IMG/VR virus record: IMGVR_UViG_3300029288_000111
Coordinates: 1-64,000 of that record
Reading direction: 5' to 3' (one strand)
DNA length: 64,000 bases
From: a virus
Lineage: Duplodnaviria; Caudoviricetes
Shown here: positions 1-64,000 of the stretch, one piece after another
Layout of the letters: each line of letters opens with the position of its first letter
Position numbering within the stretch: the stretch's first letter is position 1
The notes under the pieces: generated by a model
The model's input: the letters and a program-made list of their open reading frames with translations, nothing else
Told to the model about the DNA's origin: nothing
Database searches by the model: none
Translations under genes and position numbers: made by a program

Positions 1-756
1 TGCCGCGGCGACCGCTACCAGGATCGACTTGGGCGATGCCCCCATGCCGGCCGCCGTCACGATCACCCGGATGTGTCCATCCAAGGTGACAGCCGTGGCC
101 CCGTCCGTGGTGGCTGTCTCCACCTGGAGCACCGGCGCCACGCCGGGCGTCGTGTTGGCAGAGCTCGGATCGTCGGTAAGACCGTCGGCCGTACCGTTGG
201 CGTAGGCGATGTTCATCGTCGGGTCATTGGCCGCTGCCGTCAGGGCCGTCAGCGCCACGTTGGCGCCCGCTCCCGCGACCGTGAAGAACGCCGCCACGTC
301 CACATCGGCGGCCAGTGCCGTGCGGATCTTCTGCGCCACGCCCGCCGCCGAGTCTCCCGCCGGGTCTCCCCCGACCGATACGATCCGGCACCCGGCCGCG
401 CGCTTCGCCTCCGTAACCCGACCCACCCAGAGCGGATCGGCATCCACACTGACATAGAGGTCGTAGTACGCGGACCCGGAAAGCTGCGTGATCGGCACGC
501 GCGCCGTGAGGTTGGGGTTCGCTGCCGCGACGTTCGCTCCCGAACCAGGCGTCGTCCGGCCGTAGACGTTGCCGCCCACCACCCTGACGCGGTACGTTGA
601 CCCGTGCACCAGCGAGCCGCCCGCCTGTGCCGAAGTCGCCCCCACCGTCGGCGCCGCGAGCACATCCGCGCCCGTAAGCCCCGTGCGGTAGGACTGCGGC
701 GGCGTCGGCTCGACCGCAATCACGACCGCTTCTTTGCCGTCTCGCTGCTGTGCCAT
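1..756 (-). CDS. Partial CDS running off the window edge; probable virion structural protein (MAQQRDGKEAVVIAVEPTPP...)
   Basis: ATG at 756, open frame to position 1, Ala/Thr/Gly/Val-rich beta-type composition, directly downstream of the DarB-like gene. Not in the ORF track because it has no stop; translated by hand. Confidence 0.6.
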   Translation of the reverse strand, partial: MAQQRDGKEAVVIAVEPTPPQSYRTGLTGADVLAAPTVGATSAQAGGSLVHGSTYRVRVVGGNVYGRTTPGSGANVAAANPNLTARVPITQLSGSAYYDLYVSVDADPLWVGRVTEAKRAAGCRIVSVGGDPAGDSAAGVAQKIRTALAADVDVAAFFTVAGAGANVALTALTAAANDPTMNIAYANGTADGLTDDPSSANTTPGVAPVLQVETATTDGATAVTLDGHIRVIVTAAGMGASPKSILVAVAAA

Positions 757-845
757 CTGTTTCTCCAACCAACGACAAAGGACCAGCCCCATCAAGGGGC
801 CAGCCCTTGTATCTGCTGCCGTCCGGGCCGCTGCCCGGCCGAAGG

Positions 846-3800
846 TCAGTTCAACGTGGGTGCGTGCCGCGCCAGGAGGTGCTGCGCCCGGTGCTGCGCC
901 ATGACGCGCATCCGAGAGAGGAGCGCCCGCCGCCGCTGCGGGTCGCTCGTGCCGAGGAGTTCCCGCCGCATCCGCACGAAGTCGCGGCCGTGCTCGGAGA
1001 TGTGCAGTGCGTGTTCCTTCTCGGAGAACCCGCGCACGTGCTCGTCGGCCACGGGGTCGCGGAACCCCTTGGCGAGGAACACCGCGCGCACCGCCGGCCG
1101 GGTCACGAACACCGCCCGCACCGGTCGTGCCTCCGGCTCCAGGGAGTCCACCACCTGCTCCCAGACCCTCTCGAAGGCCTTCGAGAGGGTCTCTGCGCCG
1201 CCGGAGTCGTCCGTGGCCGCGTCGCTGTCACGGTGCCCAAGCTGCTTGTAGATCTCCTCGACGCGCGCCGTGAGCTGCGCCAGATCCTCCTCGTGCGCGA
1301 ACGCCTTCGCGTTCTCGGCCTTCAACTTCTCGATGTCGCTCTCGGAGTCACGAACGCGGCGTTCGGCCTTCTCCACGTCGGCGTCTCCCTGCCGCAACTG
1401 GTGCCCGATGGTCGCGAAGACGCTCTGCGAGCTCTCTCCCAGATCCGGCTGCGAAAGTTTCACCACTTCCCGACCGCTCGGGGTATGCACGAACAGCGCC
1501 GGCTCCCGACCGTCCATCCCTACCAGGAGAGAGAAGCCCGCGTAACGGCCGATCTCCCGGGGGCGATCGCCGATCTGGCCCGCATGGGTCATCAACTCCC
1601 GGTTCAGCGCCGCGGCGCCGCCGTCGTAAGTGTCGTAGCCCTGGCCTCCCACCTCGATCGCGAACTTCTCCGGCTTGTGCGCCTTGTAGGTCTGCTGGAT
1701 CTCCCGCACCGTCTCGATATGCTCGCGCTGCTGCCCGATCCGCCGCTGGTGAGAGGCGATCAGACTCTGGCCCTGCCAGCGCGCCTGCTGGTGCTGCGCC
1801 TTCAGCGCGCTCAGACGCGCCAGCTTACTCTCGACATCCACCTTCTCTTTGATGATCGGGTCGCCGGAAGCCCATGCCAGCATCTCGGCGGCCGATTGGG
1901 CGATGCCGCTGATGTCCTCCATCTCGCGCACTTGACTGGTGCCTTGCCGGATCTGCTCGATGAACTTCGCCTTCGCGAGCACCGTCTGCCACATGAACTC
2001 GTCGAACGACCCCTCGGTGACGTAACGGTGGATCTCGACCGGGATCCCCCAGTCCTTGTGCATGTTCCCCTGGCGAACGATCCTCCCCTCGCGCTGCTCC
2101 AGGTCCGCCGGCCGCCAGGGGCAGTCGAGGTGATGGAGGGCGAACAGCCGCTCCTGAACGTTCAGTCCGGACCCCGCCTTCTCCGTGGAGCCGATCAGGA
2201 TCCGCAGTTTGCCGCTGTTCATCAGCTCCGCCAGCCGGTCCTTCTTGGCATCGGTGTTGAAGTCGTGGGCGAAGGCGATCTCATCCTCGCGCACCCCCGC
2301 CGCCACCAGCTTGCGCCGCATGTCCTCATAGACGCTCGTGCGCAGCCCCTGCTCCTCGGCCGTGTCGGTATCCTCGTCGGGCTGGCTGCCATCGTCCGAC
2401 GGTTCCCTGTCCTCGCCCGGCTTTGGCGTCGAAAGGTCGAGGAAGACGATCTGCGTGCCCTGCCGATCCGTCACGCGCGGGTCGTGGTAGATCCGCGCCA
2501 CCTCGCGCACGCACCGGTTCACCTTGCCGTTGGGGTCATCCGTCGCGTCCTTGTCCACGAGACGCACGTCGAGCGATGCCTTGCGCGCATCCGAGGACAG
2601 CTTCAGCATGTTGTCCTCGGACGGGTCCGGGCGACTGCTACCCAGCCCACGAATGGCTTCCGCGCGTTTTCGGATCGACTCCATGTAGGATGAAAGAGAC
2701 TCATTGGACGCCGCCGCGTGCGCCTGATCGCGCCGCTCCGGCAGCGGTAGGTAGGGGAGATCCTTCACCAGCTTCACATCTGCGAACTTGCGATACAACT
2801 TCTGCAGTTCTGGTATGTTGACGAACTTAGCGAAGCGCAGGCGCGGCCGGTAGCCTCCTTCGGGCGACGCTTCCTGGTTGTTCACCACCTCGCCGAAGTT
2901 CGCCGCCCACGAGTCGAACCGGTCCACTCCCTTCTCCCTCAACCCTTGCAGGTCGAGATACCGGTTCATCGTGTACATCTCGGCCATCGTGTTGCTGATC
3001 GGCGTGCCGGTCGCGAAGTAGAGACCCTTCCCCCCGTACTTCTTCAGCATCCACTGCGTCTTCGCGAACAGATCCAGCGCCCGCCCCGACTCCGTTCCCC
3101 CCAGCCCCGCGATCCGGCTCATCTTCGTGGGGAAGTAGAGGTTCTTGAAGAGGTGACAGTTAGAGACCAGAACCCCGGCTGCTAGATAGTTGTGGTGCTT
3201 GTAGACTTCGAGGTTATATGTCCACGGACCCGATCCACCACGAGTTGCACATTCCGCAGCACTTCCTCGTTCGAGAACCTCAACACGGACCACCCGAGAG
3301 CGTTCAAGACCGCCGTCTTTCTGGCATCCAGGAAGCGCCACCGCTTCAGCCGGTGCGTCTTGCCGTCCACCTCGATGGTCGTCTTGCTCTTCGGTTCCGC
3401 GATGTCTACCTTGTAGCAGGGCGGGAGCGACGGAAACTGATCCTTCAGGGCCGAAGTCAAGATGGCATATTCCATCGGCAGATCGAGAGCATCGGCCAGA
3501 AGTCTCTGCGGCTCGGTCAGCGTTCCATTGCCGCCGCGGGCAAGGAAGGTCCTGCCCTGCAAGGACCGCCGCATCTTCTCCCGCGTGACCGGGTTTGCCA
3601 TCGGGTTGCGTGTCTTCATCCTGGCCGACGCTTCCGGGTTCGCCTTGCCCCGACATGCCATCTGGCGCGCCTCGGCAATCCACGAATTGAACGCTTCCGC
3701 ACGACCCGGCCGAGAGTTCCGCCACGATGCCGCACACGGGTTGCTGCAGAAGCGCCGCTTCGCGTTGTTTGTCTCCCCCGATGAGCGGAACGTGAACTCC

Positions 3801-6800
3801 TTCCCGCACCACTCGCACGTCTTGACTACCAGGTGCTGCTGAGTCCACAGAACGCCCTTGCACTTCCGGGAGCAACACTTCTGCGCTGCTCCTTGCTTCC
3901 CCCGAGACGATGGCGTGAAGGGCTGCTGGCATACGACACAGACCGGCAACATGATCCTGATCCCCCCCACGAGAGATAACGACCGAACTACCCGAGCGTT
4001 CCCGGAAAGTTGCGATCTCTTCCAGGTGATGCTGCGATGTCAGGTCGCCAGCGCACACATAGCCCTCTTCTGCCGTCCAGACCTTGTGATTGGGTGTGCA
4101 GAGGAACTCTCCCCCCTCATGGACAACCTTCACCAGCGTACCCCGAAGAGGATTCTTCAGCCAGCGAGCGATGCGCTGCCACTCCAGCCCGCCCGTCTCC
4201 AGGTTCACCGAGGCCACTCGCACATCAAGTGCCTTCTCGACAACTTCACCGATGGGGAGCCATCCTCTCTCCGTCAGTACCGGTGTCTCGTAAGGGAAGC
4301 ACTCGTCCACGATCACGCTGTCCACGCCGAGCTCGTCGAACCTCAAACTGGTATCCTGGCGGTCCTGGATCTTCTGCAGCCGCTTCTTGTGGTTCACCCG
4401 GACGCGCTCCAGCATCTTGAAGAGTTGCTTGGCCGTGCGGTCCTTCTTGTCCGGCTGCGCGTCGGGGTCTACTCCCATATCGCGCATCGTGTCCTTGATC
4501 TGCTCCACCGTCTCCCGGTACTGCGTCTCCGCCATCTCATCCGACATCGGGATCTGCCCGAAGGCGGAGTGGGTGATGACCACCGCATCCCAGTCGCCCG
4601 TAGCGATATGCGACGTCAGTTCCTTCCGCTTCCTCGGCGTCCAGTTGCGCGCCCAGACGGTGAGGATCTTCGCCCCCGGGTAAAATTGCCGGATCTCGGC
4701 ATCGGTCTTCGAGAGGAGGTGGTTCGGCACCACGATCATCGGCTTTTTCTTCAGGCCGAGGCGTCGCAGCTCCATCGCCACCCCGGCGATGATCCGGGTC
4801 TTGCCCGAGCCGACGCAGTGATCGAACAGAACGTTGCCCCCGGCGATGGCCCGCCAGATCCCATCCTTGATGTGCTTTCGCAGGCCCGTGGCGATGTGCG
4901 CGGCCATGCCGGGCAGGGTGAGGTGCGAGCCATCGAACTCCCGGTCGCGACTGTCATTGAACAGGTCATTGTAGAGGCGGACGCAGTGCTCCGCGCGGTC
5001 CTGATCCGCCCAGATCCAGCGCTTGAACTCCTCCTTCATCTTGTCCTGGAGTTCCCGCGCCGCGAAGGTCTCCTGCTGATTGACGACATCCCGCTCTTTG
5101 CCGTGATCGTCTACCTCGTGATCCTTCACTGTCACGAACTGCTGCGCGAGGCAGGCAGCGAGGATCTGGTGCGCCGGCACGCGCTGGGTGCCCCAGGTGC
5201 GCGTGTTCTCCACACCCTGCCGCAGATAGGGGTTGTCAAGCTGGACGTTCCAATCCCCCGTGCCCCTGTTGTAGGAGATGACCGGCTTCTTGTCGCCATA
5301 GCCCGCTCGCAGCAGCCCGGAGAAGAACTCCTGGTAGTACTCCACCGGGATCCAGGTCGCTCCCAAGCGCGCGCTGATCTGTGTCGGGTCCAGATCCTCC
5401 GGCTGCACCGCCTTCAGCGCCTCGACGTTCGGCGCGAACGACCCATCCTCCCGCGCCGCCGCTTCCGCCTGCCGTAGCTTCGCCCGCACCGCGCCGCTGA
5501 GGTACTCGTCGACCGGCACCCACCCCAGGCTCACCGGATCGCTCACCTGCGACGGGTCGCGGTAGACCGCCCCCTCCGCCGCCAACTCGTCGCGGATCCC
5601 TTCCGGGTCGCGCTGCAGCAGCCGACTGATATGCTTCCAGTCGATCTTCCCCCGCTCGTTCAGGCAGATCCCGAGCGCATCCACCGGGCTGGACGCCGAG
5701 GCCGCGCGCGCCGCCGGCGTGATCGTCCGCTTCGCGAAGATGTCCGCCTTCGAGATGGCACCGCCGTCGCGCTCCACCCGCTCCAGGGAGAGGACGAGGC
5801 CGGAGTCCGGGTCGTCGCGGAACGCGCGCACGTTCGCCTTCTCGTGCAGGTTGCCGAACTGGCCCACGAAGGCATCATACCGCTCGTTTAGCGTCGCCCG
5901 GAGCCCCTGGAGTTCGGAATCGGGCACGTCCTCATACTGCGCCGAGATCAACGTCTGCGCCGCCTCCCGCAGCCCGACGAGGCCCGCCAATCGCTTGCTG
6001 TCTCCCCCTGCCTCCTCCAGCCGCCCCGGCACGCTCAGGCTCTCCCGCATGTTGCGGTAGACCTTCCCGTCCTGGATGGTGAAAGCCCCCACCTTCAGCG
6101 CCTCGGGCGCGCGGATCGCTTCCTCCTGCGCCTTCTGCGCCTGCTCATAGTCCGAGCCGTCGCTCATCACGTCTTGCGGCAGCCGAGAGATCGCTTCCTT
6201 CAGCGCCTGCCCCAGGTCGCGCCCGTCACTCTTCATCCCGGTCTCGGTGGCGGCCATCTGCCCGAACCCGGAGCCGACCCCCATCACCCCGAGCATCGAC
6301 TCCGGGTGCGCGGCGAAGTACTCGTTGACCTGGATCTCTTCGCCGCCCTGCACCCTCAGCGGCGCCGTGGCGGTCCATTTCTCGATGAACCGCCCCTCGG
6401 GATCGCGCGGATGGAGCCGCTCGAACTCGGGGTCCTTCTTACGCAGGATCAGCACGTCCGTGGTAACGCGCGTGCCGGCGTTCTGGGCAAACGCATCGTT
6501 CGGGAGACGGATCGCCCCCACGAGATCCGCCTGCTCCGCCAGGTACTCGCGGAACCGCTCGTGCGTCTTGGCGTCCATCGTGTGGTGGGAGCTGATGAAG
6601 CAGACGAGGCCGCCGGGGCGCACCTTGTCGAGGCTCTTGGCGAAGAAGTAGTTGTGGATCTGCCGCGTGAGCCAACCGCGCCCGGTGCGCTGGTACTCCG
6701 CGTCGTGAACGGGGAAGTTGCCGAACGGCACGTTGGAGATCGCCAGGTCGAAGTAGTTCTCGGGGAGCGGCGTCTGCTCGAAGCCCTGGATCTGCACGTT

Positions 6801-8243
6801 CGCGTTCGGGTAGCACTGCTTCAGGATCTCGCCGGTCTGCGGTTCGAGTTCCACCGCCGTCCGGCGCGAGAGGCGCGTCAGATCATCCGGCTCGAACCCG
6901 AGGAAGTATCCCGTGCCCGCCGACGGCTCCAGGACGCGACCGCCCCGGAACCCCAAGTGCCGGACGGCATCCCATAGCGCACCCACGATCTTCGGGCTGG
7001 TGAAGTGCGCGTTGAGGGTGCTCTTCTGCGCCGCCTCATACTCCTCGTCGCTCAGGAGCGGCCGAATCTCCTGGTTCAGCTCCCAGTGCGCCTTGTCGGC
7101 GTCCGTCCAGCCTTCACGCACATAATCGGGGATGTCCTCGTAGGAGCGGACCTCCACGGCGCGCGAGCCTCTGGCATACCGGTCGTAGTGGTAGACCGTC
7201 TGGCCGCGCGCGTAGTCATTGAACTTGGGGTGGAATGCCTGCCCGAACGATCCCCAGCCGCTGAACTTGGAGAGCTCCCGCCGCTCCTCGGGAGTGGCGT
7301 CTCGCTGCTCCTCCTTCAGCGTCTTCAGGATCTCGAGCGCGCGCAGGTTCTGCGCGGCGCGCTGGCGCAGGCTCCCCTCGCCGATGACGTCGGCAGGCGT
7401 GAGCCGCAGGTCCTGCTCGTTGCCGATGTATCCGACCTCCCCGGACAGCCCCCGCCCCTCGAAAGCCGGGCGCGGTGCCTTGCCGGCCGCCGGCTCCCCC
7501 GCGGCCGCCACGGGGTCGCTTACCGCTGGGGATACAGGTACATCGGGTAGGCGATCTCCGCCGCCTCGTCCCTCGTCAACCCCTGGCTCACCAGTTCGTC
7601 CACCCGCTCGTGGGCGCGTTCCGCCGCCGACTTCGCCTTCTGATCCAGGATGCCCTGCGCCTTCCACTCCCGATACGTCTTCGGGCTTCCCTCCCGCCAT
7701 GCGTCCAGGAAGATCCGCTCGTATGGGTCGCGCTGCTTCGCCATGTTCCTTCTCCCCTTCCTTCTTCTTCAGAGAACGCAGCGGCGGCAGGATCGTTCCC
7801 GCCGGCGTGGGCGGCGCCTCCAACAGCGAGGGGCCAGTCGGCACCCCCGCCCGAGCACGCTTCTTCGCCACGGGCGCCTCTTCGGCAGGAGGCTCTCCCA
7901 CCGCGGCCGCCGGGCGCGCGATGAAGACCGGGTGCACCGGCGGCCGGTCACTGGCTTCCGGCATCTCGAACAGGCTCCCCTGGCCTGGGCGCTTCCAGCG
8001 GTATTCATAGCCCGTGCTCATCTCGCGATGGACCGGCACCTTCTCCTTGATCAGCCCGACTCGCGGCGCTCCCGGCACGCTGGGCGGCTTCTTCTCCTTC
8101 TTCGCCGCCGGCACCTCGAACATCCCGAGTTGCCCAGCCGCCTCCCGCTTGCGATAGGCCGCCGCGAGGGTGCCCTTCAGAATGCGCTCTACCAGCAGGC
8201 GCAATCCGAGCGCCTTTCCTATCAGGGAGGGGTTCTCAGCCAT
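846..8243 (-). CDS. DarB-like giant protein: N6-adenine methyltransferase + SNF2/SF2 helicase, intein-containing
   Basis: MTase motifs VLEPSAGTG and NVPFG; Walker A HCVGSGKT; DE-CH split by the intein; ATGTPISN; HHLDCPWRPADLEQREGRIVRQGN. Start placed at ATG 8243 (MAENPS) after a GGAGA RBS rather than 8423. Confidence 0.88.
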   Translation of the reverse strand: MAENPSLIGKALGLRLLVERILKGTLAAAYRKREAAGQLGMFEVPAAKKEKKPPSVPGAPRVGLIKEKVPVHREMSTGYEYRWKRPGQGSLFEMPEASDRPPVHPVFIARPAAAVGEPPAEEAPVAKKRARAGVPTGPSLLEAPPTPAGTILPPLRSLKKKEGEKEHGEAARPIRADLPGRMAGGKPEDVSGVEGAGHPGSEGEVGGGTRPRAGGRTGEPGVDEGRGGGDRLPDVPVSPAVSDPVAAAGEPAAGKAPRPAFEGRGLSGEVGYIGNEQDLRLTPADVIGEGSLRQRAAQNLRALEILKTLKEEQRDATPEERRELSKFSGWGSFGQAFHPKFNDYARGQTVYHYDRYARGSRAVEVRSYEDIPDYVREGWTDADKAHWELNQEIRPLLSDEEYEAAQKSTLNAHFTSPKIVGALWDAVRHLGFRGGRVLEPSAGTGYFLGFEPDDLTRLSRRTAVELEPQTGEILKQCYPNANVQIQGFEQTPLPENYFDLAISNVPFGNFPVHDAEYQRTGRGWLTRQIHNYFFAKSLDKVRPGGLVCFISSHHTMDAKTHERFREYLAEQADLVGAIRLPNDAFAQNAGTRVTTDVLILRKKDPEFERLHPRDPEGRFIEKWTATAPLRVQGGEEIQVNEYFAAHPESMLGVMGVGSGFGQMAATETGMKSDGRDLGQALKEAISRLPQDVMSDGSDYEQAQKAQEEAIRAPEALKVGAFTIQDGKVYRNMRESLSVPGRLEEAGGDSKRLAGLVGLREAAQTLISAQYEDVPDSELQGLRATLNERYDAFVGQFGNLHEKANVRAFRDDPDSGLVLSLERVERDGGAISKADIFAKRTITPAARAASASSPVDALGICLNERGKIDWKHISRLLQRDPEGIRDELAAEGAVYRDPSQVSDPVSLGWVPVDEYLSGAVRAKLRQAEAAAREDGSFAPNVEALKAVQPEDLDPTQISARLGATWIPVEYYQEFFSGLLRAGYGDKKPVISYNRGTGDWNVQLDNPYLRQGVENTRTWGTQRVPAHQILAACLAQQFVTVKDHEVDDHGKERDVVNQQETFAARELQDKMKEEFKRWIWADQDRAEHCVRLYNDLFNDSRDREFDGSHLTLPGMAAHIATGLRKHIKDGIWRAIAGGNVLFDHCVGSGKTRIIAGVAMELRRLGLKKKPMIVVPNHLLSKTDAEIRQFYPGAKILTVWARNWTPRKRKELTSHIATGDWDAVVITHSAFGQIPMSDEMAETQYRETVEQIKDTMRDMGVDPDAQPDKKDRTAKQLFKMLERVRVNHKKRLQKIQDRQDTSLRFDELGVDSVIVDECFPYETPVLTERGWLPIGEVVEKALDVRVASVNLETGGLEWQRIARWLKNPLRGTLVKVVHEGGEFLCTPNHKVWTAEEGYVCAGDLTSQHHLEEIATFRERSGSSVVISRGGDQDHVAGLCRMPAALHAIVSGEARSSAEVLLPEVQGRSVDSAAPGSQDVRVVREGVHVPLIGGDKQREAALLQQPVCGIVAELSAGSCGSVQFVDCRGAPDGMSGQGEPGSVGQDEDTQPDGKPGHAGEDAAVLAGQDLPCPRRQWNADRAAETSGRCSRSADGICHLDFGPEGSVSVAPALLQGRHRGTEEQDDHRGGRQDAPAEAVALPGCQKDGGLERSRVVRVEVLERGSAAECATRGGSGPWTYNLEVYKHHNYLAAGVLVSNCHLFKNLYFPTKMSRIAGLGGTESGRALDLFAKTQWMLKKYGGKGLYFATGTPISNTMAEMYTMNRYLDLQGLREKGVDRFDSWAANFGEVVNNQEASPEGGYRPRLRFAKFVNIPELQKLYRKFADVKLVKDLPYLPLPERRDQAHAAASNESLSSYMESIRKRAEAIRGLGSSRPDPSEDNMLKLSSDARKASLDVRLVDKDATDDPNGKVNRCVREVARIYHDPRVTDRQGTQIVFLDLSTPKPGEDREPSDDGSQPDEDTDTAEEQGLRTSVYEDMRRKLVAAGVREDEIAFAHDFNTDAKKDRLAELMNSGKLRILIGSTEKAGSGLNVQERLFALHHLDCPWRPADLEQREGRIVRQGNMHKDWGIPVEIHRYVTEGSFDEFMWQTVLAKAKFIEQIRQGTSQVREMEDISGIAQSAAEMLAWASGDPIIKEKVDVESKLARLSALKAQHQQARWQGQSLIASHQRRIGQQREHIETVREIQQTYKAHKPEKFAIEVGGQGYDTYDGGAAALNRELMTHAGQIGDRPREIGRYAGFSLLVGMDGREPALFVHTPSGREVVKLSQPDLGESSQSVFATIGHQLRQGDADVEKAERRVRDSESDIEKLKAENAKAFAHEEDLAQLTARVEEIYKQLGHRDSDAATDDSGGAETLSKAFERVWEQVVDSLEPEARPVRAVFVTRPAVRAVFLAKGFRDPVADEHVRGFSEKEHALHISEHGRDFVRMRRELLGTSDPQRRRALLSRMRVMAQHRAQHLLARHAPTLN
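3182..3952 (-). CDS. Homing-type endonuclease (Cys-rich Zn motifs + Vsr/DUF559-like PD-(D/E)xK domain) nested out of frame inside the intein
   Basis: CxxC...CCSxxC repeats, basic linker, YKVDIA...IEVDGKTH...DARKTAVLNALGWSVLRFSNEEV. Same strand as DarB but a different frame; own promoter at 3975-4003. Confidence 0.82.
   Translation of the reverse strand: MLPVCVVCQQPFTPSSRGKQGAAQKCCSRKCKGVLWTQQHLVVKTCEWCGKEFTFRSSGETNNAKRRFCSNPCAASWRNSRPGRAEAFNSWIAEARQMACRGKANPEASARMKTRNPMANPVTREKMRRSLQGRTFLARGGNGTLTEPQRLLADALDLPMEYAILTSALKDQFPSLPPCYKVDIAEPKSKTTIEVDGKTHRLKRWRFLDARKTAVLNALGWSVLRFSNEEVLRNVQLVVDRVRGHITSKSTSTTTI
3975..4003 (-). promoter_or_regulatory. ECF-type promoter inside the intein coding sequence
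   Basis: GGGAAC-gctcgggtagttcggt(16)-CGTTATC, about 22 nt upstream of ATG 3952. Confidence 0.75.
7520..7744 (-). CDS. Small helical protein overprinted in the DarB N-terminal linker
   Basis: 74-aa ORF with natural-looking composition and purine-rich RBS (GGGGAGAAGGAAC-ATG); the DarB frame here is low-complexity Gly/Arg/Pro. Confidence 0.6.
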   Translation of the reverse strand: MAKQRDPYERIFLDAWREGSPKTYREWKAQGILDQKAKSAAERAHERVDELVSQGLTRDEAAEIAYPMYLYPQR

Positions 8244-8310
8244 TGGGTCTCCTGGTACATGCGAAGGGCCACCGCGCCTGCGGTGGCCCAGAGTCTTGAC
8301 TCTCGGAAAG

Positions 8311-8964
8311 CTACTTGTCCGGGGGAGGATCGGCCAAGACTGGGGCCTCCTCCGCATCTTCGCCTCTCCCCTTCCGGAGTAACTCCAAGAGTTCCACTGG
8401 TTCATAGGTTGCCGCGAAGACATCCGGCTTGCAAGGGTAGAACTCCCCCTTCACGCCTCGGATGATCCAGTCACCGGGATAAGCCCACATATTGCCTTCG
8501 CGCGTCTGGATACAGACGCCGATCCCTGCGGCATCCGGCAGGTCGCCGAACAGCGGTGTCGTGCCGATGAAGTCGGAGACCTCGTCCGTGTTGCTCCCGT
8601 TCCACTGGATCGCACTCACCACCACCGGCCGCTTGCGGTAGCGAGCACCGGGCTTCCGGTGCTCGGCGGACTTCTCCCCCGGCGTGTTTTTCTCTTCCGC
8701 GACGGCATAGACGCGCTCGCCGAAGCCCTGCATCTCCCTGCAGACGCGATGCTCCAGTTCTCGCAGCGGGTCCGGGGTCATGTTGTCCGCCGCGGGCTTG
8801 CACACCACGTCCTGACTCCGCTCCGCCACCTTCCAGTCACTCATCGCCCACTCACCCACCCGGAGGTTGAACTCATCCTCGCTAACCTCCTGGCCGTCAA
8901 TCCGGTAGATGGTCCGGGCCGAACACTCCCGGTGGTTGTCGTCCGTCCCTGTCTGTATCGCCAT
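8311..8964 (-). CDS. Conserved phage protein (PGDYG-like); start uncertain (8964 or 8844)
   Basis: YRKRPVVVSAIQW...TREG...PGDWIIRGVKGEFYPCKPDVFAATYE motif. Confidence 0.7.
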   Translation of the reverse strand: MAIQTGTDDNHRECSARTIYRIDGQEVSEDEFNLRVGEWAMSDWKVAERSQDVVCKPAADNMTPDPLRELEHRVCREMQGFGERVYAVAEEKNTPGEKSAEHRKPGARYRKRPVVVSAIQWNGSNTDEVSDFIGTTPLFGDLPDAAGIGVCIQTREGNMWAYPGDWIIRGVKGEFYPCKPDVFAATYEPVELLELLRKGRGEDAEEAPVLADPPPDK

Positions 8965-9193
8965 CTTCCTTCCCATTTCCCGCCAGCCGCCTGATGTAGC
9001 CCATCACCTCCGCGTGCGTCTTTCCCTCCAGTTCCGCGCTCAGGAGGGGGAGCGCGCACAGGCCCCGCAGACGCTCTCCGATGGGATGGAACTCCACCGT
9101 AACCGTCCTGGACTCCCGCGCCACGAACGGCCCCACATAGAAAGTGAGGCTCTCCCGCGCCACGCACGGACCCGGCTTGCCGCTGCTCTCCAT
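8897..9193 (-). CDS. Hypothetical protein
   Basis: ATG overlaps the upstream stop (TGATG). Confidence 0.45.
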   Translation of the reverse strand: MESSGKPGPCVARESLTFYVGPFVARESRTVTVEFHPIGERLRGLCALPLLSAELEGKTHAEVMGYIRRLAGNGKEDGDTDRDGRQPPGVFGPDHLPD

Positions 9194-9417
9194 CAGACCA
9201 CATGCTCCAATAACCGCAGCCCGCCCGCCGTCAACGCCAGCCGCGCGCAGCAGTCGGGGCACTCCAGTTCCCGCCCCGCCAGCCGCACCAACTCGGGCAG
9301 CAGCTCGCCCGCGAGACGACCCACGGCGGCCTGGTAGGAGGCCAATCCCGGCTCCGGCTGCAGCAGAAGAGGCCGCAACCGATCCAGGGTTTCAACGAGC
9401 GGTTGATTGTTGTTCAT
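9193..9417 (-). CDS. Hypothetical protein (MNNNQPLVE...)
   Basis: Coupled between neighbouring genes; CxxC motif. Confidence 0.45.
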   Translation of the reverse strand: MNNNQPLVETLDRLRPLLLQPEPGLASYQAAVGRLAGELLPELVRLAGRELECPDCCARLALTAGGLRLLEHVV

Positions 9418-11332
9418 ACGCCTTCCCCAGCCACTCCGGCGGCACGATCCCCCGCCCCAGGCACGCCTTGCGCAGCGGCTCCACCAGCCCCGGCGCCATC
9501 GGCACGCCCACCTCCCCCAGGTCCAACAGGCACGAGAGGAAGTCTTCGGTGAGGGGGATGGACTTGCGAACGCGGCCCCGAGGGGCATCGGAGACCGGCG
9601 AGATGTGGAACTGGTGCAGCACCCCGCCCAGGTTCAGGTTGACGTGATGGGAGCCATCAGCGAGCGCTTGGCAGCGGGCATCAAGCGCAGCCGCGGTCGG
9701 CTCCTGTAGAATGGCACGACTCACCTTCGCCGGGTTCTGCGCCTCCAGGAAGTGGTGAGTGGGATAAGTGGGCCCGGGCGCCCCGAAGTAGTCAGCGTGA
9801 GTCATGGAGCGCAGATGCTTCCCGCCCGCCTTCGCGGCGGCCCGATGGAGGTCATCCAACCGCGACACGTCTACCTCTGCCGACCGCTGGCCGGCATCGT
9901 AACGGTAGCGCCCCCCCGTATCATGGACCCATGCCTTCACCACCCGCTCCCCCCTTAGCGGAATCCCCACCTCCTGCCGGTCCTTCCCCGAGAACGTCAC
10001 CATGCTCCCCGTCACCAGCGTGCCGATCAGCGGGTTCTCTCCCGCGTACTGCTGCCCCCGCCCCGGCTTCACGTAGGCGAGGGTGAGGTGGGGATAGTAC
10101 TCGGGGTACGTATCGGTGTGGGGCAGCGCACCGGCCAGCTTCGCGTTCAGCCGCTCCAGGTCCGGGCCCGTCACGTCCAGCTTCACCACGTCGTAAGCGG
10201 CGCCCGCCTTCGCCGGGAAGAGAGACGTCTGCCCCAGGGTGAACTCCACCGGAGGCTCATCGGCCACCACCTTGCGCACCTCCTCGGGGTCGTTCGTGTG
10301 CAGCCCGAACTGCACCGTCACATGCGGGTCCTTCTCCCGCCCGTCGGCGGCCAGGTCCTCGTCGCGGATCTTCGCTGCCAGCGCGCGCACCTGCGCCGCG
10401 ATCTCCTCGGGGAGGTTGATCTGCGTGGAGCTGAACTCCCGGTCGGGCTGGATGCCCATGAGGACGGCCTTGACGCCCTTGAGGACCCGGGGAAGGTCCA
10501 CCTCCCCGTCCGGCTTCCCGTAGATCCTGCGGATGTGAGCGCGGACCTGCGCCAGGTGCTTCTCGCACGCCGGCACGAAGGCCATCCCCTCGGCCCACAG
10601 AACCGCCTTCACCGCCGGGGAATCGCAGTGCTTGCACTTGTGAGGGCGGTCCAGCGGGGTCCTCTTCAGGATGGCCTTCAGCATCCCCCGCACTGCCGGC
10701 CGCCCCTCTTCCTCCCGCACCCGCGCGTTGTCGCGCCGGTCCGCGATTCGGTCCTTGAACTGCTCCACGCTCATTGCCGTGAACGCCCGCTTCGGGTCCG
10801 CCGGGAGGAACCGCTGATCGTCATAGTGTGCGAGGTAGGCATCGCGCGCGGCCTCCCACGAATCCCACCCCAGCATCACCTTGTCCTCGTCGAACGTGCT
10901 CGTCTTCGGGTCCTGCTGGTGAATGACGTAGACGGTCTGGGCATTCTCGTTCGGGCCGAGGAAGCAGTCGAGGAGGTCCGAGTCAACGGTGAAGCCGCTC
11001 GTGCCGCGGATGCCGCCGTAATCCCAGAGCATCTTTGTGCGCCACGGCTTGCCGTCTTCCACGACGCCGCGGCGCACGCTCCCCTTGCGGTTCTCAATCG
11101 CGACGGTGAGTCCCTGCCACTGGCGCATCCCCTGCAGCTTGTAGCCCACCGCCTTCAGCACCGCCCGCACCGGCAACCCCCGCGTGGGCGTTGCCGCGAA
11201 CTCCCGCAGCTTCTCTTCCGGCATCTCCTCGGCCAGCCGCTTCACTTCGGGAGAGGCGTCCTTCAGCTCCCCGCGCTTGTAGGCGATGGCCATCCCGAAC
11301 AGATGCTGTTGCCTCTGCGACTCTGCCGGCAT
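9392..11332 (-). CDS. Polyvalent protein: DUF3008-like N-terminus + inorganic pyrophosphatase-like domain + 2H phosphoesterase (Acb1-like)
   Basis: MPAESQRQQHLFGMA; IENRKGSVR...DYGGIRGT..VDSDLLDCFLG...FDEDKVMLG; two HxT motifs (DPHVTV, PHLTLAY). Confidence 0.78.
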   Translation of the reverse strand: MPAESQRQQHLFGMAIAYKRGELKDASPEVKRLAEEMPEEKLREFAATPTRGLPVRAVLKAVGYKLQGMRQWQGLTVAIENRKGSVRRGVVEDGKPWRTKMLWDYGGIRGTSGFTVDSDLLDCFLGPNENAQTVYVIHQQDPKTSTFDEDKVMLGWDSWEAARDAYLAHYDDQRFLPADPKRAFTAMSVEQFKDRIADRRDNARVREEEGRPAVRGMLKAILKRTPLDRPHKCKHCDSPAVKAVLWAEGMAFVPACEKHLAQVRAHIRRIYGKPDGEVDLPRVLKGVKAVLMGIQPDREFSSTQINLPEEIAAQVRALAAKIRDEDLAADGREKDPHVTVQFGLHTNDPEEVRKVVADEPPVEFTLGQTSLFPAKAGAAYDVVKLDVTGPDLERLNAKLAGALPHTDTYPEYYPHLTLAYVKPGRGQQYAGENPLIGTLVTGSMVTFSGKDRQEVGIPLRGERVVKAWVHDTGGRYRYDAGQRSAEVDVSRLDDLHRAAAKAGGKHLRSMTHADYFGAPGPTYPTHHFLEAQNPAKVSRAILQEPTAAALDARCQALADGSHHVNLNLGGVLHQFHISPVSDAPRGRVRKSIPLTEDFLSCLLDLGEVGVPMAPGLVEPLRKACLGRGIVPPEWLGKAYEQQSTAR

Positions 11333-11339
11333 CGTTCCC

Positions 11340-11615
11340 TCACCCCCCGCTCAGTTCGGCCCGCGTCCGCAGCGCCTCTCGATAGTGCAGGTAGCGCCGC
11401 AGCGCGCCCGAGACCATCATGTGCAGGAACTGCTGCGTGCCGTCCACGGCGCACGCGCTGCACGAGAACCAGGGGATCCTCGGCGCCCGCACCTTCCTCG
11501 GCCGCCCGCCCTTGGCCTGGTAGCCCACGGCCCCCTCGTCGTGGACCGTCACCATCCACGGCTCGTCATGGCCGTGCAGGATGATCTCGCCTCGACGGCA
11601 CCAGGGGCATATCAT
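11340..11615 (-). CDS. Hypothetical Zn-ribbon protein
   Basis: CPWC...CSAC. Confidence 0.5.
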   Translation of the reverse strand: MICPWCRRGEIILHGHDEPWMVTVHDEGAVGYQAKGGRPRKVRAPRIPWFSCSACAVDGTQQFLHMMVSGALRRYLHYREALRTRAELSGG

Positions 11616-11646
11616 CGTGCCCTCCCCGCGAGGCGGCTCTTCAGCG

Positions 11647-11958
11647 TCAGCCCTTCCCGGACGCCGCCCCGTTCCTCTTCACGCGGGCATAGTGCTCCTT
11701 GCGCTCCGATACCAACGCGCCCGCCGTTGTGATGCCCTTCTCCGTGATCCGAATGGCAATGGCACCGATGCCCAGCGCCACCTCATCCCGATCCTTCAGA
11801 TCCTGAAGCGCCCGGTAGCAGGCGGCCGCCTGGTAGCCCGCCCGCGTTGCCACCTGCTCCATGTTCGGCGTGCCGTTCCCCCGCCCGCGAAGCTGCGCGA
11901 GCGCGATCAACACGTTCTGCCGGCAATCCTTACTCGAATGCACCGCTCCTGCTGTCAT
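11647..11958 (-). CDS. Putative winged-helix DNA-binding protein
   Basis: PNMEQVATRAG...CYRALQDL...ITEKG wHTH pattern. Confidence 0.5.
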   Translation of the reverse strand: MTAGAVHSSKDCRQNVLIALAQLRGRGNGTPNMEQVATRAGYQAAACYRALQDLKDRDEVALGIGAIAIRITEKGITTAGALVSERKEHYARVKRNGAASGKG

Positions 11959-11960
11959 CT

Positions 11961-12254
11961 TCAGCCTTCCGCCCTCGGACCGCCCTGCGCCCAGACGACC
12001 GCCTGCCGCATCAGATTCTGCGCGCTGACGAAGCGGGGATCCCTCGGGCCCAACTTCGTCGCCCATGCCTCGTGGATCTGCGCTTCCCGGAGCCAGAACT
12101 GCTGCCACCACTGGCGCAGCAGACCGGCAACCCGATCCCTCGTATTCAACTTCCCATCCCCTTTCCCAAAACAGACTCCAAGCAGTCGCTTCCTCAGCCA
12201 AGGGCCGGCTTCAGCACCCGCCACCAGCGCCGCAGCCAACCGACGAGCGTCCAC
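11961..12254 (-). CDS. Hypothetical protein
   Basis: ORF in operon orientation. Confidence 0.4.
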   Translation of the reverse strand: MDARRLAAALVAGAEAGPWLRKRLLGVCFGKGDGKLNTRDRVAGLLRQWWQQFWLREAQIHEAWATKLGPRDPRFVSAQNLMRQAVVWAQGGPRAEG

Positions 12255-12576
12255 CGCCCGCGCATCCGCTTCTGCCAGGATCGAACGTGCATCGCGCTCC
12301 TCATTCCTGCGCCCGGACGAGTTCCAGGAGTTCCTGAATCCGATCCAGCACCGCCGCCGGCGCGTCGTCGAACCCCACCGCGCGGATCCTGCCCTCGCAG
12401 CGAACGCAGTAGAGATCCACCTTGCCCATGCCGGGAACGAAACCGATCTGGTGCGGGTTCTCCACGTGCCCGGTTCGCAGCCAGCAGAGGAGCTGGCGGA
12501 AGTGCCACCAGCGCAGCCGCAACCAGCCCATCGAGCCGTGCCTCAATACCAGGTGCACATCATGGGGGTCCCTCAC

Positions 12577-13807
12577 GGAGATTGCGGCGGGAAGCCCCTG
12601 CCTTCAGGCAGGGGAGGAAAGCCGCGTCCGCTTCCAAAGCGGACAGATTCCCACCGCATCCTCCCTTCCTTGACATTCCCTTGTGCTGACACTCGCGGTG
12701 AAGCTGGCTCCCGATATGGAGCAAGCGAAAGCTCTCCTGGAAACCCTGGAGGCGTTCAACGCTGCCTGCAACTACCTGGGAGAGATAGCCTTTCGCCTGA
12801 AGACCGCGAGCAAATACAAGCTTCAGCACGAAGCGTATCAGGACGTGCGCGAACGCTTCCACTTGTCGGCGCAGATGGCGATCCGCGCTATCTCCAAAAC
12901 CTGCGAAGCCTACAAGCGCGACCGCAGCATCCAGCCGCACTTCCGCCCCCACGGCGCCATGTGCTACGACGAACGGATCATGGCCTGGAAAGCTGCCGAC
13001 CGCGTGTCGCTGCTGACGCTCTCGGGGCGCGTCGTGGTGCCCTGCCGCTACGGTGCTTATCAGGCCGCCCGTATCGAGCGCCGCCAGGGGCAGGCCGATC
13101 TGGTCTACCGCGACGGCGTGTTCTACCTGTTCGTGACCGTGGATGTGCCCGAAGCGGAACCCTTCGACCCAGAGGGCTTCCTCGGGGTAGACCTTGGGAT
13201 CGTCAACATCGCCACGGACAGCGACGGCGCTCAGCACTCCGGGGCGGTGGTGAATGGCCTGCGCCACCGGCACCGCCGCCTGCGCCAGAAACTGCAGAAG
13301 AAGGGTACGAAGTCGGCCCGCCGCCTGCTTCGCCACCGGCGCCGCAAGGAAGCCCGCTTTGCCCGCCACGTCAACCACTGCCTCAGCAAGGAGATCGTCG
13401 CCAACGCCAAAGACACAAAGCGGGCGCTCGCCCTGGAAGACCTCCAGGGCATCCGCGCCCGCTGCACGGTTCGCAAGGCTCAGCGGGCAACGTTCTCCTC
13501 GTGGTCGTTCTTCCAACTGCGCTCCTTCATCACCTATAAGGCGCAGCGCGAGGGCGTGCCCGTGGTTCTCGTGGACCCTCGCAACACCTCGCGCGAATGC
13601 CCCACCTGCGGGCACACTGATAAGCGCAACCGGCCTTCGCAGTCCGTCTTCTGCTGCACATCCTGCGGGTTCGCTGGCCCGGCGGATGTCATCGCGGCGG
13701 GCAACATCGCTCGCCGGGCCGCCGTAAACCGGCCATACGTCTCGGAGACAGCACTCGCTGCCTAGCCAGGGACAAAGCCCCCAGGCTTTAGCCGGGGGAT
13801 TGTTTAC
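12577..13807 (+). mobile_element. IS200/IS605-family TnpB-only element (IS1341-like)
   Basis: Inserted 3' of TCAC (12573-12576); left-end hairpin CCCCTGCCTTCAGGCAGGGG; right-end hairpin CCCCCAGGCTTTAGCCGGGGG, element ending TTAC; no tnpA; no target duplication. Confidence 0.85.
12683..13765 (+). CDS. tnpB: RNA-guided endonuclease TnpB
   Basis: RuvC-I GVDLG, RuvC-II LEDL, Zn finger CPTC/CTSC, RuvC-III ADVIAAGNI all intact. Confidence 0.95.
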   Translation: MLTLAVKLAPDMEQAKALLETLEAFNAACNYLGEIAFRLKTASKYKLQHEAYQDVRERFHLSAQMAIRAISKTCEAYKRDRSIQPHFRPHGAMCYDERIMAWKAADRVSLLTLSGRVVVPCRYGAYQAARIERRQGQADLVYRDGVFYLFVTVDVPEAEPFDPEGFLGVDLGIVNIATDSDGAQHSGAVVNGLRHRHRRLRQKLQKKGTKSARRLLRHRRRKEARFARHVNHCLSKEIVANAKDTKRALALEDLQGIRARCTVRKAQRATFSSWSFFQLRSFITYKAQREGVPVVLVDPRNTSRECPTCGHTDKRNRPSQSVFCCTSCGFAGPADVIAAGNIARRAAVNRPYVSETALAA

Positions 13808-13866
13808 CCACAGCCCAAGCCCATCGCGACGTTCTTCATCCTGCTCGTCCATCGCCACCTCCACCC

Positions 13867-13897
13867 CTGCTAACGCGCGAGGCGGCGAAGCGTTCCC
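13867..13897 (-). promoter_or_regulatory. ECF-type promoter
   Basis: GGGAAC-N16-CGTTAGCAG followed by a GGAGG RBS. Confidence 0.8.
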
Positions 13898-13903
13898 GGA
13901 AAT

Positions 13904-14278
13904 CTACGCCACATCCCCGGCGACGACCGCCGCGAGGTCCACCGCTGCTACCCCCGCGTTGCTGATCGTCACCCCGCTCACGTCGCCGGTGTGGATGTGG
14001 ATGCTGTCCACCAGGTGCCCGACCGCTTCCCCGTTCAACTTCACCGTGACGGGGCCGGCCGCGTAGATCGCCACCAACTTGACGGTGGTGATCCCGTGCA
14101 GCGAGAGGGCCTCATCGCTCACCCCCGCCCCGATGGTGCCCTCGTACTCCCCCACGCGGTCGCAGGTGAAGGTCAGGCTCTCGGGCAGGAGACTGGCGAG
14201 CAGCGCCTTTACGCTGCTATCGCTCAGCACCTCTTCCAGGCGCGGCTTCAGGCGAATCGTCTTGTCTGTGGTAGCCAT
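13904..14278 (-). CDS. Hypothetical (possibly virion) protein
   Basis: Abuts the upstream gene in the head module. Confidence 0.6.
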   Translation of the reverse strand: MATTDKTIRLKPRLEEVLSDSSVKALLASLLPESLTFTCDRVGEYEGTIGAGVSDEALSLHGITTVKLVAIYAAGPVTVKLNGEAVGHLVDSIHIHTGDVSGVTISNAGVAAVDLAAVVAGDVA

Positions 14279-15145
14279 TCAGAACTCCATCGGGGCCTGC
14301 ACCGCCCCGCCCACGCGCTCCTGCAGACTGCACCCGCAGCGGATCCCTTTGCACTCGAGCTGGCCGCTCTTCGGCGCGTAGCCGCGGGAGAGCACGTCGC
14401 GAATGAACGCCACCACCGGCATCCATCCCATCCGCTCGAAGCGCAGGCAGTCGCGGCAGCTCTCCCGCGCCGACGTCACCCAGCGGATCGCGCGCTCCTT
14501 GCGCTGATCGCCCATCACCCAGCCGTTCCAGCCGGCCTCGCGCCCCGCCGCGGCGTACATCGCCATCCGCTCGGGGTAGGGGATGACCCCGGCACCCGCC
14601 TCCACGTCCGCGCCGAACGCCCGCAGGTAGTCCAGCTCGTCGCGCACCAGCCGGTTCAGGATCGCCCGGTCCTGCGGGTTCAGCGCCACCCCGGGATCCC
14701 CCACCGCCTGCTTCCCCAACCGGTACAGCCGGTCGTAAGCATCGCGGATGTCCCTCTCGCAGCGCCGCTCCCACTCTTCGCGCGAGAGCCGCTTACCGGT
14801 GAAGTCGCCGATGTGATCCCGGAGTCTTGACTCGAACATCGCCACGCGGTAGGCACGCGCCTCGGCCGCCGCTTCCCGGCACTCTTCGCGCGAGAGCCGC
14901 TGGCGGAACTGTCCGGTGGGGGATCGTGGCGTCACGTGCGCCGGGTGCCTCCGGGCGAAGCGCCCGCCCCCGGTCCGCTGCTGGAACTGCGCCGGGTGTG
15001 CCGCCACCGCCTTGGAGAGGGAGACCGGCACACCGAGCGCGTCGGCCACCCCGACCACGGCGCCTTCGAGGGCTTCTCCGGGAGGGAGGTCTTCGTCTAC
15101 GCGGATCAGAAGCTCACGCATCTCACGCTTCAGCGGCAGCCGCAT
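14279..15145 (-). CDS. Head morphogenesis / MuF-like minor capsid protein
   Basis: Downstream of portal; C-terminal W...ESCRDC...ECKGIRCGCSL Cys pattern. Confidence 0.6.
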   Translation of the reverse strand: MRLPLKREMRELLIRVDEDLPPGEALEGAVVGVADALGVPVSLSKAVAAHPAQFQQRTGGGRFARRHPAHVTPRSPTGQFRQRLSREECREAAAEARAYRVAMFESRLRDHIGDFTGKRLSREEWERRCERDIRDAYDRLYRLGKQAVGDPGVALNPQDRAILNRLVRDELDYLRAFGADVEAGAGVIPYPERMAMYAAAGREAGWNGWVMGDQRKERAIRWVTSARESCRDCLRFERMGWMPVVAFIRDVLSRGYAPKSGQLECKGIRCGCSLQERVGGAVQAPMEF

Positions 15146-15613
15146 AACGGTCGCTCAGGATCTTGTGCCAAGCAACGGCATCCTTCTTCTTCTTGAAGTA
15201 GTGGTGATCATCGCCGGTTGACCAGTTGTGGACGATAGGGTGCATTGGTCCTGTGTTCCAATCAGGGTGGTGAGGATCGGAGTATCCCGGCAACATCTGC
15301 GGATCGTGCCCTGCACTTTCCATCCTCTCGACATGCTCCTGTGCTGCCTGGTTCGGTTTCGGATGGTGGTGAACGTGATGCAAACCCCTCGCATTCTTGA
15401 CGTGCCCAGTGTCGAAAAGCCTCGTCTGCCCAGCCGTGCCGACAGTGCCCACTCCTGGCGTCCTCGGTTCGCGGACTGCGTGCGGCTTTGGCGCGGGCGC
15501 GCTGAAGTCCAACTCCCCCTGCCCAGCCAGCGACCGCTTGTCAATCGCCTTCAGCACGCGCTGCACGAGCACCGACAGCGCCACACACTTCGCCAGCTTC
15601 TTCACCTTGCACC

Positions 15614-16003
15614 TCACAGCCACCGCAGCGCCGCCCCATTGATCAGCAGGTGGATCGTGTTGTCGGCGAGGATCATCAGCCACACCGACAGCCACGCCGG
15701 CCGGTCGTTCGGCGAGCCGGTAGACCAGCACTCCGCCCACGGCGCGTTCGCCCCGCGGGGCGCCAGGAAGTTCTTCGCCCAGCACACGTACCGCGCCAGG
15801 CGCCAGCGGTCGAGGAGGAAGTGACTCGCCACGATGACCGCCCACGCCGCAAGAGACGGCCGCAGGCAGAGGAACGGCAGCCCGTAGGCGAAGGCGTGCG
15901 CGAACGCCGGCAGGTGGCGCGCCGTCTTCCCCTGCGCCATCCAGTCGCTTTGCAGGAGGTAGTCTCCCACCAGGTGCGCGACGAACTGAGACGCCGAGAA
16001 CAT
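15614..16003 (-). CDS. DUF3307-like membrane protein
   Basis: AHLVGDYLLQSDWMA...SHFLLDR...ADNTIH. Confidence 0.8.
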   Translation of the reverse strand: MFSASQFVAHLVGDYLLQSDWMAQGKTARHLPAFAHAFAYGLPFLCLRPSLAAWAVIVASHFLLDRWRLARYVCWAKNFLAPRGANAPWAECWSTGSPNDRPAWLSVWLMILADNTIHLLINGAALRWL

Positions 16004-16200
16004 CCTACTCCTTCATCGCCGCCCGCAGGAGCCAGAACGCGAAGATCAGGACGCAGAGAACGAAGGTTTCCACGACCTATCCCTCCCCAACATTGTTCGG
16101 TATTCGCGCCCTGTCATACCTGATACCACGGCGGCGATCTGCGGCATCCTGCTAGTCACGACTGGTCAGGCGGCACCGACGGCGTTCGGTGTTTCGGCCG

Positions 16201-18099
16201 TCAGTCCCCCTTCTCAATCGTGATCACCGTGCGCCCCCCGCCCACGGCCTTGCGCACCGGCATCGGCCGCCCCTGCTGCGCCTGCTGCTGCTGTGCCTGC
16301 TGCTGGAGGTCGGCTTCGTTCGCCTGCTGCCCGAACTGCGCCATCTGCTGGCGGGCGTCCTCCTGCTGCGCGCCCTCCTGCTCCATCTGCTGCTGATAGT
16401 CGTTCTGGGCCATGCTGCCCATCATCTGCTGTGCCTCTTGCTGCTCCCCCTGATGGTCCTGCATCCAGAGCTGCAGCAGCGAGGGGTTCCCGCCGGGCGC
16501 GTCCGGGTAGGAACCGAGCTTCCCGCCCTTGCGCTCGTACTCCTCGGCGATTGCCTCCACCCGCTGCGACTGATCGGCGTAAGGCCGATCCTGGTGGCTC
16601 TTCTCGATCTTGCGCCACAGGTCGATGTCGAGCGGGTCATAGAAGCGCGGCTCGTCGCGGATCGCCGCGATCTGATTCATCGTGTAGCCCGCGCCCATCC
16701 GCTGGATGTCGAGCTGCACCTCGGCCAGATATTCCGGGTTGTAGCGCGCCTCCAGTCCCTGAATCGCGAGCTCGAAATGGTCGCTGATCTGCGAGACGAT
16801 GGCCCGGTTGAACACCTCGCACAGCCAGAGCACCAGCGGGAGTTGGCAGCGGTACTTGCCGTTGTTGAGCACCGCTTCCGGGTTGTCGGGGTTCAGCGTC
16901 TGCTGCGGCCCGCCGAAGGAGGCGAACCCGAACGCCTCGGGCGGCACGCCCCACACCGCCGAGGCGAACGCCACGCAGAGGGTGATGAACGGCTCACTGA
17001 TCATCCCCATGTGCGTGCGGTCCACGGCCGGGATGTACTGCACCCCATTGCCCGTGCCCGGCTTCGTCACCAGGGTGAGGAGTTTGAAGGCGTTGTCCGG
17101 CCCCATCAACTCCTGAAGGATCCGCACCTTCATGGCGCGGACCTCGTTTTCCGTGTAGTCACCGATCAGGTTCAGGAAGCCCGAAGGGATGTGGTTCTTC
17201 TGGTGCCATGCCTTGTTGATGGCGATGCCGTCGAGCACCCCGAGTAGGGCATCCACGCACTGCTCCACCTCCGGGTAGCCGTACCCATAGGCCAGGAACT
17301 CGGTGCGCGGGTTGCGGACCGCGAGATACCCCTCGTTCCAGGCGAACTCGCGCATCATCGTGTTCGCGCCCGGCATCCCGGGGTCGGTCATCACGTAACG
17401 CACCAGGGAGGGGCCGTCGTCGCGGATCTTCTTCAGGTCGTCGCGAAGCTGCGGCTGATACTGTTTCGGCTCGGAGAAGTAAGCCAGGCTCCCATCTTCC
17501 ACCTTCCAATACATCACCGGATGCGTCCGGCGGTTGTCGCTGCTCCCCTCGGTGGAGAGAAACACCCGGTCCAGAACGAAGGTATCCTCTAGGATTCGCG
17601 AGACCGCCATCTGCAGCGTGTCCGCGCGCGTCTCGTAGTGACCATCCCAGACCGCGACCTCGCCGGTATCCTCATGCTCGGTGCGGATCCCGCCGTTGAA
17701 GAGGATGCCGGCGATATAGTCACGCAACTTCGCCCCGTTGGGCGTGAGCGGCCGGTTCCGCTCCTTCTGGCGGATCACCGCGCCCACCGCGCGCTCATTC
17801 TCGGGGCGCGCGAAGTGGCGGGCCACGTCCGGAATGATCGTGTTCAGGATCGCCCGCACCGCCAGGTTGTGCCGGGCGAAGTCCCTCTTCCACCGGTCCG
17901 GGATGTGCGGCGTCTGATCCACCAGGATCCCCTGCTGGACGTAGCCCATCCGGTTGGCGACTTCGCCCATCCGGTGGCGAGTGTACGCCGGGCGGACGTT
18001 ACCGGAGGCCGCCTTGATCAACTCGCCGAACTCCGGCATCAACAGCGCCGTCGCCGTGCCCGGCGCCACCGGGGTATCGAGGATCGCTTCCGGCATCAT
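16201..18099 (-). CDS. Portal protein
   Basis: Downstream of TerL; NPRT...YGYGYPEVE, PSGFLNL, WGVPPEAFG, YTMNQI motifs; Gln-rich tail. Confidence 0.8.
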   Translation of the reverse strand: MMPEAILDTPVAPGTATALLMPEFGELIKAASGNVRPAYTRHRMGEVANRMGYVQQGILVDQTPHIPDRWKRDFARHNLAVRAILNTIIPDVARHFARPENERAVGAVIRQKERNRPLTPNGAKLRDYIAGILFNGGIRTEHEDTGEVAVWDGHYETRADTLQMAVSRILEDTFVLDRVFLSTEGSSDNRRTHPVMYWKVEDGSLAYFSEPKQYQPQLRDDLKKIRDDGPSLVRYVMTDPGMPGANTMMREFAWNEGYLAVRNPRTEFLAYGYGYPEVEQCVDALLGVLDGIAINKAWHQKNHIPSGFLNLIGDYTENEVRAMKVRILQELMGPDNAFKLLTLVTKPGTGNGVQYIPAVDRTHMGMISEPFITLCVAFASAVWGVPPEAFGFASFGGPQQTLNPDNPEAVLNNGKYRCQLPLVLWLCEVFNRAIVSQISDHFELAIQGLEARYNPEYLAEVQLDIQRMGAGYTMNQIAAIRDEPRFYDPLDIDLWRKIEKSHQDRPYADQSQRVEAIAEEYERKGGKLGSYPDAPGGNPSLLQLWMQDHQGEQQEAQQMMGSMAQNDYQQQMEQEGAQQEDARQQMAQFGQQANEADLQQQAQQQQAQQGRPMPVRKAVGGGRTVITIEKGD

Positions 18100-18104
18100 G
18101 CCCC

Positions 18105-18461
18105 CTACTGATGCGCACCCCACGCGCCGCGAATCGTCACCACTGCCCCGGCACCCAGCGAGGAGACGCGGAACGCCATCGGGTACGTAGCGAACACCTT
18201 GAAATCGTGGATGCGACTGCTCGCGGCGTTGATGACGTACTCCTGATCCTCGTCCTCGAATTGCTCGCCCGAGGAGAGTTCATAGACCGGGATCAACGTC
18301 GCCGCTCCCGTCGTTTGGATGAACGTCTCCAGCACGTTCCCCTGGCCCGACGCGGTGAAGCGCGCGCGCACGAGGGGCGTGGTAGCCACCGGGGCCGCAT
18401 CGGCCGCCGTCACGCGGTCGATGCCGAAAATCTCACTCACCAGTCTGCTGCCGGTCGCCAT
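18105..18461 (-). CDS. Hypothetical protein
   Basis: GAGG RBS; operon position. Confidence 0.6.
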   Translation of the reverse strand: MATGSRLVSEIFGIDRVTAADAAPVATTPLVRARFTASGQGNVLETFIQTTGAATLIPVYELSSGEQFEDEDQEYVINAASSRIHDFKVFATYPMAFRVSSLGAGAVVTIRGAWGAHQ

Positions 18462-18464
18462 CGC

Positions 18465-18719
18465 CTACCTCACTCCCTTCGGCTGGCACAACTCCTCCCA
18501 CGGCCCGCTACCCGCCACGCTCTTCACCAGCGTGCGGTCGATGCCGTCGAAGCGGTGGAACTTGCGCGAGATCGCGATCACGGCCGAGCTGATGCTGAGC
18601 ACGCGCCGGGCAGCTCCCCGGCACTGCGGGCAGGCCACCGGCTCGTCGCGCTGCGCCAGCCGCCGCTGCAGGTCGAACCTCCCGCAGCCGCGCTCACACT
18701 CGTATTCATAGAAGGGCAT
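18465..18719 (-). CDS. FmdB-family Zn-ribbon protein
   Basis: MPFYEYEC..C..F...CPQC...RRVLS. Confidence 0.8.
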   Translation of the reverse strand: MPFYEYECERGCGRFDLQRRLAQRDEPVACPQCRGAARRVLSISSAVIAISRKFHRFDGIDRTLVKSVAGSGPWEELCQPKGVR

Positions 18720-18735
18720 CTGTCACTCCGCGTCT

Positions 18736-20334
18736 CTATAGGCCGCCCAGCCCGGGCATCAGCTCGCTGGCGCCAGCCAGCAGGTCGCCTAAGAGCACCC
18801 CGCTCGTCTCCTCCTGCGCCGGCTGCACCTCGTGCAGGCCGACCACGCCGGTGAAGGAAGCCCGGGCGAACGCCAGGTTGAGGCCGTCCATGTCATCGGG
18901 GCTGCGGCCGATCCGCTCCTTCGTCTTCTCCTTCGGCTCCACGACCCGCCGCCCCGCCCCATCCAACTTGTAGGTCGGCGCCATCGCCTGCCGGCGGATC
19001 AGGCTGAGGCTCTCCGGGTGCAGGCGCGTCAGGTCCAGTTCACCGCGCTCGGCGCGCTCCGCCACGTCGAACCAGAGTTCGGAGCGCCGGTTTGGATAGT
19101 CCTCCGAGGCCGCCGCCGTGCTGGCCCCGCTCACAGGCACGAACTTCCAGCCGTCCGCCTTGTCCACCACGCCGCCGCCCACGCCGTCATCGTCGATCTT
19201 GATCTCCACCCGCCTGGGGTCCTCACCCGGCACGGCGAACCGCTGCGCCAGCCACTTGAGTTCCCCGGCGGTCTGGGTGGTATCCCAGCCGTTGTGCGTC
19301 TCGTGGTGCAGCACGCACGGTCCGCGGCGCACGAAGATGGAGGTGAAGTCATCGCCGAAGCGGGCGACGTCGCAGCCGATTTCGAGGGGGTGCCCGTCAC
19401 CGGAGAGCTGACGGAAGCAGCCATTCCAGACGCCCTCACTCCACACAGAGTAAGATCCAGACGTCGGCCAACGCCCCAGCACGCGCCCCTCGAACAGGGG
19501 CCCCGGGCGATACCACTTCCCCGCGTCGGGGGGGAACTCCACGTCGCTCGCCTTGTGGTCGCCCGCCGCAATCGGCGTGCACCACTTCCGAACGCGCTCC
19601 TCCACCCACTCCAGGTTGACCGCTCCGGGGAAGGGCGGAGGATGCCCGACGAGCTGCGCGGCGATGTTTGGATGATCGAGCGCCGAGACGGTGATGACGT
19701 GCCAGTCGCCGGAGAGTTCCTCTTCGTAAGCCCGCGACGAGGTGTCCGTGGGGTTCATGATCACGAGCCAGTAGGTCTGGCCCGACGCCATCATGCCCTC
19801 GGCGGCATCCCAGAATTGCCCGTCAATGCCGGTCGCCTCGTCGAAGATGATCAGGACCGACTTCTCGTGACGACCCTGGAAACTGTCGGCATCACGCGCG
19901 GTGTAGCCGGCCGCGAAGTGCTCCGGACTGACCTCCATCCGGTCCGCCTTCGGCAGCAGGCCCGGCCGCCCGCCGCGCTGCATCCGCACTTCTTTCCAGA
20001 GGAGGTCGTGAACCTGCGCCTGCGTCGGGGCGGTCGTCAGGCAGATCGAGGGGCGGAAGCAATCGAAGAACCAGTTGACCAGGCCGCCGCCGAGGTGCGT
20101 CTTGCCGATGGAGTGGCTCGCCTTGACGAGCACGCGCCGATGCTGCACCAGCGCGCGGGCGATCTCAAGCTGCTTCTCCCACCAGGTGACGTGGAGGACG
20201 TCATCTGCGTAGGCGTCAGGATACTGCCGGTAGAGTTCCAGCAGCCTCCATAGCCTCAAGCCGTGCAATTCGCTGCTTGAGTTCGTCTCCTGAGAGGTCT
20301 CCCAGGAAGTTGAGGGTAACGCCGATGTTGCCAC
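18736..20334 (-). CDS. terL: Terminase large subunit
   Basis: Walker A SHSIGKT, Walker B IIFDEA, coupling motif MNP, nuclease IGCDVARFGDD and SPDDMDG; start uncertain. Confidence 0.92.
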   Translation of the reverse strand: MATSALPSTSWETSQETNSSSELHGLRLWRLLELYRQYPDAYADDVLHVTWWEKQLEIARALVQHRRVLVKASHSIGKTHLGGGLVNWFFDCFRPSICLTTAPTQAQVHDLLWKEVRMQRGGRPGLLPKADRMEVSPEHFAAGYTARDADSFQGRHEKSVLIIFDEATGIDGQFWDAAEGMMASGQTYWLVIMNPTDTSSRAYEEELSGDWHVITVSALDHPNIAAQLVGHPPPFPGAVNLEWVEERVRKWCTPIAAGDHKASDVEFPPDAGKWYRPGPLFEGRVLGRWPTSGSYSVWSEGVWNGCFRQLSGDGHPLEIGCDVARFGDDFTSIFVRRGPCVLHHETHNGWDTTQTAGELKWLAQRFAVPGEDPRRVEIKIDDDGVGGGVVDKADGWKFVPVSGASTAAASEDYPNRRSELWFDVAERAERGELDLTRLHPESLSLIRRQAMAPTYKLDGAGRRVVEPKEKTKERIGRSPDDMDGLNLAFARASFTGVVGLHEVQPAQEETSGVLLGDLLAGASELMPGLGGL

Positions 20335-20854
20335 TGTGCTCGACGCCCTCCCGGAACAGCTTGTGGTACTTACCCATCAGCTCGAACGCCCGTTGCGCGT
20401 CGTGGAACTCCACGATCAGCCGCCCCTGCCGGTCGTACCTGAAGCCCTTGATGAGGTGCAGCTTGCCCGCTTCCTGCGCCTTCCGCAGGTCGAGGATCGG
20501 CTTGCCGCTCTTGCCGATGCGGAAGAAGTCCTCGATGTTCAGCGCCGCTTGATCGGAAATGCCGGCCAAGACCTGCCCCTCCGGCATGGTCCGCTCGCGC
20601 CACTCCGCCTCCTGCTCGGCACGGATGGAGGCGTCGAACGCCTCGGCCCGCTCCCGCCAGCGCCACCTGATCACAGCGTCATCCCATGAGCCAGGAGTCC
20701 GCTTTTTCCCGCTTTCTCCCGCCTCGGCCCGCTCGCGGTTGTAGATCGCCAGCACCGCGCGCCGCTTCCCCGACAGCTTGAAGGCGTGGAAGCGGTTGTA
20801 CCACAGCGAGGGCTCTCCCGGCTGTCTCTCCCAGATCGGTTCCATCAGATCCAT
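20216..20854 (-). CDS. terS: Terminase small subunit
   Basis: WERQPGEP...WRERAEAFD...HDAQRAFELMGK...VEHSG; immediately upstream of TerL. Confidence 0.75.
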   Translation of the reverse strand: MDLMEPIWERQPGEPSLWYNRFHAFKLSGKRRAVLAIYNRERAEAGESGKKRTPGSWDDAVIRWRWRERAEAFDASIRAEQEAEWRERTMPEGQVLAGISDQAALNIEDFFRIGKSGKPILDLRKAQEAGKLHLIKGFRYDRQGRLIVEFHDAQRAFELMGKYHKLFREGVEHSGNIGVTLNFLGDLSGDELKQRIARLEAMEAAGTLPAVS

Positions 20855-21015
20855 TTCCAGTGCTCCAAATCGGGTGCGGGGCAGCGGCGGAAAGGGGAAG
20901 CTCCGCTGCCCCGCGAGTGGCCGCCGGCAGGCCGCGAACCGACGACCACAGGGGAAACCAGAGTCAAGATTCCTGGTCGGGTGGCACCGTGTTCCTCTCC
21001 CTCTCCCTCGAATCA

Positions 21016-21119
21016 CGAGGGGCCGCGCTGCCCAGACGCGGCCCCTCGTTTGCCCCCGACCCTCTCGGCCCACGAACATCGTACAGAGCGAGGGCCGCGC
21101 TCCGAAGAACGCGGCCCTC
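21016..21119. repeat. Two related GC-rich hairpins (GAGGG(G)CCGCG...CGCGG(C)CCCTC)
   Basis: Stems at 21016-21048 and 21090-21119. Confidence 0.65.
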
Positions 21120-21518
21120 TCACCTAATAGGACGGCGGGCCAGGACTATCCTGGCTTGCTCGGCGACATTCTATTCTGGTGGGGGGATACCGACGCTTCT
21201 TGCCTTACGGCTCATCGTGGGGCACACCGAGCACCCTACCCCTCCTGGGCGTGTCCCTCCACGCCGCCGCCGTCCTGTCCAGTTCTATGGGCCGGCCTCC
21301 CGCATGCCCTTGCAGCCGGCCCTTTCTCTCTTTGCGGCCCCCTGCCGGTCTTGATCGCCTGATTGGCTCCTGCCCCGGACCAACCGGCCTGCCGGGGCGA
21401 ACTCCCGAGGTGGGTGGCTCCGCCTTGCTGTTGTGGGAATCCGATGGCCGCCGTCTTGCTTTGGACCATCCGCCGGCGTTGGTCGGCGGAGCTGGACGCG
21501 AACCAGCATCTGCGGCCC

Positions 21519-21595
21519 TGGTGGAACCCGAGGGAATCGAACCCCCGCCCTCGTCAGGGATCACCCGACGCGCTCTCCCACTGAGCTATGATTCC
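21519..21595 (-). tRNA. tRNA-like gene with aberrant anticodon arm (central GAT, Ile-like); probably pseudo-tRNA
   Basis: TAGCTCAGTGG D-arm, GGGGG-TTCGATT-CCCTC T-arm, encoded CCA; 9-nt anticodon loop and one acceptor-stem mismatch. Confidence 0.7.
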
Positions 21596-21638
21596 GCGAC
21601 CCCGCTCTCGCTCAGGCGTAGCTAGCCCCAACACCCCT

Positions 21639-21667
21639 ACTATACCATGCGCCCTAACGTTTGTCAA
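21639..21667 (-). promoter_or_regulatory. Sigma70-type promoter for the tRNA-like/ncRNA block
   Basis: TTGACA-17-TATAGT. Confidence 0.75.
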
Positions 21668-21694
21668 CGCTACCGGTAGTGTTTCTGCGCGTTT

Positions 21695-21985
21695 TCAGTT
21701 GGCCAGCAGGCCGGAGCGCACCACCCCGATGAACGCTTCCAGCGCGTCGCAGGCGTGCGCGCGCTCCCGCTTCGGCAGGGCGAAGAACCCCTCCAGGCGG
21801 TCGGCCTCCTGCACCATCCGCGCCGCTGCCGCCGCTTCCCCCCGCACCTCGATGGTCGTGTACCGCTCCCCGCAGGTGAGACACTCCCGCCGACGGCGCA
21901 CGTACCCCTCGGTGTGGCGGGTCTCCACCACGCGCGTCTCCCCACCACACTTCTCGCACAGATCAGGACACACCGCTTCTTTCAC
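21695..21985 (-). CDS. NrdR-N-like Zn-ribbon protein
   Basis: CEKCG..TRVVETR...VRRRRECLTCGERYTTIE. Confidence 0.75.
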   Translation of the reverse strand: MKEAVCPDLCEKCGGETRVVETRHTEGYVRRRRECLTCGERYTTIEVRGEAAAAARMVQEADRLEGFFALPKRERAHACDALEAFIGVVRSGLLAN

Positions 21986-22274
21986 GTCGCCTCCTCACCC
22001 GCCGGGCGATCCACCCGAACAGGCTGCCGCCCCGCTGCCGCTTCGCCCACGCCGCCGCGTCGTCGGCCGCCGTAATGCCCTCCTCCAGGTCCTCGGGAGA
22101 GACCAGCGGGCTCCGCAGCACCATCGGCCGGCCATAGGGATCGGCGTGCTCCTCTTTCGGCTGGAATCGCGCCAGTGTCATGTGGTTATGGAACGCCTTC
22201 AGCACCTGGCGCGCCGAGGCAACCGGGCGCGGCTCCTCACCCCCCGCTGTGGATGCGATCGGATCGTCTGCCAC
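21963..22274 (-). CDS. Hypothetical protein
   Basis: ORF in operon. Confidence 0.45.
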   Translation of the reverse strand: MADDPIASTAGGEEPRPVASARQVLKAFHNHMTLARFQPKEEHADPYGRPMVLRSPLVSPEDLEEGITAADDAAAWAKRQRGGSLFGWIARRVRRRRERSGVS

Positions 22275-22289
22275 GGCGCCCCCTCTCGG

Positions 22290-23084
22290 TCATTCTCGCA
22301 GCACACCTGGACTCGGCGCCAACGCGATGCCGCTGATCTTCCCCGGAGCGAAACAGCACGGGTGCGCCGATGGAACGAGCGGGTGTGGGAACACTATGCT
22401 GGGCGGTCCACCCTCCAGGAATAGCACCACCCCATCGCGGCGTACCAGGAAGTCGGCACTGAAGCCTTCCGGGAAGCTGCCAGCATCGCAGAGCGCGCGA
22501 GCATACCCCGCAACCCAGTCCACGAAGCACCGCCAGTCCACTTCACCGGGATCCATCGGCGCCTGCGGGTAGTAGTTTGAGATTCCCAACGGACCGTGCG
22601 GTCCGTAGAACGCCCGGAACTCAACCGGGTAGCGCCTTGGCCCGTGCCGCATCGGCACTACCCAGGGGCGCACACACAGTCGCGTCTCGAAATCCCCATG
22701 CGCGTTTTGCACGCCCACGGTGCAGGCGTCTACCCGCGTGTCGTCGCAGGTAACACTCTCGTGCCAGCGATACGCCCGGTGCTCTTCCTGCTCCAGTCCG
22801 ATGCCGTCACAGGCCACTGATTTCTGCACGCCCCCGCAGCACGATTCCCAGCGCCACATGAGCGGTTCGCCGCTCTCAATGCGGCTCTCCACCCACCGAA
22901 TCGCCTCCCGAAGTTCGGGGTGCGGCTCCCCGTCCATGCAGGCGCCGATCTGATCCACCGGGAAAGGGCTTGAGAACTCGGCGGGAATGTGTGGAACTTC
23001 AGCTTTGACACACAGCTCAAGCCACGGCCCCAGCGGCACTAGACGCTGGCACTCTCGGATGTACTCCAACTCGTTGTCATTCAA
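22290..23084 (-). CDS. Hypothetical protein, possibly ATP-grasp-like
   Basis: EFRAF...FSADFLV...LFLEGG pattern. Confidence 0.55.
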   Translation of the reverse strand: MNDNELEYIRECQRLVPLGPWLELCVKAEVPHIPAEFSSPFPVDQIGACMDGEPHPELREAIRWVESRIESGEPLMWRWESCCGGVQKSVACDGIGLEQEEHRAYRWHESVTCDDTRVDACTVGVQNAHGDFETRLCVRPWVVPMRHGPRRYPVEFRAFYGPHGPLGISNYYPQAPMDPGEVDWRCFVDWVAGYARALCDAGSFPEGFSADFLVRRDGVVLFLEGGPPSIVFPHPLVPSAHPCCFAPGKISGIALAPSPGVLRE

Positions 23085-23088
23085 CTCT

Positions 23089-23922
23089 TCACCCCTTCGA
23101 CGGCTCCCCTGTCGTCGGCACCACCTGTTCCTCGCCGCAATCGGTAGCCGGTGCCAACGACTCCCGCGCTCGCTCGATGTCCGCTTCGTCGAACGGCACG
23201 AACTCCTCCTTGCACTCCTGCCCGAGCACGAGAGGCCCGTAGCCGAGGGAATACCCGCCCCACTGCTTCCTTATCTCCTCAACCTGATCTTCAGACACCT
23301 TGACACGGGGGATGAAGCCGAGGAGGCGATCCGGCCGCAACTCCTCCGGCCCCATGATCACGCTGAGGAGCCATTCCCCTGTCACCGGATCCTTGAGGGC
23401 CGCTCGGTGGTCGAACAGCCGCCGGGTGATGCCCACGTCTCTCAGGCAGTAGGAGACCACCGCTCCGATCTTCCCCTGCTGCCACAGCCGCGGCGCGTCC
23501 TCCCCCGAGCTGCTCTTGGCGATCCCCAGGTTCGCCTGCGCCAGCGCGTCGAGGGTATACCCGGCGCGCGTCAGGCCCCGCGCGTACTCCCCCGGCTGCC
23601 CCGATGCCAGGCGCACCTCACGCAGGAGGTCGTAGGTCGTCTGCACCCGGATCCCGTGCGCCGCGCACAGCCGGTCGTCGAACGAGAGCGAGTTGAAGCC
23701 GATCACGTGCTCGCGGGCATCCACGAGCGCCTGGAAGTCGGCCAGGTTGTCATCCAGGAAGACGGACGCCACCCCGTCGGCGTAGTCATAGACGCCGATG
23801 CAGGCGATCCCCATCCCCTCGAAGTCCTCCCAGCCGCCGCAGTACTCCACGCCCGACAGCGCCCGGCCGACGCGCGGCGGGATGCACCGCCGGATCTCCA
23901 CGTCATACACAATGGCATTCAT
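23089..23922 (-). CDS. RNase H-like / DEDD 3'-5' exonuclease
   Basis: YDVE, GFNSLSFD, YCLRDV exonuclease motifs. Confidence 0.78.
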   Translation of the reverse strand: MNAIVYDVEIRRCIPPRVGRALSGVEYCGGWEDFEGMGIACIGVYDYADGVASVFLDDNLADFQALVDAREHVIGFNSLSFDDRLCAAHGIRVQTTYDLLREVRLASGQPGEYARGLTRAGYTLDALAQANLGIAKSSSGEDAPRLWQQGKIGAVVSYCLRDVGITRRLFDHRAALKDPVTGEWLLSVIMGPEELRPDRLLGFIPRVKVSEDQVEEIRKQWGGYSLGYGPLVLGQECKEEFVPFDEADIERARESLAPATDCGEEQVVPTTGEPSKG

Positions 23923-24066
23923 GCTCGTTCCCTTTCCCCGGGTTCTCGATCCGCTCGCGCAGCCGCCACTGGAGCGCCTCCCAGCACTCCGCGCACCACC
24001 AGGAGTGAGAAGTGCGCGCCGGCCGCCCGCACTCCTCACAGACCCCCTGCGGCGGCCACGGGTGTC

Positions 24067-24486
24067 TCATCGCCCCATCCGGCTGCGCGCCAGGCCCCGG
24101 TTCCGGCGCGACTCGCCCCACTCCCTGATGTAGCGCGCATGCGCCCGCTGCGCCACTTCCTCCTCTCCGGTCAGCGGCGCGGCCGCCGGCTTCTCCTCGC
24201 GCGCCTTTCCACCGGCCAGCGAGGCACCCAGCGCCCCCGCCAGAAACTCAAGGTAACGACACAACCGGTTCCTCACGCCTCCCCGCTGCCTTTGGTGTCC
24301 AGCGCCCTCACCGCCGCGGTATTCCTCCGGCCGGTCATCCCCTCGGCGGATCTCGAAATGATCCACAGGGGAAGGAGGATCGTTCTTCGCTTGCTCCACC
24401 AACTCCCGCAACTCCTCCGGCATGATTGCCTTTGCCACGTCATCCGGGATCGGCACGGCTATCACTTTTTCGAGTGGACAGTTCAT
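24067..24486 (-). CDS. Hypothetical protein
   Basis: ORF in operon. Confidence 0.4.
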   Translation of the reverse strand: MNCPLEKVIAVPIPDDVAKAIMPEELRELVEQAKNDPPSPVDHFEIRRGDDRPEEYRGGEGAGHQRQRGGVRNRLCRYLEFLAGALGASLAGGKAREEKPAAAPLTGEEEVAQRAHARYIREWGESRRNRGLARSRMGR

Positions 24487-24496
24487 CCCACGCTCC

Positions 24497-24988
24497 TCAC
24501 GACACGCGAACGTCCTCGCGGTGCTGGGCCAGCGTCAGCCCCACCGAACGGATGACCCCTTTGTATTCCACGAGGTAGAGTTCGGTTTCCACCCACTGTG
24601 CCCGCACCGCATCGCTGCTCATCAGCAGCATCGGCATCGTCTCCACCAGCGTCACGGTCTGATACAAGGTCCGCGCCCGCTCGGCCAGCAGGTCATACTC
24701 CCCCAACATGAGATGGTGCGCGCATGGCAGCCCCTTCATCTGCTGGCACCCAAGCAGGCGCAAGCAGTACTGCGGCAGGAGTATCACCTGCCGGGCGGCG
24801 CTCTCCCTCCACGCCGTTACCATCGTCTGTGGAACCGCCACCGCCGCCTCCAGGATGCTCTTCGCCTCCTGCTCGTCCACCGCCCCGACGCAGGGGGTGC
24901 GCCGCAGCGCCCCCTCCAGCGGCACCACCCCGACATAGGCACGCCGCAGCGGCGGGAAAAGGAGCGCCTGCGCGCCCGAGCAGTCCAT
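24497..24988 (-). CDS. Hypothetical protein
   Basis: GGAGG RBS before ATG 24988. Confidence 0.5.
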   Translation of the reverse strand: MDCSGAQALLFPPLRRAYVGVVPLEGALRRTPCVGAVDEQEAKSILEAAVAVPQTMVTAWRESAARQVILLPQYCLRLLGCQQMKGLPCAHHLMLGEYDLLAERARTLYQTVTLVETMPMLLMSSDAVRAQWVETELYLVEYKGVIRSVGLTLAQHREDVRVS

Positions 24989-25149
24989 CAGGTGGCCTCC
25001 ACCACATTCCTGGTCGCCAGCATATTGGCCTCGGCATACTGCGCGCACGCCTCCACCAGCATCTCGCGGGTCCAGTTCAGGCGGTTGGCAACGACTTCCG
25101 CCACATCAATCGGTAGCATCCGCCTTAGCTCCTCTCTCGCTCATCCATG

Positions 25150-27068
25150 TCATGTCTCCATCCACAATGCGAGCTGCCCCGCGGTCCGCTCCTCGAAAGC
25201 CCGGTGGCTCGCTTTCCGGGCGTCCTCCGCGGCGAAGATCCCCTCCACGTTGCGGGCACCGGTCTCCCGTACCATGCGCTGCCACCAGGCAATCCGCGCG
25301 GCGGCCAGCGCACAGTACTCCTCGGATTGCTCCACCAGTACCACTTGCTCCCAGCCAGCCAGAAGTGCGCCGATGGCTTCGCTGCCGGTCCCTCCGAATG
25401 GGATCAGGAGTCGGCGCGGCGCGTAGGCGGCAGGCGGGAGAAGGAGGGTCGAAAGCCAGATACACAATGAGATGGGTTTCACCGCCTTCACGTGGGGTGG
25501 GGATTGCGAGTCCCCACCCCACCTTGACCCTCCTCTACCGGCTCGAAGTACTCCCGAAGGTGTTCGGGTATATCAGTAGTGTCGAATACCATAATCGCCC
25601 TTCGTGCCGTCCGCGTCGCTGGTAGTGCAGTTTGACGGTGACTACTGGCATCTCGTAACTCCCTGAGAACGTATGCACGCTGTTCTGGCGTCAGGTCTGC
25701 ACGCAGCTTCACCCGCTTCGCCCGCCCATCCAGCCCGGCGTCCCTCTCTCTCCTGCCGGCCTTCGCCTGGTATCTGACCGGCGCTGCCGCCGCAATGCGT
25801 TCGGCGACTTCGTGCTCCCACCCGAACTGCGGGAAGAAGCGGGAGACAGGGCCGGAATCGCCTGCGCGGTCGGTAGCGCCTACACCTTCCTTTCGCACGC
25901 CGAAGATGCCTTCGCGTTCCGGGCTCCCCTGATTGTTACCGCCATTCCGCCGCTCCCCCGCCTGCGCGTCAAGTTGCCGGACAGGGCACGTCTCCTCGCA
26001 CTCCCAGGCGGCCACTTCCTCGCTGCCGTCGGCGTCTCCGTAAGCAGGCGTATTCTCGCCGCCGTGCCAGCCAGCGTTGTAGATGCCGTTCCCCCCCGGC
26101 GCCGAGAGTTGCACCTTACCATCGCCCGCGCCGCGCTTATCACCCGGAACCCGCCGCGTGCCCACCCGCCGGCACCCGCCCACGAGCCCCCCGTCGCAGG
26201 CGTCGCAGCCCGCGCCGCCGCAATTCGGGCACTCGCGCGGCGCGTTGTGGCACAGCACCAGGTTTGGCGGCCACCTTCCGTTGGGCATAGCAGGACCGCT
26301 GCGCTCCTTCGGTTTGCCGGTGCGGAACATGGTAGCATTCGGCCTATCATAGCCCTCCGCGCAGGCGCTGCGAGGCAAGTCCTCTAGTTCGCCCGATTGA
26401 TCAACCACCTCTGGGCCGCAAGCTACCCTCCCTCCGTCAATCCACAGGCTCCCAGCCCCGGTGCGCGTGATGCACTCCACCGGGCGGCCCTCGTAGGTCT
26501 TCGCGAAGCACAGGATTGGCTCGGCGGCGTCCTTGAGGACCTGGCCTCCGTATCGGTGCCCGGACCACGTGCGCGCCAGGTCGGTGGCGGGGATTGACTG
26601 CTTCCCACTCCACCCCGGTCCAAGTGACTGGCTCTCGGCATGAATACCGCTCACGCGGCCCCGCGTGAGCGAGGCAAACCCACAAGGTTCCCGCTCCGCT
26701 CCCACCGCCGCGTCCACCTGAGTATCAATCCTGGTTGCTTTTGGGAACGAACTCCCCGTGGCCCACACGAACACCGACGGGTAAAGCCGGAACCCGGCGT
26801 CCTCAACGGCCACGGCCTGCCGGTGCCACCCGCGCGAGCTACAGAAGGCAAACCCGAACGCGCCGGGGTGCAGGTGCAGCAGGAAGGCAGCCCAGGTGTC
26901 AGGTCGGAAGGCGACGCCGGTAGCATCCCATTTAGATTGCATGAAGGCCAGCTCATAGGGTGGATCTGCCAAGAGCGCGTGGGCAGGTGCTCCCTCAAAC
27001 ACCTCTGCCCACTCGCGCACGTCGGCGCAGTAGATCGTCACGCCTTCCGCCTGCCAGTAGGGTGTCAT
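25150..27068 (-). pseudogene. N6/N4 DNA methyltransferase split by a frameshift near 25483-25490
   Basis: DPPY in the upstream ORF and PFGGTGS in the downstream ORF; conserved HPT-VKP is interrupted by 8 extra nt. Confidence 0.8.
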
Positions 27069-27523
27069 CCCTCTTCCACCGCCTCAATCACGAACACCGT
27101 CTCCGGCCGCTCCCGCCAGCGCGCCCCGGTCTCCTGCTCCACCCCTCCCAGCCGCACCCAGCGCGGCGAGTCATCGGGCGTCACTCGCCCCACAAAGAGC
27201 GCGTCTCTTGCCCACTTTGTGCCCTCCCAAGCGGCATCGTCGTCCATCCGCCGGCCGCGACGCACGATGAGCGAGACGCGCACCTGACCGGCGATCGCCG
27301 GGCACCCGGCCTGCGTCCACCCGGACAACGCCGCCTCCTTGCTTGCCCGGATCAACTGGCCCTTCCTCCAGGGCGGCATCTTGAAGGTGCGGTTGGCACA
27401 CAGCAGGTGCGGGTCGAATGGCACCGTGATCCGCACCGGCCCCTCGCTCCCAGTGGTGCCCGCGGTGGTGGCGGCCGTCGAAATAGTGATCTCTGTCTTC
27501 TCAGTCCGACGCGACTTCGCCAC
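27065..27523 (-). CDS. RusA-like Holliday junction resolvase
   Basis: RRMDDDA...KWARDAL...DDSPRWV pattern; start uncertain. Confidence 0.6.
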   Translation of the reverse strand: MAKSRRTEKTEITISTAATTAGTTGSEGPVRITVPFDPHLLCANRTFKMPPWRKGQLIRASKEAALSGWTQAGCPAIAGQVRVSLIVRRGRRMDDDAAWEGTKWARDALFVGRVTPDDSPRWVRLGGVEQETGARWRERPETVFVIEAVEEG

Positions 27524-28109
27524 CCAGCACCTCCCGAATATCGCGGCCGTCCACGGCATCCCCGATGGCATCCCAACCGGGGATGCGGCTTCGCGCGAAC
27601 AACTCCACCCGGCGCCGCTCCCCGTAGAGCGCCTCGATACGATAGCGCACCTCGGCAGGCTTGACGGAGTGCGCTCCCCGAGGCGTCATCACCACCTGCC
27701 GCACCCCCTTCGATGTCCTTGGCAGCCCCTTGCCCCGCGTGCCTACCAAACACACCTCCATCCCCGAGCGGGTGTAGTACCCCAGGCCCGCGAACAGATC
27801 CTGAGCGCACCAGAAGAGACCCCCGCAGCGAGGCCGCAGCTTGACCCAGCAAAATCCCACCGTCTTATAGCGAAATCCCCAGGCCGACATCACACTCAAC
27901 GCCTCCTCCAGGCAAGGAGAGGTCGCCCAGAGGAAGAGCACCGAATCTCGCGCGGCAATCGAACCCACCGGCAAGGCGCGGATCTCGTCGAGGGGCATCG
28001 TTCGGTAGTGATTCTCGGCACTGCGGGAGAGTCCCTTCCGGGAACGCACCCTGAACTTCCACGGCGGGTCCGCCAGGATCACTTCGTAGCCGTCCATTGC
28101 CTCTCCCAT
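27501..28109 (-). CDS. MT-A70-family adenine methyltransferase
   Basis: ILADPPW, LFLWAT, WGFRYKT..F.WVK, HSVKP, ELFAR. Confidence 0.92.
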   Translation of the reverse strand: MGEAMDGYEVILADPPWKFRVRSRKGLSRSAENHYRTMPLDEIRALPVGSIAARDSVLFLWATSPCLEEALSVMSAWGFRYKTVGFCWVKLRPRCGGLFWCAQDLFAGLGYYTRSGMEVCLVGTRGKGLPRTSKGVRQVVMTPRGAHSVKPAEVRYRIEALYGERRRVELFARSRIPGWDAIGDAVDGRDIREVLGGEVASD

Positions 28110-29254
28110 TACTGGATCGCCATCGGCATCAGCACGCTGATGTAGGAGCGCCCCTCCGCTGGCGGCTCATCCCAAAGCGGGCGCAGCATGCCGGGATTGA
28201 GGGGTCTGCTCACTTCCAGCGCCACCTGATCCGTCTCCATCGCCGCCAGGGCATCCACCACGTAGGCGCCATTGAACGCCATCTCCACCTGGCCGCCCGT
28301 CAGCGTCGCCTCCACCTCCCCGGCCGCCCGGCCCACCTCGCCGGCCTCCGTGGCGAGCGAGAGAAGCCCTTCTCCCGCCGCCTCCATGCGGAAGATCACC
28401 TTGTGAGTGCCTTGGCGCGGCAGGATCCGCAGCACCCGCTTCAGCGCCTCGAGCAACTCTTGACGGTTCGCCACGATCTGCTTCTCCCACTCTCGTGGGA
28501 TGACGCGCTCGAAGTTCAGGAACTGCCCCTCAATGAGCCGCGTGGTGAGTTCTAACCCATCGAGGACGAAGCGCGCGTTCCCCTTCCCGAACTGAACCTC
28601 CACCGACCGCTCTCCCTCGTCGGCGAGGCCCCGGCGCAACTCCTCCAGCGCGTGGTTCGGCACGATGACGCTCTCCTGCCCATCGGCCGGCACCAGCCCC
28701 GGGATCGGCAGCGTCGAGACCGCCAGGCGGTACGTATCGGTCGCCTCCATCTTCACCGCCCCGGGCAGGATCGTCACGTTCGCCCCGCACATCAGCGCGC
28801 GCGTCTCGTTATGGCCCGCAGCGTAACTCACCTCCCCGATCAGCCGCCGCAGGAGCGCCTGCTCCATCGTCAGCGACATCCCGCCATCCACTTTCGGCGG
28901 CACGGGGTAATCCTGCGCCGGCAGGCCCCGGATCGTGTATTCCGAGCGCAGGCAGGTGAGGAGAAGCACGTTATTCTCGTCCACCGCCAGCGACACCTCG
29001 CCGTCCGGGAGGCTCCCGACGATCTCCGTCAATAGCTTCCCCGGGAACGTCGCCGCGCCCGGCTCCACCACCGATGCCGCCATATCAGCCTTCATCCAGA
29101 GTTCGAAGTCGGATCCGTTCACCTCCAGCCGGTCTGCCTCCGCCCGCACCAACACGTGCGAGAGGATCGGCAACGTGGAGCGCCCATTGACCGCCCGGCT
29201 GGCCGTTGCCAGCACCTCGTGCAGCGCCTTCCGAGAACAGAACAGTTTCACCAC
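28109..29254 (-). CDS. dnaN: DNA polymerase III beta sliding clamp
   Basis: STLPILS, ATDTYRL, RLIEGQFLNFERVIP, FNGAYVVDAL, VLMP. Confidence 0.95.
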   Translation of the reverse strand: MVKLFCSRKALHEVLATASRAVNGRSTLPILSHVLVRAEADRLEVNGSDFELWMKADMAASVVEPGAATFPGKLLTEIVGSLPDGEVSLAVDENNVLLLTCLRSEYTIRGLPAQDYPVPPKVDGGMSLTMEQALLRRLIGEVSYAAGHNETRALMCGANVTILPGAVKMEATDTYRLAVSTLPIPGLVPADGQESVIVPNHALEELRRGLADEGERSVEVQFGKGNARFVLDGLELTTRLIEGQFLNFERVIPREWEKQIVANRQELLEALKRVLRILPRQGTHKVIFRMEAAGEGLLSLATEAGEVGRAAGEVEATLTGGQVEMAFNGAYVVDALAAMETDQVALEVSRPLNPGMLRPLWDEPPAEGRSYISVLMPMAIQ

Positions 29255-29273
29255 GCACCCCTTTCCTGATCCG

Positions 29274-29302
29274 GCTAACGCGCGAGCGCCGGATTCGTTC
29301 CC
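29274..29302 (-). promoter_or_regulatory. ECF-type promoter upstream of dnaN
   Basis: GGGAAC-N16-CGTTAGC. Confidence 0.8.
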
Positions 29303-29558
29303 GAAAACTGAGCGCCCGTCCGCCCTTCAGGCTCCTTCCCGGAGTCAAGACTCCGGCTGCGGCAGAGGCACACCCGGCCGCCGCTCTCGTCGCAGACCAT
29401 GCCGGTTCCGGCGCAGAACGCGCACGAAGTCGGGTGATACACGCGGTCGCCCTCGGCGGGCACCGCCTCGACGGGCCGCACCACACCGCGCGTCTCCCCC
29501 GGGTGATACAGCACATCGCTCACGTACTCCCGCGGCTCGAACTTCTTGATAGGCATCT

Positions 29559-30467
29559 TCACCACTCCTTCCGAAGGTCCGGCCCCGAGAAGGCGATCCA
29601 ACTCTCCTGCCGGGCCGTCATCCCGTAGACGCGACTGTAGAGGTCGCGCCCATACCGCACTTCGTACTCGTCTCCGCTCAGGTTGGTCGTGATCAGCACC
29701 GGCCGGTCGTCGGTGCGCGTATCCAGCACATCGAACAGGTTCTGGCGCAGGAACTCCCCTACCGGCGTCACCCTGCTGCCGGTGAAATCACCAGCCATGC
29801 CCATGTTGTCGACTGCCAGGCAGTCGATCTCGCAGAGGTGATCGATGAACTCCGACAGTCCATCCTCTCCCGAGAGGCGTATCCTTCGGAAGAGCTCTCG
29901 GATCAGCCTAGTCTCCGGCCAGAACTCCGCCTGAATTCCGTCCCGGCACAACGAGACGGTGAACGCCTGCACCAGTGCGGACTTGCCGATGCCGTTCGCC
30001 CCGGGATTGCCCGGCTCCACCCCTCGCTGTCCCTGGAGCACCAGCCACCAGTCGCGCCGACCGGAGAGGAACTCAGCCAGAAGGCCGGACACCATCTTCG
30101 CCGCTTCTACCTGGTGAGGCCGCGGCGTGAACTCCTCCATGCCCCGTCCGCGCTCCCGATTGGCCACCCCGCAACGCTCAAGCAGGCTCTCCACATGCTG
30201 CCGCTTCTCCCGCTCGCGTTCGCGTTTCCGATCCTCCTTCCGGCACCGCTCCGCTTCTGCCCTCTCCCGCGCCAGTCGCGCTCTCGCCCCCGGTGGAATC
30301 GCCTCCCGCCGCTCCTGTAGGCGCGACAGCAACACCTGTAGCCCATCTTGCCCGGCGTCGCTCAGCCTGGGCATCGATCTCCCGTTGCCGTGGCCCTGCA
30401 ACCGGCGCATCTTCTCGACCTGCTGCCCCAACCGCTCGATTCCATCCCGGTCGGTAGCCATTGCCAT
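29559..30467 (-). CDS. DnaC/IstB-like ATPase (helicase loader)
   Basis: GANGIGKS, LAVDN, LITTNLS, YSRV; follows the initiator. Confidence 0.75.
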   Translation of the reverse strand: MAMATDRDGIERLGQQVEKMRRLQGHGNGRSMPRLSDAGQDGLQVLLSRLQERREAIPPGARARLARERAEAERCRKEDRKREREREKRQHVESLLERCGVANRERGRGMEEFTPRPHQVEAAKMVSGLLAEFLSGRRDWWLVLQGQRGVEPGNPGANGIGKSALVQAFTVSLCRDGIQAEFWPETRLIRELFRRIRLSGEDGLSEFIDHLCEIDCLAVDNMGMAGDFTGSRVTPVGEFLRQNLFDVLDTRTDDRPVLITTNLSGDEYEVRYGRDLYSRVYGMTARQESWIAFSGPDLRKEW

Positions 30468-31293
30468 TCCCTCTTTCCTGCTGCAATACGATGCTGTTCC
30501 AGTGCTTCCGCATGGCCGCCCCGCTCTGGATGACCCCACTCCAGAACTCGTGACCCATCGCGAAGCGCACGGTGCGCCGCACCTCGTCCGGCGTCCGCTT
30601 GTCGATCCGCTGCAGCTTGTGCAACTCGTCGGCCCAGCGCCGCAAGCGCACCTCACTCGGTCGGGTGAAGCTGGGAGAGCGCGCCGCCATCGCCTCCACC
30701 ATCTCCCCGGCCAGCGCGAAGCACCACTCCGGCGGCTCCGGCACGCTCGCGGCCTTGCCCTCGGGGTCCTTGCCTTCCTCGCTTTCCGCTCCCGAACCGG
30801 TGTCATCAGTGATACCGGTTGATCCTGCACACGATTCAGTACCTGGATCTACTTCCATTGGATCTACTTTGGGTGTCACTGGTGCGACCGGTTGCTCGTC
30901 ACTGGTGACACCGGTTTCACTGGTGCTACCGGTTCCAACACGTATCACTGGTGCGACCGGTATCACTGGTGACACCGGTTCACCGCGCCGGAGCGCGTTC
31001 ACCGAGTAGACCGGGACGTATCCGTGCTTGATCTCCTTCCAGCCTACAAGATCCAGCCAGCCGGATTCCCGCAGACGGTGCAGAGATCGCTGGATCGTGC
31101 TGTCGCTGACATTCATGCAGGAGGCGAGAGTGCGGATGCTCGGCCAACACTCGCCTTCCGCGTTAGCGTGCGCCAGGAGCACCGAGGCCACCGTCCAATC
31201 AACTGGACTCAGCCCTAGCTTGCCGAGCTGCTTCACCAGCCGCGCGGGCACGATGACCACCGCCTCATTGCTCTGTTTGCCGTTCGGATCCAT
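30178..31293 (-). CDS. Phage replication initiator (N-terminal HTH)
   Basis: CWPSIRTLA...STIQRSLHRLRESGW; C-terminal FWSGVIQS..MRKHW; internal iterons. Confidence 0.8.
   Translation of the reverse strand: MDPNGKQSNEAVVIVPARLVKQLGKLGLSPVDWTVASVLLAHANAEGECWPSIRTLASCMNVSDSTIQRSLHRLRESGWLDLVGWKEIKHGYVPVYSVNALRRGEPVSPVIPVAPVIRVGTGSTSETGVTSDEQPVAPVTPKVDPMEVDPGTESCAGSTGITDDTGSGAESEEGKDPEGKAASVPEPPEWCFALAGEMVEAMAARSPSFTRPSEVRLRRWADELHKLQRIDKRTPDEVRRTVRFAMGHEFWSGVIQSGAAMRKHWNSIVLQQERGNGNGYRPGWNRAVGAAGREDAPVAGPRQREIDAQAERRRARWATGVAVAPTGAAGGDSTGGESATGAGEGRSGAVPEGGSETRTRAGEAAACGEPA
30796..30979. repeat. Iteron cluster (putative origin), 17-bp TCACTGGTGNNACCGGT
   Basis: Direct copies at 30876, 30899, 30917, 30945 and 30963; inverted variant at 30796-30812. 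Confidence 0.8.
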
Positions 31294-31320
31294 CCTGGCT
31301 AATGCTCCCCGAACGTGGGT

Positions 31321-31560
31321 CTATCTGCTGACCAGATGTGCCCCGAGCCACCATCCCGCTGCTGCACCCGCGATGATTACCATCAGACGCGCGCACAGCT
31401 CGGGAATCATCCCCGCGATCCACCCCCCTGCCAGCGACAGGGAGGCCGCGAACAGCACCTCGCTCCCGCTCCACCGACTCCGGCGCCAGCGTCTCATTGC
31501 GTCCGGCACCAACTGCACCTCATTGTGACGGGCGTCACCCACCACCTCACGCCTCTGCAT
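31321..31560 (-). CDS. Small membrane protein
   Basis: Two hydrophobic segments, GGAGG RBS. Confidence 0.5.
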   Translation of the reverse strand: MQRREVVGDARHNEVQLVPDAMRRWRRSRWSGSEVLFAASLSLAGGWIAGMIPELCARLMVIIAGAAAGWWLGAHLVSR

Positions 31561-31587
31561 CGCGGCCTCCCTCTCTCCAACTTAGAG

Positions 31588-31812
31588 TCAAGACTCTGAG
31601 AAGAGCGCCCTGATCGCGATCCGCTTCGCCACCTCCGGGCGCGCCTCTCCGTTGCGAAGCGCGCTGACATCTCTCAGCGCGGCGCGGTAGCGATCCCGCT
31701 CCCGCGTCACCTGGGCGCGGCCCAGCCTCTCGGCCCGCGCCACGTCCACGGCTTGCTCCAGACCCGCCTGGAGCACATCGGCTATGATGCGCTCCGGTGT
31801 CGGATCCATCAT
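31588..31812 (-). CDS. Hypothetical protein
   Basis: GGGAGA RBS; downstream of ECF promoter 31842-31871. Confidence 0.55.
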   Translation of the reverse strand: MMDPTPERIIADVLQAGLEQAVDVARAERLGRAQVTRERDRYRAALRDVSALRNGEARPEVAKRIAIRALFSES

Positions 31813-31841
31813 GTCGGTCTCCCTTCGCGGGGTTCTGTGAT

Positions 31842-31871
31842 TGCTAACGCGCGAGCGCCTGATTCGTTCCC
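31842..31871 (-). promoter_or_regulatory. ECF-type promoter at the 3' end of the sigma gene
   Basis: GGGAAC-N16-CGTTAGCA. Confidence 0.8.
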
Positions 31872-32554
31872 GGATCGTACACTCGCAGCCGGAGGTCTCG
31901 CCGCAGCGTCTTCAGCGCTCGGCTGCAGCGTGATCGCACTGTGAGCCGACTTACATTGAGTGCGCTCGCCACGCTCGCCACGGGCGCGTCCTCGACGAGC
32001 CGCATCCAGACCGTCTCTCGATACGGTTCACGGAGCGATGCCACGGCATCCCGCAGCCGCCGCGACGCCTCGCGATTCTCATAGGCGTGCTCGGGTTCGT
32101 CGGCGGCCGGCGCTGGCATCCACTCGCCGGACAGTTCGTGCAGCGAGACGAACGCCGGCCCAACGGCGCGATTCCGCCACCGGGAGATGCAACGGTTCCG
32201 CAGAATTGTGCACAGGTAGGCACGGAAGTTGCGGCGGGCCGCCTGTTCGTCGGTGTCGCCTTCCTGACGGATGGCGAGGGGATCGAACTGCTGGGAACAT
32301 GCGGAGACCATGGCCAGCGCCACGGCATCCGCACACAGGTCGAGCGCGTCCTCCTCATTGCACACCAGCTTGCGCGCCAGCCCGAGGACCTCCTCGCTGC
32401 ACGCCGCGTACCAGCGTTCCAGCCGCAGGTTGCGCTCGGATTCGGAGACGCCTGCCCAGTATCCGGCGGCGCCATCCGATGGTTGACATCTGCCGCTACC
32501 CAATATATAATCGGGTGCAGGCGAGGATGCCGGAGAGGGTGAGTGCTTTTCCAT
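31844..32554 (-). CDS. ECF-type RNA polymerase sigma factor
   Basis: Region 2 (EDALDL...FRAYLCTILRN) and region 4 (LREPYRE...VASALNVSRLTVRSRCSRA). Confidence 0.85.
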   Translation of the reverse strand: MEKHSPSPASSPAPDYILGSGRCQPSDGAAGYWAGVSESERNLRLERWYAACSEEVLGLARKLVCNEEDALDLCADAVALAMVSACSQQFDPLAIRQEGDTDEQAARRNFRAYLCTILRNRCISRWRNRAVGPAFVSLHELSGEWMPAPAADEPEHAYENREASRRLRDAVASLREPYRETVWMRLVEDAPVASVASALNVSRLTVRSRCSRALKTLRRDLRLRVYDPGTNQALAR

Positions 32555-32607
32555 CCTCGTCTCCCGCGGACCCCCGAGCTGGTTCCTCGGGGGTCCGCAC
32601 GCTCATC

Positions 32608-33546
32608 TCACGAGAAGGCGCCCTGTGCCTCCTCCTGCTCCTGCGTCAGCGCATACTCGCACGCCTCGCACAGAATCGGGGTGCGGTTGGTGGCCCGGCA
32701 CTGCGCCACGTATTCGTCGGCGATCGGCACGCGCCCGCACCGCTCGCAGTAGAACACATCGGCGGTGACATCGTGCGTACGCTGTGCGTCGGCGCTCGCA
32801 TGGGCAAGGGGCGCCGCCGCCTTCGTCTCCTCCCGCCGCTCCCGCTGGCCCTGGCGGGCCGGGTGAGGCGCATCCTCGGTCGGGGGGACGTCCGCATCCT
32901 TCGCGGCGCTCTTTTGGCAGGTCGGACAGAGGTAGCGCCCGAACTGCTTCTCGCTGAAGTTGGCCTGCCCCTGGGTCAGCTTCATGCCACAGCCGGGCGT
33001 GGAGCAGACGAGGGGTTGGCTCGCGTGCCCTGCGGCAGGCCTGCTCCCAGCATCGTCGCCCATCTCCTCGGCGGGAGTCGGCCGGTAGCCCGCCAGGACG
33101 ACGACCCAGGCGAGAACGTTGCGCAGCGCCTTCGAGCACGCGCGAGTCTGCGCCATAGAGCGCAACTGCACGAGCGGCCGTGTGTTCCAGGTCCGCTCAT
33201 CGCTCAGGCACATCGAGTCGGCGGCCGAGACCTCGACACCGGTGGCCGCGTGGATCGCCACGGCCCGCGCCTCGAAGCCGCGCACACCGTCGAACTCCAC
33301 CGGCGCCGTGTGTACCACTTTGGCGGTGATGCCGTAGAAGCGGCCAACGGTCTGCCAGTCCTCGAACTCCAGGTAGGTCTCGTTGTTGAAGCGCACCGGC
33401 TTCGGCTTGGAGTCAATGACGCTCTTCAGGGCCTGGGCGGCCCGCCGCGCGTCATCCAACACCTGGACCGGATCCCGTGCCAGGGACAGGTCTACCGAGG
33501 CCAACTGATAGCCCCGACCCGGATCCTCGCCTTCGTAAGCGTCCAT
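32608..33546 (-). CDS. Putative ssDNA-annealing/recombination protein with C-terminal Zn ribbons
   Basis: Early-operon position; SMAQTRACSKALR...PTPAEEM motif; FGRYLCPTCQ. Confidence 0.5.
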   Translation of the reverse strand: MDAYEGEDPGRGYQLASVDLSLARDPVQVLDDARRAAQALKSVIDSKPKPVRFNNETYLEFEDWQTVGRFYGITAKVVHTAPVEFDGVRGFEARAVAIHAATGVEVSAADSMCLSDERTWNTRPLVQLRSMAQTRACSKALRNVLAWVVVLAGYRPTPAEEMGDDAGSRPAAGHASQPLVCSTPGCGMKLTQGQANFSEKQFGRYLCPTCQKSAAKDADVPPTEDAPHPARQGQRERREETKAAAPLAHASADAQRTHDVTADVFYCERCGRVPIADEYVAQCRATNRTPILCEACEYALTQEQEEAQGAFS

Positions 33547-33570
33547 CTCGTCTTCCCCTTTCCCTATCAC

Positions 33571-33777
33571 TCACTCGGCCGCCAGTTCCAGCGCCTCCAG
33601 ACTCTCGAGCAGCGCCCGCGCGGCCGCCGCCCGGGAGCCGCGCTTACCGTGCGCCTCATCCATGATCGCCGTGTTGATCAGGGGGCGCAGACGGTCGCGG
33701 TAGTACTGCGCCATCCCATCCACCGCGTCGGCGGAGTCCTGCGCCCGGCAGAACTGCTCCTTCATCCGAACAAACAT
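33571..33777 (-). CDS. Hypothetical protein
   Basis: GGAGG RBS. Confidence 0.5.
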   Translation of the reverse strand: MFVRMKEQFCRAQDSADAVDGMAQYYRDRLRPLINTAIMDEAHGKRGSRAAAARALLESLEALELAAE

Positions 33778-33789
33778 CGGCCCCTCCCA

Positions 33790-34020
33790 TCAGGGCGCAC
33801 CGTAGCAGACGTCTCGCTCCTGTCCACCAACGAGGTAGCGCACCCAGAGACGGTTTGCCTCGTCGCGCCAGCTCTCCACCACCTTCCGGCCGCGCGGCGC
33901 CCGCGGAATCGCCCGCGCCACGATCTCGGTGTGCTCCGCACAGAGCACCTGCCCCAGGCGACCACGAGGCACCGCCGGCTTGCCGCATATCTCGCATCGC
34001 CGCTCTTCTCGTGCTACCAT
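33790..34020 (-). CDS. Hypothetical Zn-finger protein; first gene of the leftward early operon
   Basis: CEIC...CAEH; GGGAG RBS. Confidence 0.55.
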   Translation of the reverse strand: MVAREERRCEICGKPAVPRGRLGQVLCAEHTEIVARAIPRAPRGRKVVESWRDEANRLWVRYLVGGQERDVCYGAP

Positions 34021-34088
34021 GCTCCCTCTGTCCGTCTCCTCACCTGCCGGTCGGGTGCTACTTGCTCCAAGAGCAAGCGCGTGGTATC

Positions 34089-34117
34089 ATTATACCGGGA
34101 GTGAGGGGATATGTCAA
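34089..34117 (-). promoter_or_regulatory. Consensus sigma70 promoter of the leftward early operon
   Basis: TTGACA-17-TATAAT. Confidence 0.9.
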
Positions 34118-34203
34118 CATTAAATGTTACGTCTCACACTAACAGACGCTGCGCGTTCCAGAACCGTCCGAAGGGTGTTACAATAGGGGCGGTAGAGAGT
34201 ACC

Positions 34204-34500
34204 ATGCCGCACTCCAGCAAATTGGCATCGCTCATTGCCCTGCGGAAGCAGATCGGAATCAGCGCGAACGACGTAGCCGAAGGCATGGCCTATAATGACA
34301 GCTACGTTCGCCGCATCGAGGCCGACTCCGAGCCGGAGCCACTGGGGTTCGCGCATCGCTACGAACTGGGTCTGCTCCGCGCCCTGATCAAGAAACAGAT
34401 GCCGGCCGAAGAGCACTTTGGCACCAGCAACTTCCGCGCGCTCCTCGACGAGTTGTCGAACCCCAAGAGCGACGAAGCGCCTCCCTCCTGCGACCCCTGA
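34204..34500 (+). CDS. XRE-type HTH regulator (candidate repressor)
   Basis: LIALRKQIGISANDVAEGM...SYVRRIE; divergent from the early promoter. Confidence 0.7.
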   Translation: MPHSSKLASLIALRKQIGISANDVAEGMAYNDSYVRRIEADSEPEPLGFAHRYELGLLRALIKKQMPAEEHFGTSNFRALLDELSNPKSDEAPPSCDP

Positions 34501-34507
34501 AAACTCT

Positions 34508-34538
34508 GGGAACGCTTTTGCCCCTCTCGCGTTAGCAG
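34508..34538 (+). promoter_or_regulatory. ECF-type promoter
   Basis: GGGAAC-N16-CGTTAGCAG. Confidence 0.8.
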
Positions 34539-34771
34539 GTTTAGAGGGGCGAAAGACGGCCATGAAGAGGGAGAATGCTTGTGGCGTCCAATACACAGAT
34601 AGTGTTCCAGGCAACGCACCTGGCTCTGGGCTAGATGTCGCCGCGATCTCCGTCACTCCCCGTCTATCCCTTCTCCAGTAGCTGTCAGGGTGAGCAACCG
34701 CATCCAGGTCCAGCGGTCCTCACCTTGCTCAGCAGTATACATCCATGTGCGACCATTTGGAACAGAATAGT

Positions 34772-34823
34772 AAACACCTGTTTGCTTTTACACGTTGAAA
34801 AGAGAACAGGTGTGTGCTATAAT
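34772..34823 (+). promoter_or_regulatory. Sigma70 promoter with SOS-box-like sites
   Basis: TTGAAA-17-TATAAT (34795-34823); AAAC-N4-GTTT at 34772 and GAAC-N4-GTGT in the spacer. Confidence 0.7.
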
Positions 34824-34857
34824 ACCGGGCGTATTACTAACGGAAGGTCATCTGCCC

Positions 34858-35112
34858 ATGGCTAGAGGAAGAAAACCGGTCGAGGATCTCACCGACAGAA
34901 ACCGAGGCGTGCTGCACGCCATCGTGGAGCTGACGCGGAGGAAGGGATACCCCCCGAGCCTGATGGAGCTGGCACAACATGTCGGGCTGCACAGCGCCTA
35001 TGCCGTCCAGCGCCACGTCGACCGTCTGGAGGGGATGGGATACATCAGCCGGGAGCCGGGTCAGGCCCGCACCATTCATGTGCTGCGCCTGCCAAAAAGG
35101 GGGGAGGCGTAG
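34858..35112 (+). CDS. Stand-alone LexA-type DNA-binding domain protein
   Basis: LTDRN..VL..I...GYPPSLMELA...VQRHVDRLEGMGYISREPGQARTI; no protease domain. Confidence 0.85.
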   Translation: MARGRKPVEDLTDRNRGVLHAIVELTRRKGYPPSLMELAQHVGLHSAYAVQRHVDRLEGMGYISREPGQARTIHVLRLPKRGEA

Positions 35113-35322
35113 GTGGTGAGTAGCGAGCAACTGCTGACGCCGATGGAACTGGCCCGGCGCTGGCAGGTCAGCCGCTCCAAGGTCTACATGATGATCCAGC
35201 GGCGGCAGATCCCGTTCCTGCATATCGGCGGCAGCGTGCGGTTCCACCCGGAAGACATTATCGCCTACGAGCGCCGCCTGCGGGAGGAGCAGGAAGCGCG
35301 CCTGACCCTGACAACGATTTGA
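35113..35322 (+). CDS. xis: Excisionase-like HTH protein
   Basis: LLTPMELA...VSRSKVYMMI...IP..HIGGSVRF. Confidence 0.8.
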   Translation: MVSSEQLLTPMELARRWQVSRSKVYMMIQRRQIPFLHIGGSVRFHPEDIIAYERRLREEQEARLTLTTI

Positions 35323-35557
35323 CAACGATACGGATGGATATTGTTGTCAAATCTGGTAAGCGTTGGACACAACACAAAGGGGGTGAACATGAAGAAGTAA
35401 GATGCTGCGTGGGTTTTGGACGCACGAGGGACCGTTGGACGGGCCAGAATCGAGCGTGGTATCAAATGACTACTTCGGCACCAGGGGCGCCATCTCTGGC
35501 GCCCCTTCTACGTTTCCGGCCCCTGAAATCCTGTTTGACAACGATTCTGACAACGAT
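35309..35557. other. Putative attP site
   Basis: TGACAACGAT arm repeats at 35309, 35320, 35536 and 35548; inverted variant at 35341-35350; tRNA-3'-end-like CTTCGGCACCA (35473-35483) plus hairpin. Confidence 0.75.
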
Positions 35558-36673
35558 TCACTCCAGCAGCAGCTTTCCGAGCCGCTCCACCGCCTCCCGC
35601 TGCAGCCCATCCACCGCGTGCGTATAGGTGTCCATCGTGATGCTGATGCTGCTGTGCCCCAACAGGTCACCCACGACGCGCGGGTGAACGCCGAGCGAGA
35701 GGAGCAGCGTCGCTGCGGAGTGGCGCAAGTTATGGAAGGGGATCTTCGGGCAGGTCGCCCTCTCCAGAAGCCGCGGAAGGATGACGTCGCTCACCCATGC
35801 GGGAGAGAGGTGCCTGCCGGTGCGCGTATGAAACACGAGTCCGGTCTCCTGCCATTCCTCGCCCGCATCATGCCGCGCTCCGGGCAGCCGCTCCGCGTGC
35901 TCCCGGAGCGCGGCCACCACCGGCGCCAGGAGCGAGATCGGCCGGCTCCCCTTCGCCGTCTTCGGCGGCATCTCCACCCAGCCGTGCTCGCCGCGAGAGA
36001 GGGTCCGGCGAATGTAGAGCCACCCCATGTCGAGGTCGAGGTCCTCCCAATGCAGCGCCAGGATCTCGCCGCGCCGCATTCCGGTGGTGATCGCCAGCAG
36101 CCAGAGCGCGTGCAGGTTATCGTCCGTGGCGGCCGCCAGGAGCCGCTTCGCCTCGTCCGGCCCCAAGGTACGCTTCGGGGTCTTCAGGGGGCGCGGCGGG
36201 TCTGCCAGGTCGCAGGGATTGCGGTCGATCAGCCCCCAGCGCACGGCATCGCGAAACGCGCGGTGGAGGACGGAGTGCAGCAGCGTTACCGAGGCCGGGG
36301 CCGCCCCCGCCTTCTGGCGCGCGAGGTAGAGCGAAGCCAGTGTCTGGCCACTCACCCGGTTCAGGCGCGTGTGCCCGAACGCCGGCAGGGCGAACGCAAC
36401 GATCATGTGCTGATACCGCTCGTAGGTGGATGGCCGCACGGTCGGCTGGATCGTCTCCAACCAGTGCGTCAGGTACTGCTCCACGGTCTGCTGGCCGGTA
36501 TGCAGGTCCTGGCCGCGCGCCACCGCTGCCCGCAGGTCATCCAGCTTCCGCTGCGCCTCTTTCCGTGTCGGCGCGTAGCGCCAGCGCCGCTTCCCATCGG
36601 GCAGCGTGAGCACCGCATACCACCGCCCGTCCGCACGCCGACCGATGCTTCCCTCTCCTTTGCCTCGTGCCAT
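35558..36673 (-). CDS. int: Tyrosine integrase
   Basis: GEGSI N-terminus, TGMRRGE, PKT, FHNLRHS, LGHS, TYTH. Confidence 0.95.
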   Translation of the reverse strand: MARGKGEGSIGRRADGRWYAVLTLPDGKRRWRYAPTRKEAQRKLDDLRAAVARGQDLHTGQQTVEQYLTHWLETIQPTVRPSTYERYQHMIVAFALPAFGHTRLNRVSGQTLASLYLARQKAGAAPASVTLLHSVLHRAFRDAVRWGLIDRNPCDLADPPRPLKTPKRTLGPDEAKRLLAAATDDNLHALWLLAITTGMRRGEILALHWEDLDLDMGWLYIRRTLSRGEHGWVEMPPKTAKGSRPISLLAPVVAALREHAERLPGARHDAGEEWQETGLVFHTRTGRHLSPAWVSDVILPRLLERATCPKIPFHNLRHSAATLLLSLGVHPRVVGDLLGHSSISITMDTYTHAVDGLQREAVERLGKLLLE

Positions 36674-36893
36674 AGCCAGGGTATTCGGCAGCCGGGGAGG
36701 GGGAGTCCTGCTGACGTTTTGCGGCAGTGTCCTCTCACCGCGGCAGGCAGTCCACCGAGAAGACGATCCCCTGGCACAACAGCATCAGTCGCTCCGCGAG
36801 CGCCACCTTGCCCTCGGGCAGAAGGAGCCAGCGTCACTCCACCTGCACAAAGCCCTCTTTGAGCAAACCCTGTCGGGCCAGCCGCCGCGATCA

Positions 36894-37754
36894 TCACTTG
36901 GGAAACTCCTTCCACTCCCGCCCATCAATGAGCAGCGGCACGCCCGGGCCAGGACCCGGCGCCTGCTTCCCGAAGAACGGCACCCCCGCCGCCCGGCACT
37001 GCTCCCGGATCTCGCGCGCCCACGCCACCTCGAACGGCCGCCGCTTCGGACCCGACTCCGCGCCGACGATGACCCAATCGAGCGATCTCAACGGTGTGAA
37101 GCCGTCAGACCATCCGGGGTAGGTGGGGCTCACCATGCGCGCCTGGACATCCAGCGGTGGGTAAGGCCGCCCCTTCCCCCATACTGCGCGGTTCAGGTCA
37201 ACGGCTTCCAGCAACGGTTCCATGCTGACGAATTTCACCGCCGCGTTAACCCGGAGCAGGTCCGGGATCCGCTCGTCGGCGCCCTTCTGCGTGCCAGCAG
37301 TCGTACCCACCCACAGATGTGCCGGCAGCTCCTCTCTGACGAGGAGCCGCGCCAGCCGCGCCGGCCTCTTCGTGAGGATCTGCCAGTCTACATCCGTTCT
37401 CAGGGTCAAGACTCCCAGCGCCCGCCGGATGAACTCGTCCGGCACGTTCGGGTGGCACAGGTCCCCCATATCGCACACGAAGCACAGCGGCCGGCTGCCC
37501 GGCCCCCGGCGATACGCCTCCCCACCATCCTTCGGCTCCCAGCGGGAGAGCGCGATCAACTTCTCGACGGAGTAGGTGGTGTGTTCGCCCGCCGCATTGG
37601 AACGCAGTAGGATGGCGCGAGCGTAACAGTGCTCACACTCCGGCGAGCACTCGCAGTCGCCCGCGGCGGTGCCGCGCAGCACGAAGTTCGCGCAGCCGCC
37701 GCTGTAATCGGTCCAGCCGATGGACGAGCGTTTCGGGTTCGCAAGTCGGCTCAT
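36894..37754 (-). CDS. Gp37/Gp68 (DUF5131) family protein
   Basis: SSIGWTD, CEHCYA, FVCDMGDL, QILTKR, SMEPLL, WVIVGAESG, PFFGKQ. Confidence 0.9.
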   Translation of the reverse strand: MSRLANPKRSSIGWTDYSGGCANFVLRGTAAGDCECSPECEHCYARAILLRSNAAGEHTTYSVEKLIALSRWEPKDGGEAYRRGPGSRPLCFVCDMGDLCHPNVPDEFIRRALGVLTLRTDVDWQILTKRPARLARLLVREELPAHLWVGTTAGTQKGADERIPDLLRVNAAVKFVSMEPLLEAVDLNRAVWGKGRPYPPLDVQARMVSPTYPGWSDGFTPLRSLDWVIVGAESGPKRRPFEVAWAREIREQCRAAGVPFFGKQAPGPGPGVPLLIDGREWKEFPK

Positions 37755-38664
37755 GATCCCGTTCCTTCCAGCCACTCCCGCGTCAGCTTCTCCGCCTCCA
37801 GGGTGACTCCGGCCTCCAGGGTGGTGAGCCAGGCGACGGCGTAGGTGACAGACAGTTCGGAATCGTCGTCCTCCCAGTCCTCGGGCAGGTCCACGCCGTG
37901 ATCCAGGTCGGACCGCGCCCCCGGCCGCGTGAACCGGCGATACTCTCGCTCCTGGATGTATTCGAGGCACAGCCTATCCCGATCAACCTCGAAGACGTAG
38001 CGGCCCGACCGCAGCGCCTCCAACACGAACTCCGTGATCCCGAACTCGGAGCACCAGTGAATCACGTGCTCGCGGAACGTCTCCGGGTCATCCTCCGTGC
38101 TACCAACTCCGGTGAAGTCGAGGCCATCCACATACCGCAGATGACGGCAGACGCAATCCTCCTGGTTCAGAAACACCCCCGGTGTGCAGATGTTGCAATA
38201 GGCGAACCCCCCATCCGACTCCGCGGAGACCAGAAACGGGTTGCGCGTGTCCTCAATGGGATACGCCTGCTCCATCCACAAGCGCCGGTGCCTCTTCAGA
38301 TCGAGGGGCTTCCGCAGCAGGCGATGCCCCAGTGCTCGCGCCGCACGCCGGGTGATCGGCTGATAGACGCCATCCACCCACCGTCGCAGGGGCACGCCGG
38401 GAGCGACCCAGATGCGCGCATGGCTACCGTCAAAGAGGGTGGCATCGAGGCTTCCTGAGCCGCTGGAGTGACGATAGAGAGCGCCCCCGTTCACCACCTC
38501 GAAGTTCCACCAATCCATGGACTCGTAGGTCTCGGCGGGGCTATTCCATCTGGGAGTTTCCGTCGCGGTGATCGCCTCGAACGGGATGCCATCGTCCGCG
38601 TAACGGATCATCAGCACCCGGCGCAGACGGCCATCAAACAACTTGTACTCCACACAAGCATTCA
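37751..38664 (-). CDS. Hypothetical protein
   Basis: Long ORF coupled to neighbours; start approximate. Confidence 0.55.
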
Positions 38665-39180
38665 CAGGTGCCCTCCTCTCTTCAGCATCTCCTCCACCTC
38701 CGCCGGCAACTGCCACGTCCACAACCCCTGTGCGCCGCGCGCCGGGATCGGCGGCTCTAGGCGCAGGACCGGGCGCGTGATCCACCCGTAGCGGCCGGGA
38801 GCGTAGTTACCCAGGTCCGCCTCACACTCTCGCCAGAAAGGGCTGCTCCGGATGTGCGTCGTCGGCCAGGCGTCCCGGTACTGCACGATGGTCCGGACCA
38901 CGCCTAGCGGGAGGTTCCATCGCTCCTCGCCGCGTCTCGTGATCTCGTGGCGATACCCGGCCGCCTCCAGATAGGATCGGATCGGCTCGCGGCAACACTC
39001 GCGCAGGCCATCCTCGCTTTTCGAGGCGTGGATGCCCAACAGATCCCCGGGCCGCAGTTGACCGGAAAGCGGCTTCCAACTCCGCGTTTCGATGCACTTC
39101 CACGGCAACTCGTCCGGGCCGAGGATCGACATCAGCGTCGCCCACGGCTCCCAGAGGGTCACACACCAGATCCAGGCCAT
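38662..39180 (-). CDS. ASCH-domain protein
   Basis: TLWEPWATL...KCIETRSW...GIHASK...ARGAQGLW. Confidence 0.8.
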   Translation of the reverse strand: MAWIWCVTLWEPWATLMSILGPDELPWKCIETRSWKPLSGQLRPGDLLGIHASKSEDGLRECCREPIRSYLEAAGYRHEITRRGEERWNLPLGVVRTIVQYRDAWPTTHIRSSPFWRECEADLGNYAPGRYGWITRPVLRLEPPIPARGAQGLWTWQLPAEVEEMLKRGGHL

Positions 39181-39185
39181 GTCAG

Positions 39186-39605
39186 CTACCTCCTTCCCTG
39201 ACCGCCTGCAGCGCCGCCAACACCAGGCATGGTCGCCAAGCCATCGTAGGGCATGGCGAGTTCGCGCACACACCTCACCGCCACCCGGCACACCGCCTCC
39301 ATGAGCGTGGTGCCCGGCGATTGGTAGCCCGGGCGGCCATTCCAGCCTGCCCAGCCCTGCGCCGTCAACCCGGCCCAGTAGGTGTCGCCCGGCGCGAACG
39401 GTGTCAGCAGGCGCCAGTGGTGGGTGCGCTCCATGTGCTCGATCACGTGATCAAGGCATCTCCACCACTCAGAGACAGGCGTGACCATCCCGCCTGTGAA
39501 CCCGAGCGCCTCCCATACCAGCAGGTTCAGTTGCGGCCCTGCCGGCAGGGCGTCCACCTCCTCGGCGGTGGGCTGCCAGCCGATCTCGATCGTCACTAGC
39601 GGCAC
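39186..39605 (-). CDS. Phage ABA-sandwich-like protein
   Basis: AGPQLNLLV...VIEHM...TLMEAVCRVAV pattern. Confidence 0.55.
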   Translation of the reverse strand: MPLVTIEIGWQPTAEEVDALPAGPQLNLLVWEALGFTGGMVTPVSEWWRCLDHVIEHMERTHHWRLLTPFAPGDTYWAGLTAQGWAGWNGRPGYQSPGTTLMEAVCRVAVRCVRELAMPYDGLATMPGVGGAAGGQGRR

Positions 39606-39807
39606 TTCCGTCCTCCCGTTCTCCTACAGCGGCAGCGCGAGCTGCTCCACCCGCCCCCGGCGGGGTTCCGCCGGGGGCGGTGGCTCAACAGCAGGCGCGG
39701 CCGGTCCTTTCAGCTTCCTGCCGCAGTGCGTGCAGTAGGCCTCCCCCGGCACGCACAGCTCGATCTCCCGCGTGCACCGGGGGCAGGCCACTCTCCCCAC
39801 GTCTCCC

Positions 39808-40086
39808 TCACGACGAGACCGGCGCATACGCTCGCTCCTCGCCCGCGTAGGCCAGCATCCGGCCAGTGAGCTCGCGCCGTACCAGCTTCTCGGCGGCCTC
39901 CATCGCGACCCGATGGAGGTCGGCCATCAACCCCAGCGCGGCGACCCGGTCCTCGCTGCACGCGCGCCTCAATATCTCCTGCAGGCGCTCCAGACCCTCC
40001 TCAGCCTCTGCCAGCGCCGTCTCGTGCGTGCCCCGGCAGAGATTGGCCCCCGCCACGTCCAGGTTCGCCCGTGCTCTCTCCATCAC
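39808..40086 (-). CDS. Hypothetical protein
   Basis: Strong RBS; first gene after ECF promoter 40106-40136. Confidence 0.6.
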   Translation of the reverse strand: MMERARANLDVAGANLCRGTHETALAEAEEGLERLQEILRRACSEDRVAALGLMADLHRVAMEAAEKLVRRELTGRMLAYAGEERAYAPVSS

Positions 40087-40105
40087 TCCTCCTCCCTCCT
40101 GCCAC

Positions 40106-40200
40106 TGCTAACGATCCAAACCGGTCAGCGTTCCCGGAATCTGCACCCGTTCATCGGAGTCGAGATTCCGGGAACGCTCGGCCCCCTCGCGCGTTAGCAG
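40106..40200. promoter_or_regulatory. Back-to-back divergent ECF-type promoters
   Basis: Minus 40106-40136 and plus 40170-40200, both ATTCCGGGAACGCT...CGTTAGCAGTGGCAG; coincides with the coding-strand switch. Confidence 0.85.
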
Positions 40201-40217
40201 TGGCAGGGAGGAAACGA

Positions 40218-40532
40218 ATGAGCGACGTGGCGAGAGAGTTCCGAAACGCAAGGCGCGTGGATACGGCCAAGGACTCCGCCCTTCTCGGGCCGCGCGGCCT
40301 TCCCGACTACGACCGCATGGCGACCGTGTCGGCGTTCGGGCGCGCGCTGGATTACCTCTGCCAACTGTCGGAAAGCCGGCGGACGGCCCTCGTCTGCAGC
40401 GAGGGCGACCCGATGCAGTGCCACCGGGAGAAGTTGCTGGCCCGCGAGCTACGCGCCCGCGGCGTGGAAGTGCGGCACATCCTGAGGGATGGGAGCATCG
40501 CCCCGCCGCCTGCACAGGGAGCCCTGCTATGA
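40218..40532 (+). CDS. DUF488-like protein (C-terminal half only)
   Basis: ALVCSEGDPMQCHR...GVEVRHI. Confidence 0.65.
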   Translation: MSDVAREFRNARRVDTAKDSALLGPRGLPDYDRMATVSAFGRALDYLCQLSESRRTALVCSEGDPMQCHREKLLARELRARGVEVRHILRDGSIAPPPAQGALL

Positions 40533-40553
40533 AGAAGAAGGAGAAGACCGACA

Positions 40554-40814
40554 ATGGGCACACATGACACCCCTCCGAGCGGCGGATCGCACGTCCGCTC
40601 ACTCACGCTCTCTCACACCTTCGTCGTCGGCGACGGCGAGGACGCCCGCCTGCACTGCGACCACTGCGGTGAGGAAGTTCCGATGCCCTACGGGGTCGTC
40701 ACCTGGGTCTGTGGCGTAATCGACGCCTTCAATGCCGCTCACTGCCGCTGCCACCCAGGCGACGAACCCTTTGGCCGCACCCGCTTTGCCGGAGAAAGGA
40801 ATCCCGATGCCTGA
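40554..40814 (+). CDS. Hypothetical protein
   Basis: RBS; CxxC. Confidence 0.5.
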   Translation: MGTHDTPPSGGSHVRSLTLSHTFVVGDGEDARLHCDHCGEEVPMPYGVVTWVCGVIDAFNAAHCRCHPGDEPFGRTRFAGERNPDA

Positions 40815-41574
40815 GACGATCACCCCCGCGCCGGAGCCGGACGTCGAGGAACTCAACGCCGACCGCTGCCCGATGACGCTGCCCCTCTCCATGTGGCAAC
40901 TCCTCGCCAAACTGTCCTGGCCCGACGGCCTCTCGAAGCGCCTTCGCAAAGCGGTGGCCGAGGCGGACATCAAGGATGTCATGCTCACCCTCTGGCCGAA
41001 CCCCGGGGAGTATTTCGTCCTCGCCCCGACGGCGTTCGCCCTCCTCAATACCGAGATCGACCGCCTGAAAGGGCACGCCGAGTCGGTGATCACCGACCTG
41101 CGACTGCGGAGCCAGGAGGTCAAGGACGGCAAGTTCTGCCTGAATGTCGAAACCCGGCACGAGCTGATGACCGTCCTGGCTGCGAGTCTGGCGAACATCC
41201 TGTCATCAGCAGGCGCATCGAACTACGTCGAGTTCACGGTGGCGCACCCAGACTTCGGCCCGCTCACCCTCACCCTTCAGCGCCAGCAGGGCAAGACGCC
41301 TGGACAAGTCGCCGCCGAGGTGATCGCCGAGCGCGATGCCGCCCGCGCCGAGGTGAGTGCGGCTTGCTGCTTTAAGTTCGTCGGACCGGGCGGAAGGTGG
41401 GTGGCAAGTAGTATCCCGGACGGCAAGTGGATCTGTTACCGGAACGATGGGCCGCTCGCACTGCGGTTGCCGTGGACGGACCACGCCACCCAGGCCGAGG
41501 CCGTCGCCCATGCGCGCGCTGAGGCCGCTGTCTACGACGCCGCGCTGAAGGAGCAGGAGAACGCCAATGTCTGA
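40807..41574 (+). CDS. Hypothetical phage protein
   Basis: GASNYVEFTV...LQRQQGKTP phage motif. Confidence 0.6.
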   Translation: MPETITPAPEPDVEELNADRCPMTLPLSMWQLLAKLSWPDGLSKRLRKAVAEADIKDVMLTLWPNPGEYFVLAPTAFALLNTEIDRLKGHAESVITDLRLRSQEVKDGKFCLNVETRHELMTVLAASLANILSSAGASNYVEFTVAHPDFGPLTLTLQRQQGKTPGQVAAEVIAERDAARAEVSAACCFKFVGPGGRWVASSIPDGKWICYRNDGPLALRLPWTDHATQAEAVAHARAEAAVYDAALKEQENANV

Positions 41575-41764
41575 GACGCACTCCGTATACCGCGCCGGCC
41601 AGGAGCGCGAGCCACTCAAGGTGGGCGACCGCGTTCGCGTGGAGGGCGTCGTGACTAACATAGGACACTGGAGCGCGGCGATCCGCCTGGAGACCGGCGA
41701 TTTCGTTTTCATATCGCTACCTACCGCCAACCGCCTGCCGAAGATCCAGGAGGTGCAGGAATGA
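41567..41764 (+). CDS. Small KOW/SH3-like protein
   Basis: LKVGDRVRVEG. Confidence 0.5.
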   Translation: MSETHSVYRAGQEREPLKVGDRVRVEGVVTNIGHWSAAIRLETGDFVFISLPTANRLPKIQEVQE

Positions 41765-43173
41765 CCACCGCGCAGGAGCGCCGGCATCCACACACCCTGG
41801 GCAGCGGAGAAGGTCAGCAGGTGAGCTACCAGATCCTTCAGGGTGACTGCTGCGAGGTGCTGGTGGGCCTGCCGGACGGGCACTTCCAGACCTGCATTAC
41901 GTCGCCGCCCTACTACAACCTGCGATCCTATAATGCGGGCGACCGCGAGATAGGGCAGGAGAGCACCCCGGAAGCCTATGTGGCGCGCCTGGTGACCGTG
42001 TTCGCCGAAGTGCGTCGGGTGCTGCACGATACCGGGGTACTGTGGGTCAATCTTGGCGATAGCTATGCGAACTGCGGCGGCCCCGAACCGGCGCTGCCAG
42101 CGGGCAACCTCCTTGGCATTCCCTGGCGGTTCGCCTTCGCGATGCAGCAGGACGGGTGGCTCTTGCGTTCGTCTGTGGTGTGGGCTAAGGCGGTGAGCTA
42201 TAACCCTGGCTACAGCGGGTCGGTGATGCCCGAATCAGTAAGGGGGTGGATATGGGGACGGTGCCGGGTGAAGGCGGAGGGGCGCCCGTACCGGCAGCAT
42301 CAAAGCGTTGCCGGGGAAACGTGGACAGGAGACGTATCGCGCAAGCTGACTGCCACGTACAGTGACTGCCCCGGATGCGAACGCTGCCTTCCCAACGGCG
42401 GCTACGTCCTTCGCCGGGGTTCCTGGCGGCCCACCAGCGCCCACGAGATGGTGTTCATGTTCACGAAGGGTGGTGATTACTTCTGCGACAGCACGGCAGT
42501 GGCGGAGGTGGGAAGTGGGCGTGTACCAGGAAATGTGAAGCCACAGAAAGGTGTGGGGGATAAAGGATTTGAGATTCGCGGAGGGCTACTCGCTTCACAG
42601 CAGCAGCCACAGATGACCCGCAACCCACGGAACGTGTGGGATATACCCCTAGAAACCGACGTGCTGAAGCTGAGCCCGCGTGGGTCATCGCTTCCCCACT
42701 ACGCTTTGTTCCCGCCCGACCTGGTACGCCCGATGATCCGGGCGGCAACCGGCGGCAGAGAACATCCGGGTGTGTGTAGCTCCTGCGGGATGCCGTGGAG
42801 CCCTGTAGTGGAAACACAGCGAGGGTTCCGCGTTGACCGCCCGGCGGTCAACGCGGAACAGACCGGACGTTCTGATGGGTTCACACCACCACCTGCTTCC
42901 AAGGATATATACCAAAAGCACGTTTCATCCTACCGCCCATCCTGCCCCCACGCCGACGCCCCGGCGCGGCCGGCGCGCGTCCTAGACCCCTTCTCGGGCA
43001 TGGGCACCACCTGCCTGGTGGCTATCCAGGAGGGTTGCGACGCCACCGGGATCGAGCTGAACACGGATTACGCCCGCATGTCCGAGGAGCGCATAGATCG
43101 TGAGGGGGTGATCGGCCCCCGCGCCTACGACCGGCAGCAGGCCGGGCAGTTGCGACTCATGGAGGTAGGCTGA
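41761..43173 (+). CDS. N4/N6 DNA methyltransferase
   Basis: TSPPY, HYALFP, VLDPFSGMGTT, GIELN. Confidence 0.92.
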   Translation: MTTAQERRHPHTLGSGEGQQVSYQILQGDCCEVLVGLPDGHFQTCITSPPYYNLRSYNAGDREIGQESTPEAYVARLVTVFAEVRRVLHDTGVLWVNLGDSYANCGGPEPALPAGNLLGIPWRFAFAMQQDGWLLRSSVVWAKAVSYNPGYSGSVMPESVRGWIWGRCRVKAEGRPYRQHQSVAGETWTGDVSRKLTATYSDCPGCERCLPNGGYVLRRGSWRPTSAHEMVFMFTKGGDYFCDSTAVAEVGSGRVPGNVKPQKGVGDKGFEIRGGLLASQQQPQMTRNPRNVWDIPLETDVLKLSPRGSSLPHYALFPPDLVRPMIRAATGGREHPGVCSSCGMPWSPVVETQRGFRVDRPAVNAEQTGRSDGFTPPPASKDIYQKHVSSYRPSCPHADAPARPARVLDPFSGMGTTCLVAIQEGCDATGIELNTDYARMSEERIDREGVIGPRAYDRQQAGQLRLMEVG

Positions 43174-43177
43174 CACA

Positions 43178-43695
43178 GTGCAACTCGTGCCGCTGAAACT
43201 ATCCGACGCTAACGCCCTGGTGGCCCGCTACCACCGACACAACAAGCCTGTGGTGGGCTCCCGCTTTTCTATTGGTCTAGTGTTCGGCGGCCAGTTGGTC
43301 GGCGCGGCCATTGTCGGACGGCCAGTAGCTCGACACCTGGACGACCTCATGACCGCTGAAGTGACACGGGTGTGCGTGACGCCGGAAGCGCCGAGGAATG
43401 CGAACTCTTGTCTCTATGGTGCCTGCTGGCGGGCATGGCGGGCGATGGGCGGCAGGCGCATGGTGACGTACACGCCACGCGGGAGAGCGGTGCGTCCCTG
43501 CGTGGGGCGGGGTGGCGGTGCGTTAGCGACGTGCGTGCTGATGAATGGTCTTGCAAGAGCCGGCCGCGTCAAACACAAACTGTCTACGGCGAGACGAAGT
43601 ACCGTTGGCAGGTAGGGGAAGATTCGCCGGAAGTGCCGACGTGGGAAACGAGTGACCGGCAGCTGGCCGGGCAACTTGCCCTGTTGGAAACCTGA
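43178..43695 (+). pseudogene. XF1762-like conserved phage protein, frameshifted near 43470-43482
   Basis: HRHNKPV...GRPVAR..DD...EVTR...NANSCLYGA in one frame; ESGASLRGAGW...KYRW in another. Confidence 0.7.
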
Positions 43696-43710
43696 GAGGA
43701 ACTGAACACC

Positions 43711-44034
43711 ATGGACTCGCGTGAACAAGCTGAAGACCGCCCCGTTTTCGACGAGTGGGCCGTTGTCGAACTCCTCGGCCACACCACCCTCGCCGGCCGC
43801 TGCACCGAGGAAACCATCGCCGGCGCGGGCGTCCTGCGGATCGAGGTGCCCGCGACGAACGACACTCCCGCCTTCCGCCGCTATGTCGGCCCGAAGGCGC
43901 TCTACTCCATCACGCCTTGCTCGGAATACGAGGCGTACCGGCTGGCCGCCCGGCTGAAGGCCGACCGCCTCCCATTCGGCTTCGAGCGCCCGGAGGCCGG
44001 CGGCGAACCCGAGGACCCCTGCGAGAGGGAGTAA
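43711..44034 (+). CDS. Conserved phage hypothetical protein
   Basis: WAVVELLGH..LAG...LRIEVP...ALYSITPCSE. Confidence 0.7.
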   Translation: MDSREQAEDRPVFDEWAVVELLGHTTLAGRCTEETIAGAGVLRIEVPATNDTPAFRRYVGPKALYSITPCSEYEAYRLAARLKADRLPFGFERPEAGGEPEDPCERE

Positions 44035-44071
44035 GCACAAGAGTCAAGATTCCGAGAAAGGGAAAGAAGCG

Positions 44072-44359
44072 ATGAAGAGAACCCCAGAACAGATCCGCGC
44101 AGAGTTGAGCGAGGTGTCGAGGATACATGCCCAACTGGAATCCCTGGTCAAGAATGCGAATACGTTCTTCCGGTCGAGTGCGGAAGAAGGATGCGACTCC
44201 AGCGTCTTGGAGTGCAGACGAAGCTTGTGTAGAGACTACCAGCGGGCAGCCCAGGTGTTGGACACGGTCACGACCATGCTGACCTATGAACTAAACGACT
44301 CGGTGCGGCTCACCCGTGGGGCCAAACAGGAGGACGCCCCGAACGCAGCATCCTCGTAA
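44072..44359 (+). CDS. Hypothetical protein (lower GC)
   Basis: RBS; last gene before the terminator. Confidence 0.5.
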   Translation: MKRTPEQIRAELSEVSRIHAQLESLVKNANTFFRSSAEEGCDSSVLECRRSLCRDYQRAAQVLDTVTTMLTYELNDSVRLTRGAKQEDAPNAASS

Positions 44360-44455
44360 CCCCGCACCCGCCAACCGGGCGAGCACTTTGGCCGTTTCGG
44401 TCGTTCCGACCACAAACGGGAGGAGATAGGAGGGCGTCATGTAGCCCGTACACGC

Positions 44456-44493
44456 GAAGAGGCCCGGGCAGGTTTCCCCACCCGGGCCTCTTC
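44456..44493. terminator. Hairpin between convergent operons
   Basis: GAAGAGGCCCGGG...CCCGGGCCTCTTC, 13-bp stem. Confidence 0.75.
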
Positions 44494-44542
44494 TCTCCGC
44501 CCGCCTGAAAATCAACCGCCGCAAAATGCGCGAGAGACAGGT

Positions 44543-45100
44543 TCAGCTACCCAGCGCCCGCAGCCGCTTTGCCAACTCTGCCGCGAACCGCACCCGCGTC
44601 TCCCGCGCCGCGATGATCCGCCGGTCCCTCGGGCAGGTGAGATACCCCACCTCCACCAGCGCGCAGGGGCCGCGAAAGTCCATCACCGCCAGCCGATGCA
44701 CTGCGGTCTCCCGCTCGTTCCGCACGCCCCTGTCCCTCAGCCCGGTGGCTCGCAGGCAGGCAGCATGAACGATACAGGCGAACTTCTGATCCTCACCGTC
44801 GCGGAAGAACGTCTCCACCCCGCTGGTCAGGATGCTCCCGGCGTTGGCGTGGATGCTCAGGAAGTGCGTGCAGCCCGCCGCGCGGGCACGCTCGTCGCGG
44901 TTGCCTACCGGCGCGGCGTCGCGGTCGTCGGCGCGAGAGAGCCAGCAGGCGATCCCTGCCTGCACCAGTGCCCACTTCAGCGTCAGCGCCCACTGGAGCG
45001 CCAGGTCCGCTTCCTGGATGCCCCCCGCACACGCGCCGCAATCGTACGAGCCGGAAGTCTTATTCGAGAACCCATGTCCGGGATCAAGGGCGAGTTTCAT
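44543..45100 (-). CDS. Endolysin, N-acetylmuramoyl-L-alanine amidase (Amidase_3)
   Basis: LDPGHG, E, SIHANA, LVEVGYL. Confidence 0.92.
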   Translation of the reverse strand: MKLALDPGHGFSNKTSGSYDCGACAGGIQEADLALQWALTLKWALVQAGIACWLSRADDRDAAPVGNRDERARAAGCTHFLSIHANAGSILTSGVETFFRDGEDQKFACIVHAACLRATGLRDRGVRNERETAVHRLAVMDFRGPCALVEVGYLTCPRDRRIIAARETRVRFAAELAKRLRALGS

Positions 45101-45301
45101 CGATCCACCCCCCGTCCGGGTCCTCGTCCATCTCCGGCACGGCCGGCGACTTAGGCCACGGCACGATCAGCGGAACCGACCCCCCCTTCAGTTCAGGATC
45201 GGTCGGCGGCGCCTTCTCCCGCCGCCGCAGCCACGCCCCGATCCGCACGACGAGTTGCCAGCCCTTCACCGTCACGATGATCTTCTCCGGGATCGGCAGC
45301 T

Positions 45302-45613
45302 TCACGGCGCTTCTCCTTTCGCCCGCAGCCGCTTCAGCGCGGCCTGCACCAGCGCCTTCGCCCGCCGGCAGGCCCGCCGCACCAGCGCCCGCACCAGCGC
45401 ATCCGGCAGGAGCCGCCCGAACCGATGGGCACGGATCCATGTCACCGCCGTGTCTTCGAGGACCCGCTCCAACTCCTCCTCACTAAGGCAGGAGTCGGGA
45501 TCCACCCGCGCTGTCTTCTCCGCCTGCCGAACCGCCAACGCGGTCCGCTCCTCCACCGCCTTCAGGCCCGCCAGCAGCGCCGCGGCGATGGCTAGGCCCG
45601 TTTCGAGGTTCAC
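45302..45613 (-). CDS. Lysis-module membrane-anchored protein
   Basis: N-terminal hydrophobic helix. Confidence 0.5.
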   Translation of the reverse strand: MNLETGLAIAAALLAGLKAVEERTALAVRQAEKTARVDPDSCLSEEELERVLEDTAVTWIRAHRFGRLLPDALVRALVRRACRRAKALVQAALKRLRAKGEAP

Positions 45614-45930
45614 TCTTCGGTTCCCTTCCTACCGACCATCAGGTGCTCTATCGTGCTCCTCATGCGGTCGATCTGCGCATGCAGCGTTTCGATTTCCGCC
45701 AACGCCTGCGAGAGCCGGGAGTTTACCAGCGTATGGATCTCGGCACTTGCTTCTGCTTGCGACAGAGCAATCTTCTTCGCGTTCCCAGCCTGTACCTCGG
45801 CGGCATTCTTGGCCTCCCGTGCCATTCGGAGTGCTGTCCGCTGTTGGACAATCAGGGTGAGGATGCCCCCGAGCAATCCTACCAGCGCCACTCCCACAGC
45901 GCCCAGTGCAGTCCACATCGCGTCAGTCAT
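45610..45930 (-). CDS. Holin-like protein
   Basis: N-terminal TM plus coiled coil, next to the endolysin. Confidence 0.55.
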   Translation of the reverse strand: MTDAMWTALGAVGVALVGLLGGILTLIVQQRTALRMAREAKNAAEVQAGNAKKIALSQAEASAEIHTLVNSRLSQALAEIETLHAQIDRMRSTIEHLMVGRKGTEE

Positions 45931-46198
45931 GGCGTTTACAATGCTCCATCAGCGCCCCGATGGCCAGGCGCAGTTCGACGAGGGCCTTCGTGTTCTCCGA
46001 GAGACTTCCACGAAGCAACGTATAGAGGAGCATGAATGCAGTGATCGGGAACCCTACGTCCCTGATCCCGGCCCACACGTCATAACCTCCCTGCACCGCT
46101 ATTGCCGCAACGGGCGCCTGGCCCCCTGCCAACGTGGCAGCCAGAACCGCGGTCGCCGCCGATAGAACCATCACCAAACTGAAACGGATCAGTGTCAT
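45923..46198 (-). CDS. Holin-like membrane protein
   Basis: Two hydrophobic segments; DVGFPITAFMLL...ENTKAL. Confidence 0.55.
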   Translation of the reverse strand: MTLIRFSLVMVLSAATAVLAATLAGGQAPVAAIAVQGGYDVWAGIRDVGFPITAFMLLYTLLRGSLSENTKALVELRLAIGALMEHCKRHD

Positions 46199-46233
46199 CA
46201 GGCTCCTTCCTGGCTCACGGGGCCAGCCGAATC

Positions 46234-47289
46234 CTATGGCAGCGCGTGTGTGCGCGCCACCAGTGCCGATAGGTCCGGGGTTCGCAGGGCCGTCTCTACG
46301 GCGTCCGCATAGTCGGCCTGCATCGGGCTGCCGACCCCCCGCCAACGCGGCGTCTGGTTGTACAGCCAGACGATGCCGTTCTCCTCACTGCTCATCCCCC
46401 ATGCCTGGCGGATGGAATACGCCAGTTCCTGCGGTGCGAACCAGTTGTTCGAGAGATCGACGGCATCCCAGGGGTAGACGCCATTCTGGTTGTCGAGCCA
46501 TATCCCTTTCCCCTGCGCCATCTGCGCCGCCGCCACGGCCGCCGCCGCTGGGGAGAAGGCGCTAATGGGCAGCGCCAAGGCGGTATCTCTCGCCGCGCGG
46601 AACTGCGCGCAGGTGCGGTAGCCGTAGGACGGCTCAAACCCCTCGATCAGTCGGGTGCCCGAGTCCATCGTCTCCAACATCCCTTCGAAGAACTCGAAGG
46701 CCAGTCCATAGAGCGCGTCCTCTGGGTTCGCTTCCTGCGTCCGGCGATACGCCGGGAAGTAGGGGCCATAGGGACAGAAAACGTGAATGGCTGGGAACTC
46801 CGCGTTGAGCGCAGCCATGAACGCCGCCCCCTGCACCTTCGCCTGCGCCTGGTATTCACCGAACGTGTGCGCGGCCTTGCGCCCGGCGTCGAAGCTGCTG
46901 TAAGTCCAGAGAACCGTGCCATACTCCTCGATGTCGAAACAGATCCCCCGGCAGCCCCCGAGGTAGGCCGTGCGCGCCATCAGACCGGCGTTGGCGAGTG
47001 TCGGCACCCAGTTTCCGAACAGATCAACGGCGTTGAGGATGTTGACGCGAGGGAAGTTGCTATCCCACCTCAGCCAGACCGTCGCCTGCAGATCAGCCAG
47101 CGCCGCCGCGTAGTCTCCCTCTACCTGCGTTGTGGACGAGAGCACGTAGTTCCCGAGGTTGGTCGCGCCGTCCATCACCCAGAACACCACGCCCTGGAAT
47201 GGCTCGCTCGCCTCCATCGCGAGGGAGTTGGCCCGCAGGTAGGCCGTGTCCTGGGTGTCAAAACCCCATTGTATGATGCGCCTTCTCAC
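46234..47289 (-). CDS. Putative glycoside-hydrolase-like (TIM-barrel) protein
   Basis: GCRGICFDIEEY, Trp/Tyr-rich; adjacent to tail fibres. Confidence 0.45.
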   Translation of the reverse strand: MRRRIIQWGFDTQDTAYLRANSLAMEASEPFQGVVFWVMDGATNLGNYVLSSTTQVEGDYAAALADLQATVWLRWDSNFPRVNILNAVDLFGNWVPTLANAGLMARTAYLGGCRGICFDIEEYGTVLWTYSSFDAGRKAAHTFGEYQAQAKVQGAAFMAALNAEFPAIHVFCPYGPYFPAYRRTQEANPEDALYGLAFEFFEGMLETMDSGTRLIEGFEPSYGYRTCAQFRAARDTALALPISAFSPAAAAVAAAQMAQGKGIWLDNQNGVYPWDAVDLSNNWFAPQELAYSIRQAWGMSSEENGIVWLYNQTPRWRGVGSPMQADYADAVETALRTPDLSALVARTHALP

Positions 47290-47524
47290 ATCTACTCCAA
47301 ATCCTCAACCCAGACGAAACGCCCGTCGGCCTTCATAATCGCTATGGTTGCGGGCGGCGCGTCTACCTCCACGCGCATTGGTGCAGCCGGGCTTTCGAGG
47401 AGCGTTGCGCTGCCGCGAAGCTGGCCCTCATCGTCTATGTATGCCAACTGGACGCCGCCCCCGTAGGCAGGCGGTAGGTCATCCATGCTCGTCACCTCGA
47501 AGATCGATCTCATGCTAGCCCCTC

Positions 47525-49618
47525 TCAGGCGAACTGATTCAGGCCGTCCTCGTGCTCGCCGCTGGCCCCACCGGGCCACACCTCGAAATCATCCAGAGTG
47601 TTCCCCTGGTAAGTGGAGAACACGCCCGCAAGCCGTGCGCTCGCGATGTCGGCATCTGCGATAGTACTGGCCGCGCCAACGGGCGTGCCGTTGTAGAACG
47701 CTCGGTAGGAGTTGTCGCGCCGGTGGACTTCGACGGCGGAACCGGCCACGTAGGTGATTGCGGATGGCACGATCACCGTTGACCACGAGCCCGCGACACA
47801 CTTCCTGAGCGTGAGCGTGTAGTTCCCGGCTCCATCACTCACGATGGACGCCAACACGAGATTGGCTGGCGCCGCTGCGCTGTCCAGGGAGATCGCCACG
47901 CCCGCCGGGTGCGTCGGGTCGGTAGCGTCGAGAGTGACTTTCGCTGAGACAATCACATCGCGGGTGGCCGGGTTGACCGATGAGAAGAGCTCACTCAGGG
48001 TGAGCGGCTTCAGGGAGGCATCGTCTATCGTCACGTCGCAGGCCGCCGTGCGCACAAGGATCACGTCCGCATGACTGGCCAAGAACGAAGCCGACCGGAC
48101 CCCGGTGGCGCCGAGCCGCCGGATGGCGGTGGCGTTGTTGAGGATGTCCAGTGTTCCCGTGGTGAGCGCCTTCACGTCCACACTCACCCGGTGCCAGGTA
48201 TCTACGACGGCGACGGCCTGCTTGACTCCCATCGCCTTGCCGTTGTCAGACACGATCTGCGCCTGCCCCGCCGGATTCTCGGAGACGTAGTTCGTGCCGT
48301 CCTCCACGGCGTTGAGCGTCCAGTTGTCCGGGTCGCCCCCCGTCCATGCCGCGAAGTTCCCGTTGACGAGTGCCTCCGCGCCCGGCGTCGGGGTATTCAG
48401 CACCGCCCCCGCGCCGTTGAGCGTCCAAAGCCCGTCGTCAGTCCATGCCATGCCCGCCCCGCCGTTTGCCTCCGCGTGCCCCTCACCGTCGCTGAGGCGG
48501 CCGTTCAGGACCCCCGCCAGCCCCCCGAACGCATCACTCACCAGCGGCTGGGGGAGCCACAGCGTCAGGGTACTGGAACTCTTGAGGTTGTCAGCGGTGA
48601 GACCCGTGGCGACGGTGGCGGAGATGTAGGCGGTGGCACCGAGGTACATCGTCGCGGTTGTGCCGATTCGACAGACGTACACCAGGGTCCACTTTGCGAA
48701 TGCGCCTCCACGGACGAAGAAGAACGCACCAGTGCTCCGAAGGACAATGGCAACCCGGTACGTCGCGGCTGCATAGGTGGCGGCGGTCTTGTTGCCGCTG
48801 CCGGAAATCATGCAACGCAGGTCCGCAGCGGAGTCTAACCACAAGGCGTAGGGAGTGCCCAGGATCCCGGGGTTGGATGCGGCAAATCCGAACCGCTGTT
48901 CCTGGTTCGTTGCCGCGGGCGTGAGATCGGCACAAGCTACAAACCCCGCCCGGCGAGTGATTGCCCGGTCGTACCAGAGTCCGGGGTTCTCCCACGACGC
49001 CGGGTTGCCCGCGTCCGCCGCCTTGGAGAACGTCAGCTTCCCGGCGGCCACCGAGAGCGCGTTGACAGTATCCACCACGTTTCTGGTATCCGCACTTCCG
49101 TCCGAGGCCGTGCCATCCACCGAACCGGCGCCGTGGGCGGTCGTGAAGGCATCCACAAACGCCGTCAGGGTCGCCAACAGGTCCACTCCGCTGGCGATCA
49201 CCAGCGCCTTCAGGGACTCCAGTTCGGCGCGCAGGCCCAGGATGTAGTTCGCCACGTCTTCGCCGTAGGTCACGGCGCTGAAGACCCGTTTGTGTTCTCC
49301 CGGGGGCAGCGATGACGAGCGACCGGAGGCGCTGAGGCCCGAACGCGCCGCCGCTGCCGTGGACGCTCCGGTGCCACCGTCGGCAACGGCCAGGTCGGTG
49401 ATGCCCGTGACCGTGCCCCCGGCGATGGCCACGGTGGCGCCGATGATCGACCACAGGTCCGCCAGGGCGGCACAGGCGAGGGTCGTTACCGAGAAGTCCG
49501 TGACAGGGAGCCCCTCGAACTTGCGCAGCGCGGCGTTGAAGCGGGGGAAGTCATCGTCGGCGAAAGTGGACGGGTCTACCCGTAACTGCTGGGCCGTTGT
49601 CGTCGGGATGGATGGCAT
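47525..49618 (-). CDS. Tail fibre / receptor-binding protein
   Basis: LAVADGGTGASTAAAAR fibre motif; beta-rich CBM-like C-terminus. Confidence 0.75.
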   Translation of the reverse strand: MPSIPTTTAQQLRVDPSTFADDDFPRFNAALRKFEGLPVTDFSVTTLACAALADLWSIIGATVAIAGGTVTGITDLAVADGGTGASTAAAARSGLSASGRSSSLPPGEHKRVFSAVTYGEDVANYILGLRAELESLKALVIASGVDLLATLTAFVDAFTTAHGAGSVDGTASDGSADTRNVVDTVNALSVAAGKLTFSKAADAGNPASWENPGLWYDRAITRRAGFVACADLTPAATNQEQRFGFAASNPGILGTPYALWLDSAADLRCMISGSGNKTAATYAAATYRVAIVLRSTGAFFFVRGGAFAKWTLVYVCRIGTTATMYLGATAYISATVATGLTADNLKSSSTLTLWLPQPLVSDAFGGLAGVLNGRLSDGEGHAEANGGAGMAWTDDGLWTLNGAGAVLNTPTPGAEALVNGNFAAWTGGDPDNWTLNAVEDGTNYVSENPAGQAQIVSDNGKAMGVKQAVAVVDTWHRVSVDVKALTTGTLDILNNATAIRRLGATGVRSASFLASHADVILVRTAACDVTIDDASLKPLTLSELFSSVNPATRDVIVSAKVTLDATDPTHPAGVAISLDSAAAPANLVLASIVSDGAGNYTLTLRKCVAGSWSTVIVPSAITYVAGSAVEVHRRDNSYRAFYNGTPVGAASTIADADIASARLAGVFSTYQGNTLDDFEVWPGGASGEHEDGLNQFA

Positions 49619-51189
49619 CAGAGCGTTCCTTTCACGTCCAGGACAATGACATCGCCAGCGACGAGATCGTTGACGCCGTCATTCACGAACTCAACCTGGC
49701 CGTTCGCATCCGACGTGGAGCCGTCGAACATGCCCGGATCGATGTCCGCGTGCCAGCGACGGATGTCACTCAGGCCGGTGATGATCACCACGCGCCCCCA
49801 TGCCACCTCGGCGGCTGTCACGGTGTGCTGGACTGTATATTCGTACAGGACGGCGGGTACCAGCTCGTCCGCATTGTCCTGCGCGGCCACCTCAGCCGGG
49901 TGGCTGCTCGTCAGCGTCATTGTCGCGCCGGGCTCAACCGTGGCGATGTCGATGTAGGCGGTATCGGTGGGATGGACGGCCGAGTTCAGCACCGTGCCCT
50001 GGTTCGCGACGATGGCTGCGCGAAGCGCCGTAGCGGTCAGCGCCGCCGTGCCCCCGATCAGCACCTGCACGTTCCCCGCGCCCACGCCTCCGCCGTCGTC
50101 GAACTCATAGACGACGCTGCTGAGGACTCCCCCGGGTGGCGTCACGTCGATCTGGAGGGTACGCCCGTCGGCGGGGTTCGAGAGGATGCCGAGGAAGCCT
50201 GTGGCTGGACGCCCGGCATCGAGGATCGTGTTGACGAGCGCGAACGTCGGATTACCAGCAACCCCAGCCGGGTTGGTAATGCCAAAGCCATCCGATGGCG
50301 CGGTCAACGTGCGCAGAGCCCAGGTGTTTCCTGCCGTCCTGGTGGCGATGCCCGTTGTAGCTAGTGCCGCCACCGCATCGAGGTCATCATCGTGCGCCTG
50401 CACGTCCACGCCGATCTCGGCGTCCAGCGGCACGATGTTCGTGGCATCGCACCATACGACCATCGCCGACCCCTGCGTCACCTCCACGCCCGTGCCGGCC
50501 GCTGTCTTGACCGTGACCGTGAAGGCGCCCGTGGTGTCGTTCTTGACCCAGAGGAAACGGCCCGACAAGGTCTCCAGGATCACGTTGCGGTTGCCGGTCA
50601 GAAGGCCGGTCAGAGTCAAGACTCCGGTGTCGAACTCCCCGGCGATGAGCGTCACGTCGCCCGGCCCACCCGCGATGCTGACCGACGTTCCCTCGGCCAT
50701 CAGTCGCCGCGCCGCTACCAGCGCACTCCCCAGGTGCGTCCTCCCCGCGGGCGCGTCGTCAATACTCGTCACCTCCGTGCCGTCCGTGACGCAGGTGAGC
50801 AGGAGACATGAGTCGGCGGGCGCGACCCCCGTCACGTTCGCGACGATGTTCAGCCCCGTTACCGGGTCCGCCTCTTGGAGCAGGTAGAGGTAGTTCGTAT
50901 CGCTCGCGGTGAGGTTCAGCACCTTCACGGCGGCCGCGTTCCAGACGATCTTCTTCGCCCCGGCCGCCCCTGGGAAGCCGATGCCGGTGGCGATCTGGAT
51001 GCTCAGTTCTCCCGCCACGATGGACCCCGCGAAGTCCGTCGGGCTGCGCACCGTCGCCCCGAGGAGATCGGCCAGCAACACCAGCACCGACTCCAACGAG
51101 TCGCTCCAGTTGTTCACGTCGCTCGGGTTCAGGTACGAAAGCGGCGAGAGCGTTTTTCCGTTCGCGAACCTCCAGACTGTCGTTGACAT
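49618..51189 (-). CDS. Tail fibre protein
   Basis: LTGLLTGNRNV, IGVDVQAHDDDLDAVAAL, NPAGVAGNPT motifs. Confidence 0.75.
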   Translation of the reverse strand: MSTTVWRFANGKTLSPLSYLNPSDVNNWSDSLESVLVLLADLLGATVRSPTDFAGSIVAGELSIQIATGIGFPGAAGAKKIVWNAAAVKVLNLTASDTNYLYLLQEADPVTGLNIVANVTGVAPADSCLLLTCVTDGTEVTSIDDAPAGRTHLGSALVAARRLMAEGTSVSIAGGPGDVTLIAGEFDTGVLTLTGLLTGNRNVILETLSGRFLWVKNDTTGAFTVTVKTAAGTGVEVTQGSAMVVWCDATNIVPLDAEIGVDVQAHDDDLDAVAALATTGIATRTAGNTWALRTLTAPSDGFGITNPAGVAGNPTFALVNTILDAGRPATGFLGILSNPADGRTLQIDVTPPGGVLSSVVYEFDDGGGVGAGNVQVLIGGTAALTATALRAAIVANQGTVLNSAVHPTDTAYIDIATVEPGATMTLTSSHPAEVAAQDNADELVPAVLYEYTVQHTVTAAEVAWGRVVIITGLSDIRRWHADIDPGMFDGSTSDANGQVEFVNDGVNDLVAGDVIVLDVKGTL

Positions 51190-51192
51190 CCT

Positions 51193-51441
51193 CTACTCCT
51201 CCGGCCCGAGGGCGTAATCCGTATCGCCCAGGGGCGAGAACCCCAGCGCGAACCAGATCGTCGCCCGCGCCCCGCCGAACCCCCCGCTCACCGCCGTGGC
51301 GCCACTCAGGCGGATCGGCCCCGATACGTCGCCCCCGACCACCCGCTGCACCATCGCCGCGCTCGTCTCGCTGTCCAGTTCGCTCGTGGCCGCCCCGGAG
51401 AACTCCTGCTCGCCGGCAGCGGCGAAGTTCACCTTCGCCAT
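51193..51441 (-). CDS. Small tail-module protein
   Basis: Operon position. Confidence 0.55.
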   Translation of the reverse strand: MAKVNFAAAGEQEFSGAATSELDSETSAAMVQRVVGGDVSGPIRLSGATAVSGGFGGARATIWFALGFSPLGDTDYALGPEE

Positions 51442-51444
51442 CGA

Positions 51445-52269
51445 CTAACTCCAGGTCCAGGGGAGTTCCCATGCGAGTTCTCCCACCGGCAGCGCCGGCT
51501 CGTTCGTGGCGACGAAACTCTTCGCCGTGGCCAGCACCGCCGCCAGCAGCAGGTTGCCCGCCGCCGCGGCGTCCATCAGCGCCAGGTGCGTCACCGGACC
51601 GACGGGGCCCGCCAGCGCCGCCCAGGCCACCTCCGCCGCGTTTGCCAGGATCCGTCCGTAAGTGGTGGGGAAGATCGCCGTACTCACGTCTACCCGCGCC
51701 ACCCCTGCGGGCTCCGAGAGGCCGCTGCCGTCCTGATCCGGGTCCGCCAGGGAGAGCGCCAGGTGGAGTGCCGCCGGCATCGCCCAGGCCCCCTGCCCCA
51801 ACAGGTGCGCCAGGAGGGCGTTCGCCACGTCGTCGCTCGCTCCTCCGAGGGTTGCATCCCAGGGGAGAGAGAAGTCCAACTCCCCCGCGGGGATCTTCAG
51901 CGTGCCGCCGATCCCCACCGTCACGGCCGGCGCGAGCGCGTGGCTCGTCCAGTACTCGCTCCCCGCCGAGGCCGAGGCGTAGGGAGAGGTGAAGTAGTAG
52001 CCGATCTCTCCCCAGGCGGCCGTTGCCTTCGCGAAGCTGATGATGCCGCTGTTCGTCGCCGCCCGCGCGGCCGCCGCCCCCATCGAGGCGGTGATGTTCA
52101 CTCGCGCGTAGGCGGCATCGGTCGGCTCGCTAATCCCGCTGCCGTCCGGGAGCGGGTCCGTCACCGAAGCCCCCAGGTAGATCGACCCGGGCAGCGCCCA
52201 CGTCGCCTTGCGCGCGAGGTGGTTCCAGACGCGCTGGCAGAGCGCGTCGCTGAAACCTGTACTGGCCAT
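51445..52269 (-). CDS. Tail-associated protein with two tandem homologous domains
   Basis: DP..DGSG.SEP...ARV occurs twice. Confidence 0.7.
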   Translation of the reverse strand: MASTGFSDALCQRVWNHLARKATWALPGSIYLGASVTDPLPDGSGISEPTDAAYARVNITASMGAAAARAATNSGIISFAKATAAWGEIGYYFTSPYASASAGSEYWTSHALAPAVTVGIGGTLKIPAGELDFSLPWDATLGGASDDVANALLAHLLGQGAWAMPAALHLALSLADPDQDGSGLSEPAGVARVDVSTAIFPTTYGRILANAAEVAWAALAGPVGPVTHLALMDAAAAGNLLLAAVLATAKSFVATNEPALPVGELAWELPWTWS

Positions 52270-52687
52270 CAGTATCCCTTCATCGCCGGGTTGCGGATCG
52301 CCGGCGTCAGCGTCTCACCCTCGGCCCACACCGGCCCGCCGCACCCCGGACACGCCTTCCCGCCGCTCTCCGGGGCGCACCGGGCGCACCAGTGCCTGCC
52401 GCACCCGAGACAGCGCCGGTCGGCCGCTCCGCCGCACCGGCAGGTAGGCCCCGCCGGTTCCGCTCGCGGCGCTTCCGTGCCCCACGCCCACCGCCGCCGC
52501 TGCAGTTCGCGCAGCTCCCGGTGCGCCTCCACCAGCCGGCGGCCCTCGGGGGTATTCGCTTCGGGATCCCCCTGCCGGAGCCCATCCATCGCTGCCTGGA
52601 ACTCCGCTTCCGCCGCCTGCTCCAGCTCGGGGAAGGAGCGCAGCGGTGCCATCTCGTCGAGGAAGCCGAACAGCGCCGCCGTCTGCG

Positions 52688-55126
52688 TCAGATCAAGAAC
52701 CGGCCCGTGATCTGGCTCGTCATGTCCTGCGGCCCCTGTGGGGAGAGCGTCCATGAGTTGGTCATCTCCATGATGTAGAACGGCACGAGCGCCGCGCCCG
52801 AGCGCAACTCGCTCACCCAGATCGTGTCCATCGGATAGAGCTGCGGCTGCATCCAGGTCTCGATCTGCACCTCCCACTCGGGGATCCGCAGCATCGCGAG
52901 GAGGCGGTTGGCGGCGCTGCTGGCGAACGGGAGACTGGCGAATCGGCTGTCCACCCAGACGAGCGGTGCCCGGTAGCCGACGTAGTTCGACGGCTCCGCC
53001 CCCGGCGCGGCCAGGATACTGGCGGCGTCCTCCCGCTTGCTGATGATCGGGTTCCAGCCGTTGGAGAAGACATCGATCCCGATCAGGAGGATCACGTTGC
53101 GAACGTTCTCCACCGAGGTGCGGAACCGGAAGTGGCGGAACTCCGCCAGGTCCTTTCCCCAGTCCGAAGCGCCGCTGCCCCCCTTGGGATCCTCGTAGAA
53201 CGTCTTGACCGCCGTGCCGCGTGTCTCCGGGATCCACCGCTCGTACCGGAAGTAGGCCTGCGCGTCAATGTAGAACAGCCAGGCGCGCACCCGCCGGATG
53301 TACTCGATCAGGTCGCGCCCGGTCATCATCCGGTTGCGCGGCGTCCAGGCGTTGATGCCATACCCCATCGGCAGGAAGTATGGCTCCGGGTCTCCCGGCG
53401 CACTGCTGTAGGGATCGCTGGGGATCAGCGCCTGGAACGCCATCATCGAGCGGGGAATGCCGCACTTCTCCAGTACCCAGGCGATGGCCGCGTAGTGATT
53501 CCACCCGTCCATCACCGGCACGCTCCCCATCGCCTGATTGAGCACCGGCATCAGGTCGGTGCAGCAGATCGAGAGCGTTGCCCGGTTCGCCTCCATCTTC
53601 TCGAAGTCGAACGTGCGCGCCATGCCGGTGAAGCGCCGGTACATGTTCCCCGGGCGGTTCGGCGCCGGCGAGCCCTTCACGTAATCAAGCGTCGCCGGGC
53701 TCGCGTACCCCAGGTCGAGGCTGATGGCGCGCGCCCCGCTCATTCCCGCCCACTGTCCATACCAGTTGTCGACGTTGAACTCCAGGCTGTGGTGCACGGT
53801 GAGGGCGTTCGGGTCGAACCGGATCCGCTCCACCACGCGGTTCTTCGGGATCAGGTTCCGCCCCATCGCCGGGGAGGCCACCCAGATCCCGTCCGTGCGC
53901 ACGTCCACCCGCGTCGCCACCGCCGTCAGGTCGGCGAAGTCAACGCCCTCGTACTCCCCCGAGATGTCACTGCTCTGCTCGTTCGTCAGGTCCAGCTTGT
54001 AATTGTGCTCGCTCGTCACCCAGGAACCGTAGGCGGAGCACTTCAGGATGCTCCCCGAGGGAAAGTTGACGTGCCACTCCTGCCCTGAGGCGAGTTTCTG
54101 CACGCCCGAGGCCCCCATCAGCGTGTAGTACGGCTGCGTCTCCGGAATGAACCCCAGGGAGATCGGCATCCCGCGCAGCCAACTCGCCGTGGCCCAGCGG
54201 TGCAGGAACACATCCCCCCGCAACCGCCAGAAGTAGGCGCCTCGCAGGTGGATCTCGCTGATCAACGGCCAGGTGTTGTTGTACCCGGCCACCGGCGTCA
54301 CGTCCACCAGCGTGTCGGTGCTCGGATGGGGCACCGAGAAGTTCGCCGTGGCGCCGCCGGCGCTGATCTGCACGATCCCGTTCAGGAAGCGCACGTCGAG
54401 CGGGAAACTCCCCTTCGCCCCGTGATTGTTCGTGATGATCGCCGTGTCACCGGCCAACTTCAGGTTCATCGCCAGCGTCACCGCGCCGGACCCCCACACC
54501 GAGCCGTCGTTCGTCGCCCGCTGCACCGTGACGTACTCGGCGTTGCCGAAGATCACGCTGTAGAGGTAACTCCCGATCACGAACTGGACGGCGAACCAGG
54601 GCGCCACCGTCTTCGAGAGGTTCGTCGGCAGACTCCGCTCCAGGAGCACCAGGAACCCCTGCGCTTTCACTAGGAACGGCTGCGGGTCCTCGGTGCTATC
54701 GGTGTCTCGGAAGTAGATGCTGCCGGAGAAGGTGGTGTCGGTGTCGTTTCCCGTGCCATTCCACAGTACGTCGAAATACTGCTGCCCCCAGGGCACCCCG
54801 CGGAAGAAGTGGATCAGGGCGTTCGCCGAGAGGGCGACATCCTCCCACTCCAGTGCCGGCAGGTCGGCATTCACCCAGTCATCTTCGTCTACCACCTGCG
54901 CGCCGAGGCCGTGCCCTGCCTTCAACTTCTGGTGGAACGGCACCAGTACCTGCTTCGCGTGCACGCACCCGGCGATGGGGTCTACCCGCAGCCACGACAT
55001 TCCCTGCGAGGTGGACCCGGAGTAGCGCGCCAACAGGTCCGGAATGCAGCTCTGGGCTTGCCGCTGGTAGGGGAACATCGAGTGCAGCGGCGTCATCTCG
55101 ATCCGACCGGCCGCTTCGACTTGCAT
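52688..55126 (-). CDS. Large tail/baseplate hub-like protein
   Basis: 812 aa, tail-module position. Confidence 0.6.
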   Translation of the reverse strand: MQVEAAGRIEMTPLHSMFPYQRQAQSCIPDLLARYSGSTSQGMSWLRVDPIAGCVHAKQVLVPFHQKLKAGHGLGAQVVDEDDWVNADLPALEWEDVALSANALIHFFRGVPWGQQYFDVLWNGTGNDTDTTFSGSIYFRDTDSTEDPQPFLVKAQGFLVLLERSLPTNLSKTVAPWFAVQFVIGSYLYSVIFGNAEYVTVQRATNDGSVWGSGAVTLAMNLKLAGDTAIITNNHGAKGSFPLDVRFLNGIVQISAGGATANFSVPHPSTDTLVDVTPVAGYNNTWPLISEIHLRGAYFWRLRGDVFLHRWATASWLRGMPISLGFIPETQPYYTLMGASGVQKLASGQEWHVNFPSGSILKCSAYGSWVTSEHNYKLDLTNEQSSDISGEYEGVDFADLTAVATRVDVRTDGIWVASPAMGRNLIPKNRVVERIRFDPNALTVHHSLEFNVDNWYGQWAGMSGARAISLDLGYASPATLDYVKGSPAPNRPGNMYRRFTGMARTFDFEKMEANRATLSICCTDLMPVLNQAMGSVPVMDGWNHYAAIAWVLEKCGIPRSMMAFQALIPSDPYSSAPGDPEPYFLPMGYGINAWTPRNRMMTGRDLIEYIRRVRAWLFYIDAQAYFRYERWIPETRGTAVKTFYEDPKGGSGASDWGKDLAEFRHFRFRTSVENVRNVILLIGIDVFSNGWNPIISKREDAASILAAPGAEPSNYVGYRAPLVWVDSRFASLPFASSAANRLLAMLRIPEWEVQIETWMQPQLYPMDTIWVSELRSGAALVPFYIMEMTNSWTLSPQGPQDMTSQITGRFLI

Positions 55127-56527
55127 CTACGCCCAGCTCCCCGTGCCGTCGTTCGAGACCGCCCGGCACTTCACGATCTGCACGTCCTGGCTGGTGTCAA
55201 TGTAGGCGAACGCCAGCACGTCTTCGCCCTCCTCACTCACCACGAACGACCCCTTGCCGCTCGGGCTCGTCAGCGCCATGCTCACCTCGCCGCTCCACAC
55301 ACCGTCATCCGGCTTCACCCGGCACACCCAGGCCGTGCCGTTCCACCCGGCGAACACCCGCCGCCGCTTCTGCCTCACGCTGCTCTGCGCCGTGTAGCTG
55401 CCCGCGATGCTCACCAAGGTCCAGGTCCTCCCGTGATCGTAACTGCGCGCCACGTAGGCGGTGCTCCCTCGCAGGTAGCTCCCCTCAATGAGCGGTGCCT
55501 CCGCCTGCTGGAAGCTCGGCCAGGTGCAACCCGCGTTCCCGTCAATGGTGAAGTCGGCAGGGCTGGCGTCGTCGGGGTCGTAGACACTGGCGATCAGGTG
55601 CCCGCTGGTGTCGACGTGGACGACGACGAGCCGCTCGGCCCAGGTGCGGAAGGCGGAGAGACTCCCGGCGCCGCTCCCCGGTCCGATCAGCCAGTAGCGG
55701 AAGCCGTAGCCCTCCACCTGCTCGTAAGCGGAACCGGCCCAGGATCCGTCAATGCTCGCGGCGTGCGCGTGCGGCCCCGGTGCGGCGTAGTCCTCCTGGG
55801 AGATGGCGTAGGCTATCGCCTGCGCACCCCGGAACTGCCAGAAGTAGAGCCATGGTACGAAAGGGGCGTCCCTCACGTCGGCGCCCGAGGAGAGCAGCGT
55901 CAGCGTCGGAATGTCGGCCGCCGCCGAGACCACCGGGGGCGCCGGGGGCGGAACCGCGCCCCCGGTGATGGCCGCCACGCCTACCCGGTGAACGAGCAGG
56001 CACATCACCACGTCATCCCAGTTCGCGGTTTCCGCCGCGTCGGGCGTCATGTCCTCGCTCTCGGAGACGCTCCCGCCCGCGCTCGGCCCGTAGTCCGCGT
56101 ACAGGGACAGGGGCACCGCCGTCAACGTCCACCCCGACAGACCGTCGAGCCGGATGTTGCCGTCCGCGCTCCGCAGCGTGATCGCCACCGCCTTCGCCCA
56201 CCACGTGGAGACGCAAGCGCCGCTCACCGTGAAGGCACCCGCGGCGTCTCCCGCGCGCACATCCCAGGCCCGGAAGTCCTGATACCGGCTGGCCGGCGAG
56301 GTGAACCGCAACCGACCATCGGCCGCGAACGTGACGCCCGAGGAGGGCATCATCCACCAGGGCGGAGGATAGTCGTGTACCTGGGCGGTGATGTTGTAAC
56401 ACACGTACAGGCACACCAGGTCGCCAACCTGCGTGTCTACGTGCGGCGTGATGGTGAAGGAGATCGCCCCGGCCACCCCGGTCTGCTCTACCTCCACCAC
56501 GCCGACCACTGTCGGGGGGCGAGACAT
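55127..56527 (-). CDS. Tail-module protein
   Basis: 466 aa, beta-rich, RSYDHGRTW BNR-like motif. Confidence 0.55.
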   Translation of the reverse strand: MSRPPTVVGVVEVEQTGVAGAISFTITPHVDTQVGDLVCLYVCYNITAQVHDYPPPWWMMPSSGVTFAADGRLRFTSPASRYQDFRAWDVRAGDAAGAFTVSGACVSTWWAKAVAITLRSADGNIRLDGLSGWTLTAVPLSLYADYGPSAGGSVSESEDMTPDAAETANWDDVVMCLLVHRVGVAAITGGAVPPPAPPVVSAAADIPTLTLLSSGADVRDAPFVPWLYFWQFRGAQAIAYAISQEDYAAPGPHAHAASIDGSWAGSAYEQVEGYGFRYWLIGPGSGAGSLSAFRTWAERLVVVHVDTSGHLIASVYDPDDASPADFTIDGNAGCTWPSFQQAEAPLIEGSYLRGSTAYVARSYDHGRTWTLVSIAGSYTAQSSVRQKRRRVFAGWNGTAWVCRVKPDDGVWSGEVSMALTSPSGKGSFVVSEEGEDVLAFAYIDTSQDVQIVKCRAVSNDGTGSWA

Positions 56528-56547
56528 GGACTATCCCTCCGATTTCC

Positions 56548-56578
56548 GGGAACGTTTTCCACCCTCGTGCGTTAGCAG
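56548..56578 (+). promoter_or_regulatory. ECF-type promoter
   Basis: GGGAAC-N16-CGTTAGCAG. Confidence 0.8.
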
Positions 56579-56617
56579 TGGTAGCGGACGACTTCGGCCG
56601 CCGAAAGGAGAAGAACT

Positions 56618-57103
56618 GTGTGCGCTAACCGAGAAACATCCGAAGAGGTGCCTGCCACGACCCCCGCGTTCTGCTGGAAGGAGAGCCTGGATCAGGACCC
56701 GCCATCCGAACAGGAGACGTTCTGGGGCATACGCCGCATGGGATTCGCGCGTGCCAAGCTGGACCCGGAGAAGTACGACCTCGCGGCCATCTACATCGGT
56801 TCGCATGGACAGATGGTGGAACACGACCCGGAAGTCCATCGATATCGCCCCGTCCTGGAGGGAGTCATCCGCGGCTGTAACGACGACTCCGGGGAGATGC
56901 ACACCCTGAAGACCGCGCTGGGCCTGTACCCGGTCGCCGTGCCCAAAGGCCAATCCTTGCGTCAGTTCTTGTCCTCCTGGACCGGCGTCAACACGTTCGA
57001 ACTTTCCAATGCCCCGGAAGATCGCGTCGTCTGGGGCAATCCCCCGGAACTGGTTGAGCGCGCTCGCCAACTGGCGCTGTCCTGGCAGAAGCAGAAGCCC
57101 TAG
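56618..57103 (+). CDS. Hypothetical moron gene antisense to the tail operon
   Basis: Own promoter and AGGAG RBS. Confidence 0.65.
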   Translation: MCANRETSEEVPATTPAFCWKESLDQDPPSEQETFWGIRRMGFARAKLDPEKYDLAAIYIGSHGQMVEHDPEVHRYRPVLEGVIRGCNDDSGEMHTLKTALGLYPVAVPKGQSLRQFLSSWTGVNTFELSNAPEDRVVWGNPPELVERARQLALSWQKQKP

Positions 57104-59934
57104 CCCTTCGCCTGCTCGGAAGCCTGGTATCTCACATTGAGGTCGTGGAGCAACTCGTCCAGCGGACCCATGATGTCTTCCGCTATCTTCCCCTGGCGGC
57201 TCGTGCCCTGCTCCGCCTGCGACGCCATCCTGGACACCTCCTGCGCCGCGTCCGCCAGGTTCGCCATCGCCGCCGCGAAGCTGCCCGGTGTTCCCCGCCC
57301 CCGGCCCGCCGACGCGCCTCCACCTGCCACGCCCGCCCGCGGCCCCGCCGTCTCGATCCCCGGCCCCGCGCTCATCGCCGCCCCCACAATCGGCGCCGCG
57401 CCCCACACCCCGGGGCCCCCCGTGCCGGGCCAGTTCCGCACCCCGGGCATGACGGGCTGGCCCACGAGCTGTGCCATCCGCAGGAACCAGGGGAGCTGCG
57501 CCGCATTCGCCCCCATCATCGGGTTTGCGATCCCCCAGCCTGAGACGGCATCCGCAATCGCGAAGCCGCGCGCCTGAACGTCGAACGAGCCGGGCATCCC
57601 GAGGGCCTGCGAGACGAGCCGGTTCTCCCAACCATACGAGAGTTCAGTGAAGGTCTGAAACTGGCGCGTCGCCACATCCTGCCGCCGCTGCTGGATGATG
57701 AACTGCTGCTCCGGCGTGATCCCGCCCGGCTGCCGCCGCAGACCGGCCTCAATCGCCTCGATCTGGTAGCCCTCCTGCTCCAGGGTGCCCATCACGCCCC
57801 GCAACGCCTGGCGCACGCTGCCGTAGCTGCCGGGCACCCGCGAGAGAATACCCGCCGAGAACACCGCCGCCGACTCCCGCATCTGCAACCCGATGTCTAC
57901 CGGCGCCCGCGCTGCGTTCGCTCGCGCCTCGACGGCCGCCGACTCCGCCTGCTCCCAGGCGAGGCGGTACTGCTCCAACTCCGGCCCCTCCAGCGTGCCG
58001 ATTTTCGACTCGTAGCGCGCCCTGGCGCTCTGCGCGGCAATGTCGCTCTGACTGATCGCCCCGCCCAACTCTCCCATCCGCGCCTGGATCCCTGCTCCCG
58101 TCGCCCACATCCGGCCGGCGCGCGTCATACCGATCTGGGCACCCAACTCCGCCTCCCGCTGGGCGCCACCGTACCGCGCCTCCGATGCCTGAACGCGGGC
58201 ATACGTCTCCTGCTGGTGGAGAGAGTAGGTTTGGGTCTCCAACTCCGCGAGGATCCGGTCGAGCACCGAAACCGTCGCATCGTCGCCTTTGGCGACCGCT
58301 TGACTCCGCTGAAACTCCTTGATGTTGATGAGCCCCTCAAGCTCCATCCGCTCCTCGTGGGTGGCGCCGCGCGCCCGCCGCCACTGCTCTCCTGCCGTGG
58401 CGTAGGCGCCGATAGAGGTGTAGTATCCGGCCCCCGCGCGTGCGCGACCCGCCTGCGCGCCCGCGATCCCCCCAAACGTCGTGTACGTCGCCTCGCCACC
58501 CCGGAAGGCACCCGCCATCATCTGGCCCTGATACCGCTCGGTGTCGTCCTCGCTCATTCCGAAGAGCTGCCACGCCGCCGCATAGTCGCCCCGCGCCATC
58601 GCCTGCCGCGCGGCGTCCGCGAACGACGGCGTGCCGTTCATTGGCCACCAGGTCATCGTTTCGGGCGTGAACCGCTGCTGCAGATAGGTCTGGATGATGC
58701 TGCCCTGCAGCGGCACCGGTACGCCGCCGTTCTCCGGCGTGCGCCCGAACCGTGTCCATGCCTCGCGGGGAAGAGTCGCGCCGCCGAGGAGCGCCTGGCC
58801 GAGACCAGGGAAGATGGATTTGTTGGTGTTGATGAGATCCCATTCCCCACCAACAATGCCCTCCGGCACAATGCCCGCCCGGTCGATCCCCATGAATGCG
58901 CCGACCTGGGTTGCATTCAGCCAGTCCGAAATTTTCTCCATCGGCGGACGCCAGATGGGAGCGAGGAACGGCGCCAAGATCCCCATGAGCCCCGAAGAGC
59001 GCTGAGCGGCGTTCATCGAGGTGGCGTTCAGCCCCACATCCACGCCCGTGCCGATGGCCTGAACCGCCTGCTGCGCCGCCTGCACGGCCGCGACGCCCGC
59101 AACCGCCCCGATCGCTCCCTGGATGCCACCCGAAGCGAGACCACCGAGCATCTGATTCCAGGTGCCCCCACCCCTGGATGGCTGCTGGTAGCCCATGTAG
59201 GTCGCGAACCCGCCACTTGCGTCTCCGGTGGCCACCGCCGCCTGCCATCTCTCGTGGTGAACCGACATCCAGTCGGCGCGCGGCAGCACATACTCCGGCC
59301 CGACGGCCCCCGTGGTGTGGGTCCGGTACGCCTCGTACTGCTTCCGGAAGAATCTCTCTTCCCCGGTCATATCGGCGCCGGCCATCCGCCGGAACGTCGC
59401 ATCCTCGTGCTCGCGCACCCGCTGCTGCAGCAGGTCGAGGTTCAGTTCCGCCCGCTGCTGAGATGCCATGACGATGGCGTCGGCCGCCGCTTGGCGCACT
59501 TCGGGGGTGGCATACCGGCCCGGCTGGAAATACCCCCCGCGCCCCCAACCTGCCCCACCGCCATCCCCACCTGCCGCGCCCGGCACAATGCCGCCCTGCG
59601 CGTTGACCACGACCGTGGCCGTCGTCACGGTCACGCTCTGCGCGCTGATGGTGATCGACTGGGCCGTGATGGATGAGGAGAACGAGGTGCCGCTCTGAGG
59701 CCCCTGGGCGAACCAGGGAGTCGTCTGCGACTGCGGCCCGGCAGGAGAGCCGTAGGGGGCGAATGAGGCGGGCGGCCCGCCGATGTTCGAGAGGGCGACC
59801 GAGCCGCCGGCGGCGTTCCCGTTGGGCGCCAGGATCTCGCGGATCTGGCTGCTGACCGAACGCAGGTCCGAAATCAGCGCGTCGCGATTGGTCAGTTCGA
59901 ACTCGATCCCGACCTTGGCAGATTGCTGCAGCAT
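57100..59934 (-). CDS. Tape-measure-like protein
   Basis: 944 aa, Ala/Gly/Gln-rich helical; upstream of tail genes. Confidence 0.6.
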   Translation of the reverse strand: MLQQSAKVGIEFELTNRDALISDLRSVSSQIREILAPNGNAAGGSVALSNIGGPPASFAPYGSPAGPQSQTTPWFAQGPQSGTSFSSSITAQSITISAQSVTVTTATVVVNAQGGIVPGAAGGDGGGAGWGRGGYFQPGRYATPEVRQAAADAIVMASQQRAELNLDLLQQRVREHEDATFRRMAGADMTGEERFFRKQYEAYRTHTTGAVGPEYVLPRADWMSVHHERWQAAVATGDASGGFATYMGYQQPSRGGGTWNQMLGGLASGGIQGAIGAVAGVAAVQAAQQAVQAIGTGVDVGLNATSMNAAQRSSGLMGILAPFLAPIWRPPMEKISDWLNATQVGAFMGIDRAGIVPEGIVGGEWDLINTNKSIFPGLGQALLGGATLPREAWTRFGRTPENGGVPVPLQGSIIQTYLQQRFTPETMTWWPMNGTPSFADAARQAMARGDYAAAWQLFGMSEDDTERYQGQMMAGAFRGGEATYTTFGGIAGAQAGRARAGAGYYTSIGAYATAGEQWRRARGATHEERMELEGLINIKEFQRSQAVAKGDDATVSVLDRILAELETQTYSLHQQETYARVQASEARYGGAQREAELGAQIGMTRAGRMWATGAGIQARMGELGGAISQSDIAAQSARARYESKIGTLEGPELEQYRLAWEQAESAAVEARANAARAPVDIGLQMRESAAVFSAGILSRVPGSYGSVRQALRGVMGTLEQEGYQIEAIEAGLRRQPGGITPEQQFIIQQRRQDVATRQFQTFTELSYGWENRLVSQALGMPGSFDVQARGFAIADAVSGWGIANPMMGANAAQLPWFLRMAQLVGQPVMPGVRNWPGTGGPGVWGAAPIVGAAMSAGPGIETAGPRAGVAGGGASAGRGRGTPGSFAAAMANLADAAQEVSRMASQAEQGTSRQGKIAEDIMGPLDELLHDLNVRYQASEQAKG

Positions 59935-60036
59935 GGCACCCCCCGAATCAGAAGGGGCGCCTCCAACGGCGCCCCGTACATGCGAAAGGCCGGGTCTAGA
60001 CCCGGCCTATACTATACTCAGAGTCAAGACTCCAGA

Positions 60037-60519
60037 TTACTGCCTCGTGAAGACCACGTCAAAGCGATCCAGGGGAGAGGTTGACTCGCCACGCACGAGC
60101 GATCCCTGCAAACTCGATCCGCTGACAGACCCTTGGAGCCGCCAAACGTCGGCGATGAGATCCACCCGTGAGCCGCGCAGATAGCCGGTCTGGATCTGAT
60201 AGCGGTCACGCCATGGCACCACCACCAGCGTTCCCTTCACCTGGTTCGCAGACTGGACAAGAACGAGTTCGAACATCCGCTGGCCATTGCGCCAGCACAC
60301 CCAGCTCCCCGTCACATCCACCGCCCCGGCCGGCGGTGTACTCGCCGCTGCCGGCGGCTCCACCGCGGGAGGAGCATCGGGTGCGGGTTGCACCGGCGTT
60401 ACCGGCGCCACCCGCTGCCCCGGCGTTACCGGCATCACCGGCTGCGTCCGCACCCTCTCGCAACCGGCCAGCAGCACGAGCAGACATATCCCGACCCAGA
60501 GCAAACGAGTGTTCACCAT
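60037..60519 (-). CDS. Lipoprotein
   Basis: Signal peptide with lipobox LLAGC; Pro-rich linker. Confidence 0.7.
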   Translation of the reverse strand: MVNTRLLWVGICLLVLLAGCERVRTQPVMPVTPGQRVAPVTPVQPAPDAPPAVEPPAAASTPPAGAVDVTGSWVCWRNGQRMFELVLVQSANQVKGTLVVVPWRDRYQIQTGYLRGSRVDLIADVWRLQGSVSGSSLQGSLVRGESTSPLDRFDVVFTRQ

Positions 60520-60544
60520 CCGCGTAACCCCTTCCGCTATAGGA

Positions 60545-60751
60545 CTACGCGGAGGCCTGAGATGTTCCCGCTCGGGCCTCCCGGCGTGCGGCAGCGATCT
60601 CCCGCTCGATCTCCTCGGGCGAGAGCCCGGAACGCCGTGCGTTCGCCCAGGCGCGTTCGACGATCTCCTGGAGGCCCTCCCACGCCTGTTCACGCTCCCG
60701 TGGGAGAGAGTTTGATATCACAATCTGTGATTTCAAAACATCCTCTTTCAT
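60545..60751 (-). CDS. Small helical protein resembling antitoxin C-termini
   Basis: GLSPEEIEREIAAARRE; AGGGG RBS. Confidence 0.5.
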   Translation of the reverse strand: MKEDVLKSQIVISNSLPREREQAWEGLQEIVERAWANARRSGLSPEEIEREIAAARREARAGTSQASA

Positions 60752-62181
60752 GTTCGCCCCTCGCGTTCACCGGCTCCCGACGAACACTGTACTCATACCC
60801 GTCCACCCGCTGCACGACGCGGATCTCCTTCTGGCTCCTCGGGCTGTAACTGCGCTTCGTGCCATCGGGATAGGAGACGATCCCCTTGCCCGCCCGTCGC
60901 CTCCAACCTGGAAACCCGCCCACACCGGCCCCGGAACAGCACCATATCGCCGGTGCCGAAGTGGAAGCGCCGCTTCCACCGCCTGGCCGTCATCGGCAGG
61001 CCGTCCTTCCCCAGACGGGGAAAACCGGGAGCGCGATACCGCCGCAGTCCGCGGTCTCCATGCCCCTTGGCAGTCGCGAAGAGAACCCACACCTCCCGCG
61101 CCCCTCGCTTGACCGACAGGAGCGGCGCCTCGCTCCAGGCATACGCCGAGCGACCGACACAAAGAGCATCCAGCGAATGTGTCTTCGCCAAGCGGAACTG
61201 ATCCCGAACGAAGTGCGTCATCCCGCCCGAGCCGGTTTCCAGGGGCAAGCCCATGCGCCGGATCCGGGCACAGAGATCGGTCCGCGCCGAGTTTACCGCC
61301 GCCGCGTCTTTATACGACTTACCCACCTGCGCTTGCACATCGGGGTGCCCAAACTCTACCGCCGTCCGGTTCTTCTTGGCCTGGTTGCACGGTCCGCAGG
61401 CGATGGTGAGATTGCTCACCCGATTGGTTCCGTCCCTGCCTTTCGGAATGATGTGCTCCACCTGAAGCGGCCCCGGAAACTTCTTGTTGCAGTAGGAGCA
61501 GCGGTGGTGGAACTTGTAGAGAAGATACTGCTTCAACTCGTAGCCGGCGAGGGTGCCGCGTTGATACTCCATCCCCTTGATGTCCGGCTTCTCCATCTTC
61601 TGGGTGTCGAAGCGCACCGCCTCGACCGATATTCCCGTCACCGGCGCCCACCGGCACAACCGCTCAATCCACGAAACCTGCGAAAGGACCCGCGCCTTCA
61701 CCGCCGGAGACAGCCAGCGCCCGCGCGTGTCCTCGCCGTTGTGCCGCACGCCCTTGTGGCGCCAGCACCAGTCCTTGCCACTTCTGGCGTTCTGCCCGCA
61801 GATGTGGCACTTCACGCGCGGGCGGTTCCTGAAGCGCCGGGGGCGGTAGCGGCGATACTTGTTGCGGCGCATCCGGCGCCAGTTCCGACGCTGCTGCATC
61901 TTCTTGTGAATGCCCCGGCGGTGCTCAATCTCCATCAGCGCCAGGGCGCGCGGTCGGTTCCCGCCTTCTCGGACGACGGCCAGTCCAGTTGCCTTCGATC
62001 CCGGATCCAGCTTCACCCGCACCGACTGCAACTCGCTCTCTTCCACCGTTCGGTCCGCCAACCGGATCACGAAGGGGGAGCGGCGGTGAACACGCGCCCG
62101 GCCCCTCTCCAGGAGGAGTCGCGCCCGCTTCTCCGTGCAGGGCATCAGCGGATTCTGATGTTTGTCCAGAACGTAGACCAT
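60690..62181 (-). CDS. iscB: IscB RNA-guided endonuclease, frameshifted by a 4-bp duplication at 60888-60895 (as read, ORF 60793-62181)
   Basis: PLMP domain, RuvC-I LDPGS, Arg-rich bridge helix, RuvC-II VEAVRFD, HNH (CSYC..EHIIP..NL..C..CN), RuvC-III THSLDA; typical VQRVDGYEY tail in the shifted frame. Confidence 0.93.
60711..60737. repeat. Palindrome TTTGATATCACA-ATC-TGTGATTTCAAA
   Basis: 12-bp arms with 1 mismatch; same core as 63037-63061. Confidence 0.8.
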
Positions 62182-62184
62182 CTT

Positions 62185-62539
62185 CTTGTCCTTACGGACC
62201 TTGTGACGGTGGCGGTTGGCATCCCGCCACGCTCACCACGCCCATGTCAACCGGCAGTCCGGCATTGAGCCATGTCGCGTTCCGTTTCGTGGCCTCTCAA
62301 CCATTGTCTACAAGTACCTTTCGGTACGAACGCGACTTCGAGAGGGTCAGGCTGGTGAAGCACCGACCGTCGGTTTTAGACATCCGGCCAACGTAGCTCA
62401 CGGCCCGAAGGCCGCTTCAGCGGTTGTTACTCCCGCCTCCTCATCTGCCTTGCCATCGGCATCGGTGGCTCGGGCTAGTTCGCAGTTGACAGACTTTTCA
62501 GCCCGCGCGCTTCAACTCGGAATCCGCATCGCGCAAGGA
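62185..62539 (-). ncRNA. omegaRNA/HEARO-like scaffold with 5' anti-repeat (tracrRNA-like)
   Basis: ACTAGCCCGAG, GCTACGTT, TGCTTCACCAGCC, GACATGGGCGTGGTGA and CGTCACAAGGTCCGTAAGGAC motifs upstream of iscB; 62508-62526 complementary to the repeat. Confidence 0.82.
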
Positions 62540-62912
62540 GTCGCAACGGACTCCGAATAGAAGCGGAGAGTGCGACGTTCTGGCGGGATGCACGCCCCGA
62601 AGATCCTCCGTCGCAACGGACTCCGAATAGAAGCGGAGAGTGCGACGTTTCACGCCGCCGCTCCGATCCTGACCGGGCGAGTCGCAACGGACTCCGAATA
62701 GAAGCGGAGAGTGCGACCCTCGTTTCATGCCGATACCGGCAGGTGCCGGCTGTCGCAACGGACTCCGAATAGAAGCGGAGAGTGCGACTCGGCGCTGTGA
62801 TCGTGCCGCCCCTCCTGCCGGCGTCGCAACGGACTCCGAATAGAATCGGAGAGTGCGACTCCCAACCGTTCTGGCGTCGCAACGGACTCCGAATCGGAAC
62901 GAAGAGTGCGAC
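62540..62912 (-). CRISPR. CRISPR array, 6 x 37-bp repeats GTCGCACTCTCCGCTTCTATTCGGAGTCCGTTGCGAC (minus strand)
   Basis: Repeats start at 62540, 62610, 62681, 62752 (identical), 62823 (1 change) and 62876 (degenerate); spacers 33, 34, 34, 34 and 16 nt. Confidence 0.96.
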
Positions 62913-62944
62913 TGACACTCACCGCCGTTATCCCCTTCCACCCT

Positions 62945-62974
62945 AGATAACGCTCGATGGCCGCGAGCGTTCCC
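62945..62974 (-). promoter_or_regulatory. ECF-type promoter reading into array, scaffold and iscB
   Basis: GGGAAC-gctcgcggccatcgag(16)-CGTTATC. Confidence 0.8.
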
Positions 62975-62992
62975 ACTTTTTTTCAAGGCGTT

Positions 62993-63061
62993 TTGAGATG
63001 CCGATTTGGCACCTCAAAGGTGACAATCTGTTACCTTTGAGGTCACAATCTGTGACCTCAA
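62993..63061. repeat. Three overlapping palindromes with 3-nt centres
   Basis: 62993-63017, 63011-63043 and the perfect TTGAGGTCACA-ATC-TGTGACCTCAA at 63037-63061. Confidence 0.85.
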
Positions 63062-63232
63062 GATTCAGCGTGGCCTGCCGCCGTCGTTCCCACCCGCCGC
63101 GACCCGGCGGGCCGGCCGTCAACGTGGGCTTCCCCGGTCGTTTGAGTGACTCGCACACGAATACGTCGCGTGCTGATCCCACGCGGCATACGCTCGGCGC
63201 GGGGGCGGGCTCCCACCGCCAGGCGGCCACGC

Positions 63233-63445
63233 TCAGACCTCCCGCACCCGCCGCAGCGTCCTCCCCGGCACCACGACGAACGATCCGTCACCGAACTCCA
63301 CCAGCACGTTCCGAGGCCCGGGCCCGCCGCTCCAGACCACCGCACGGCACTCCTGGCCGTAACGGCCGTTCCCCAGCGGGAAACTCGGATCCCAGGACGA
63401 GCGCCCGGCGCGGGCCACGTAACGGTAACGGCGATCAGGTTCCAT
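63233..63445 (-). CDS. Hypothetical protein
   Basis: NVLVEFGDG..VVVP..LRRV; coupled to the upstream gene. Confidence 0.6.
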   Translation of the reverse strand: MEPDRRYRYVARAGRSSWDPSFPLGNGRYGQECRAVVWSGGPGPRNVLVEFGDGSFVVVPGRTLRRVREV

Positions 63446-63884
63446 CGTCTTCCGGGAACCCCGGCAGGAGCCGCGCCTTCGCGAAATCCCGCCGCCATCC
63501 CTTGAGCATCCCGAACCGCTCCCAGTACTCCACGACCTCCAGATCCTCGCAGTTCATCGAATCGCCGGTGCAGCCGTGGGCAGGCGGGTCGCCGTAGTGG
63601 ATGCCGTCTTGGTACACGCCGCCCTTCGCGATCTGCTCCGCGAGGGTCGGGAACGGCTTGTCGGATTCCGCCCACTGGACTTTCTGCATCAACCCCCAGG
63701 AAATCGCCACGAGGAACTCCTGCAGGCACGCCTGGCAGCGAATCCGCACCAGGGCGATCTCGTCGCAGTAGATATCATGGGCCATCGCAGGCTCGAATGG
63801 AGCATAGCGCGGCACCCCGGCCTCGTCGTACCAGTCGGGTTTCCGGTCCGTCAGCGCCTTGATGTCCTCGTAGAGAGCGTTCAC
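63435..63884 (-). CDS. Conserved phage hypothetical protein
   Basis: WYDEAGVPRY..F.P...HYGDPPAHGC..GDSMN; strong RBS. Confidence 0.7.
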   Translation of the reverse strand: MNALYEDIKALTDRKPDWYDEAGVPRYAPFEPAMAHDIYCDEIALVRIRCQACLQEFLVAISWGLMQKVQWAESDKPFPTLAEQIAKGGVYQDGIHYGDPPAHGCTGDSMNCEDLEVVEYWERFGMLKGWRRDFAKARLLPGFPEDDGT

Positions 63885-63903
63885 TCGGTCTCCCCTTCCT
63901 CCT

Positions 63904-63934
63904 CTGCTAACGCTCCACTCGCCGAATCGTTCCC
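63904..63934 (-). promoter_or_regulatory. ECF-type promoter
   Basis: GGGAAC-N16-CGTTAGCAG. Confidence 0.8.
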
Positions 63935-64000
63935 GCTCCCTTCGCCCGGGCCACCTTCCGCATCGCCATCGCGAAATCCCACGCCGCCATCGCCTTGACT

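Follow-up and report, generated by a model that had tools for sequence, protein, structure and literature searches.

A Vsr-like nuclease gene behind a putative phage promoter overlaps, out of frame, the intein of a phage DarB-like gene

How can an intein carry a homing endonuclease that its own reading frame does not encode? The question is raised by a 64,000-nucleotide stretch of DNA (the window), part of a 101-kb virus record, in which the initial annotation described an intein frame that stays open for 381 codons but has a featureless middle, and a shifted frame on the same strand that encodes a zinc-finger and Vsr/DUF559-like nuclease. Both descriptions hold, and profile searches of the two frames place the intein termini in the host frame and DUF559 in the shifted one. 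All the elements discussed here lie on the minus strand (Table 1). The host gene joins an N-terminal methyltransferase to an SF2/SNF2-type helicase (Pfam matches to ResIII, Helicase_C, Eco57I-type methylase and SNF2-rel), and its N-extein shares about 40% identity with phage proteins that carry the annotation 'DarB-like antirestriction'. The insertion point is the DExH (Walker B) box of this phage DarB-like methylase-helicase, and Vibrio phage VvAW1 represents the intein-less allele, with the insertion site intact (LDEAHEFKNL). The answer that we consider likely is that a spliceable DarB intein houses a separate nuclease gene in the +1 frame under a phage ECF-type promoter.

Table 1. Features of the intein locus and the phage sigma factor genes (window positions, except for the second sigma factor)
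Feature	Position	Strand	Details
DarB-like anti-restriction gene (host)	846..8423	-	ORF, 2525 aa, split within its DExH box by the intein
Intein, 381 codons, no stop	3159..4301	-	VIVDE/C...VLVSN/CHLFKN; TIGR01445 + TIGR01443
N-terminal splicing lobe, residues 1-104	3990..4301	-	Cys1, block B T69-x-x-H72
Host-frame linker, intein residues 105-330, stop-free	3312..3989	-	predicted disordered, weakly conserved
C-terminal splicing lobe, residues 331-381	3159..3311	-	RVVRVEVLE...HNYLAAGVLVSN
Homing-endonuclease gene, 256 codons + TAG	3182..3952	-	+1 frame, DUF559 2e-12
ECF-type putative promoter inside the intein	3977..4008	-	tttccgGGAAC, 16-nt spacer, CGTTA, then TCT
Leader, purine-rich, RBS-like	3953..3967	-	GGGGGGATCAGGATC, directly before ATG 3952
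Relic of the family's usual nuclease start	4040..4072	-	SD-like GAAGAGGG + ATG (4060-4058), in the intein EEGYV codons
ECF-type sigma factor 1	31844-32554	-	TIGR02937
ECF-type sigma factor 2	G000 63907-64833	-	TIGR02937

The nuclease codons begin 1 nt downstream of the host codons, and the ORF lies wholly inside the intein bounds, from an ATG at 3952 (with a GTG upstream at 3970) to a TAG stop (3184-3182) that stands 23 nt before the intein end. In the encoded protein a helical linker joins two Cys4 zinc ribbons to a C-terminal DUF559/Vsr-like nuclease domain of the EDxHD type; residues 186-249 match DUF559 [PF04480, 2e-12, 47.3 bits against a cut-off of 20.6], and the zinc-finger profile matches are weak. 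We found at least 135 homologues, with identities of 38-63%. The residues C52, C55, C75, C79, D189, E200, D202 and H206 are all present in the window protein (YKVD...IEVDGKTH) and are invariant or nearly so in the family, with D189 and D202 invariant and E200 and H206 conserved in at least 90%; by analogy, D189, E200, D202 and H206 presumably form the catalytic core. When the AF2 model (pLDDT 87.3) was compared with known structures by Foldseek, I-Bth0305I came first (3r3p, TMt 0.71, probability 1.00), and a DUF559 structure (3hrl, 0.71) and Vsr (1vsr) were also matched, the modest E-values (2.6e-3 and weaker) reflecting that about 100 of the 262 residues align. A profile search likewise matched 3hrl (4.6e-10) and 3r3p (0.007). 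These results support the view that the nuclease is not an in-frame domain of the intein but a conserved gene of its own, overprinted on it.

The nuclease ATG of many homologues, together with an upstream GAGGA(A)GGA, falls inside a ...W-T-x-E-E-G-Y-V stretch of the intein, and a relic of this arrangement is seen in the window, where reading from ATG 4060-4058 is closed after 6 codons by a TGA (4042-4040). Judged from these codons, the nuclease gene of the window phage has lost the family's usual EEGYV start. The GGGAAC-N16-CGTTA motif that had been reported to precede the nuclease ORF is present at 4003-3977 (-35 GGAAC at 4002-3998, -10 CGTTA at 3981-3977), and it agrees with the extended phage consensus tttccgGGAACgct-N13-CGTTAtct. 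There are 18 GGAAC-N16-CGTTA sites in the 101-kb genome, and the window contains 11 instances of the looser pattern GGAAC-N15-18-CGTT where 1.9 would be expected. Using a position weight matrix (PWM) trained on the 17 other copies, with the scored copy left out, we obtained 37.3 bits for the intein copy, within the range of the members when each is left out (23-48 bits) and far above the best non-member (7.3 bits). Sixteen of the 17 other copies stand 12-43 nt before a start codon; the intein copy has 24 nt between CGTTA and ATG, compared with 16 and 24-26 nt at the other CGTTATCT-class sites. Its leader has G/A-rich counterparts behind the sibling promoters, and the RBS within it (GGGGGG/AGGA) departs from the textbook Shine-Dalgarno sequence. 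Two phage ORFs score 65 and 68 bits with the TIGR02937 sigma70-ECF profile and so clear its cut-off of 42.9. The intein-internal motif is thus supported as a full member of the phage's 18-copy promoter family and not a stray consensus match. Because the usual start is lost and ATG 3952 lies 24 nt behind a GGAAC-N16-CGTTATCT copy, the nuclease is probably transcribed with the phage ECF-type sigma regulon, independently of the DarB message. The initial annotation had proposed such an uncoupling from splicing under an ECF regulon, and at the level of sequence the PWM, the 24-nt spacing and the two sigma factors all support it.

The motif GGAAC-N16-CGTTA is found at none of the 164 homologous loci, and the promoter is therefore a local feature without comparative support. 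This observation also favors the foremost alternative, in which internal initiation on the DarB mRNA is the sole route to translation of the nuclease and the promoter motif is inactive or irrelevant. Internal initiation is the likely mode in most relatives, many of which have their ATG and an SD-like GAGGAAGGA within the EEGYV codons and no recognisable promoter, and a scan of positions 3000-4500 for sigma-70-type promoters gave no match. However, the ATG that would serve this purpose in the window is the one that runs into a TGA after 6 codons, the motif outscores even the best non-member by 30 bits, and ATG 3952 is spaced from it exactly as in its siblings. We regard internal initiation as the sole mode of expression in this phage as unlikely.

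The preferred reading, with its phage ECF-type promoter, also takes the intein to be able to splice. Its first codon is TGC (Cys1, 4301-4299), directly after ...VIVDE, the last is AAC (Asn381), the +1 residue is the Cys of CHLFKN, and these boundaries agree with an alignment of 100 related inteins. The NCBIfam profiles match at both ends [intein_Nterm (TIGR01445) 3e-9, 37.7 bits against a cut-off of 24.5; intein_Cterm (TIGR01443) 8e-4, 19.6 bits against a cut-off of 15.6]. Block B reads T69-P-N-H72, and C1, T69 and H72 are invariant columns among 25 aligned relatives. In the AF2 model the N-terminal lobe has a pLDDT of 91-98 (residues 1-100) and the C-terminal lobe 93-97, with the exception of one loop, and residues 1-100 and 331-381 together are predicted to fold as a mini-intein (HINT fold). 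Foldseek returned 42 matches with E<=0.001, and those listed are all inteins or HINT domains, including the mini-inteins of DnaX, NrdJ-1, DnaE and RecA, with E down to 4.5e-7. Between the lobes, residues 105-328 have a pLDDT below 50 and are modelled without secondary structure, and Pfam and NCBIfam profile searches gave no family match for the middle of the intein frame. The canonical class 1 features are incomplete, since the penultimate residue is Ser and not His, and a Lys occupies the consensus Asp position of block F (YKHHNY here, xDNHNY in the family). Both the His and the Asp are canonical for class 1 inteins but not obligatory; the two substitutions leave the splicing efficiency uncertain. 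We infer from the sequence a cis-splicing, class-1-type intein.

If both products are functional, the host frame should be kept open across the nuclease gene. We held the nuclease protein and its codon usage fixed, shuffled the synonymous codons 200 times and counted the host-frame stops. The window has none against 6.25 expected, and not one of the 200 shuffles was free of stops. Across the homologous loci the shuffles predict a mean of 10.7 host-frame stops, whereas 145 of the 164 homologue-holding loci (117 unique sequences, GC 28-69%) show the +1 offset without any; at these 145 loci the frame one base upstream belongs to an ORF of 700-1900 aa, and the other same-strand frame contains 1-37 stops. 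In 16 free-standing relatives the stop count is about equal to that of their shuffles. The codons tell the same story: a third-position T before codons beginning with AA, AG or GA is absent from the embedded genes (0/8597, against 26% elsewhere), and in the window nuclease (0/59, against 30/202 elsewhere), whereas it is found at 23% of such positions in free-standing genes. These results indicate that selection, and not chance, keeps the host frame open.

The two frames are not conserved alike. In all 17 of the 15-codon blocks scored, the nuclease frame exceeds the host frame in mean column identity, and over the linker this identity ranges from 0.18 to 0.66 in the nuclease frame and from 0.11 to 0.32 in the host frame, with codons 136-150 showing 0.66 against 0.23. 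The host frame reaches up to 0.43 where the nuclease motif GWSVLRFSNEEV has 0.64. Both frames are conserved simultaneously over only about the last 100 nt, where the C-terminal splicing lobe, the greater part of which shares its DNA with the nuclease gene's 3' end, is encoded; elsewhere the host frame is merely free of stops. By column identity, purifying selection in the overlap thus appears to fall on the nuclease frame rather than on the host frame.

A second alternative is that the intein no longer splices, DarB being inactive or tolerant of the large insert, and that only the nuclease is selected and the open frame is a leftover. The Ser in place of the penultimate His and the Lys in place of the block-F Asp favor this possibility, and some hosts probably allow a phage to do without DarB-type anti-restriction. 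We nevertheless consider it very unlikely, given the missing stops and the avoided T in the window. In addition, a Ser-Asn terminus is the majority state among the 100 related inteins, alongside His variants, both splicing lobes are predicted with a pLDDT above 90, and Cys1, T69, H72, N381 and the +1 Cys are intact.

A third possibility is that the open host frame is a high-GC coincidence, or that an assembly or sequencing frameshift has displaced an ordinary in-frame endonuclease domain. The region has a GC content of 58-64%, where long alternative frames are frequent, and the record is a metagenome assembly. However, the same offset recurs at 145 independent loci with GC down to 28%, and in the finished genomes of the cultured phages CP-T1 and MR14; two compensating frameshifts would be required to restore an in-frame product, and the nuclease has its own start and a stop short of the intein end. 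With the shuffle test and the codon rule, this possibility is refuted. Also very improbable is a nuclease without its own start, produced through programmed +1 ribosomal frameshifting as a fusion to the N-terminal lobe: upstream of GTG 3970 its frame stays open for 23 codons, but the TGA at 4042-4040 leaves a 70-nt interval with no recognisable slippery site, a start codon with promoter and leader is present, and free-standing relatives that equal the nuclease in length have their starts at the corresponding position.

The homologous intein and endonuclease units occupy Walker-B sites in SNF2 helicases, DnaX, terminase, ResIII helicases and methylase-helicases, and double coding is the usual state of this large intein family, not a peculiarity of the window. 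At four of the homologous loci (L109, L117, L126 and L127) an intact intein contains a copy of the nuclease gene with premature stops. The statement in the initial annotation that intein endonucleases are normally in-frame domains is incomplete, because out-of-frame cases have already been described (Gorbalenya 1998; two Gogarten-lab preprints). Non-canonical actinobacteriophage inteins (bioRxiv 10.1101/2025.01.02.630785) resemble the present one in being contiguous, with a structureless in-frame middle and an overlapping endonuclease ORF in a separate reading frame; their authors propose that a free-standing endonuclease gene secondarily invaded a mini-intein, and report that annotation pipelines miss such overlapping genes. 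The ORFs found there encode LAGLIDADG (antisense), VSR-like (antisense) and endonuclease VII-like (same strand, frame 3) enzymes, whereas here a same-strand, +1 Vsr/DUF559-like gene belongs to a much larger, cross-phylum family at Walker-B sites. An intein of a bacterial chromosomal gene, with a LAGLIDADG endonuclease in a +2 ORF, likewise holds a same-strand ORF in its disordered middle, with the endonuclease frame conserved, the host frame relaxed and Shine-Dalgarno sequences lying upstream of its endonuclease start; it differs in its host gene and its nuclease, and a dedicated promoter is not described there.

In the 'fractured genes' (Dassa et al. 2009, PMC2677866) the intein is split, and a free-standing gene for a Vsr-like or GIY-YIG endonuclease separates its halves. 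They are mostly phage DNA-metabolism genes with a same-strand Vsr-like gene at the endonuclease-insertion point, and their endonucleases, much as here, bring their own control elements (T4-late-like promoters) and overlap the C-intein coding region by 6-69 bp at the 3' end. There the host frame has become two genes and splicing occurs in trans, whereas the host frame of the window runs open across the full 771 nt, so that the intein is in one piece. I-Bth0305I (PMC3239194; PDB 3r3p), the best structural match of the nuclease domain, is the member on which the EDxHD/Vsr-like family of homing endonucleases was founded, but it resides in a group I intron of a phage recA and has another N-terminal DNA-binding region, while the window protein carries two zinc ribbons and in sequence lies nearer to DUF559 (3hrl). 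ShiLan-type insertions in phage methylases (PMC11855218) also hide a shifted-frame endonuclease in an insertion that leaves the host frame open; that element is not an intein, lacks splicing domains and encodes an HNH nuclease. The general layout has thus been described, and the new detail at this locus is the putative phage promoter embedded in the intein.

Under the reading that we favor, the host ribosome would read straight through the N-terminal lobe, a disordered linker of about 225 residues that would be what the nuclease gene yields when read out of frame, and the C-terminal lobe, and the two lobes would fold into a mini-intein and rejoin DarB by splicing. The nuclease, with two zinc ribbons and an I-Bth0305I-type DUF559/Vsr-like catalytic domain, would be made independently from ATG 3952 and, judging from its family, would presumably cut intein-less DExH alleles, into which the intein would then be copied. 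Selection bars T at the third position of nuclease codons before AA, AG and GA and so keeps the host frame open, and in this phage the nuclease gene, which has lost the EEGYV start, lies instead behind a copy of the phage's own putative promoter.

The host gene is DarB-like: phage proteins that bear the annotation 'DarB-like antirestriction' share approximately 40% identity with its N-extein. The DExH box of its helicase is split by an insert (...VIVDE^CFPYETPVLT...AAGVLVSN^CHLFKNLYF..., with carets at the junctions) whose two ends carry intein signatures (TIGR01445 at 3e-9 and TIGR01443 at 8e-4). The intein-less homologue in Vibrio phage VvAW1 reads LDEAHEFKNLGF at the same place, and therefore the insertion point is DE^xH, with the +1 Cys in the x position. 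In a structural model of the host frame, residues 1-100 and 331-381 of the intein have pLDDT >90 and together match solved mini-inteins; residues 105-328 have pLDDT <50 and are without secondary structure, and a profile search found no recognisable family in the host frame between the TIGR01445 and TIGR01443 matches.

The second reading frame of the intein is on the same strand, its codons beginning 1 nt downstream of the host codons throughout, and encodes a product that passes the Pfam cut-off for DUF559, while the zinc-finger matches are weak. This nuclease has at least 135 homologues with identities of 38-63%, among which two Cys4 clusters and a D189...E200-x-D202-G-x-x-H206 core are invariant or nearly so. 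Its AlphaFold2 model has a mean pLDDT of 87.3, and the best structural matches are the I-Bth0305I catalytic domain (3r3p), a DUF559 protein (3hrl) and Vsr. Two of these, 3hrl (4.6e-10) and 3r3p (0.007), were likewise recovered with the sequence profile. The initial annotation, which described an intein with a featureless middle and a real nuclease in another frame, was correct given the disordered host-frame model and the confidently modelled DUF559 product.

Coordinates of the features discussed, in the window (the first 64 kb of the 101-kb IMG/VR virus record) or, where marked G000, in the whole record
Feature	Position	Strand	Description
DarB-like ORF	8423-846	-	2525 aa; N-terminal methyltransferase and SF2/SNF2-type helicase
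Intein	4301-3159	-	381 codons, 0 stops; N- and C-terminal intein signatures
Nuclease ORF	ATG 3952 (or GTG 3970) to TAG 3184-3182	-	256 (or 262) residues
GGAAC-N16-CGTTA family sites, first base of GGAAC	13896, 29301, 31870, 34509, 40134, 40171, 56549, 62973, 63933		
ECF-type sigma gene 1	31844-32554	-	
ECF-type sigma gene 2	G000 63907-64833	-	CGTTATCT-class site upstream

Viral and metagenome collections supplied 160 loci encoding relatives of the nuclease. Over the whole nuclease gene, the frame that lies one base upstream is stop-free in 145 of 164 loci, which comprise 117 unique sequences with GC contents of 28-69% and host open frames of 700-1900 codons. The remaining same-strand frame contains stops in every locus (1-37, or 4-37 where the nuclease ORF is full length). 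We permuted synonymous codons while holding the nuclease protein and its codon usage fixed, and the shuffled window sequences carried a mean of 6.25 host-frame stops, with none of 200 stop-free; averaged across loci, 10.7 stops are expected. The 16 free-standing relatives, which reside in defence islands or mobile elements, have stop counts close to those of their shuffles. A host-frame stop requires a T as the third base of a nuclease codon with the next codon starting AA, AG or GA, and at these stop-risk positions the embedded genes never use T (0/8597, against 26% at other positions). The corresponding values are 23% against 26% for the free-standing genes, and 0/59 against 30/202 for the window.

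A frameshift in a formerly in-frame endonuclease is rejected as the source of this arrangement, because the +1 layout recurs in those 145 loci and in the finished genomes of the cultured phages CP-T1 and MR14. Chance openness of the host frame due to high GC is rejected by the shuffle test and by the low-GC relatives. Among low-GC loci of the embedded type, L145 (Ga0136656_1047617) is the only one with a single host-frame stop, where 13.4 are expected; its host frame may have been broken recently, be passing towards a split intein, or contain an assembly error close to the end of the contig.

Across 82 full-length loci the nuclease frame is more conserved than the host frame in every scorable 15-codon block, and the host frame is conserved only near its end, where the codons of the intein C-lobe (RVVRVEVLE...) overlap those of the nuclease motif GWSVLRFSNEEV. 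The proposed dual coding of about 770 nt holds in that the stretch is read in two frames, but conservation in both is limited to its final 100 nt or so.

The locus belongs to a large family of inteins with a homing endonuclease overprinted in the +1 frame. In approximately 100 loci almost every intein is bounded by DE^C...(S/H)N^C, and the hosts include SNF2 helicases, ResIII helicases, DnaX clamp-loader subunits, T4-type large terminase, methylase-helicases and DarB-like proteins, with the insertion site always at or adjoining the Walker-B/DExH motif. In DarB-like hosts the intein occupies one of two positions that differ by two codons, and splicing restores the DExH box in either case: DE^CH is used in the window (4299-4304 / 3156-3161) and in the homologous loci L100, L121 and L080, and DExH^(S/C) in L099, L005, L004 and L085-L098. 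Four metagenome contigs (L109, L117, L126 and L127) have a fully open host frame and a nuclease frame stopped at 50-107 codons; with their inteins intact, these truncated ORFs look like the endonuclease decay expected after fixation. The same layout of an intein with a +1-frame DUF559 nuclease is found in gp10 of Vibrio phage CP-T1 (L172, NC_019457.1; 250 codons stop to stop), in gp44 of Pseudomonas phage MR14 (L173, MT104474.1; 246 codons stop to stop) and in approximately 35 Vibrio lentus/crassostreae phage records. The intein region in these cultured phages is annotated only as 'putative helicase' (CP-T1, MR14) or 'coil containing protein', and the nuclease is invisible in annotations because gene callers allow one frame per strand. 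These phages could serve directly as experimental systems.

The window also contains a recurrent promoter-like element, GGAAC-N15-18-CGTT, present 11 times against 1.9 expected (0/100 shuffles reach 11) and with a spacer of 16 nt in all 11 cases. The whole genome has 18 GGAAC-N16-CGTTA sites with a common longer consensus, (a)ttccgGGAACgct...CGTTA(GCAG or TCT), and 16 of the 17 sites besides that of the intein precede a start codon by 12-43 nt. This 18-member family, (a)ttccgGGAACgct-N13-CGTTA, falls into two classes, ten members being CGTTAGCAG-like and eight CGTTATCT. A 44-nt weight matrix was trained with the intein site excluded and scored on both strands (202 kb); the intein site reaches 37.3 bits, left-out members 23-48 bits and the best non-member 7.3 bits. 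The intein site belongs to the CGTTATCT class and lies 24 nt from the ATG at 3952; of the seven remaining sites in that class, six are 24-26 nt from the start and one is 16 nt from it. Two phage sigma genes pass the sigma70-ECF model. Sites of the CGTTAGCAG class lie directly downstream of both, and the promoter classes and sigma gene positions may reflect a two-step sigma cascade.

A scan of 3000-4500 found no sigma-70 promoters, and its two terminator-like matches are on the opposite strand and not above chance. GGAAC-N16-CGTTA is absent from all 164 nuclease-homologue loci, so conservation gives the intein promoter no support. Another GGAAC-N16-CGTT site at 7799-7775 (-), within the DarB-like ORF, was rejected as a family member, as the longer consensus is missing and its score is 7.3 bits, whereas members reach at least 23; it gives no promoter support to the 74-aa shifted ORF just downstream (7744-7520), considered as a second 'overprinted gene'. 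Elsewhere, a 432-aa ORF (13858-12560, -) begins 12 nt beyond the CGTTAGCAG-class promoter at 13896 and overlaps a stretch initially called a TnpB-only IS, and therefore a second mobile nuclease gene may stand behind a phage promoter.

Many relatives have the ATG of the nuclease, together with a GAGGAAGGA-like ribosome-binding site, within the codons for the conserved W-T-x-E-E-G-Y-V of the intein. The window keeps this ATG (4060-4058), but the frame it opens is only six codons long and ends at a TGA (4042-4040). The nuclease begins approximately 25 codons further from the intein start than it does in close relatives, and the promoter lies inside the extra stretch. Class membership, the spacing to the ATG, the two sigma genes and the closed old start make the earlier proposal, that the nuclease has its own predicted ECF-type promoter and would be uncoupled from the DarB message, well supported at the level of sequence. 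A tentative and rather doubtful extension is that the gene was rewired: an ancestral start translated from the host-gene message would have been shut by the stop codon, a copy of the phage ECF-type promoter would have arisen or inserted within the extra linker codons, and the nuclease would now be expressed with the sigma-factor regulon (the CGTTATCT class, which would also drive one sigma gene) and not on the schedule of DarB.

Inteins with endonuclease ORFs that are out of frame or antisense have been described since Gorbalenya (1998), a paper cited by two recent preprints on the subject. Actinophage inteins carry antisense LAGLIDADG, antisense VSR-like and frame-3 endonuclease VII-like ORFs (bioRxiv 10.1101/2025.01.02.630785), and a cyanobacterial DnaX intein has a LAGLIDADG in a +2 ORF (second preprint). 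In phage genes with split inteins, Dassa et al. (2009) reported Vsr-like endonuclease genes that lie between the intein halves under promoters of their own and in some cases overlap the C-intein slightly at the 3' end, and a hidden HNH in a non-intein insertion is already known (PMC11855218). Our literature search found no paper pairing 'intein' with DUF559 in the sense of an overprinted nuclease and no description of a contiguous intein that holds a Vsr-like gene in the +1 frame of the same strand; the novelty therefore lies in the variant and the size of the family, not in the principle. What is specific to the window is the predicted promoter inside the intein, which would place the nuclease in the ECF-type regulon of the phage itself.

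The family is intermediate in form: on one side stand the 'fractured genes' with their split inteins, on the other the canonical inteins whose endonuclease is in frame. This bears on how inteins gain endonucleases. It also offers a clean case of overlap selection, in which one frame encodes a folded enzyme and the other only avoids stops through one absolute codon rule, and a mini-intein that would tolerate a predicted disordered loop of approximately 225 residues is a useful engineering precedent. The window suggests that a phage can bring such a nuclease gene under its own sigma-factor regulon, and regulated homing is directly testable. If the rewiring is true, it would be a step beyond a passenger, towards a phage-controlled weapon against co-infecting intein-less relatives.

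Follow-up and report, generated by a model that had tools for sequence, protein, structure and literature searches.

CRISPR-linked IscB nucleases are viewed as snapshots of the route from a transposon nuclease to Cas9, and they offer a basis for building genome editors of very small size. The layout of the DelIscB type is set out in two published accounts (PMC12660989 and PMC10734217, both citing Altae-Tran 2021): an array lies upstream of the omega RNA and iscB on the same strand, the guide is joined to the scaffold by a repeat:anti-repeat hairpin, there is no cas1 or cas2, and the nuclease is a small protein of 457 aa. IscBs are ancestrally transposon-borne (PMC10734217), as is OgeuIscB (PDB 7XHT, 7UTN), in which a structured RNA directly upstream ends at the gene start and a single guide is drawn from the transposon flank. 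Type II CRISPR-Cas9 systems, with their crRNA:tracrRNA pairs, likewise rely on repeat:anti-repeat pairing, which ties the spacers to the scaffold bound by an HNH and RuvC nuclease.

The window that we analysed, 64,000 nucleotides in length (positions 1 to 64,000 of the IMG/VR virus record IMGVR_UViG_3300029288_000111, which itself extends over 101 kb), contains a 2.3-kb locus that shares each of the DelIscB traits listed above, its IscB measuring about 496 aa when read through the frameshift described below. Its parts are as follows:

62540-62912, minus strand: CRISPR array of 6 repeats of 37 nt and 5 spacers
62912-62876, 62859-62823, 62788-62752, 62717-62681, 62646-62610 and 62576-62540, minus strand: the six direct repeats
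62508-62534, minus strand: anti-repeat of 27 nt, 5 nt past the last repeat, placed by the minimum-energy fold
62182-62507, minus strand: omega-RNA scaffold, HEARO-like but divergent, that stops at the ribosome-binding site of iscB
60793-62181, minus strand: iscB frame as it stands, 462 aa, with PLMP/RRXRR, split RuvC, zinc-finger insert and HNH
60880-60905, minus strand: zone of a 1-nt frameshift, including a G4 run at 60882-60885
60690-60884, minus strand: +1-frame continuation with the IscB C-terminal motif VVQRVDGYEY, from alignment and hhalign

With moderate confidence, we interpret this as a CRISPR-IscB cassette of the DelIscB kind on a temperate phage, likely of Armatimonadota hosts, of which the present copy was probably inactivated recently. 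The design itself is already known; what is new is the lineage, the carrier and the apparent decay.

The six 37-bp repeats claimed in an earlier note on this DNA were recovered on the minus strand, and no second array of this kind is present in the 101-kb record. The four repeats nearest the scaffold are identical and show the best anti-repeat pairing among the six, and the two scaffold-distal ones are degenerate, lying 4 and 1 positions off the consensus. The spacers measure 16, 34, 34, 34 and 33 nt, the first being merely 16 nt long. In the minimum-energy fold the anti-repeat is complementary to nt 12-37 of the repeat, and the resulting duplex has an energy of -40.6 kcal/mol, as against -24.3 ± 4.0 kcal/mol for 1000 shuffled repeats, which bears out the claimed fusion of an anti-repeat to the omega RNA of a CRISPR-linked IscB. 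The array and the omega RNA are thus adjacent on the same strand with the anti-repeat at the scaffold 5' edge, two of the features that characterise the DelIscB type.

The gap of 358 nt between the array and iscB, in which omegaRNA/HEARO motifs had been noticed over about 350 nt, indeed contains a HEARO-type omega RNA immediately ahead of the gene. A search with the HEARO model RF02033 returned a weak, but full-length and correctly placed, match at 62226-62490 (E 0.03), whose 25 bits fall far below the curated Rfam cut-off of 83 bits. Strong covariation with four relatives backs the structure, with 85% of cells paired versus 62% in shuffles and changes on both sides in 34 of the 45 scaffold pairs. 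Sequence blocks of the scaffold are common to one of the related loci, L080, and no closer omega-RNA relatives were found in IMG/VR.

The IscB protein is matched by the Pfam models RRXRR (PF14239, E 5.8e-56) and HNH (PF01844, E 6.5e-11), and its residues D59, E187, H243, H335 and D338 fall on the catalytic positions of OgeuIscB in an alignment, in agreement with the RuvC D/E/H/D and HNH residues claimed previously. Homology of the 462-aa ORF is lost beyond about residue 433; the conserved C-terminal end resumes in the +1 frame, the +1-frame segment matching the C-end of the family profile with an hhalign E of 2.3e-4. As the QR.DG[YW].Y end is found in the +1 frame only, there is no uninterrupted frame through the target-adjacent-motif-binding domain. 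The gene is a member of the family that is broken as sequenced. The +1 frame remains open for 77 codons with the motif retained, so that the break is either recent or not real. The same frameshift occurs in a second assembly record (L163, ENA contig k141_...), which is 100% identical over 12,450 nt. The name of this contig is of the MEGAHIT form, which points to short reads, in which G4 indel errors are rare. The frameshift could nonetheless stem from misassembly or belong to a minority variant, and the two records may share the same reads. This copy of the cassette has probably been inactivated recently and appears to be decaying: the 1-nt frameshift takes away the conserved terminal part of the target-adjacent-motif-binding domain, and decay is suggested by the degenerate scaffold-distal repeats along with the truncation of the first spacer.

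Several features set the locus apart from the described systems. Relative to DelIscB, the IscB belongs to a different lineage with a zinc-finger insert, the scaffold has diverged too far to pass the Rfam HEARO cut-off, the gene is frameshifted, and the carrier is a high-G+C phage with probable Armatimonadota hosts. OgeuIscB has the same domain order and catalytic residues and a similarly placed RNA; however, about 26% of positions align well (bit score 95), its single transposon-flank guide is replaced here by the array and anti-repeat, and TnpA is absent. Unlike type II Cas9, the studied IscB has no REC lobe, the cassette is devoid of cas1, cas2 and csn2, and, going by the sequence, the anti-repeat lies in cis beside the last repeat and is not a separately promoted tracrRNA.

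The 101-kb record encodes a terminase, a weakly matched portal, a tail fibre, an amidase, an integrase and a lysin, so that the claimed phage carriage holds. CheckV puts its completeness at 72%; a terminal repeat as proof of completeness was considered and rejected, just an 82-nt internal repeat being present. The absence of cas1, cas2 and tnpA noted for the window extends to the whole record, itself about 72% complete, in which no cas1, cas2 or Y1 tnpA (PF01797) was found. A complete TnpB is encoded at 12683-13765 and a TnpB fragment lies some 3 kb upstream of the cassette. Relatives of the terminase, at 54-70% identity, are found in Chthonomonadales and Fimbriimonadaceae MAGs, one of them within a 6.1-Mb contig. 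Given these relatives, the carrier is likely a temperate tailed phage with hosts among the Armatimonadota (Chthonomonadales). The small ORFs near the cassette had no PADLOC or Pfam match, and a search for related phages with the 944-aa neighbour gene, for an empty-site comparison, found none.

In the proposed mechanism, a single minus-strand transcript would run from the array into the scaffold. The anti-repeat would pair with a repeat, the adjacent last repeat giving a natural single-guide hairpin, and repeats farther upstream could take its place or act in trans. The duplex may be trimmed by host RNase III, as in Cas9, and scaffold-bound IscB would then cut DNA matching about 16-20 nt of the repeat-proximal spacer beside a target-adjacent motif.

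We fetched a comparison set of 164 related loci, in 11 of which (L022, L041, L050, L070, L074, L086, L101, L155, L156, L160 and L200) an array stands directly upstream of iscB, at a distance of 60-400 nt, with HEARO matches of 61-129 bits that abut or overlap the last repeat. Five of the 11 are IMG/VR contigs (L022, L041, L050, L070 and L074), and these resemble the present locus in being viral, in having the array a few hundred nt upstream and in having the HEARO RNA abut it; they differ in protein sequence (35-41% identity), in their repeats and in that their genes are not frameshifted. The rarity ascribed to such loci is accordingly not sustained, the DelIscB type being published (PMC12660989) and phage-borne examples being common in IMG/VR. 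In a FastTree phylogeny the studied IscB clusters with no rows but L080 and L199, away from the remaining array-linked ones, and the group of 78 rows around it contains no other array-linked IscB. The sequences of L080 and L199, its closest relatives, end about 460-480 nt upstream of iscB. Well-supported branches require the array label to have been gained or lost at least 7 times. Common descent with the known array-linked IscB clades is hence not supported by this tree, which was built without the DelIscB sequence.

The earlier note had proposed a domesticated multi-guide system directed at competing elements or the host. That the cassette is such a fully functional multi-guide IscB, with the frameshift an assembly artefact or bypassed, is possible but doubtful. 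All the catalytic residues, the identity and strong pairing of the four scaffold-proximal repeats and the open, conserved +1 frame are in keeping with function, as is a spacer G+C content close to the values of the phage and of its likely host. The identical frameshift in two assembly records and the decaying distal array speak against it, and multi-guide processing lacks proof even in DelIscB (PMC12660989). The spacers also yielded no credible target. They returned nothing from the phage collection, two partial matches at chance level (E 0.1 and 0.3) and nothing else from the plasmid collection, only chance-level matches in 68 Chthonomonadales genomes, and nothing in the carrier phage (with as many as 6 mismatches tolerated across the full spacer, or as many as 3 within its 3' 16 nt). 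Three of four spacers (3, 4 and 5) had no match in IMG/VR. Spacer 2 has an exact match over its 3' 21 nt in a complete phage, L162 (L162:3173-3193), which would favor a functional array; but by our own estimate about 0.1-0.4 such 21-nt matches are expected by chance, the 5' 13 nt are unmatched, and the phage has 71% G+C and no terminase in common with the carrier. We therefore rejected L162 as the target of spacer 2, the match being near chance and the phage unrelated.

The locus had been described as lacking recognisable IS-end hairpins. We observed that matching palindromes bracket it:

63037-63061, minus strand: upstream palindrome H1, with an 11-bp stem, loop GAT and core TCACAGATTGTGA
63014-63036 and 62990-63016, minus strand: degenerate H1-like hairpins H2 and H3
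60712-60736, minus strand: downstream palindrome, with the same core and loop orientation as H1

The upstream region 62975-63110 has a DNA fold z-score of -5.2, and the downstream palindrome lies within both the 3' end of iscB, when read through, and the first part of a 68-aa ORF (60545-60751). Within the 101 kb the core TCACAGATTGTGA occurs only at these two flanks of the cassette, and ORF6N genes of Chthonomonadales have an almost identical coding core (L[KR]SQIVTS); no ORF6N domain was found in the phage. One speculative and rather unlikely scenario is that the lineage formed by the studied IscB with L080 and L199 gained its array and anti-repeat independently of the other CRISPR-linked IscBs, that the whole cassette moves through recombination at an ORF6N-type palindrome common to phage and host genomes, and that one transcript can choose among several repeats for intramolecular pairing. 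Such a choice would make the cassette a multi-guide system without a separate tracrRNA.

The palindromes, as 25-nt elements with the same loop orientation that enclose precisely the stretch from array to iscB and have no further copy in the 101 kb, could also be read as the ends or recombination sites of a mainly selfish OMEGA or IS200-IS605-type element, or a remnant of one, whose guides serve homing and neither defence nor attack. The full TnpB and TnpB fragment on the same phage and the transposon-borne ancestry of IscB (PMC10734217) would agree with this, but the record has no Y1 transposase, the palindrome is absent from the 163 other IscB loci and instead matches the ORF6N coding core of the order to which the host likely belongs, neither the flanks nor the rest of the phage are matched by a spacer, and the array occupies the position of a flank-derived guide; we consider such an element improbable.

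The repeat is internally palindromic with the 3' terminus GTTGCGAC, and this ending, which we take to resemble Cas6-type repeat ends such as those of Thermus, serves as a lead only. It is very improbable that the array is a class 1-type mini-array, stray or hijacked, that depends on host Cas proteins and is unrelated to the ordinary IscB element beside it, as this palindromic ending might hint, given the specific 27-nt anti-repeat 5 nt past the last repeat at the scaffold 5' edge, the recurrence of the same arrangement in independent IscB loci, and the absence of the repeat or its end motifs from any array in the genomes searched. The repeat had no match in IMG/VR and was found in no array of GTDB species genomes (strict pattern), of 401 Armatimonadota genomes (up to 3 mismatches) or of 68 Chthonomonadales genomes (BLAST and end-motif pattern). 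The earlier note had named a host class 1 array with the same repeat together with RNA that does not co-purify with IscB, or homologous loci without array-iscB linkage, as the observations that would tell against its proposal; no such array turned up in these genomes, and the linkage recurs in the related loci.

Read as a probably inactivated cassette of the DelIscB kind, the locus leaves the known picture unchanged and does not inform target biology. It adds a further IscB lineage with the array and anti-repeat wiring, and a carrier in the form of a high-G+C phage of a phylum that has been little studied. Its apparent decay argues for turnover of phage cassettes and not for stable domestication.

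A promoter had been placed at 62945-62974, reading into the array. We rejected this reading, as no sigma-70-like site was found on the minus strand of this segment, and a hairpin occupies it instead:

62949-62971: 8-bp GC-rich hairpin with a T-run on the plus strand, terminator-like on that strand

The cassette lies on the minus strand of a phage record and comprises the elements listed here.

62540-62912, minus strand: six direct repeats of 37 nt each
62508-62534: anti-repeat, 5 nt past the last repeat
60793-62181, minus strand: iscB ORF, 462 aa (Pfam RRXRR 5.8e-56, HNH 6.5e-11)
60690-60923, minus strand: +1-frame ORF with the IscB C-terminal motif (hhalign E 2.3e-4)
60545-60751, minus strand: 68-aa ORF directly after iscB
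63037-63061, minus strand: palindrome H1, 25 nt, with an 11-bp stem, loop GAT and core TCACAGATTGTGA
62990-63036: two degenerate palindrome copies next to H1
60712-60736: fourth palindrome copy, with the loop oriented as in H1

The array described in the earlier note is thus present. Its repeat consensus starts with GTCGCACTCT and ends with CCGTTGCGAC, the spacers measure 16, 34, 34, 34 and 33 nt, and no second array of this kind was found in the 101-kb record. The four gene-proximal repeats are identical, and the two most distant ones show 1 and 4 differences. The anti-repeat, which had been proposed to be fused to the omega RNA, is complementary to nucleotides 12-37 of the repeat, and in the minimum-energy fold of the region from spacer 5 to iscB it forms one long hairpin with the last repeat. 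The energy of this duplex (-40.6 kcal/mol) lies beyond that of 1000 shuffled repeats (-24.3 +/- 4.0), while the degenerate repeats pair more weakly with the anti-repeat (-36.4 and -33.9 kcal/mol). In a cassette of this design, guides would be supplied from the array via repeat:anti-repeat pairing.

The 326 nt between the anti-repeat and the iscB start, where a HEARO-type RNA had been claimed, gave a full-length but weak match to RF02033 (25 bits, E 0.03; cut-off 83 bits). This region has long conserved blocks in common with that upstream of iscB in the closest relative, L080. A five-sequence alignment of the scaffold with relatives yielded a consensus structure of 45 pairs, in which 85% of the cells were paired as against 62% in shuffles, and only 33–45% when the partners were slid by 1–3 columns. 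Both-side changes were seen in 34 pairs versus 18 in shuffles, the observed value being reached in 0 of 500 shuffles. As pairing and both-side changes exceed the shuffles, the scaffold is a genuine structured RNA, albeit of a divergent HEARO subtype.

Linkage of array and iscB was found to recur among 164 other related IscB loci collected from IMG/VR, JGI metagenomes and Logan/NCBI. A same-strand CRISPR-like array lies 60–400 nt upstream of iscB in 11 of them (L022, L155, L156, L041, L050, L070, L074, L086, L101, L160 and L200; L155 and L156 carry the same IscB as L022), five being IMG/VR viral contigs. The HEARO matches at these loci (61–129 bits) adjoin or overlap the last repeat, and in several the repeat is complementary to downstream sequence, well above shuffles. 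In a FastTree phylogeny of 165 IscBs the rows with an array are dispersed, and the array label must change at least 7 times to fit the branches with good support. Several independent CRISPR-IscB associations were reportedly noted by Altae-Tran in 2021. The window IscB forms a well-supported trio (SH-like support 99) with its closest relatives L080 and L199 only, apart from the other array-linked rows, and it belongs to a separate IscB lineage. The contigs of L080 and L199 share a homologous starting point, about 460–480 nt upstream of their iscB. Their starting segments (L080:1-30 and L199:1-30, Logan contigs) end with GTTGCAAC, and a common start of this sort would be expected where an assembler meets a CRISPR repeat. 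These array-linked loci agree with publications in which some IscBs are described as CRISPR-associated and as bearing a repeat:anti-repeat hairpin (PMC12660989, PMC10734217). Judged from its sequence, the window locus belongs to this known class; it shares the hairpin with DelIscB, and in both several spacers may be used. The alternative that the repeat derives from a host class 1 array found no counterpart, as no array with this repeat was detected in GTDB species genomes (strict two-repeat pattern), 401 Armatimonadota genomes (up to 3 mismatches) or 68 Chthonomonadales genomes (end-motif pattern).

The iscB product matches the solved structures of TbaIscB (6e-58) and OgeuIscB (4.5e-26), and its D59, E187, H243, H335 and D338 fall on catalytic residues of the latter when the two are aligned, bearing out the claimed RuvC and HNH residues. 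Similarity to the relatives ends at about residue 433 of the 462-aa product, and the C-terminal QR.DG[YW].Y motif, which hardly varies across the family, lies here in the +1 frame as VVQRVDGYEY. The frame breaks between about 60905 and 60880, a zone that contains a G4 run (60882-60885), and read-through would give an IscB of about 496 aa. The ENA contig k141_3129167 (100,630 nt) shows 100% identity across the 12,450 nt that were compared, and its iscB is likewise called as this 462-aa gene; both records may come from the same reads. The k141_ form of its name is presumably the MEGAHIT convention, suggesting short-read data, in which we take such errors to be rare. The frameshift is probably real and also recent, given that the +1 frame has stayed open and conserved. 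Together with a shortened first spacer and the degeneration of the distal repeats, it suggests that this copy of the cassette recently lost function. Pfam and PADLOC assigned the 68-aa ORF to no family.

No credible target emerged for the spacers, which the earlier note had supposed to be directed at competing elements or the host. They had no match in the phage's own genome, no significant match in phage and plasmid collections and chance-level matches only in the 68 Chthonomonadales genomes, and the 3' 20-mers of spacers 3, 4 and 5 had no exact match in IMG/VR. The 3' (repeat-proximal) 21 nt of spacer 2 match exactly at L162:3173-3193, a site within the 96-aa ORF of a membrane protein in an unrelated, complete phage of 53.8 kb and 71% G+C (IMGVR_UViG_3300018933_000006). 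The remaining 13 nt do not match, the two phages have no terminase in common, and the estimated chance expectation for such a match is 0.1–0.4 over four spacer searches; this near-chance match is probably fortuitous, and a weak lead only.

The earlier observation was sound as a whole, except in the promoter and the lack of IS-end hairpins. The supposed promoter (62945-62974) contains an 8-bp GC-rich hairpin (62949-62971) with its T run on the plus strand, and the minus strand showed no sigma-70-like site anywhere from 60400 to 63400, though host promoters may differ. The palindromes at 63037-63061 and 60712-60736 had been overlooked. They bracket the cassette, the second lying both in iscB, at the 3' end of its read-through frame, and in the start of the 68-aa ORF, and their core is found nowhere else in the 101 kb. 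The palindrome is missing from 163 other IscB loci and so does not represent a transposon end common to IscBs. It occurs in 5 of the 68 Chthonomonadales genomes (7 matches versus 2 for a control pattern), and in most of these it codes for the L[KR]SQIVTS core that is conserved in genes with an ORF6N domain (PF10543). The copy in L188 equals H1 at 28 of 30 nt, and in this and three further Chthonomonadales loci (L184, L185, L187) the palindromes are paired at a spacing of about 250 nt and accompanied by ORF6N fragments; no ORF6N domain was found in the phage. The bracketing palindromes are the one unexplained feature of the locus: they may be recombination scars at the cassette insertion, protein-binding sites or something else, and may mark a recombination hot spot.

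The record itself (101,092 nt, classed linear, CheckV completeness 72%) lacks a Y1 transposase, cas1 and cas2 throughout, extending the absence of cas1, cas2 and tnpA claimed earlier. Further genes of the phage include the following.

12683-13765, plus strand: full-length TnpB, 360 aa, with OrfB_IS605 and Cas12f1-like TNB domains (PADLOC Cas12f profile 8e-56)
65905-66204 of the genome, outside the window (3681-3980 of L163, a second assembly record): TnpB fragment, 99 aa, with a Cas12f1-like TNB domain
846-8423, minus strand: DarB-like protein, 2525 aa, with methyltransferase and helicase regions (phrog_10089, E 0)
9392-11332, minus strand: 646-aa protein with an InPase domain (PF18823) and a 2'-5' RNA ligase/LigT phosphoesterase domain

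The full-length TnpB, with no TnpA or array nearby, gives the phage a second OMEGA nuclease; the fragment, beside a weak sigma-70-like gene, is some 3 kb upstream of the IscB cassette, and the region around the cassette seems to collect OMEGA elements. The DarB-like protein is probably an injected anti-restriction protein. The phage also encodes DNA methyltransferases, an amidase, a tyrosine integrase, a weak portal match and a tail-fibre-like protein, and is temperate. An 82-nt exact direct repeat occurs at 1-82 and 100491-100572 of the genome; it was rejected as a terminal repeat, the second copy being internal, 600 nt short of the contig end. The large terminase (phrog_2, 2e-30) is about 30% identical to those of known phages. 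Its relatives at 54–70% identity are mostly in Chthonomonadales, Chthonomonadaceae and Fimbriimonadaceae MAGs, for which reason the host is likely to belong to the Armatimonadota, and one of these relatives sits within a 6.1-Mb contig.

Follow-up and report, generated by a model that had tools for sequence, protein, structure and literature searches.

In the phage record analysed here, the guide-adaptor three-way junction that forms the first element of an omegaRNA appears, from RNA folding, to be shared out between a CRISPR array and the scaffold RNA that precedes iscB. Both the closing stem and hairpin 1 would take their 5′ strand from the repeat and their 3′ strand from the scaffold (in hairpin 1 this 3′ strand is an anti-repeat), and hairpin 2 would lie wholly in the scaffold. 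The window is a stretch of 64,000 nt (positions 1 to 64,000) of the IMG/VR virus contig IMGVR_UViG_3300029288_000111, whose whole record is 101 kb long. The array is located 355 nt upstream of iscB, with each spacer 5′ of its repeat on the iscB strand, and the layout is as follows.

62540..62912, minus strand: CRISPR array of six 37-nt repeats
62540..62576, minus strand: terminal repeat; UCGCA (nt 2-6) is the putative 5′ strand of the closing stem and nt 12-30 the 5′ strand of hairpin 1
62527..62539, minus strand: 13-nt linker UCCUUGCGCGAUG, closing the repeat:anti-repeat helix into a cis hairpin
62508..62526, minus strand: 19-nt anti-repeat CGGAUUCCGAGUUGAAGCG, 16/19 to the reverse complement of the repeat
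62489..62506, minus strand: hairpin 2, GCGGGCU-GAAA-AGUCUGU, 7 bp with a GAAA loop
62480..62484, minus strand: closing-stem 3′ strand UGCGA, complementary to repeat nt 2-6
62473..62479, minus strand: ACUAGCC, aligned to the CcAGcc pseudoknot strand of HEARO/omegaRNA and marking the end of the adaptor
62185..62490, minus strand: omegaRNA scaffold, from a weak full-length HEARO alignment and a nucleotide alignment with the two closest IscB loci
60793..62181, minus strand: iscB ORF of 462 aa with RRXRR and HNH domains, its conserved tail in another frame

The four repeats nearest the scaffold are identical, and the degenerate ones stand at the array end distant from it, the fifth with one change and the sixth with four. 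The spacers measure 33, 34, 34, 34 and 16 nt; the short distal one (62860-62875) starts with GCCAGAAC, which is also the last 8 nt of the terminal spacer (62577-62609), and 16 nt is the usual length of an IscB guide. On the minus strand, a single C at 62507 lies between the anti-repeat and hairpin 2 (62506..62489), which contains three G-U pairs, CAAC separates this hairpin from UGCGA, and about 290 nt of scaffold follow ACUAGCC before the iscB ORF begins. We found one array and one anti-repeat in the entire 101-kb record. Just past the array there is a terminator-like hairpin with a T-run on the plus strand (62949-62971); read on the minus strand, this palindrome precedes the first repeat by about 35 nt. 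A simple promoter scan yielded no minus-strand sigma-70-like site upstream of or within the array.

The reverse complement of the repeat is CGGACUCCGAAUAGAAGCG, and the anti-repeat 19-mer corresponds to repeat nt 12-30, with 16 of 19 positions identical. Opposite the repeat, the three differences are a G-U, a U-G and a U-U, leaving 18 of the 19 positions paired, two of them by G-U. A preliminary description of this DNA had reported the 13-nt linker and the 16/19 match at 62526..62508 with two of the three differences being wobbles, and our re-reading of the sequence agrees. When we compared the match with 300 dinucleotide shuffles of the 355-nt scaffold, none reached 16/19 (best ungapped 19-mer, mean 12.3, maximum 15). 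The repeat-scaffold duplex had an energy of -43.4 kcal/mol, against -33.9 ± 3.0 kcal/mol for shuffles, and energies as low were obtained in 9 of 1000 shuffles and in 2 of 338 further segments of 355 nt taken from the window. The duplex energy by itself is thus only moderately unusual in GC-rich DNA, and it is the identity and the position of the match that stand out. In a 392-nt RNA, the partition function gave the repeat:anti-repeat helix pairing probabilities of 0.92-1.0 except at the U-U, with similar values in a 761-nt RNA made of array and scaffold. The helix is also present in the minimum free energy fold, and the whole RNA has a z-score of -4.8. The preliminary description had proposed cofolding of repeat and scaffold as a check; with a 62-nt segment of the scaffold side the helix formed, and the gain (-17.8 kcal/mol) was lower than with any of 500 shuffled repeats.

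The place of this helix is best understood by comparison with canonical omegaRNA. The Rfam HEARO (RF02033) consensus starts with a three-way junction in which a closing stem of 8 bp leads into two hairpins, 1 and 2, the second with a gaAA loop, and the CcAGcc pseudoknot strand comes directly after it. The window scaffold aligned to this model from 62490 to 62226, model positions 1-211 all being aligned, with a score of 25.1 bits (E 0.021) that lies far below the gathering score of 83. No 5′ guide-adaptor three-way junction was found in cis by the HEARO model, in which the junction was squeezed to 9 nt. When the repeat was cofolded with 62539..62478, the result was the UCGCA:UGCGA closing stem, the long repeat:anti-repeat helix and the 7-bp GAAA hairpin, followed by ACUAGCC. 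This topology is the same as that of the HEARO consensus and of the adaptor of L005, a canonical relative scoring 130.3 bits, and the junction formed only with the repeat as its 5′ strand. The anti-repeat had earlier been proposed to replace the first omegaRNA stem; it does lie at the place of that stem, but the cofold topology indicates a stem that is split and not simply replaced.

The two smaller helices, also present in the preliminary description, depend more on what is folded. The GCGGGCU-GAAA-AGUCUGU hairpin is where it had been placed, and UGCGA can pair with UCGCA just before ACUAGCC; both were predicted when the repeat and the 62-nt segment were folded alone, and in the ensemble of the whole RNA their probabilities were 0.1 for hairpin 2 and 0.02 for UCGCA:UGCGA. 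Comparison with other loci supports hairpin 2 and the closing stem as likely parts of the structure. The loop of hairpin 2 is GAAA in L092, 3 nt long in L014, GAGA (of the GNRA type) in L005 and gaAA in HEARO.

Two of these loci are themselves CRISPR-linked. Among the seven loci of top protein matches that we inspected, only L014 had an array, and among 80 viral IscB loci screened, only L092 had one upstream on the iscB strand. L014 (GCA_009712145.1, VFSW01194104.1; 113-622) is a 2.1-kb contig of an NCBI metagenome assembly with two 37-nt repeats and the gene for P0007, which is 48% identical to the window IscB; as the contig is only 2.1 kb, its array may be longer than two repeats. L092 (IMGVR_UViG_3300035208_002778; 1929-2500) is viral, with an IscB 38% identical to that of the window, three 36-nt repeats and HEARO score of 73.4 bits (77.3 bits in L014, both below gathering). 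The repeats of L014 and L092 are unrelated in sequence to the window repeat. When each was cofolded with the approximately 62 nt before CCAGCC, a closing stem, a long helix and a 7-bp hairpin were again obtained. The closing stems covary, being UCGCA:UGCGA in the window, GUUCC:GGAAC in L014 and GUUACA:UGUAAC in L092, and all end directly before (CU)AGCC. Cognate duplexes had energies of -43.4 and -38.3 kcal/mol, as against -14.7 to -25.1 kcal/mol for non-cognate ones, while the AU-rich L092 discriminates poorly. Shuffled repeats were as low in 0 of 500 cases for the window, 0 of 500 for L014 and 19 of 500 for L092. Because L014 and L092, with unrelated repeats, give the same junction in the same place, these data support an array that is tied to IscB by structure. 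The structural tie had been claimed in the preliminary description on the window alone, and the matching anti-repeats and closing strands of two further loci now add to it.

The same observations bear on the reading in which the complementarity is a coincidence, the array being a cas-less phage mini-array that serves host Cas proteins and happens to stand beside an ordinary IscB element. The 37-nt repeat is palindromic, folds on itself (-13.8 kcal/mol) and has a 3′ end (..GUUGCGAC) like those of class 1 repeats, and class 1 CRISPR repeats do self-fold. Chance duplexes of similar energy, moreover, arise in 1% of shuffles. An ordinary omegaRNA, however, has a complete adaptor junction of its own, which is absent in cis here; the anti-repeat, hairpin 2 and closing strand lie exactly at the place of that junction, the orientation is the required one (spacer 5′ of repeat on the iscB strand), and L014 and L092 show the same fit with unrelated repeats. 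We consider a coincidence very improbable. The complementarity, its position and the recurrence of the design in two independent loci are all directly visible in the DNA.

Downstream of the adaptor, the window scaffold body aligns at the nucleotide level with the regions upstream of the two closest iscB genes (L002 and L013). RNAalifold applied to the window, L002 and L013, only three sequences, gave 81 pairs, 24 of them with compensatory changes. The scaffold downstream is probably a conserved structured RNA, lying directly upstream of iscB on the same strand. No second repeat was present in L002 and L013 within the 78 nt upstream of the adaptor. We tested the window repeat against the adaptor 5′ strand of L002 and L013, as it would be if the repeat derived from omegaRNA, and the alignment was ambiguous. 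The L002 and L013 contigs (1-80 in each) are from separate samples and have homologous first bases. Ahead of the adaptor both possess a conserved 5′ hairpin, UGGUCCAGC...GCUGGAUCA, perhaps the end of an element or an additional domain of the omegaRNA.

Wider searches gave less. Neither the protein nor the repeat pattern retrieved close relatives in IMG/VR. A scan for a 20-nt scaffold motif through viral, metagenome and genome collections found six loci, five of which lack any resemblance to omegaRNA and were set aside as chance matches; the sixth, L010, offers only 238 nt of upstream DNA to inspect. In the 80-locus screen, the arrays of L027 and L030 were discarded, being downstream of iscB and probably unrelated. 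That of L027 (1770-2231) has eight repeats of about 28 nt with a spacing of 59-60 nt, on the iscB strand and a few hundred nt downstream of iscB.

How the split adaptor might work follows from its layout. We consider it quite probable that transcription continues from the array into the scaffold and that the last repeat snaps back on the anti-repeat, giving a natural single guide whose guide portion would be the 3′ end of the last spacer. Transcription through the array would put the last repeat 13 nt from the anti-repeat; by folding back on it, the repeat would produce a one-piece guide RNA in which the three-way junction, the first omegaRNA element, is assembled from its two shares. The guide, ending in ..GCAUCCCGCCAGAAC, would then lie directly 5′ of the adaptor, as the guide does in any omegaRNA. 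We infer in addition that the two parts are transcribed as one RNA, which is loaded into IscB and directs DNA cleavage. The folding models favour this arrangement in cis, as the preliminary description had anticipated: the helix has the high pairing probabilities given above in both the 392-nt and the 761-nt models, and the cis repeat holds the anti-repeat with a mean probability of 0.89, as against 0.00-0.01 for the other repeats. The other four spacers could possibly be used as well, and would need either processing and pairing with a free scaffold or an alternative folding.

This last point leads to a different main mode, in which the transcript is cut, for instance by RNase III in the duplex, and scaffolds pair in trans with repeats, so that all five spacers are used like the crRNA:tracrRNA of Cas9. 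It is difficult to see why an array would hold several spacers if just one ever served, and the four identical repeats are equally good partners of the anti-repeat (-43.4 kcal/mol for each, with -36.7 and -38.3 kcal/mol for the two distal ones). Some members of this family are probably split: the anti-repeat lies about 115 nt downstream of the last repeat in L014, and about 110-120 nt from it in L014 and L092 taken together. L092 also has a promoter-like site (2143-2170) between array and scaffold and two anti-repeat-like segments, and resembles a tracrRNA-like form in which the two parts are separate. CRISPR-linked IscB loci thus seem to include fused as well as split forms. In the window, however, the 13-nt linker lets the cis repeat take the anti-repeat in the model, and the promoter scan gave no minus-strand promoter-like site that would yield a scaffold without the terminal repeat. 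The authors of DelIscB, for their part, leave open whether processing gives two RNAs (PMC12660989). As the main mode in the window, a dual RNA is possible, if somewhat doubtful, and we retain the single guide folded in cis as the preferred reading.

The protein expected to use this guide is clearly recognizable. The window ORF matches PF14239 (RRXRR, 5.8e-56) and PF01844 (HNH, 6.5e-11) and has 5301 homologues at E<=1e-20, several of them named 'RNA-guided endonuclease IscB', with a best identity of 49% in the collections searched. From its sequence it is best classified as an IscB, an OMEGA effector and thus one of the small nucleases from whose kind Cas9 descends. Its frame is broken at about 60880-60900, the tail (..VVQRVDGYEY..) continuing in another frame to about 60690; alignment with homologues stops at about residue 415, and the ORF as it stands does not include an intact C-terminal TAM-interacting domain. 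The frame break is either a real mutation or an assembly error. Because iscB is broken near its 3′ end, present activity is uncertain. The surrounding phage record carries a large terminase, a minor-head-protein-like region and a tail-fibre-like protein. A match to Rfam ceN40, a nematode snoRNA, at 61909-62022 (minus strand; 26 bits, below gathering) falls inside the iscB coding region and was rejected as spurious.

These features raise the question of whether the structure is real but decaying, with an IscB inactivated by the break in the tail that reads the target-adjacent motif and an array that guides nothing now. The conserved iscB tail in another frame speaks for such a relic, as do the degenerate distal repeats with one spacer of only 16 nt, the absence of Cas1, Cas2 and Y1 transposase matches from the 101-kb record, and the lack of protospacers. 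The spacers had no targets in phage records (best E 0.4), matched at most 12 nt of their own contig, and had no exact 23-24-mer in IMG/VR. Missing protospacer matches are nevertheless usual for metagenomic phages. There is, moreover, a single frame break in a gene of 462 codons that is otherwise open, four repeats are perfect and the scaffold pairs have been kept relative to those of its relatives, which suggests recent function or an assembly error. A relic is in our opinion rather unlikely.

CRISPR-associated IscB was described by Altae-Tran et al. (2021, Science 374:57), as cited in PMC12660989 and PMC11610941. By the adjacency and orientation of its array as well as by its repeat and anti-repeat, the window cassette appears to belong to this class. 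It shares with CRISPR-associated IscB and DelIscB an IscB of about 460 aa, an array and ncRNA upstream on the same strand, an ncRNA in which spacer, repeat and anti-repeat hairpin stand ahead of the omegaRNA body, and the lack of adaptation genes. In DelIscB (Zhang et al. 2025), the ncRNA consists of spacer, repeat and anti-repeat, the one-RNA arrangement works experimentally, and cleavage was kept when the DR/anti-repeat hairpin was trimmed to a GAAA loop (PMC12660989). The repeat/anti-repeat wiring of an IscB guide RNA is thus already published for another IscB, and the window is a further example. The window differs in that its IscB is on a phage record, has a broken frame and is at most 49% identical to proteins in the searched collections (DelIscB being compared by its published description), and in that its closest relatives, L002 and L013, show no array in the 78 nt upstream of the adaptor.

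With the canonical omegaRNA/HEARO of IS200/IS605 IscB, the window has in common the (CU)AGCC strand, GCUACGUU, the GGUGCUUCACCAGCC hairpin and a 3′ pseudoknot partner, as well as a guide placed directly 5′ of the adaptor. Unlike the canonical form, its 5′ junction is not in one piece, as the CRISPR repeat holds the 5′ strands; hairpin 1 is also longer, a helix of about 19 bp, and the Rfam score is 25 bits where gathering is 83. For Kato et al., the repeat:anti-repeat duplex of Cas9 is the equivalent of the guide-adaptor hairpin of IscB (PMC9640706). Like the crRNA:tracrRNA of type II Cas9, including the compact Cas9d (PMC9755519), the window has a repeat:anti-repeat duplex with wobbles and a mismatch after the guide. 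In contrast, its anti-repeat follows the last repeat after 13 nt within one transcript, where the Cas9 tracrRNA is a separate molecule, and its effector of 462 aa has no REC lobe and is accompanied by neither cas1, cas2 nor csn2. The window thus has none of the REC lobe, separate tracrRNA and cas1-cas2 module of type II CRISPR-Cas9.

In a quick IQ-TREE run, the window IscB grouped with P0002 and P0005, which lack arrays (SH-aLRT 99), away from P0007 and the IscB of L092. P0002 and P0005 are the two closest proteins and have the unusual scaffold of the window, yet show no array. This placement in the tree is a hint that the adaptor split arose more than once. A 26-bp palindrome (core TCACAATCTGTGA) occurs in the 101-kb record only at 63036-63061 and 60711-60736, where it brackets the array-omegaRNA-iscB cassette exactly; the downstream copy lies inside the 3′ end of the frame-corrected iscB, and a degenerate neighbour is found at 62992-63025. 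The two copies could represent end hairpins like those of IS200/IS605, or else a pair of operators. That the array arose independently in the window IscB lineage, with the 2.35-kb palindrome-bracketed cassette perhaps being a mobile unit that carries its array, is a speculative suggestion that we hold to be quite unlikely as matters stand. If it were true, division of the same omegaRNA adaptor hairpin into repeat and anti-repeat would have occurred repeatedly, and the fused form of the window and the split form of L092 would be living intermediates between omegaRNA and crRNA:tracrRNA.

The published picture of CRISPR-associated IscB is unchanged by the window. What it adds is a natural and well-delimited case of a one-piece transposon guide RNA opened into repeat and anti-repeat, as is believed to have happened on the way to the dual RNA of Cas9. 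The case comes from a phage, and its IscB lineage is remote from all characterised ones, with identities of no more than 49%. Comparing the three loci also defines the part of the scaffold that has been ceded to the array, namely one strand, the 5′ one, of both closing stem and hairpin 1, and this definition is useful for guide RNA prediction in other CRISPR-linked IscBs.

Follow-up and report, generated by a model that had tools for sequence, protein, structure and literature searches.

Architecture of the array locus

CRISPR-associated IscBs are regarded as intermediates between transposon nucleases and Cas9. A locus with the layout of such a system is found on the minus strand of the window, the stretch of 64,000 nucleotides analysed here, where a short array with worn repeats at the promoter side and intact repeats at the guide RNA side precedes an iscB gene. 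It raises the questions of which end of the array is the older, by what route spacers came into it, and whether a 16-nt spacer at the worn end was made as a short guide. The answer that we consider probable is that the locus represents a phage-borne CRISPR-associated IscB, a hybrid of transposon OMEGA and CRISPR, in which the promoter end is old and decaying and the omegaRNA end is maintained.

The window makes up the opening 64 kb of an IMG/VR virus record that is 101,092 bp long, with a CheckV completeness of 72% and a G+C content of 66%. The gene content of the phage includes an integrase, a DnaN clamp, TnpB and an ECF-like sigma factor. Along the minus strand the locus runs from a promoter through about 30 nt of unique sequence, six 37-nt repeats (R1–R6) separated by five spacers (S1–S5), an anti-repeat and a HEARO-type omegaRNA to iscB. 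The coordinates of the array locus and of the sigma factor gene given below refer to this strand.

An earlier note made from the sequence had described the anatomy of the array, placing the degenerate repeats and the 16-nt spacer at the promoter side and four identical repeats at the scaffold, and this description is borne out base for base. R1 (62876-62912) is the most degenerate repeat and differs from the consensus at 4 of 37 positions (repeat positions 11, 14, 16 and 18), while R2 (62823-62859) carries one substitution, C14 to A. R3 (62752-62788), R4 (62681-62717), R5 (62610-62646) and R6 (62540-62576) are identical to one another, so that the mismatches of R1–R6 against the scaffold-side repeat read 4,1,0,0,0,0. 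From promoter to scaffold the spacers measure 16, 34, 34, 34 and 33 nt and correspond to S1 (62860-62875, GCCAGAACGGTTGGGA), S2 (62789-62822), S3 (62718-62751), S4 (62647-62680) and S5 (62577-62609); their G+C content is 65-76%, versus 66% for the phage genome.

The unique sequence of about 30 nt ahead of R1, also remarked upon in the earlier note, is present at 62913-62943, its position being set by the promoter, and it has no second match within the 101-kb record. It could conceivably act as an extra guide used with R1.

As minor features of the spacers, S3 and S4 share (A/G)TGAAAC, and S4 and S5 each have a Shine-Dalgarno-like run followed by GTG (62577-62751). The idea that the spacers are look-alikes of translation starts was set aside, as a strict rule, judged by eye, fits only 2 of 6 guides.

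Promoter and direction of transcription

The orientation of the array depends on a promoter at 62945-62974, which the earlier note had assumed and which is supported here by the recurrence of its motif. The sequence, GGGAACG-N15-CGTTATCT, is of the ECF-sigma type and recurs in the record. Its extended form, GGGAACG...CGTTATC at 62974-62946, is one of 17 copies in the 101 kb, of which 15 are located between genes and 8 precede a called gene start by 15-42 nt. A looser form, GGAAC-N15-17-CGT[TC], occurs 24 times in the record versus 6.3 ± 1.9 times in simulated sequence. A sigma factor gene with Pfam matches to Sigma70_r2 and r4_2 lies just upstream of the array promoter, at 63907-64833. Because the ECF-type motif is placed at 62974-62946, transcription is expected to begin around 62944-62940, which leaves about 30 nt ahead of R1. 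With a recurrent motif of this type and a sigma gene nearby, the prediction from sequence that the degenerate repeats are promoter-proximal appears well founded. The array, omegaRNA and iscB are predicted to be transcribed together from this promoter, in a single RNA that would comprise the unique leader of about 30 nt, the six-repeat array, the anti-repeat, the omegaRNA core and the iscB message.

Written as GGGAACG-N13-15-CGTTA[TG]C, the phage-wide motif falls into two sub-classes (CGTTATC and CGTTAGC) among its 17 copies; those within the window are at 4003, 13897, 29302, 31871, 34508, 40135, 40170, 56548, 62974 and 63934. The 17 copies probably constitute the regulon of the ECF-like sigma factor encoded at 63907-64833. 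Just upstream of the array promoter, at 62993-63061, two near-identical palindromes, AGGT(C/A)ACAGATTGT(G/C)ACCT, are accompanied by a third hairpin, and these elements resemble operators of a dimeric regulator. The -35 and -10 regions of the promoter can themselves pair as an 8-bp palindrome, with a T-run on the plus strand 5 nt beyond (62949-62981, plus strand). This element is terminator-like and would halt antisense transcription through the array.

Relationship of the repeat to the omegaRNA

The omegaRNA scaffold immediately precedes iscB, in the same orientation, and has a fold z-score of -4.35. The Rfam HEARO model aligns with its core (62226-62490) over the full length but weakly, with 25.1 bits versus a gathering score of 83 (E = 0.021). 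The scaffold region also aligns clearly with the region upstream of the nearest IscB homologue (L006). Between R6 and the core, positions 62476-62539 hold a linker, the anti-repeat (62526-62508), a small hairpin and the closing strand UGCGA (62484-62480). In the RNAfold prediction, nucleotides 12-30 of R6 pair with 62526-62508 over 19 positions, with one mismatch and two G-U pairs, and nucleotides 2-6 of R6 pair with UGCGA to give a 5-bp closing stem directly before the HEARO core, R6 thereby forming the 5' strand of the first stem of the omegaRNA. The repeat/anti-repeat duplex is predicted at -43.4 kcal/mol, versus -33.7 ± 2.9 for shuffled scaffolds, and is stronger than 199 of 200 shuffles.

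The identity of the repeat was clarified by comparison with other loci. Arrays were sought in 160 IscB loci drawn from viral contigs and metagenomes and in eight contigs of the nearest homologues, and they were found directly upstream of iscB at L010, L014, L024, L073, L091 (on the same contig as L133) and L171. At L014, L024, L073 and L171, strong HEARO matches of 91-130 bits share their first base with the last repeat. Because the omegaRNA model begins at the repeat in these sister loci, the alignments identify the 37-nt repeat of the window as the omegaRNA's own 5' module and not a foreign element. The module takes two forms: at the window locus, L010 and L091 it contributes the 5' strand to a long first stem that the anti-repeat closes, and at L014, L024, L073 and L171 a short complete hairpin with a 5-bp closing stem. 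A captured type I-E array was considered for the arrays with 28-nt repeats and a period of 61 nt and was rejected, as those repeats are precisely where the HEARO model begins. Two Logan contigs, L006 and L009, begin with exactly 30 nt ending in GTTGCAAC, which would be the expected remnant of the last repeat in a k=31 assembly. A second, stand-alone HEARO RNA of full length (110 bits) was observed on the metagenome contig L073, upstream of its IscB-linked array (54-266 and 588-824).

The order of elements in the transcript and the position of the repeat follow from sequence, and the stem formed in cis by R6 from folding; activity of the locus we infer. Given the predicted cis pairing of R6 with the anti-repeat, the 3' portion of S5, about 16 nt long, would be the built-in guide, and R6 with S5 is in the folded model a natural single-guide RNA with putative guide activity. 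The spacer-repeat units further upstream would serve as guides only if cut out and paired in trans with the anti-repeat of another scaffold, in the manner of crRNA and tracrRNA. For the DelIscB system, how the RNA is processed to yield crRNA-like and tracrRNA-like parts is left open (PMC12660989).

The worn repeats were evaluated for the same pairing. R1 is predicted to bind the anti-repeat region at -38.3 kcal/mol versus -43.4 for the consensus, which is not above random variants with four substitutions, and R2, at -36.7 versus -43.4 kcal/mol, is worse than 98% of random single substitutions. The changes in R1 and R2 thus look like neutral decay in this pairing model.

The IscB protein

The iscB gene (60793-62181) encodes 462 amino acids as assembled, with a PLMP/RRXRR N-terminus and a RuvC domain split by HNH. 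Pfam matches are strong for RRXRR (5.8e-56) and HNH (6.5e-11), and the residues in the RuvC and HNH catalytic columns, D59, E187, H243, N266, H335 and D338, are invariant among relatives. The best relatives are 49% identical, the maximum over the protein collection searched; no close relative was found among the viral contigs searched. The relatives share a conserved C-terminal motif, VQRxDGYxY. Its counterpart in the window, VVQRVDGYEY, is out of frame with the remainder of iscB (within 60690-60900), with an apparent switch near 60890-60900. The apparent frameshift may stem from an indel of the assembly; otherwise it disrupts the domain responsible for reading the target-adjacent motif, and the nuclease may be broken.

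Polarity of IscB-linked arrays

A reversed polarity, with the worn end away from the nuclease gene, is not peculiar to the window locus. Mismatches per repeat were counted against the iscB-proximal repeat and read 5' to 3', giving 4,1,0,0,0,0 for the window as above, 8,8,4,0,0 for L171, 1,1,0,0,0 for L091, 7,0,0,2,0 for L073, 1,0,0,0,0,0 for L014, 1,0 for L024 and 0,0 for L010. All six variable arrays, the window included, have the consensus sequence at the repeat nearest iscB and their greatest divergence at the repeat farthest from it. By FastTree phylogeny the array loci fall into about five separate IscB lineages, with the window grouping with L006 and L009 (support 0.999), L014 with L024, and the rest scattered. 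Given five independent cases, the chance probability of the polarity pattern is about 3%, for a rule based on six arrays of which several have just one substitution. The distal decay could reflect weaker selection and not greater age.

The arrays are small at every locus found, with 2-6 repeats, and at L091 and L171 the repeat variants are shared in blocks. The L171 locus (G001) belongs to a complete phage of 109.5 kb (109,530 bp) with terminal repeats, which is unrelated to the phage of the window; its five-repeat array occupies 2515-2764 and iscB begins at 3001. Cas1 is absent from this complete phage, and so are cas2 and tnpA. At the far end of the L014 array, short tandem pieces (GTCATCCCC and similar) are seen at 200-240, and these look like slippage debris of the 5' part of the repeat.

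The short spacer and its overlap with S5

The 16-nt length of S1 had been noted as being close to the natural guide length of IscB. As a statement of length this holds, since DelIscB works with a 16-nt guide (PMC12660989). As an explanation of the short spacer it is weakened by L171, where a spacer of 11 nt lies between the two most degenerate repeats, the same placement as that of S1 in the window. Because of this shared placement, and because the substitutions in R1 and R2 are at the random level for pairing, S1 is read here as a putative product of deletion in the oldest part of the array rather than as a guide made short by design. Its length would nevertheless suffice for guiding, and the match to the IscB guide length is probably coincidental.

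The first 8 nt of S1, GCCAGAAC, also form the end of S5, as the earlier note had observed. With one flanking base on each side the shared sequence extends to 10 nt (CGCCAGAACG), of which one flanking base per copy is a repeat base. An 8-mer shared anywhere among the spacers has a probability of about 0.23, and the particular arrangement in which the end of one spacer equals the start of another has a probability of about 0.001-0.002 under two nulls, for a pattern picked post hoc. The rarity of this arrangement could suggest that S5 and S1 derive from overlapping protospacers on one target holding the 41-nt joined sequence, in which case the S5 protospacer would be continued by GGTTGGGA. We consider this decidedly unlikely. 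The pattern was chosen after the event, the probability of a shared 8-mer without regard to position is unremarkable, and the match runs into repeat bases on both sides, so that a local rearrangement fits equally well. The joined sequence, which the earlier note had put forward as one contiguous target, cannot be present in IMG/VR in exact form, since the 22-mer of S5 contained within it has no match there. Neither did the array yield a significant blastn match to phage and plasmid records, nor the record a self-match.

Searches for adaptation genes, related arrays and targets

No match to Cas1, Cas2 or Y1 TnpA was obtained in the whole 101,092-bp record. This agrees with the earlier description of the array as having no adaptation genes, although with the record 72% complete their absence from the phage is not proven. 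The record contains no second copy of the repeat or the scaffold outside the array and no self-target of the spacers. Searching IMG/VR with the full repeat returned no other array. The repeat with four wildcards, in which the variable positions were left free, is absent from JGI metagenomes and from 185,579 species genomes, in a search that requires exact matches at all other positions and that diverged repeats would escape. With the repeat absent from these genomes and metagenomes, a donor system for the array was not found. A 28-nt conserved word of the scaffold is likewise unmatched in viral or species genomes, and the repeats of L091 and L171 were found in their own contigs only. For the spacers, 22-mers of S5 and S4 are absent from IMG/VR, and when the whole array was compared with phage and plasmid records by blastn, all matches were at chance level (E of at least 0.1).

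Route of spacer entry

Because the full-length spacers are uniform (33-34 nt) and all unique, an integrase of the Cas1-Cas2 type, acting as a ruler, would have built the array at some past time. The same two properties argue against simple duplication and against the stacking of transposon ends. Growth at the 3' end by Cas1-Cas2 of the host, as proposed in the earlier note, appears plausible by analogy. If the array were active, host Cas1-Cas2 would insert spacers in trans beside R6 and copy R6, so that the built-in guide is always the spacer acquired last. A decay gradient of the repeats that leads away from the omegaRNA in 6 of 6 variable arrays, the block-shared variants of L091 and L171 and the regular spacer lengths are all as expected from such growth, and type II-C arrays are known to be transcribed from their conserved end (PMC5524643). 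However, the block pattern is compatible with growth from either end, comparative or read-level signs of spacer gain are absent, the donor repeat is missing from the 185,579 species genomes and the metagenomes both as an exact and as a four-wildcard pattern, and the spacers have no significant match in the collections searched. We regard continuing growth as rather unlikely.

A frozen array, built once (as a captured cellular array, or by Cas1-Cas2 then present) and no longer extended while its far end drifts, is given something short of an even chance. R6 would then be kept constant because it belongs to the stem of the omegaRNA. Adaptation genes are absent both here and in the complete phage with a similar array, the substitutions in R1 and R2 look neutral, distal spacers are shortened at two loci (the window and L171), iscB is itself frameshifted, and every locus is small. 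What a frozen array accounts for less readily is that R3–R5 lie outside the cis stem yet are identical to R6, and that the graded series 8,8,4,0,0 is harder to obtain by selection on the last repeat alone.

An origin that dispenses with Cas1 altogether would involve serial duplication of the 5' segment of the omegaRNA, or stacking of flank-plus-left-end units in the manner of IS200/IS605. The repeat being the omegaRNA's own 5' module is suggestive in this respect, as is the presence of a TnpB gene elsewhere in the phage, and de novo arrays arising by duplication of omegaRNA segments have been proposed as one of two possible origins, the other being insertion beside an existing array (PMC10691335). 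Yet simple duplication would not give spacers that are all unique and uniform in length, Y1 TnpA is absent from the record, and with stacked flanks the youngest unit would come to lie farthest out, contrary to the direction of the decay gradient. This origin strikes us as very improbable. Extending growth at the omegaRNA end to IscB-linked arrays as a class, with the scaffold acting as leader, the first module of the omegaRNA as template repeat and the integrases borrowed from hosts, is a speculative proposal to which we assign a low likelihood. If true, each captured spacer would at once become the nuclease's built-in guide. The reading of the locus as an array with an old promoter end and a maintained omegaRNA end accommodates either continued growth or arrest.

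Comparison with known systems

The locus displays every sequence-level feature of a CRISPR-associated IscB, and by these features the system itself is of an already known kind. The protein has the PLMP/RRXRR N-terminus and the RuvC split by HNH, with the C-terminal motif out of frame; a HEARO-type scaffold lies upstream of iscB, though at 25 bits versus the gathering score of 83; 5' of the scaffold lies the array, with five unique spacers between its six 37-nt repeats; and a repeat/anti-repeat duplex joins array and scaffold. CRISPR-associated IscBs (Altae-Tran et al. 2021), including DelIscB and K. racemifer IscB-1 (KraIscB-1), are treated in PMC12660989, PMC11610941 and PMC10691335, according to which the association of arrays with IscB arose on several independent occasions. 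The window system resembles them in its small protein (462 amino acids versus 457 for DelIscB) and in its upstream non-coding RNA with spacers, repeats and anti-repeat, the guide being 5' of the scaffold. It differs in being phage-borne, in its predicted control by a phage sigma-factor promoter, and in an iscB that is frameshifted as assembled. What the present analysis adds is the putative promoter class, the identification of the repeat as the 5' module of the omegaRNA, and a rule holding across loci, by which the worn end faces away from iscB. Taken together, the latter two yield a testable prediction of the site of spacer entry.

Two other assignments were rejected. A type II CRISPR-Cas system would have a Cas9 with a REC lobe together with cas1 and cas2, whereas the protein here is IscB-like with 462 amino acids and Cas1 and Cas2 are unmatched in the record. 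An IS200/IS605 OMEGA element does not fit a locus that has no Y1 TnpA, no extra copies of the repeat or scaffold outside the array, and several guides instead of one. The type II-C systems of Neisseria and Flavobacterium are similar in that the worn end of the array points away from the nuclease gene. Their loci, however, encode Cas9, Cas1, Cas2 and a separate tracrRNA, whereas the window locus is without adaptation genes and has its anti-repeat fused to the last repeat.

Arrays without adaptation genes have reportedly been described in huge phages (by Al-Shayeb in 2020) and, as mini-arrays, in archaeal viruses (by Medvedeva in 2019), and these are said to be presumed reliant on host enzymes and aimed at competitors. 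The window array is like them a short array on a virus without cas1 or cas2. Theirs are host-type repeats, often with host effectors, whereas here the repeat belongs to the RNA of the phage's own effector and has no host repeat match in the genomes searched. With the window and L171, two unrelated phages with IscB arrays but without integrase genes for them add to the impression that phages make use of minimal guided nucleases.

A parallel in a different family is offered by TranC, presented as a set of TnpB/Cas12 intermediates between transposons and CRISPR (Jin et al. 2025, cited in PMC13565253). TranC is similarly a transposon nuclease with a single guide RNA functionally split into crRNA-like and tracrRNA-like parts; it differs in belonging to the TnpB family and not to IscB, and in having its guide 3' of the scaffold. 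The phage studied here also encodes a TnpB, at 12683-13765 on the plus strand, with Pfam matches to OrfB_IS605 and the Cas12f1-like TNB domain, and it thus carries two different transposon-type guided nucleases.
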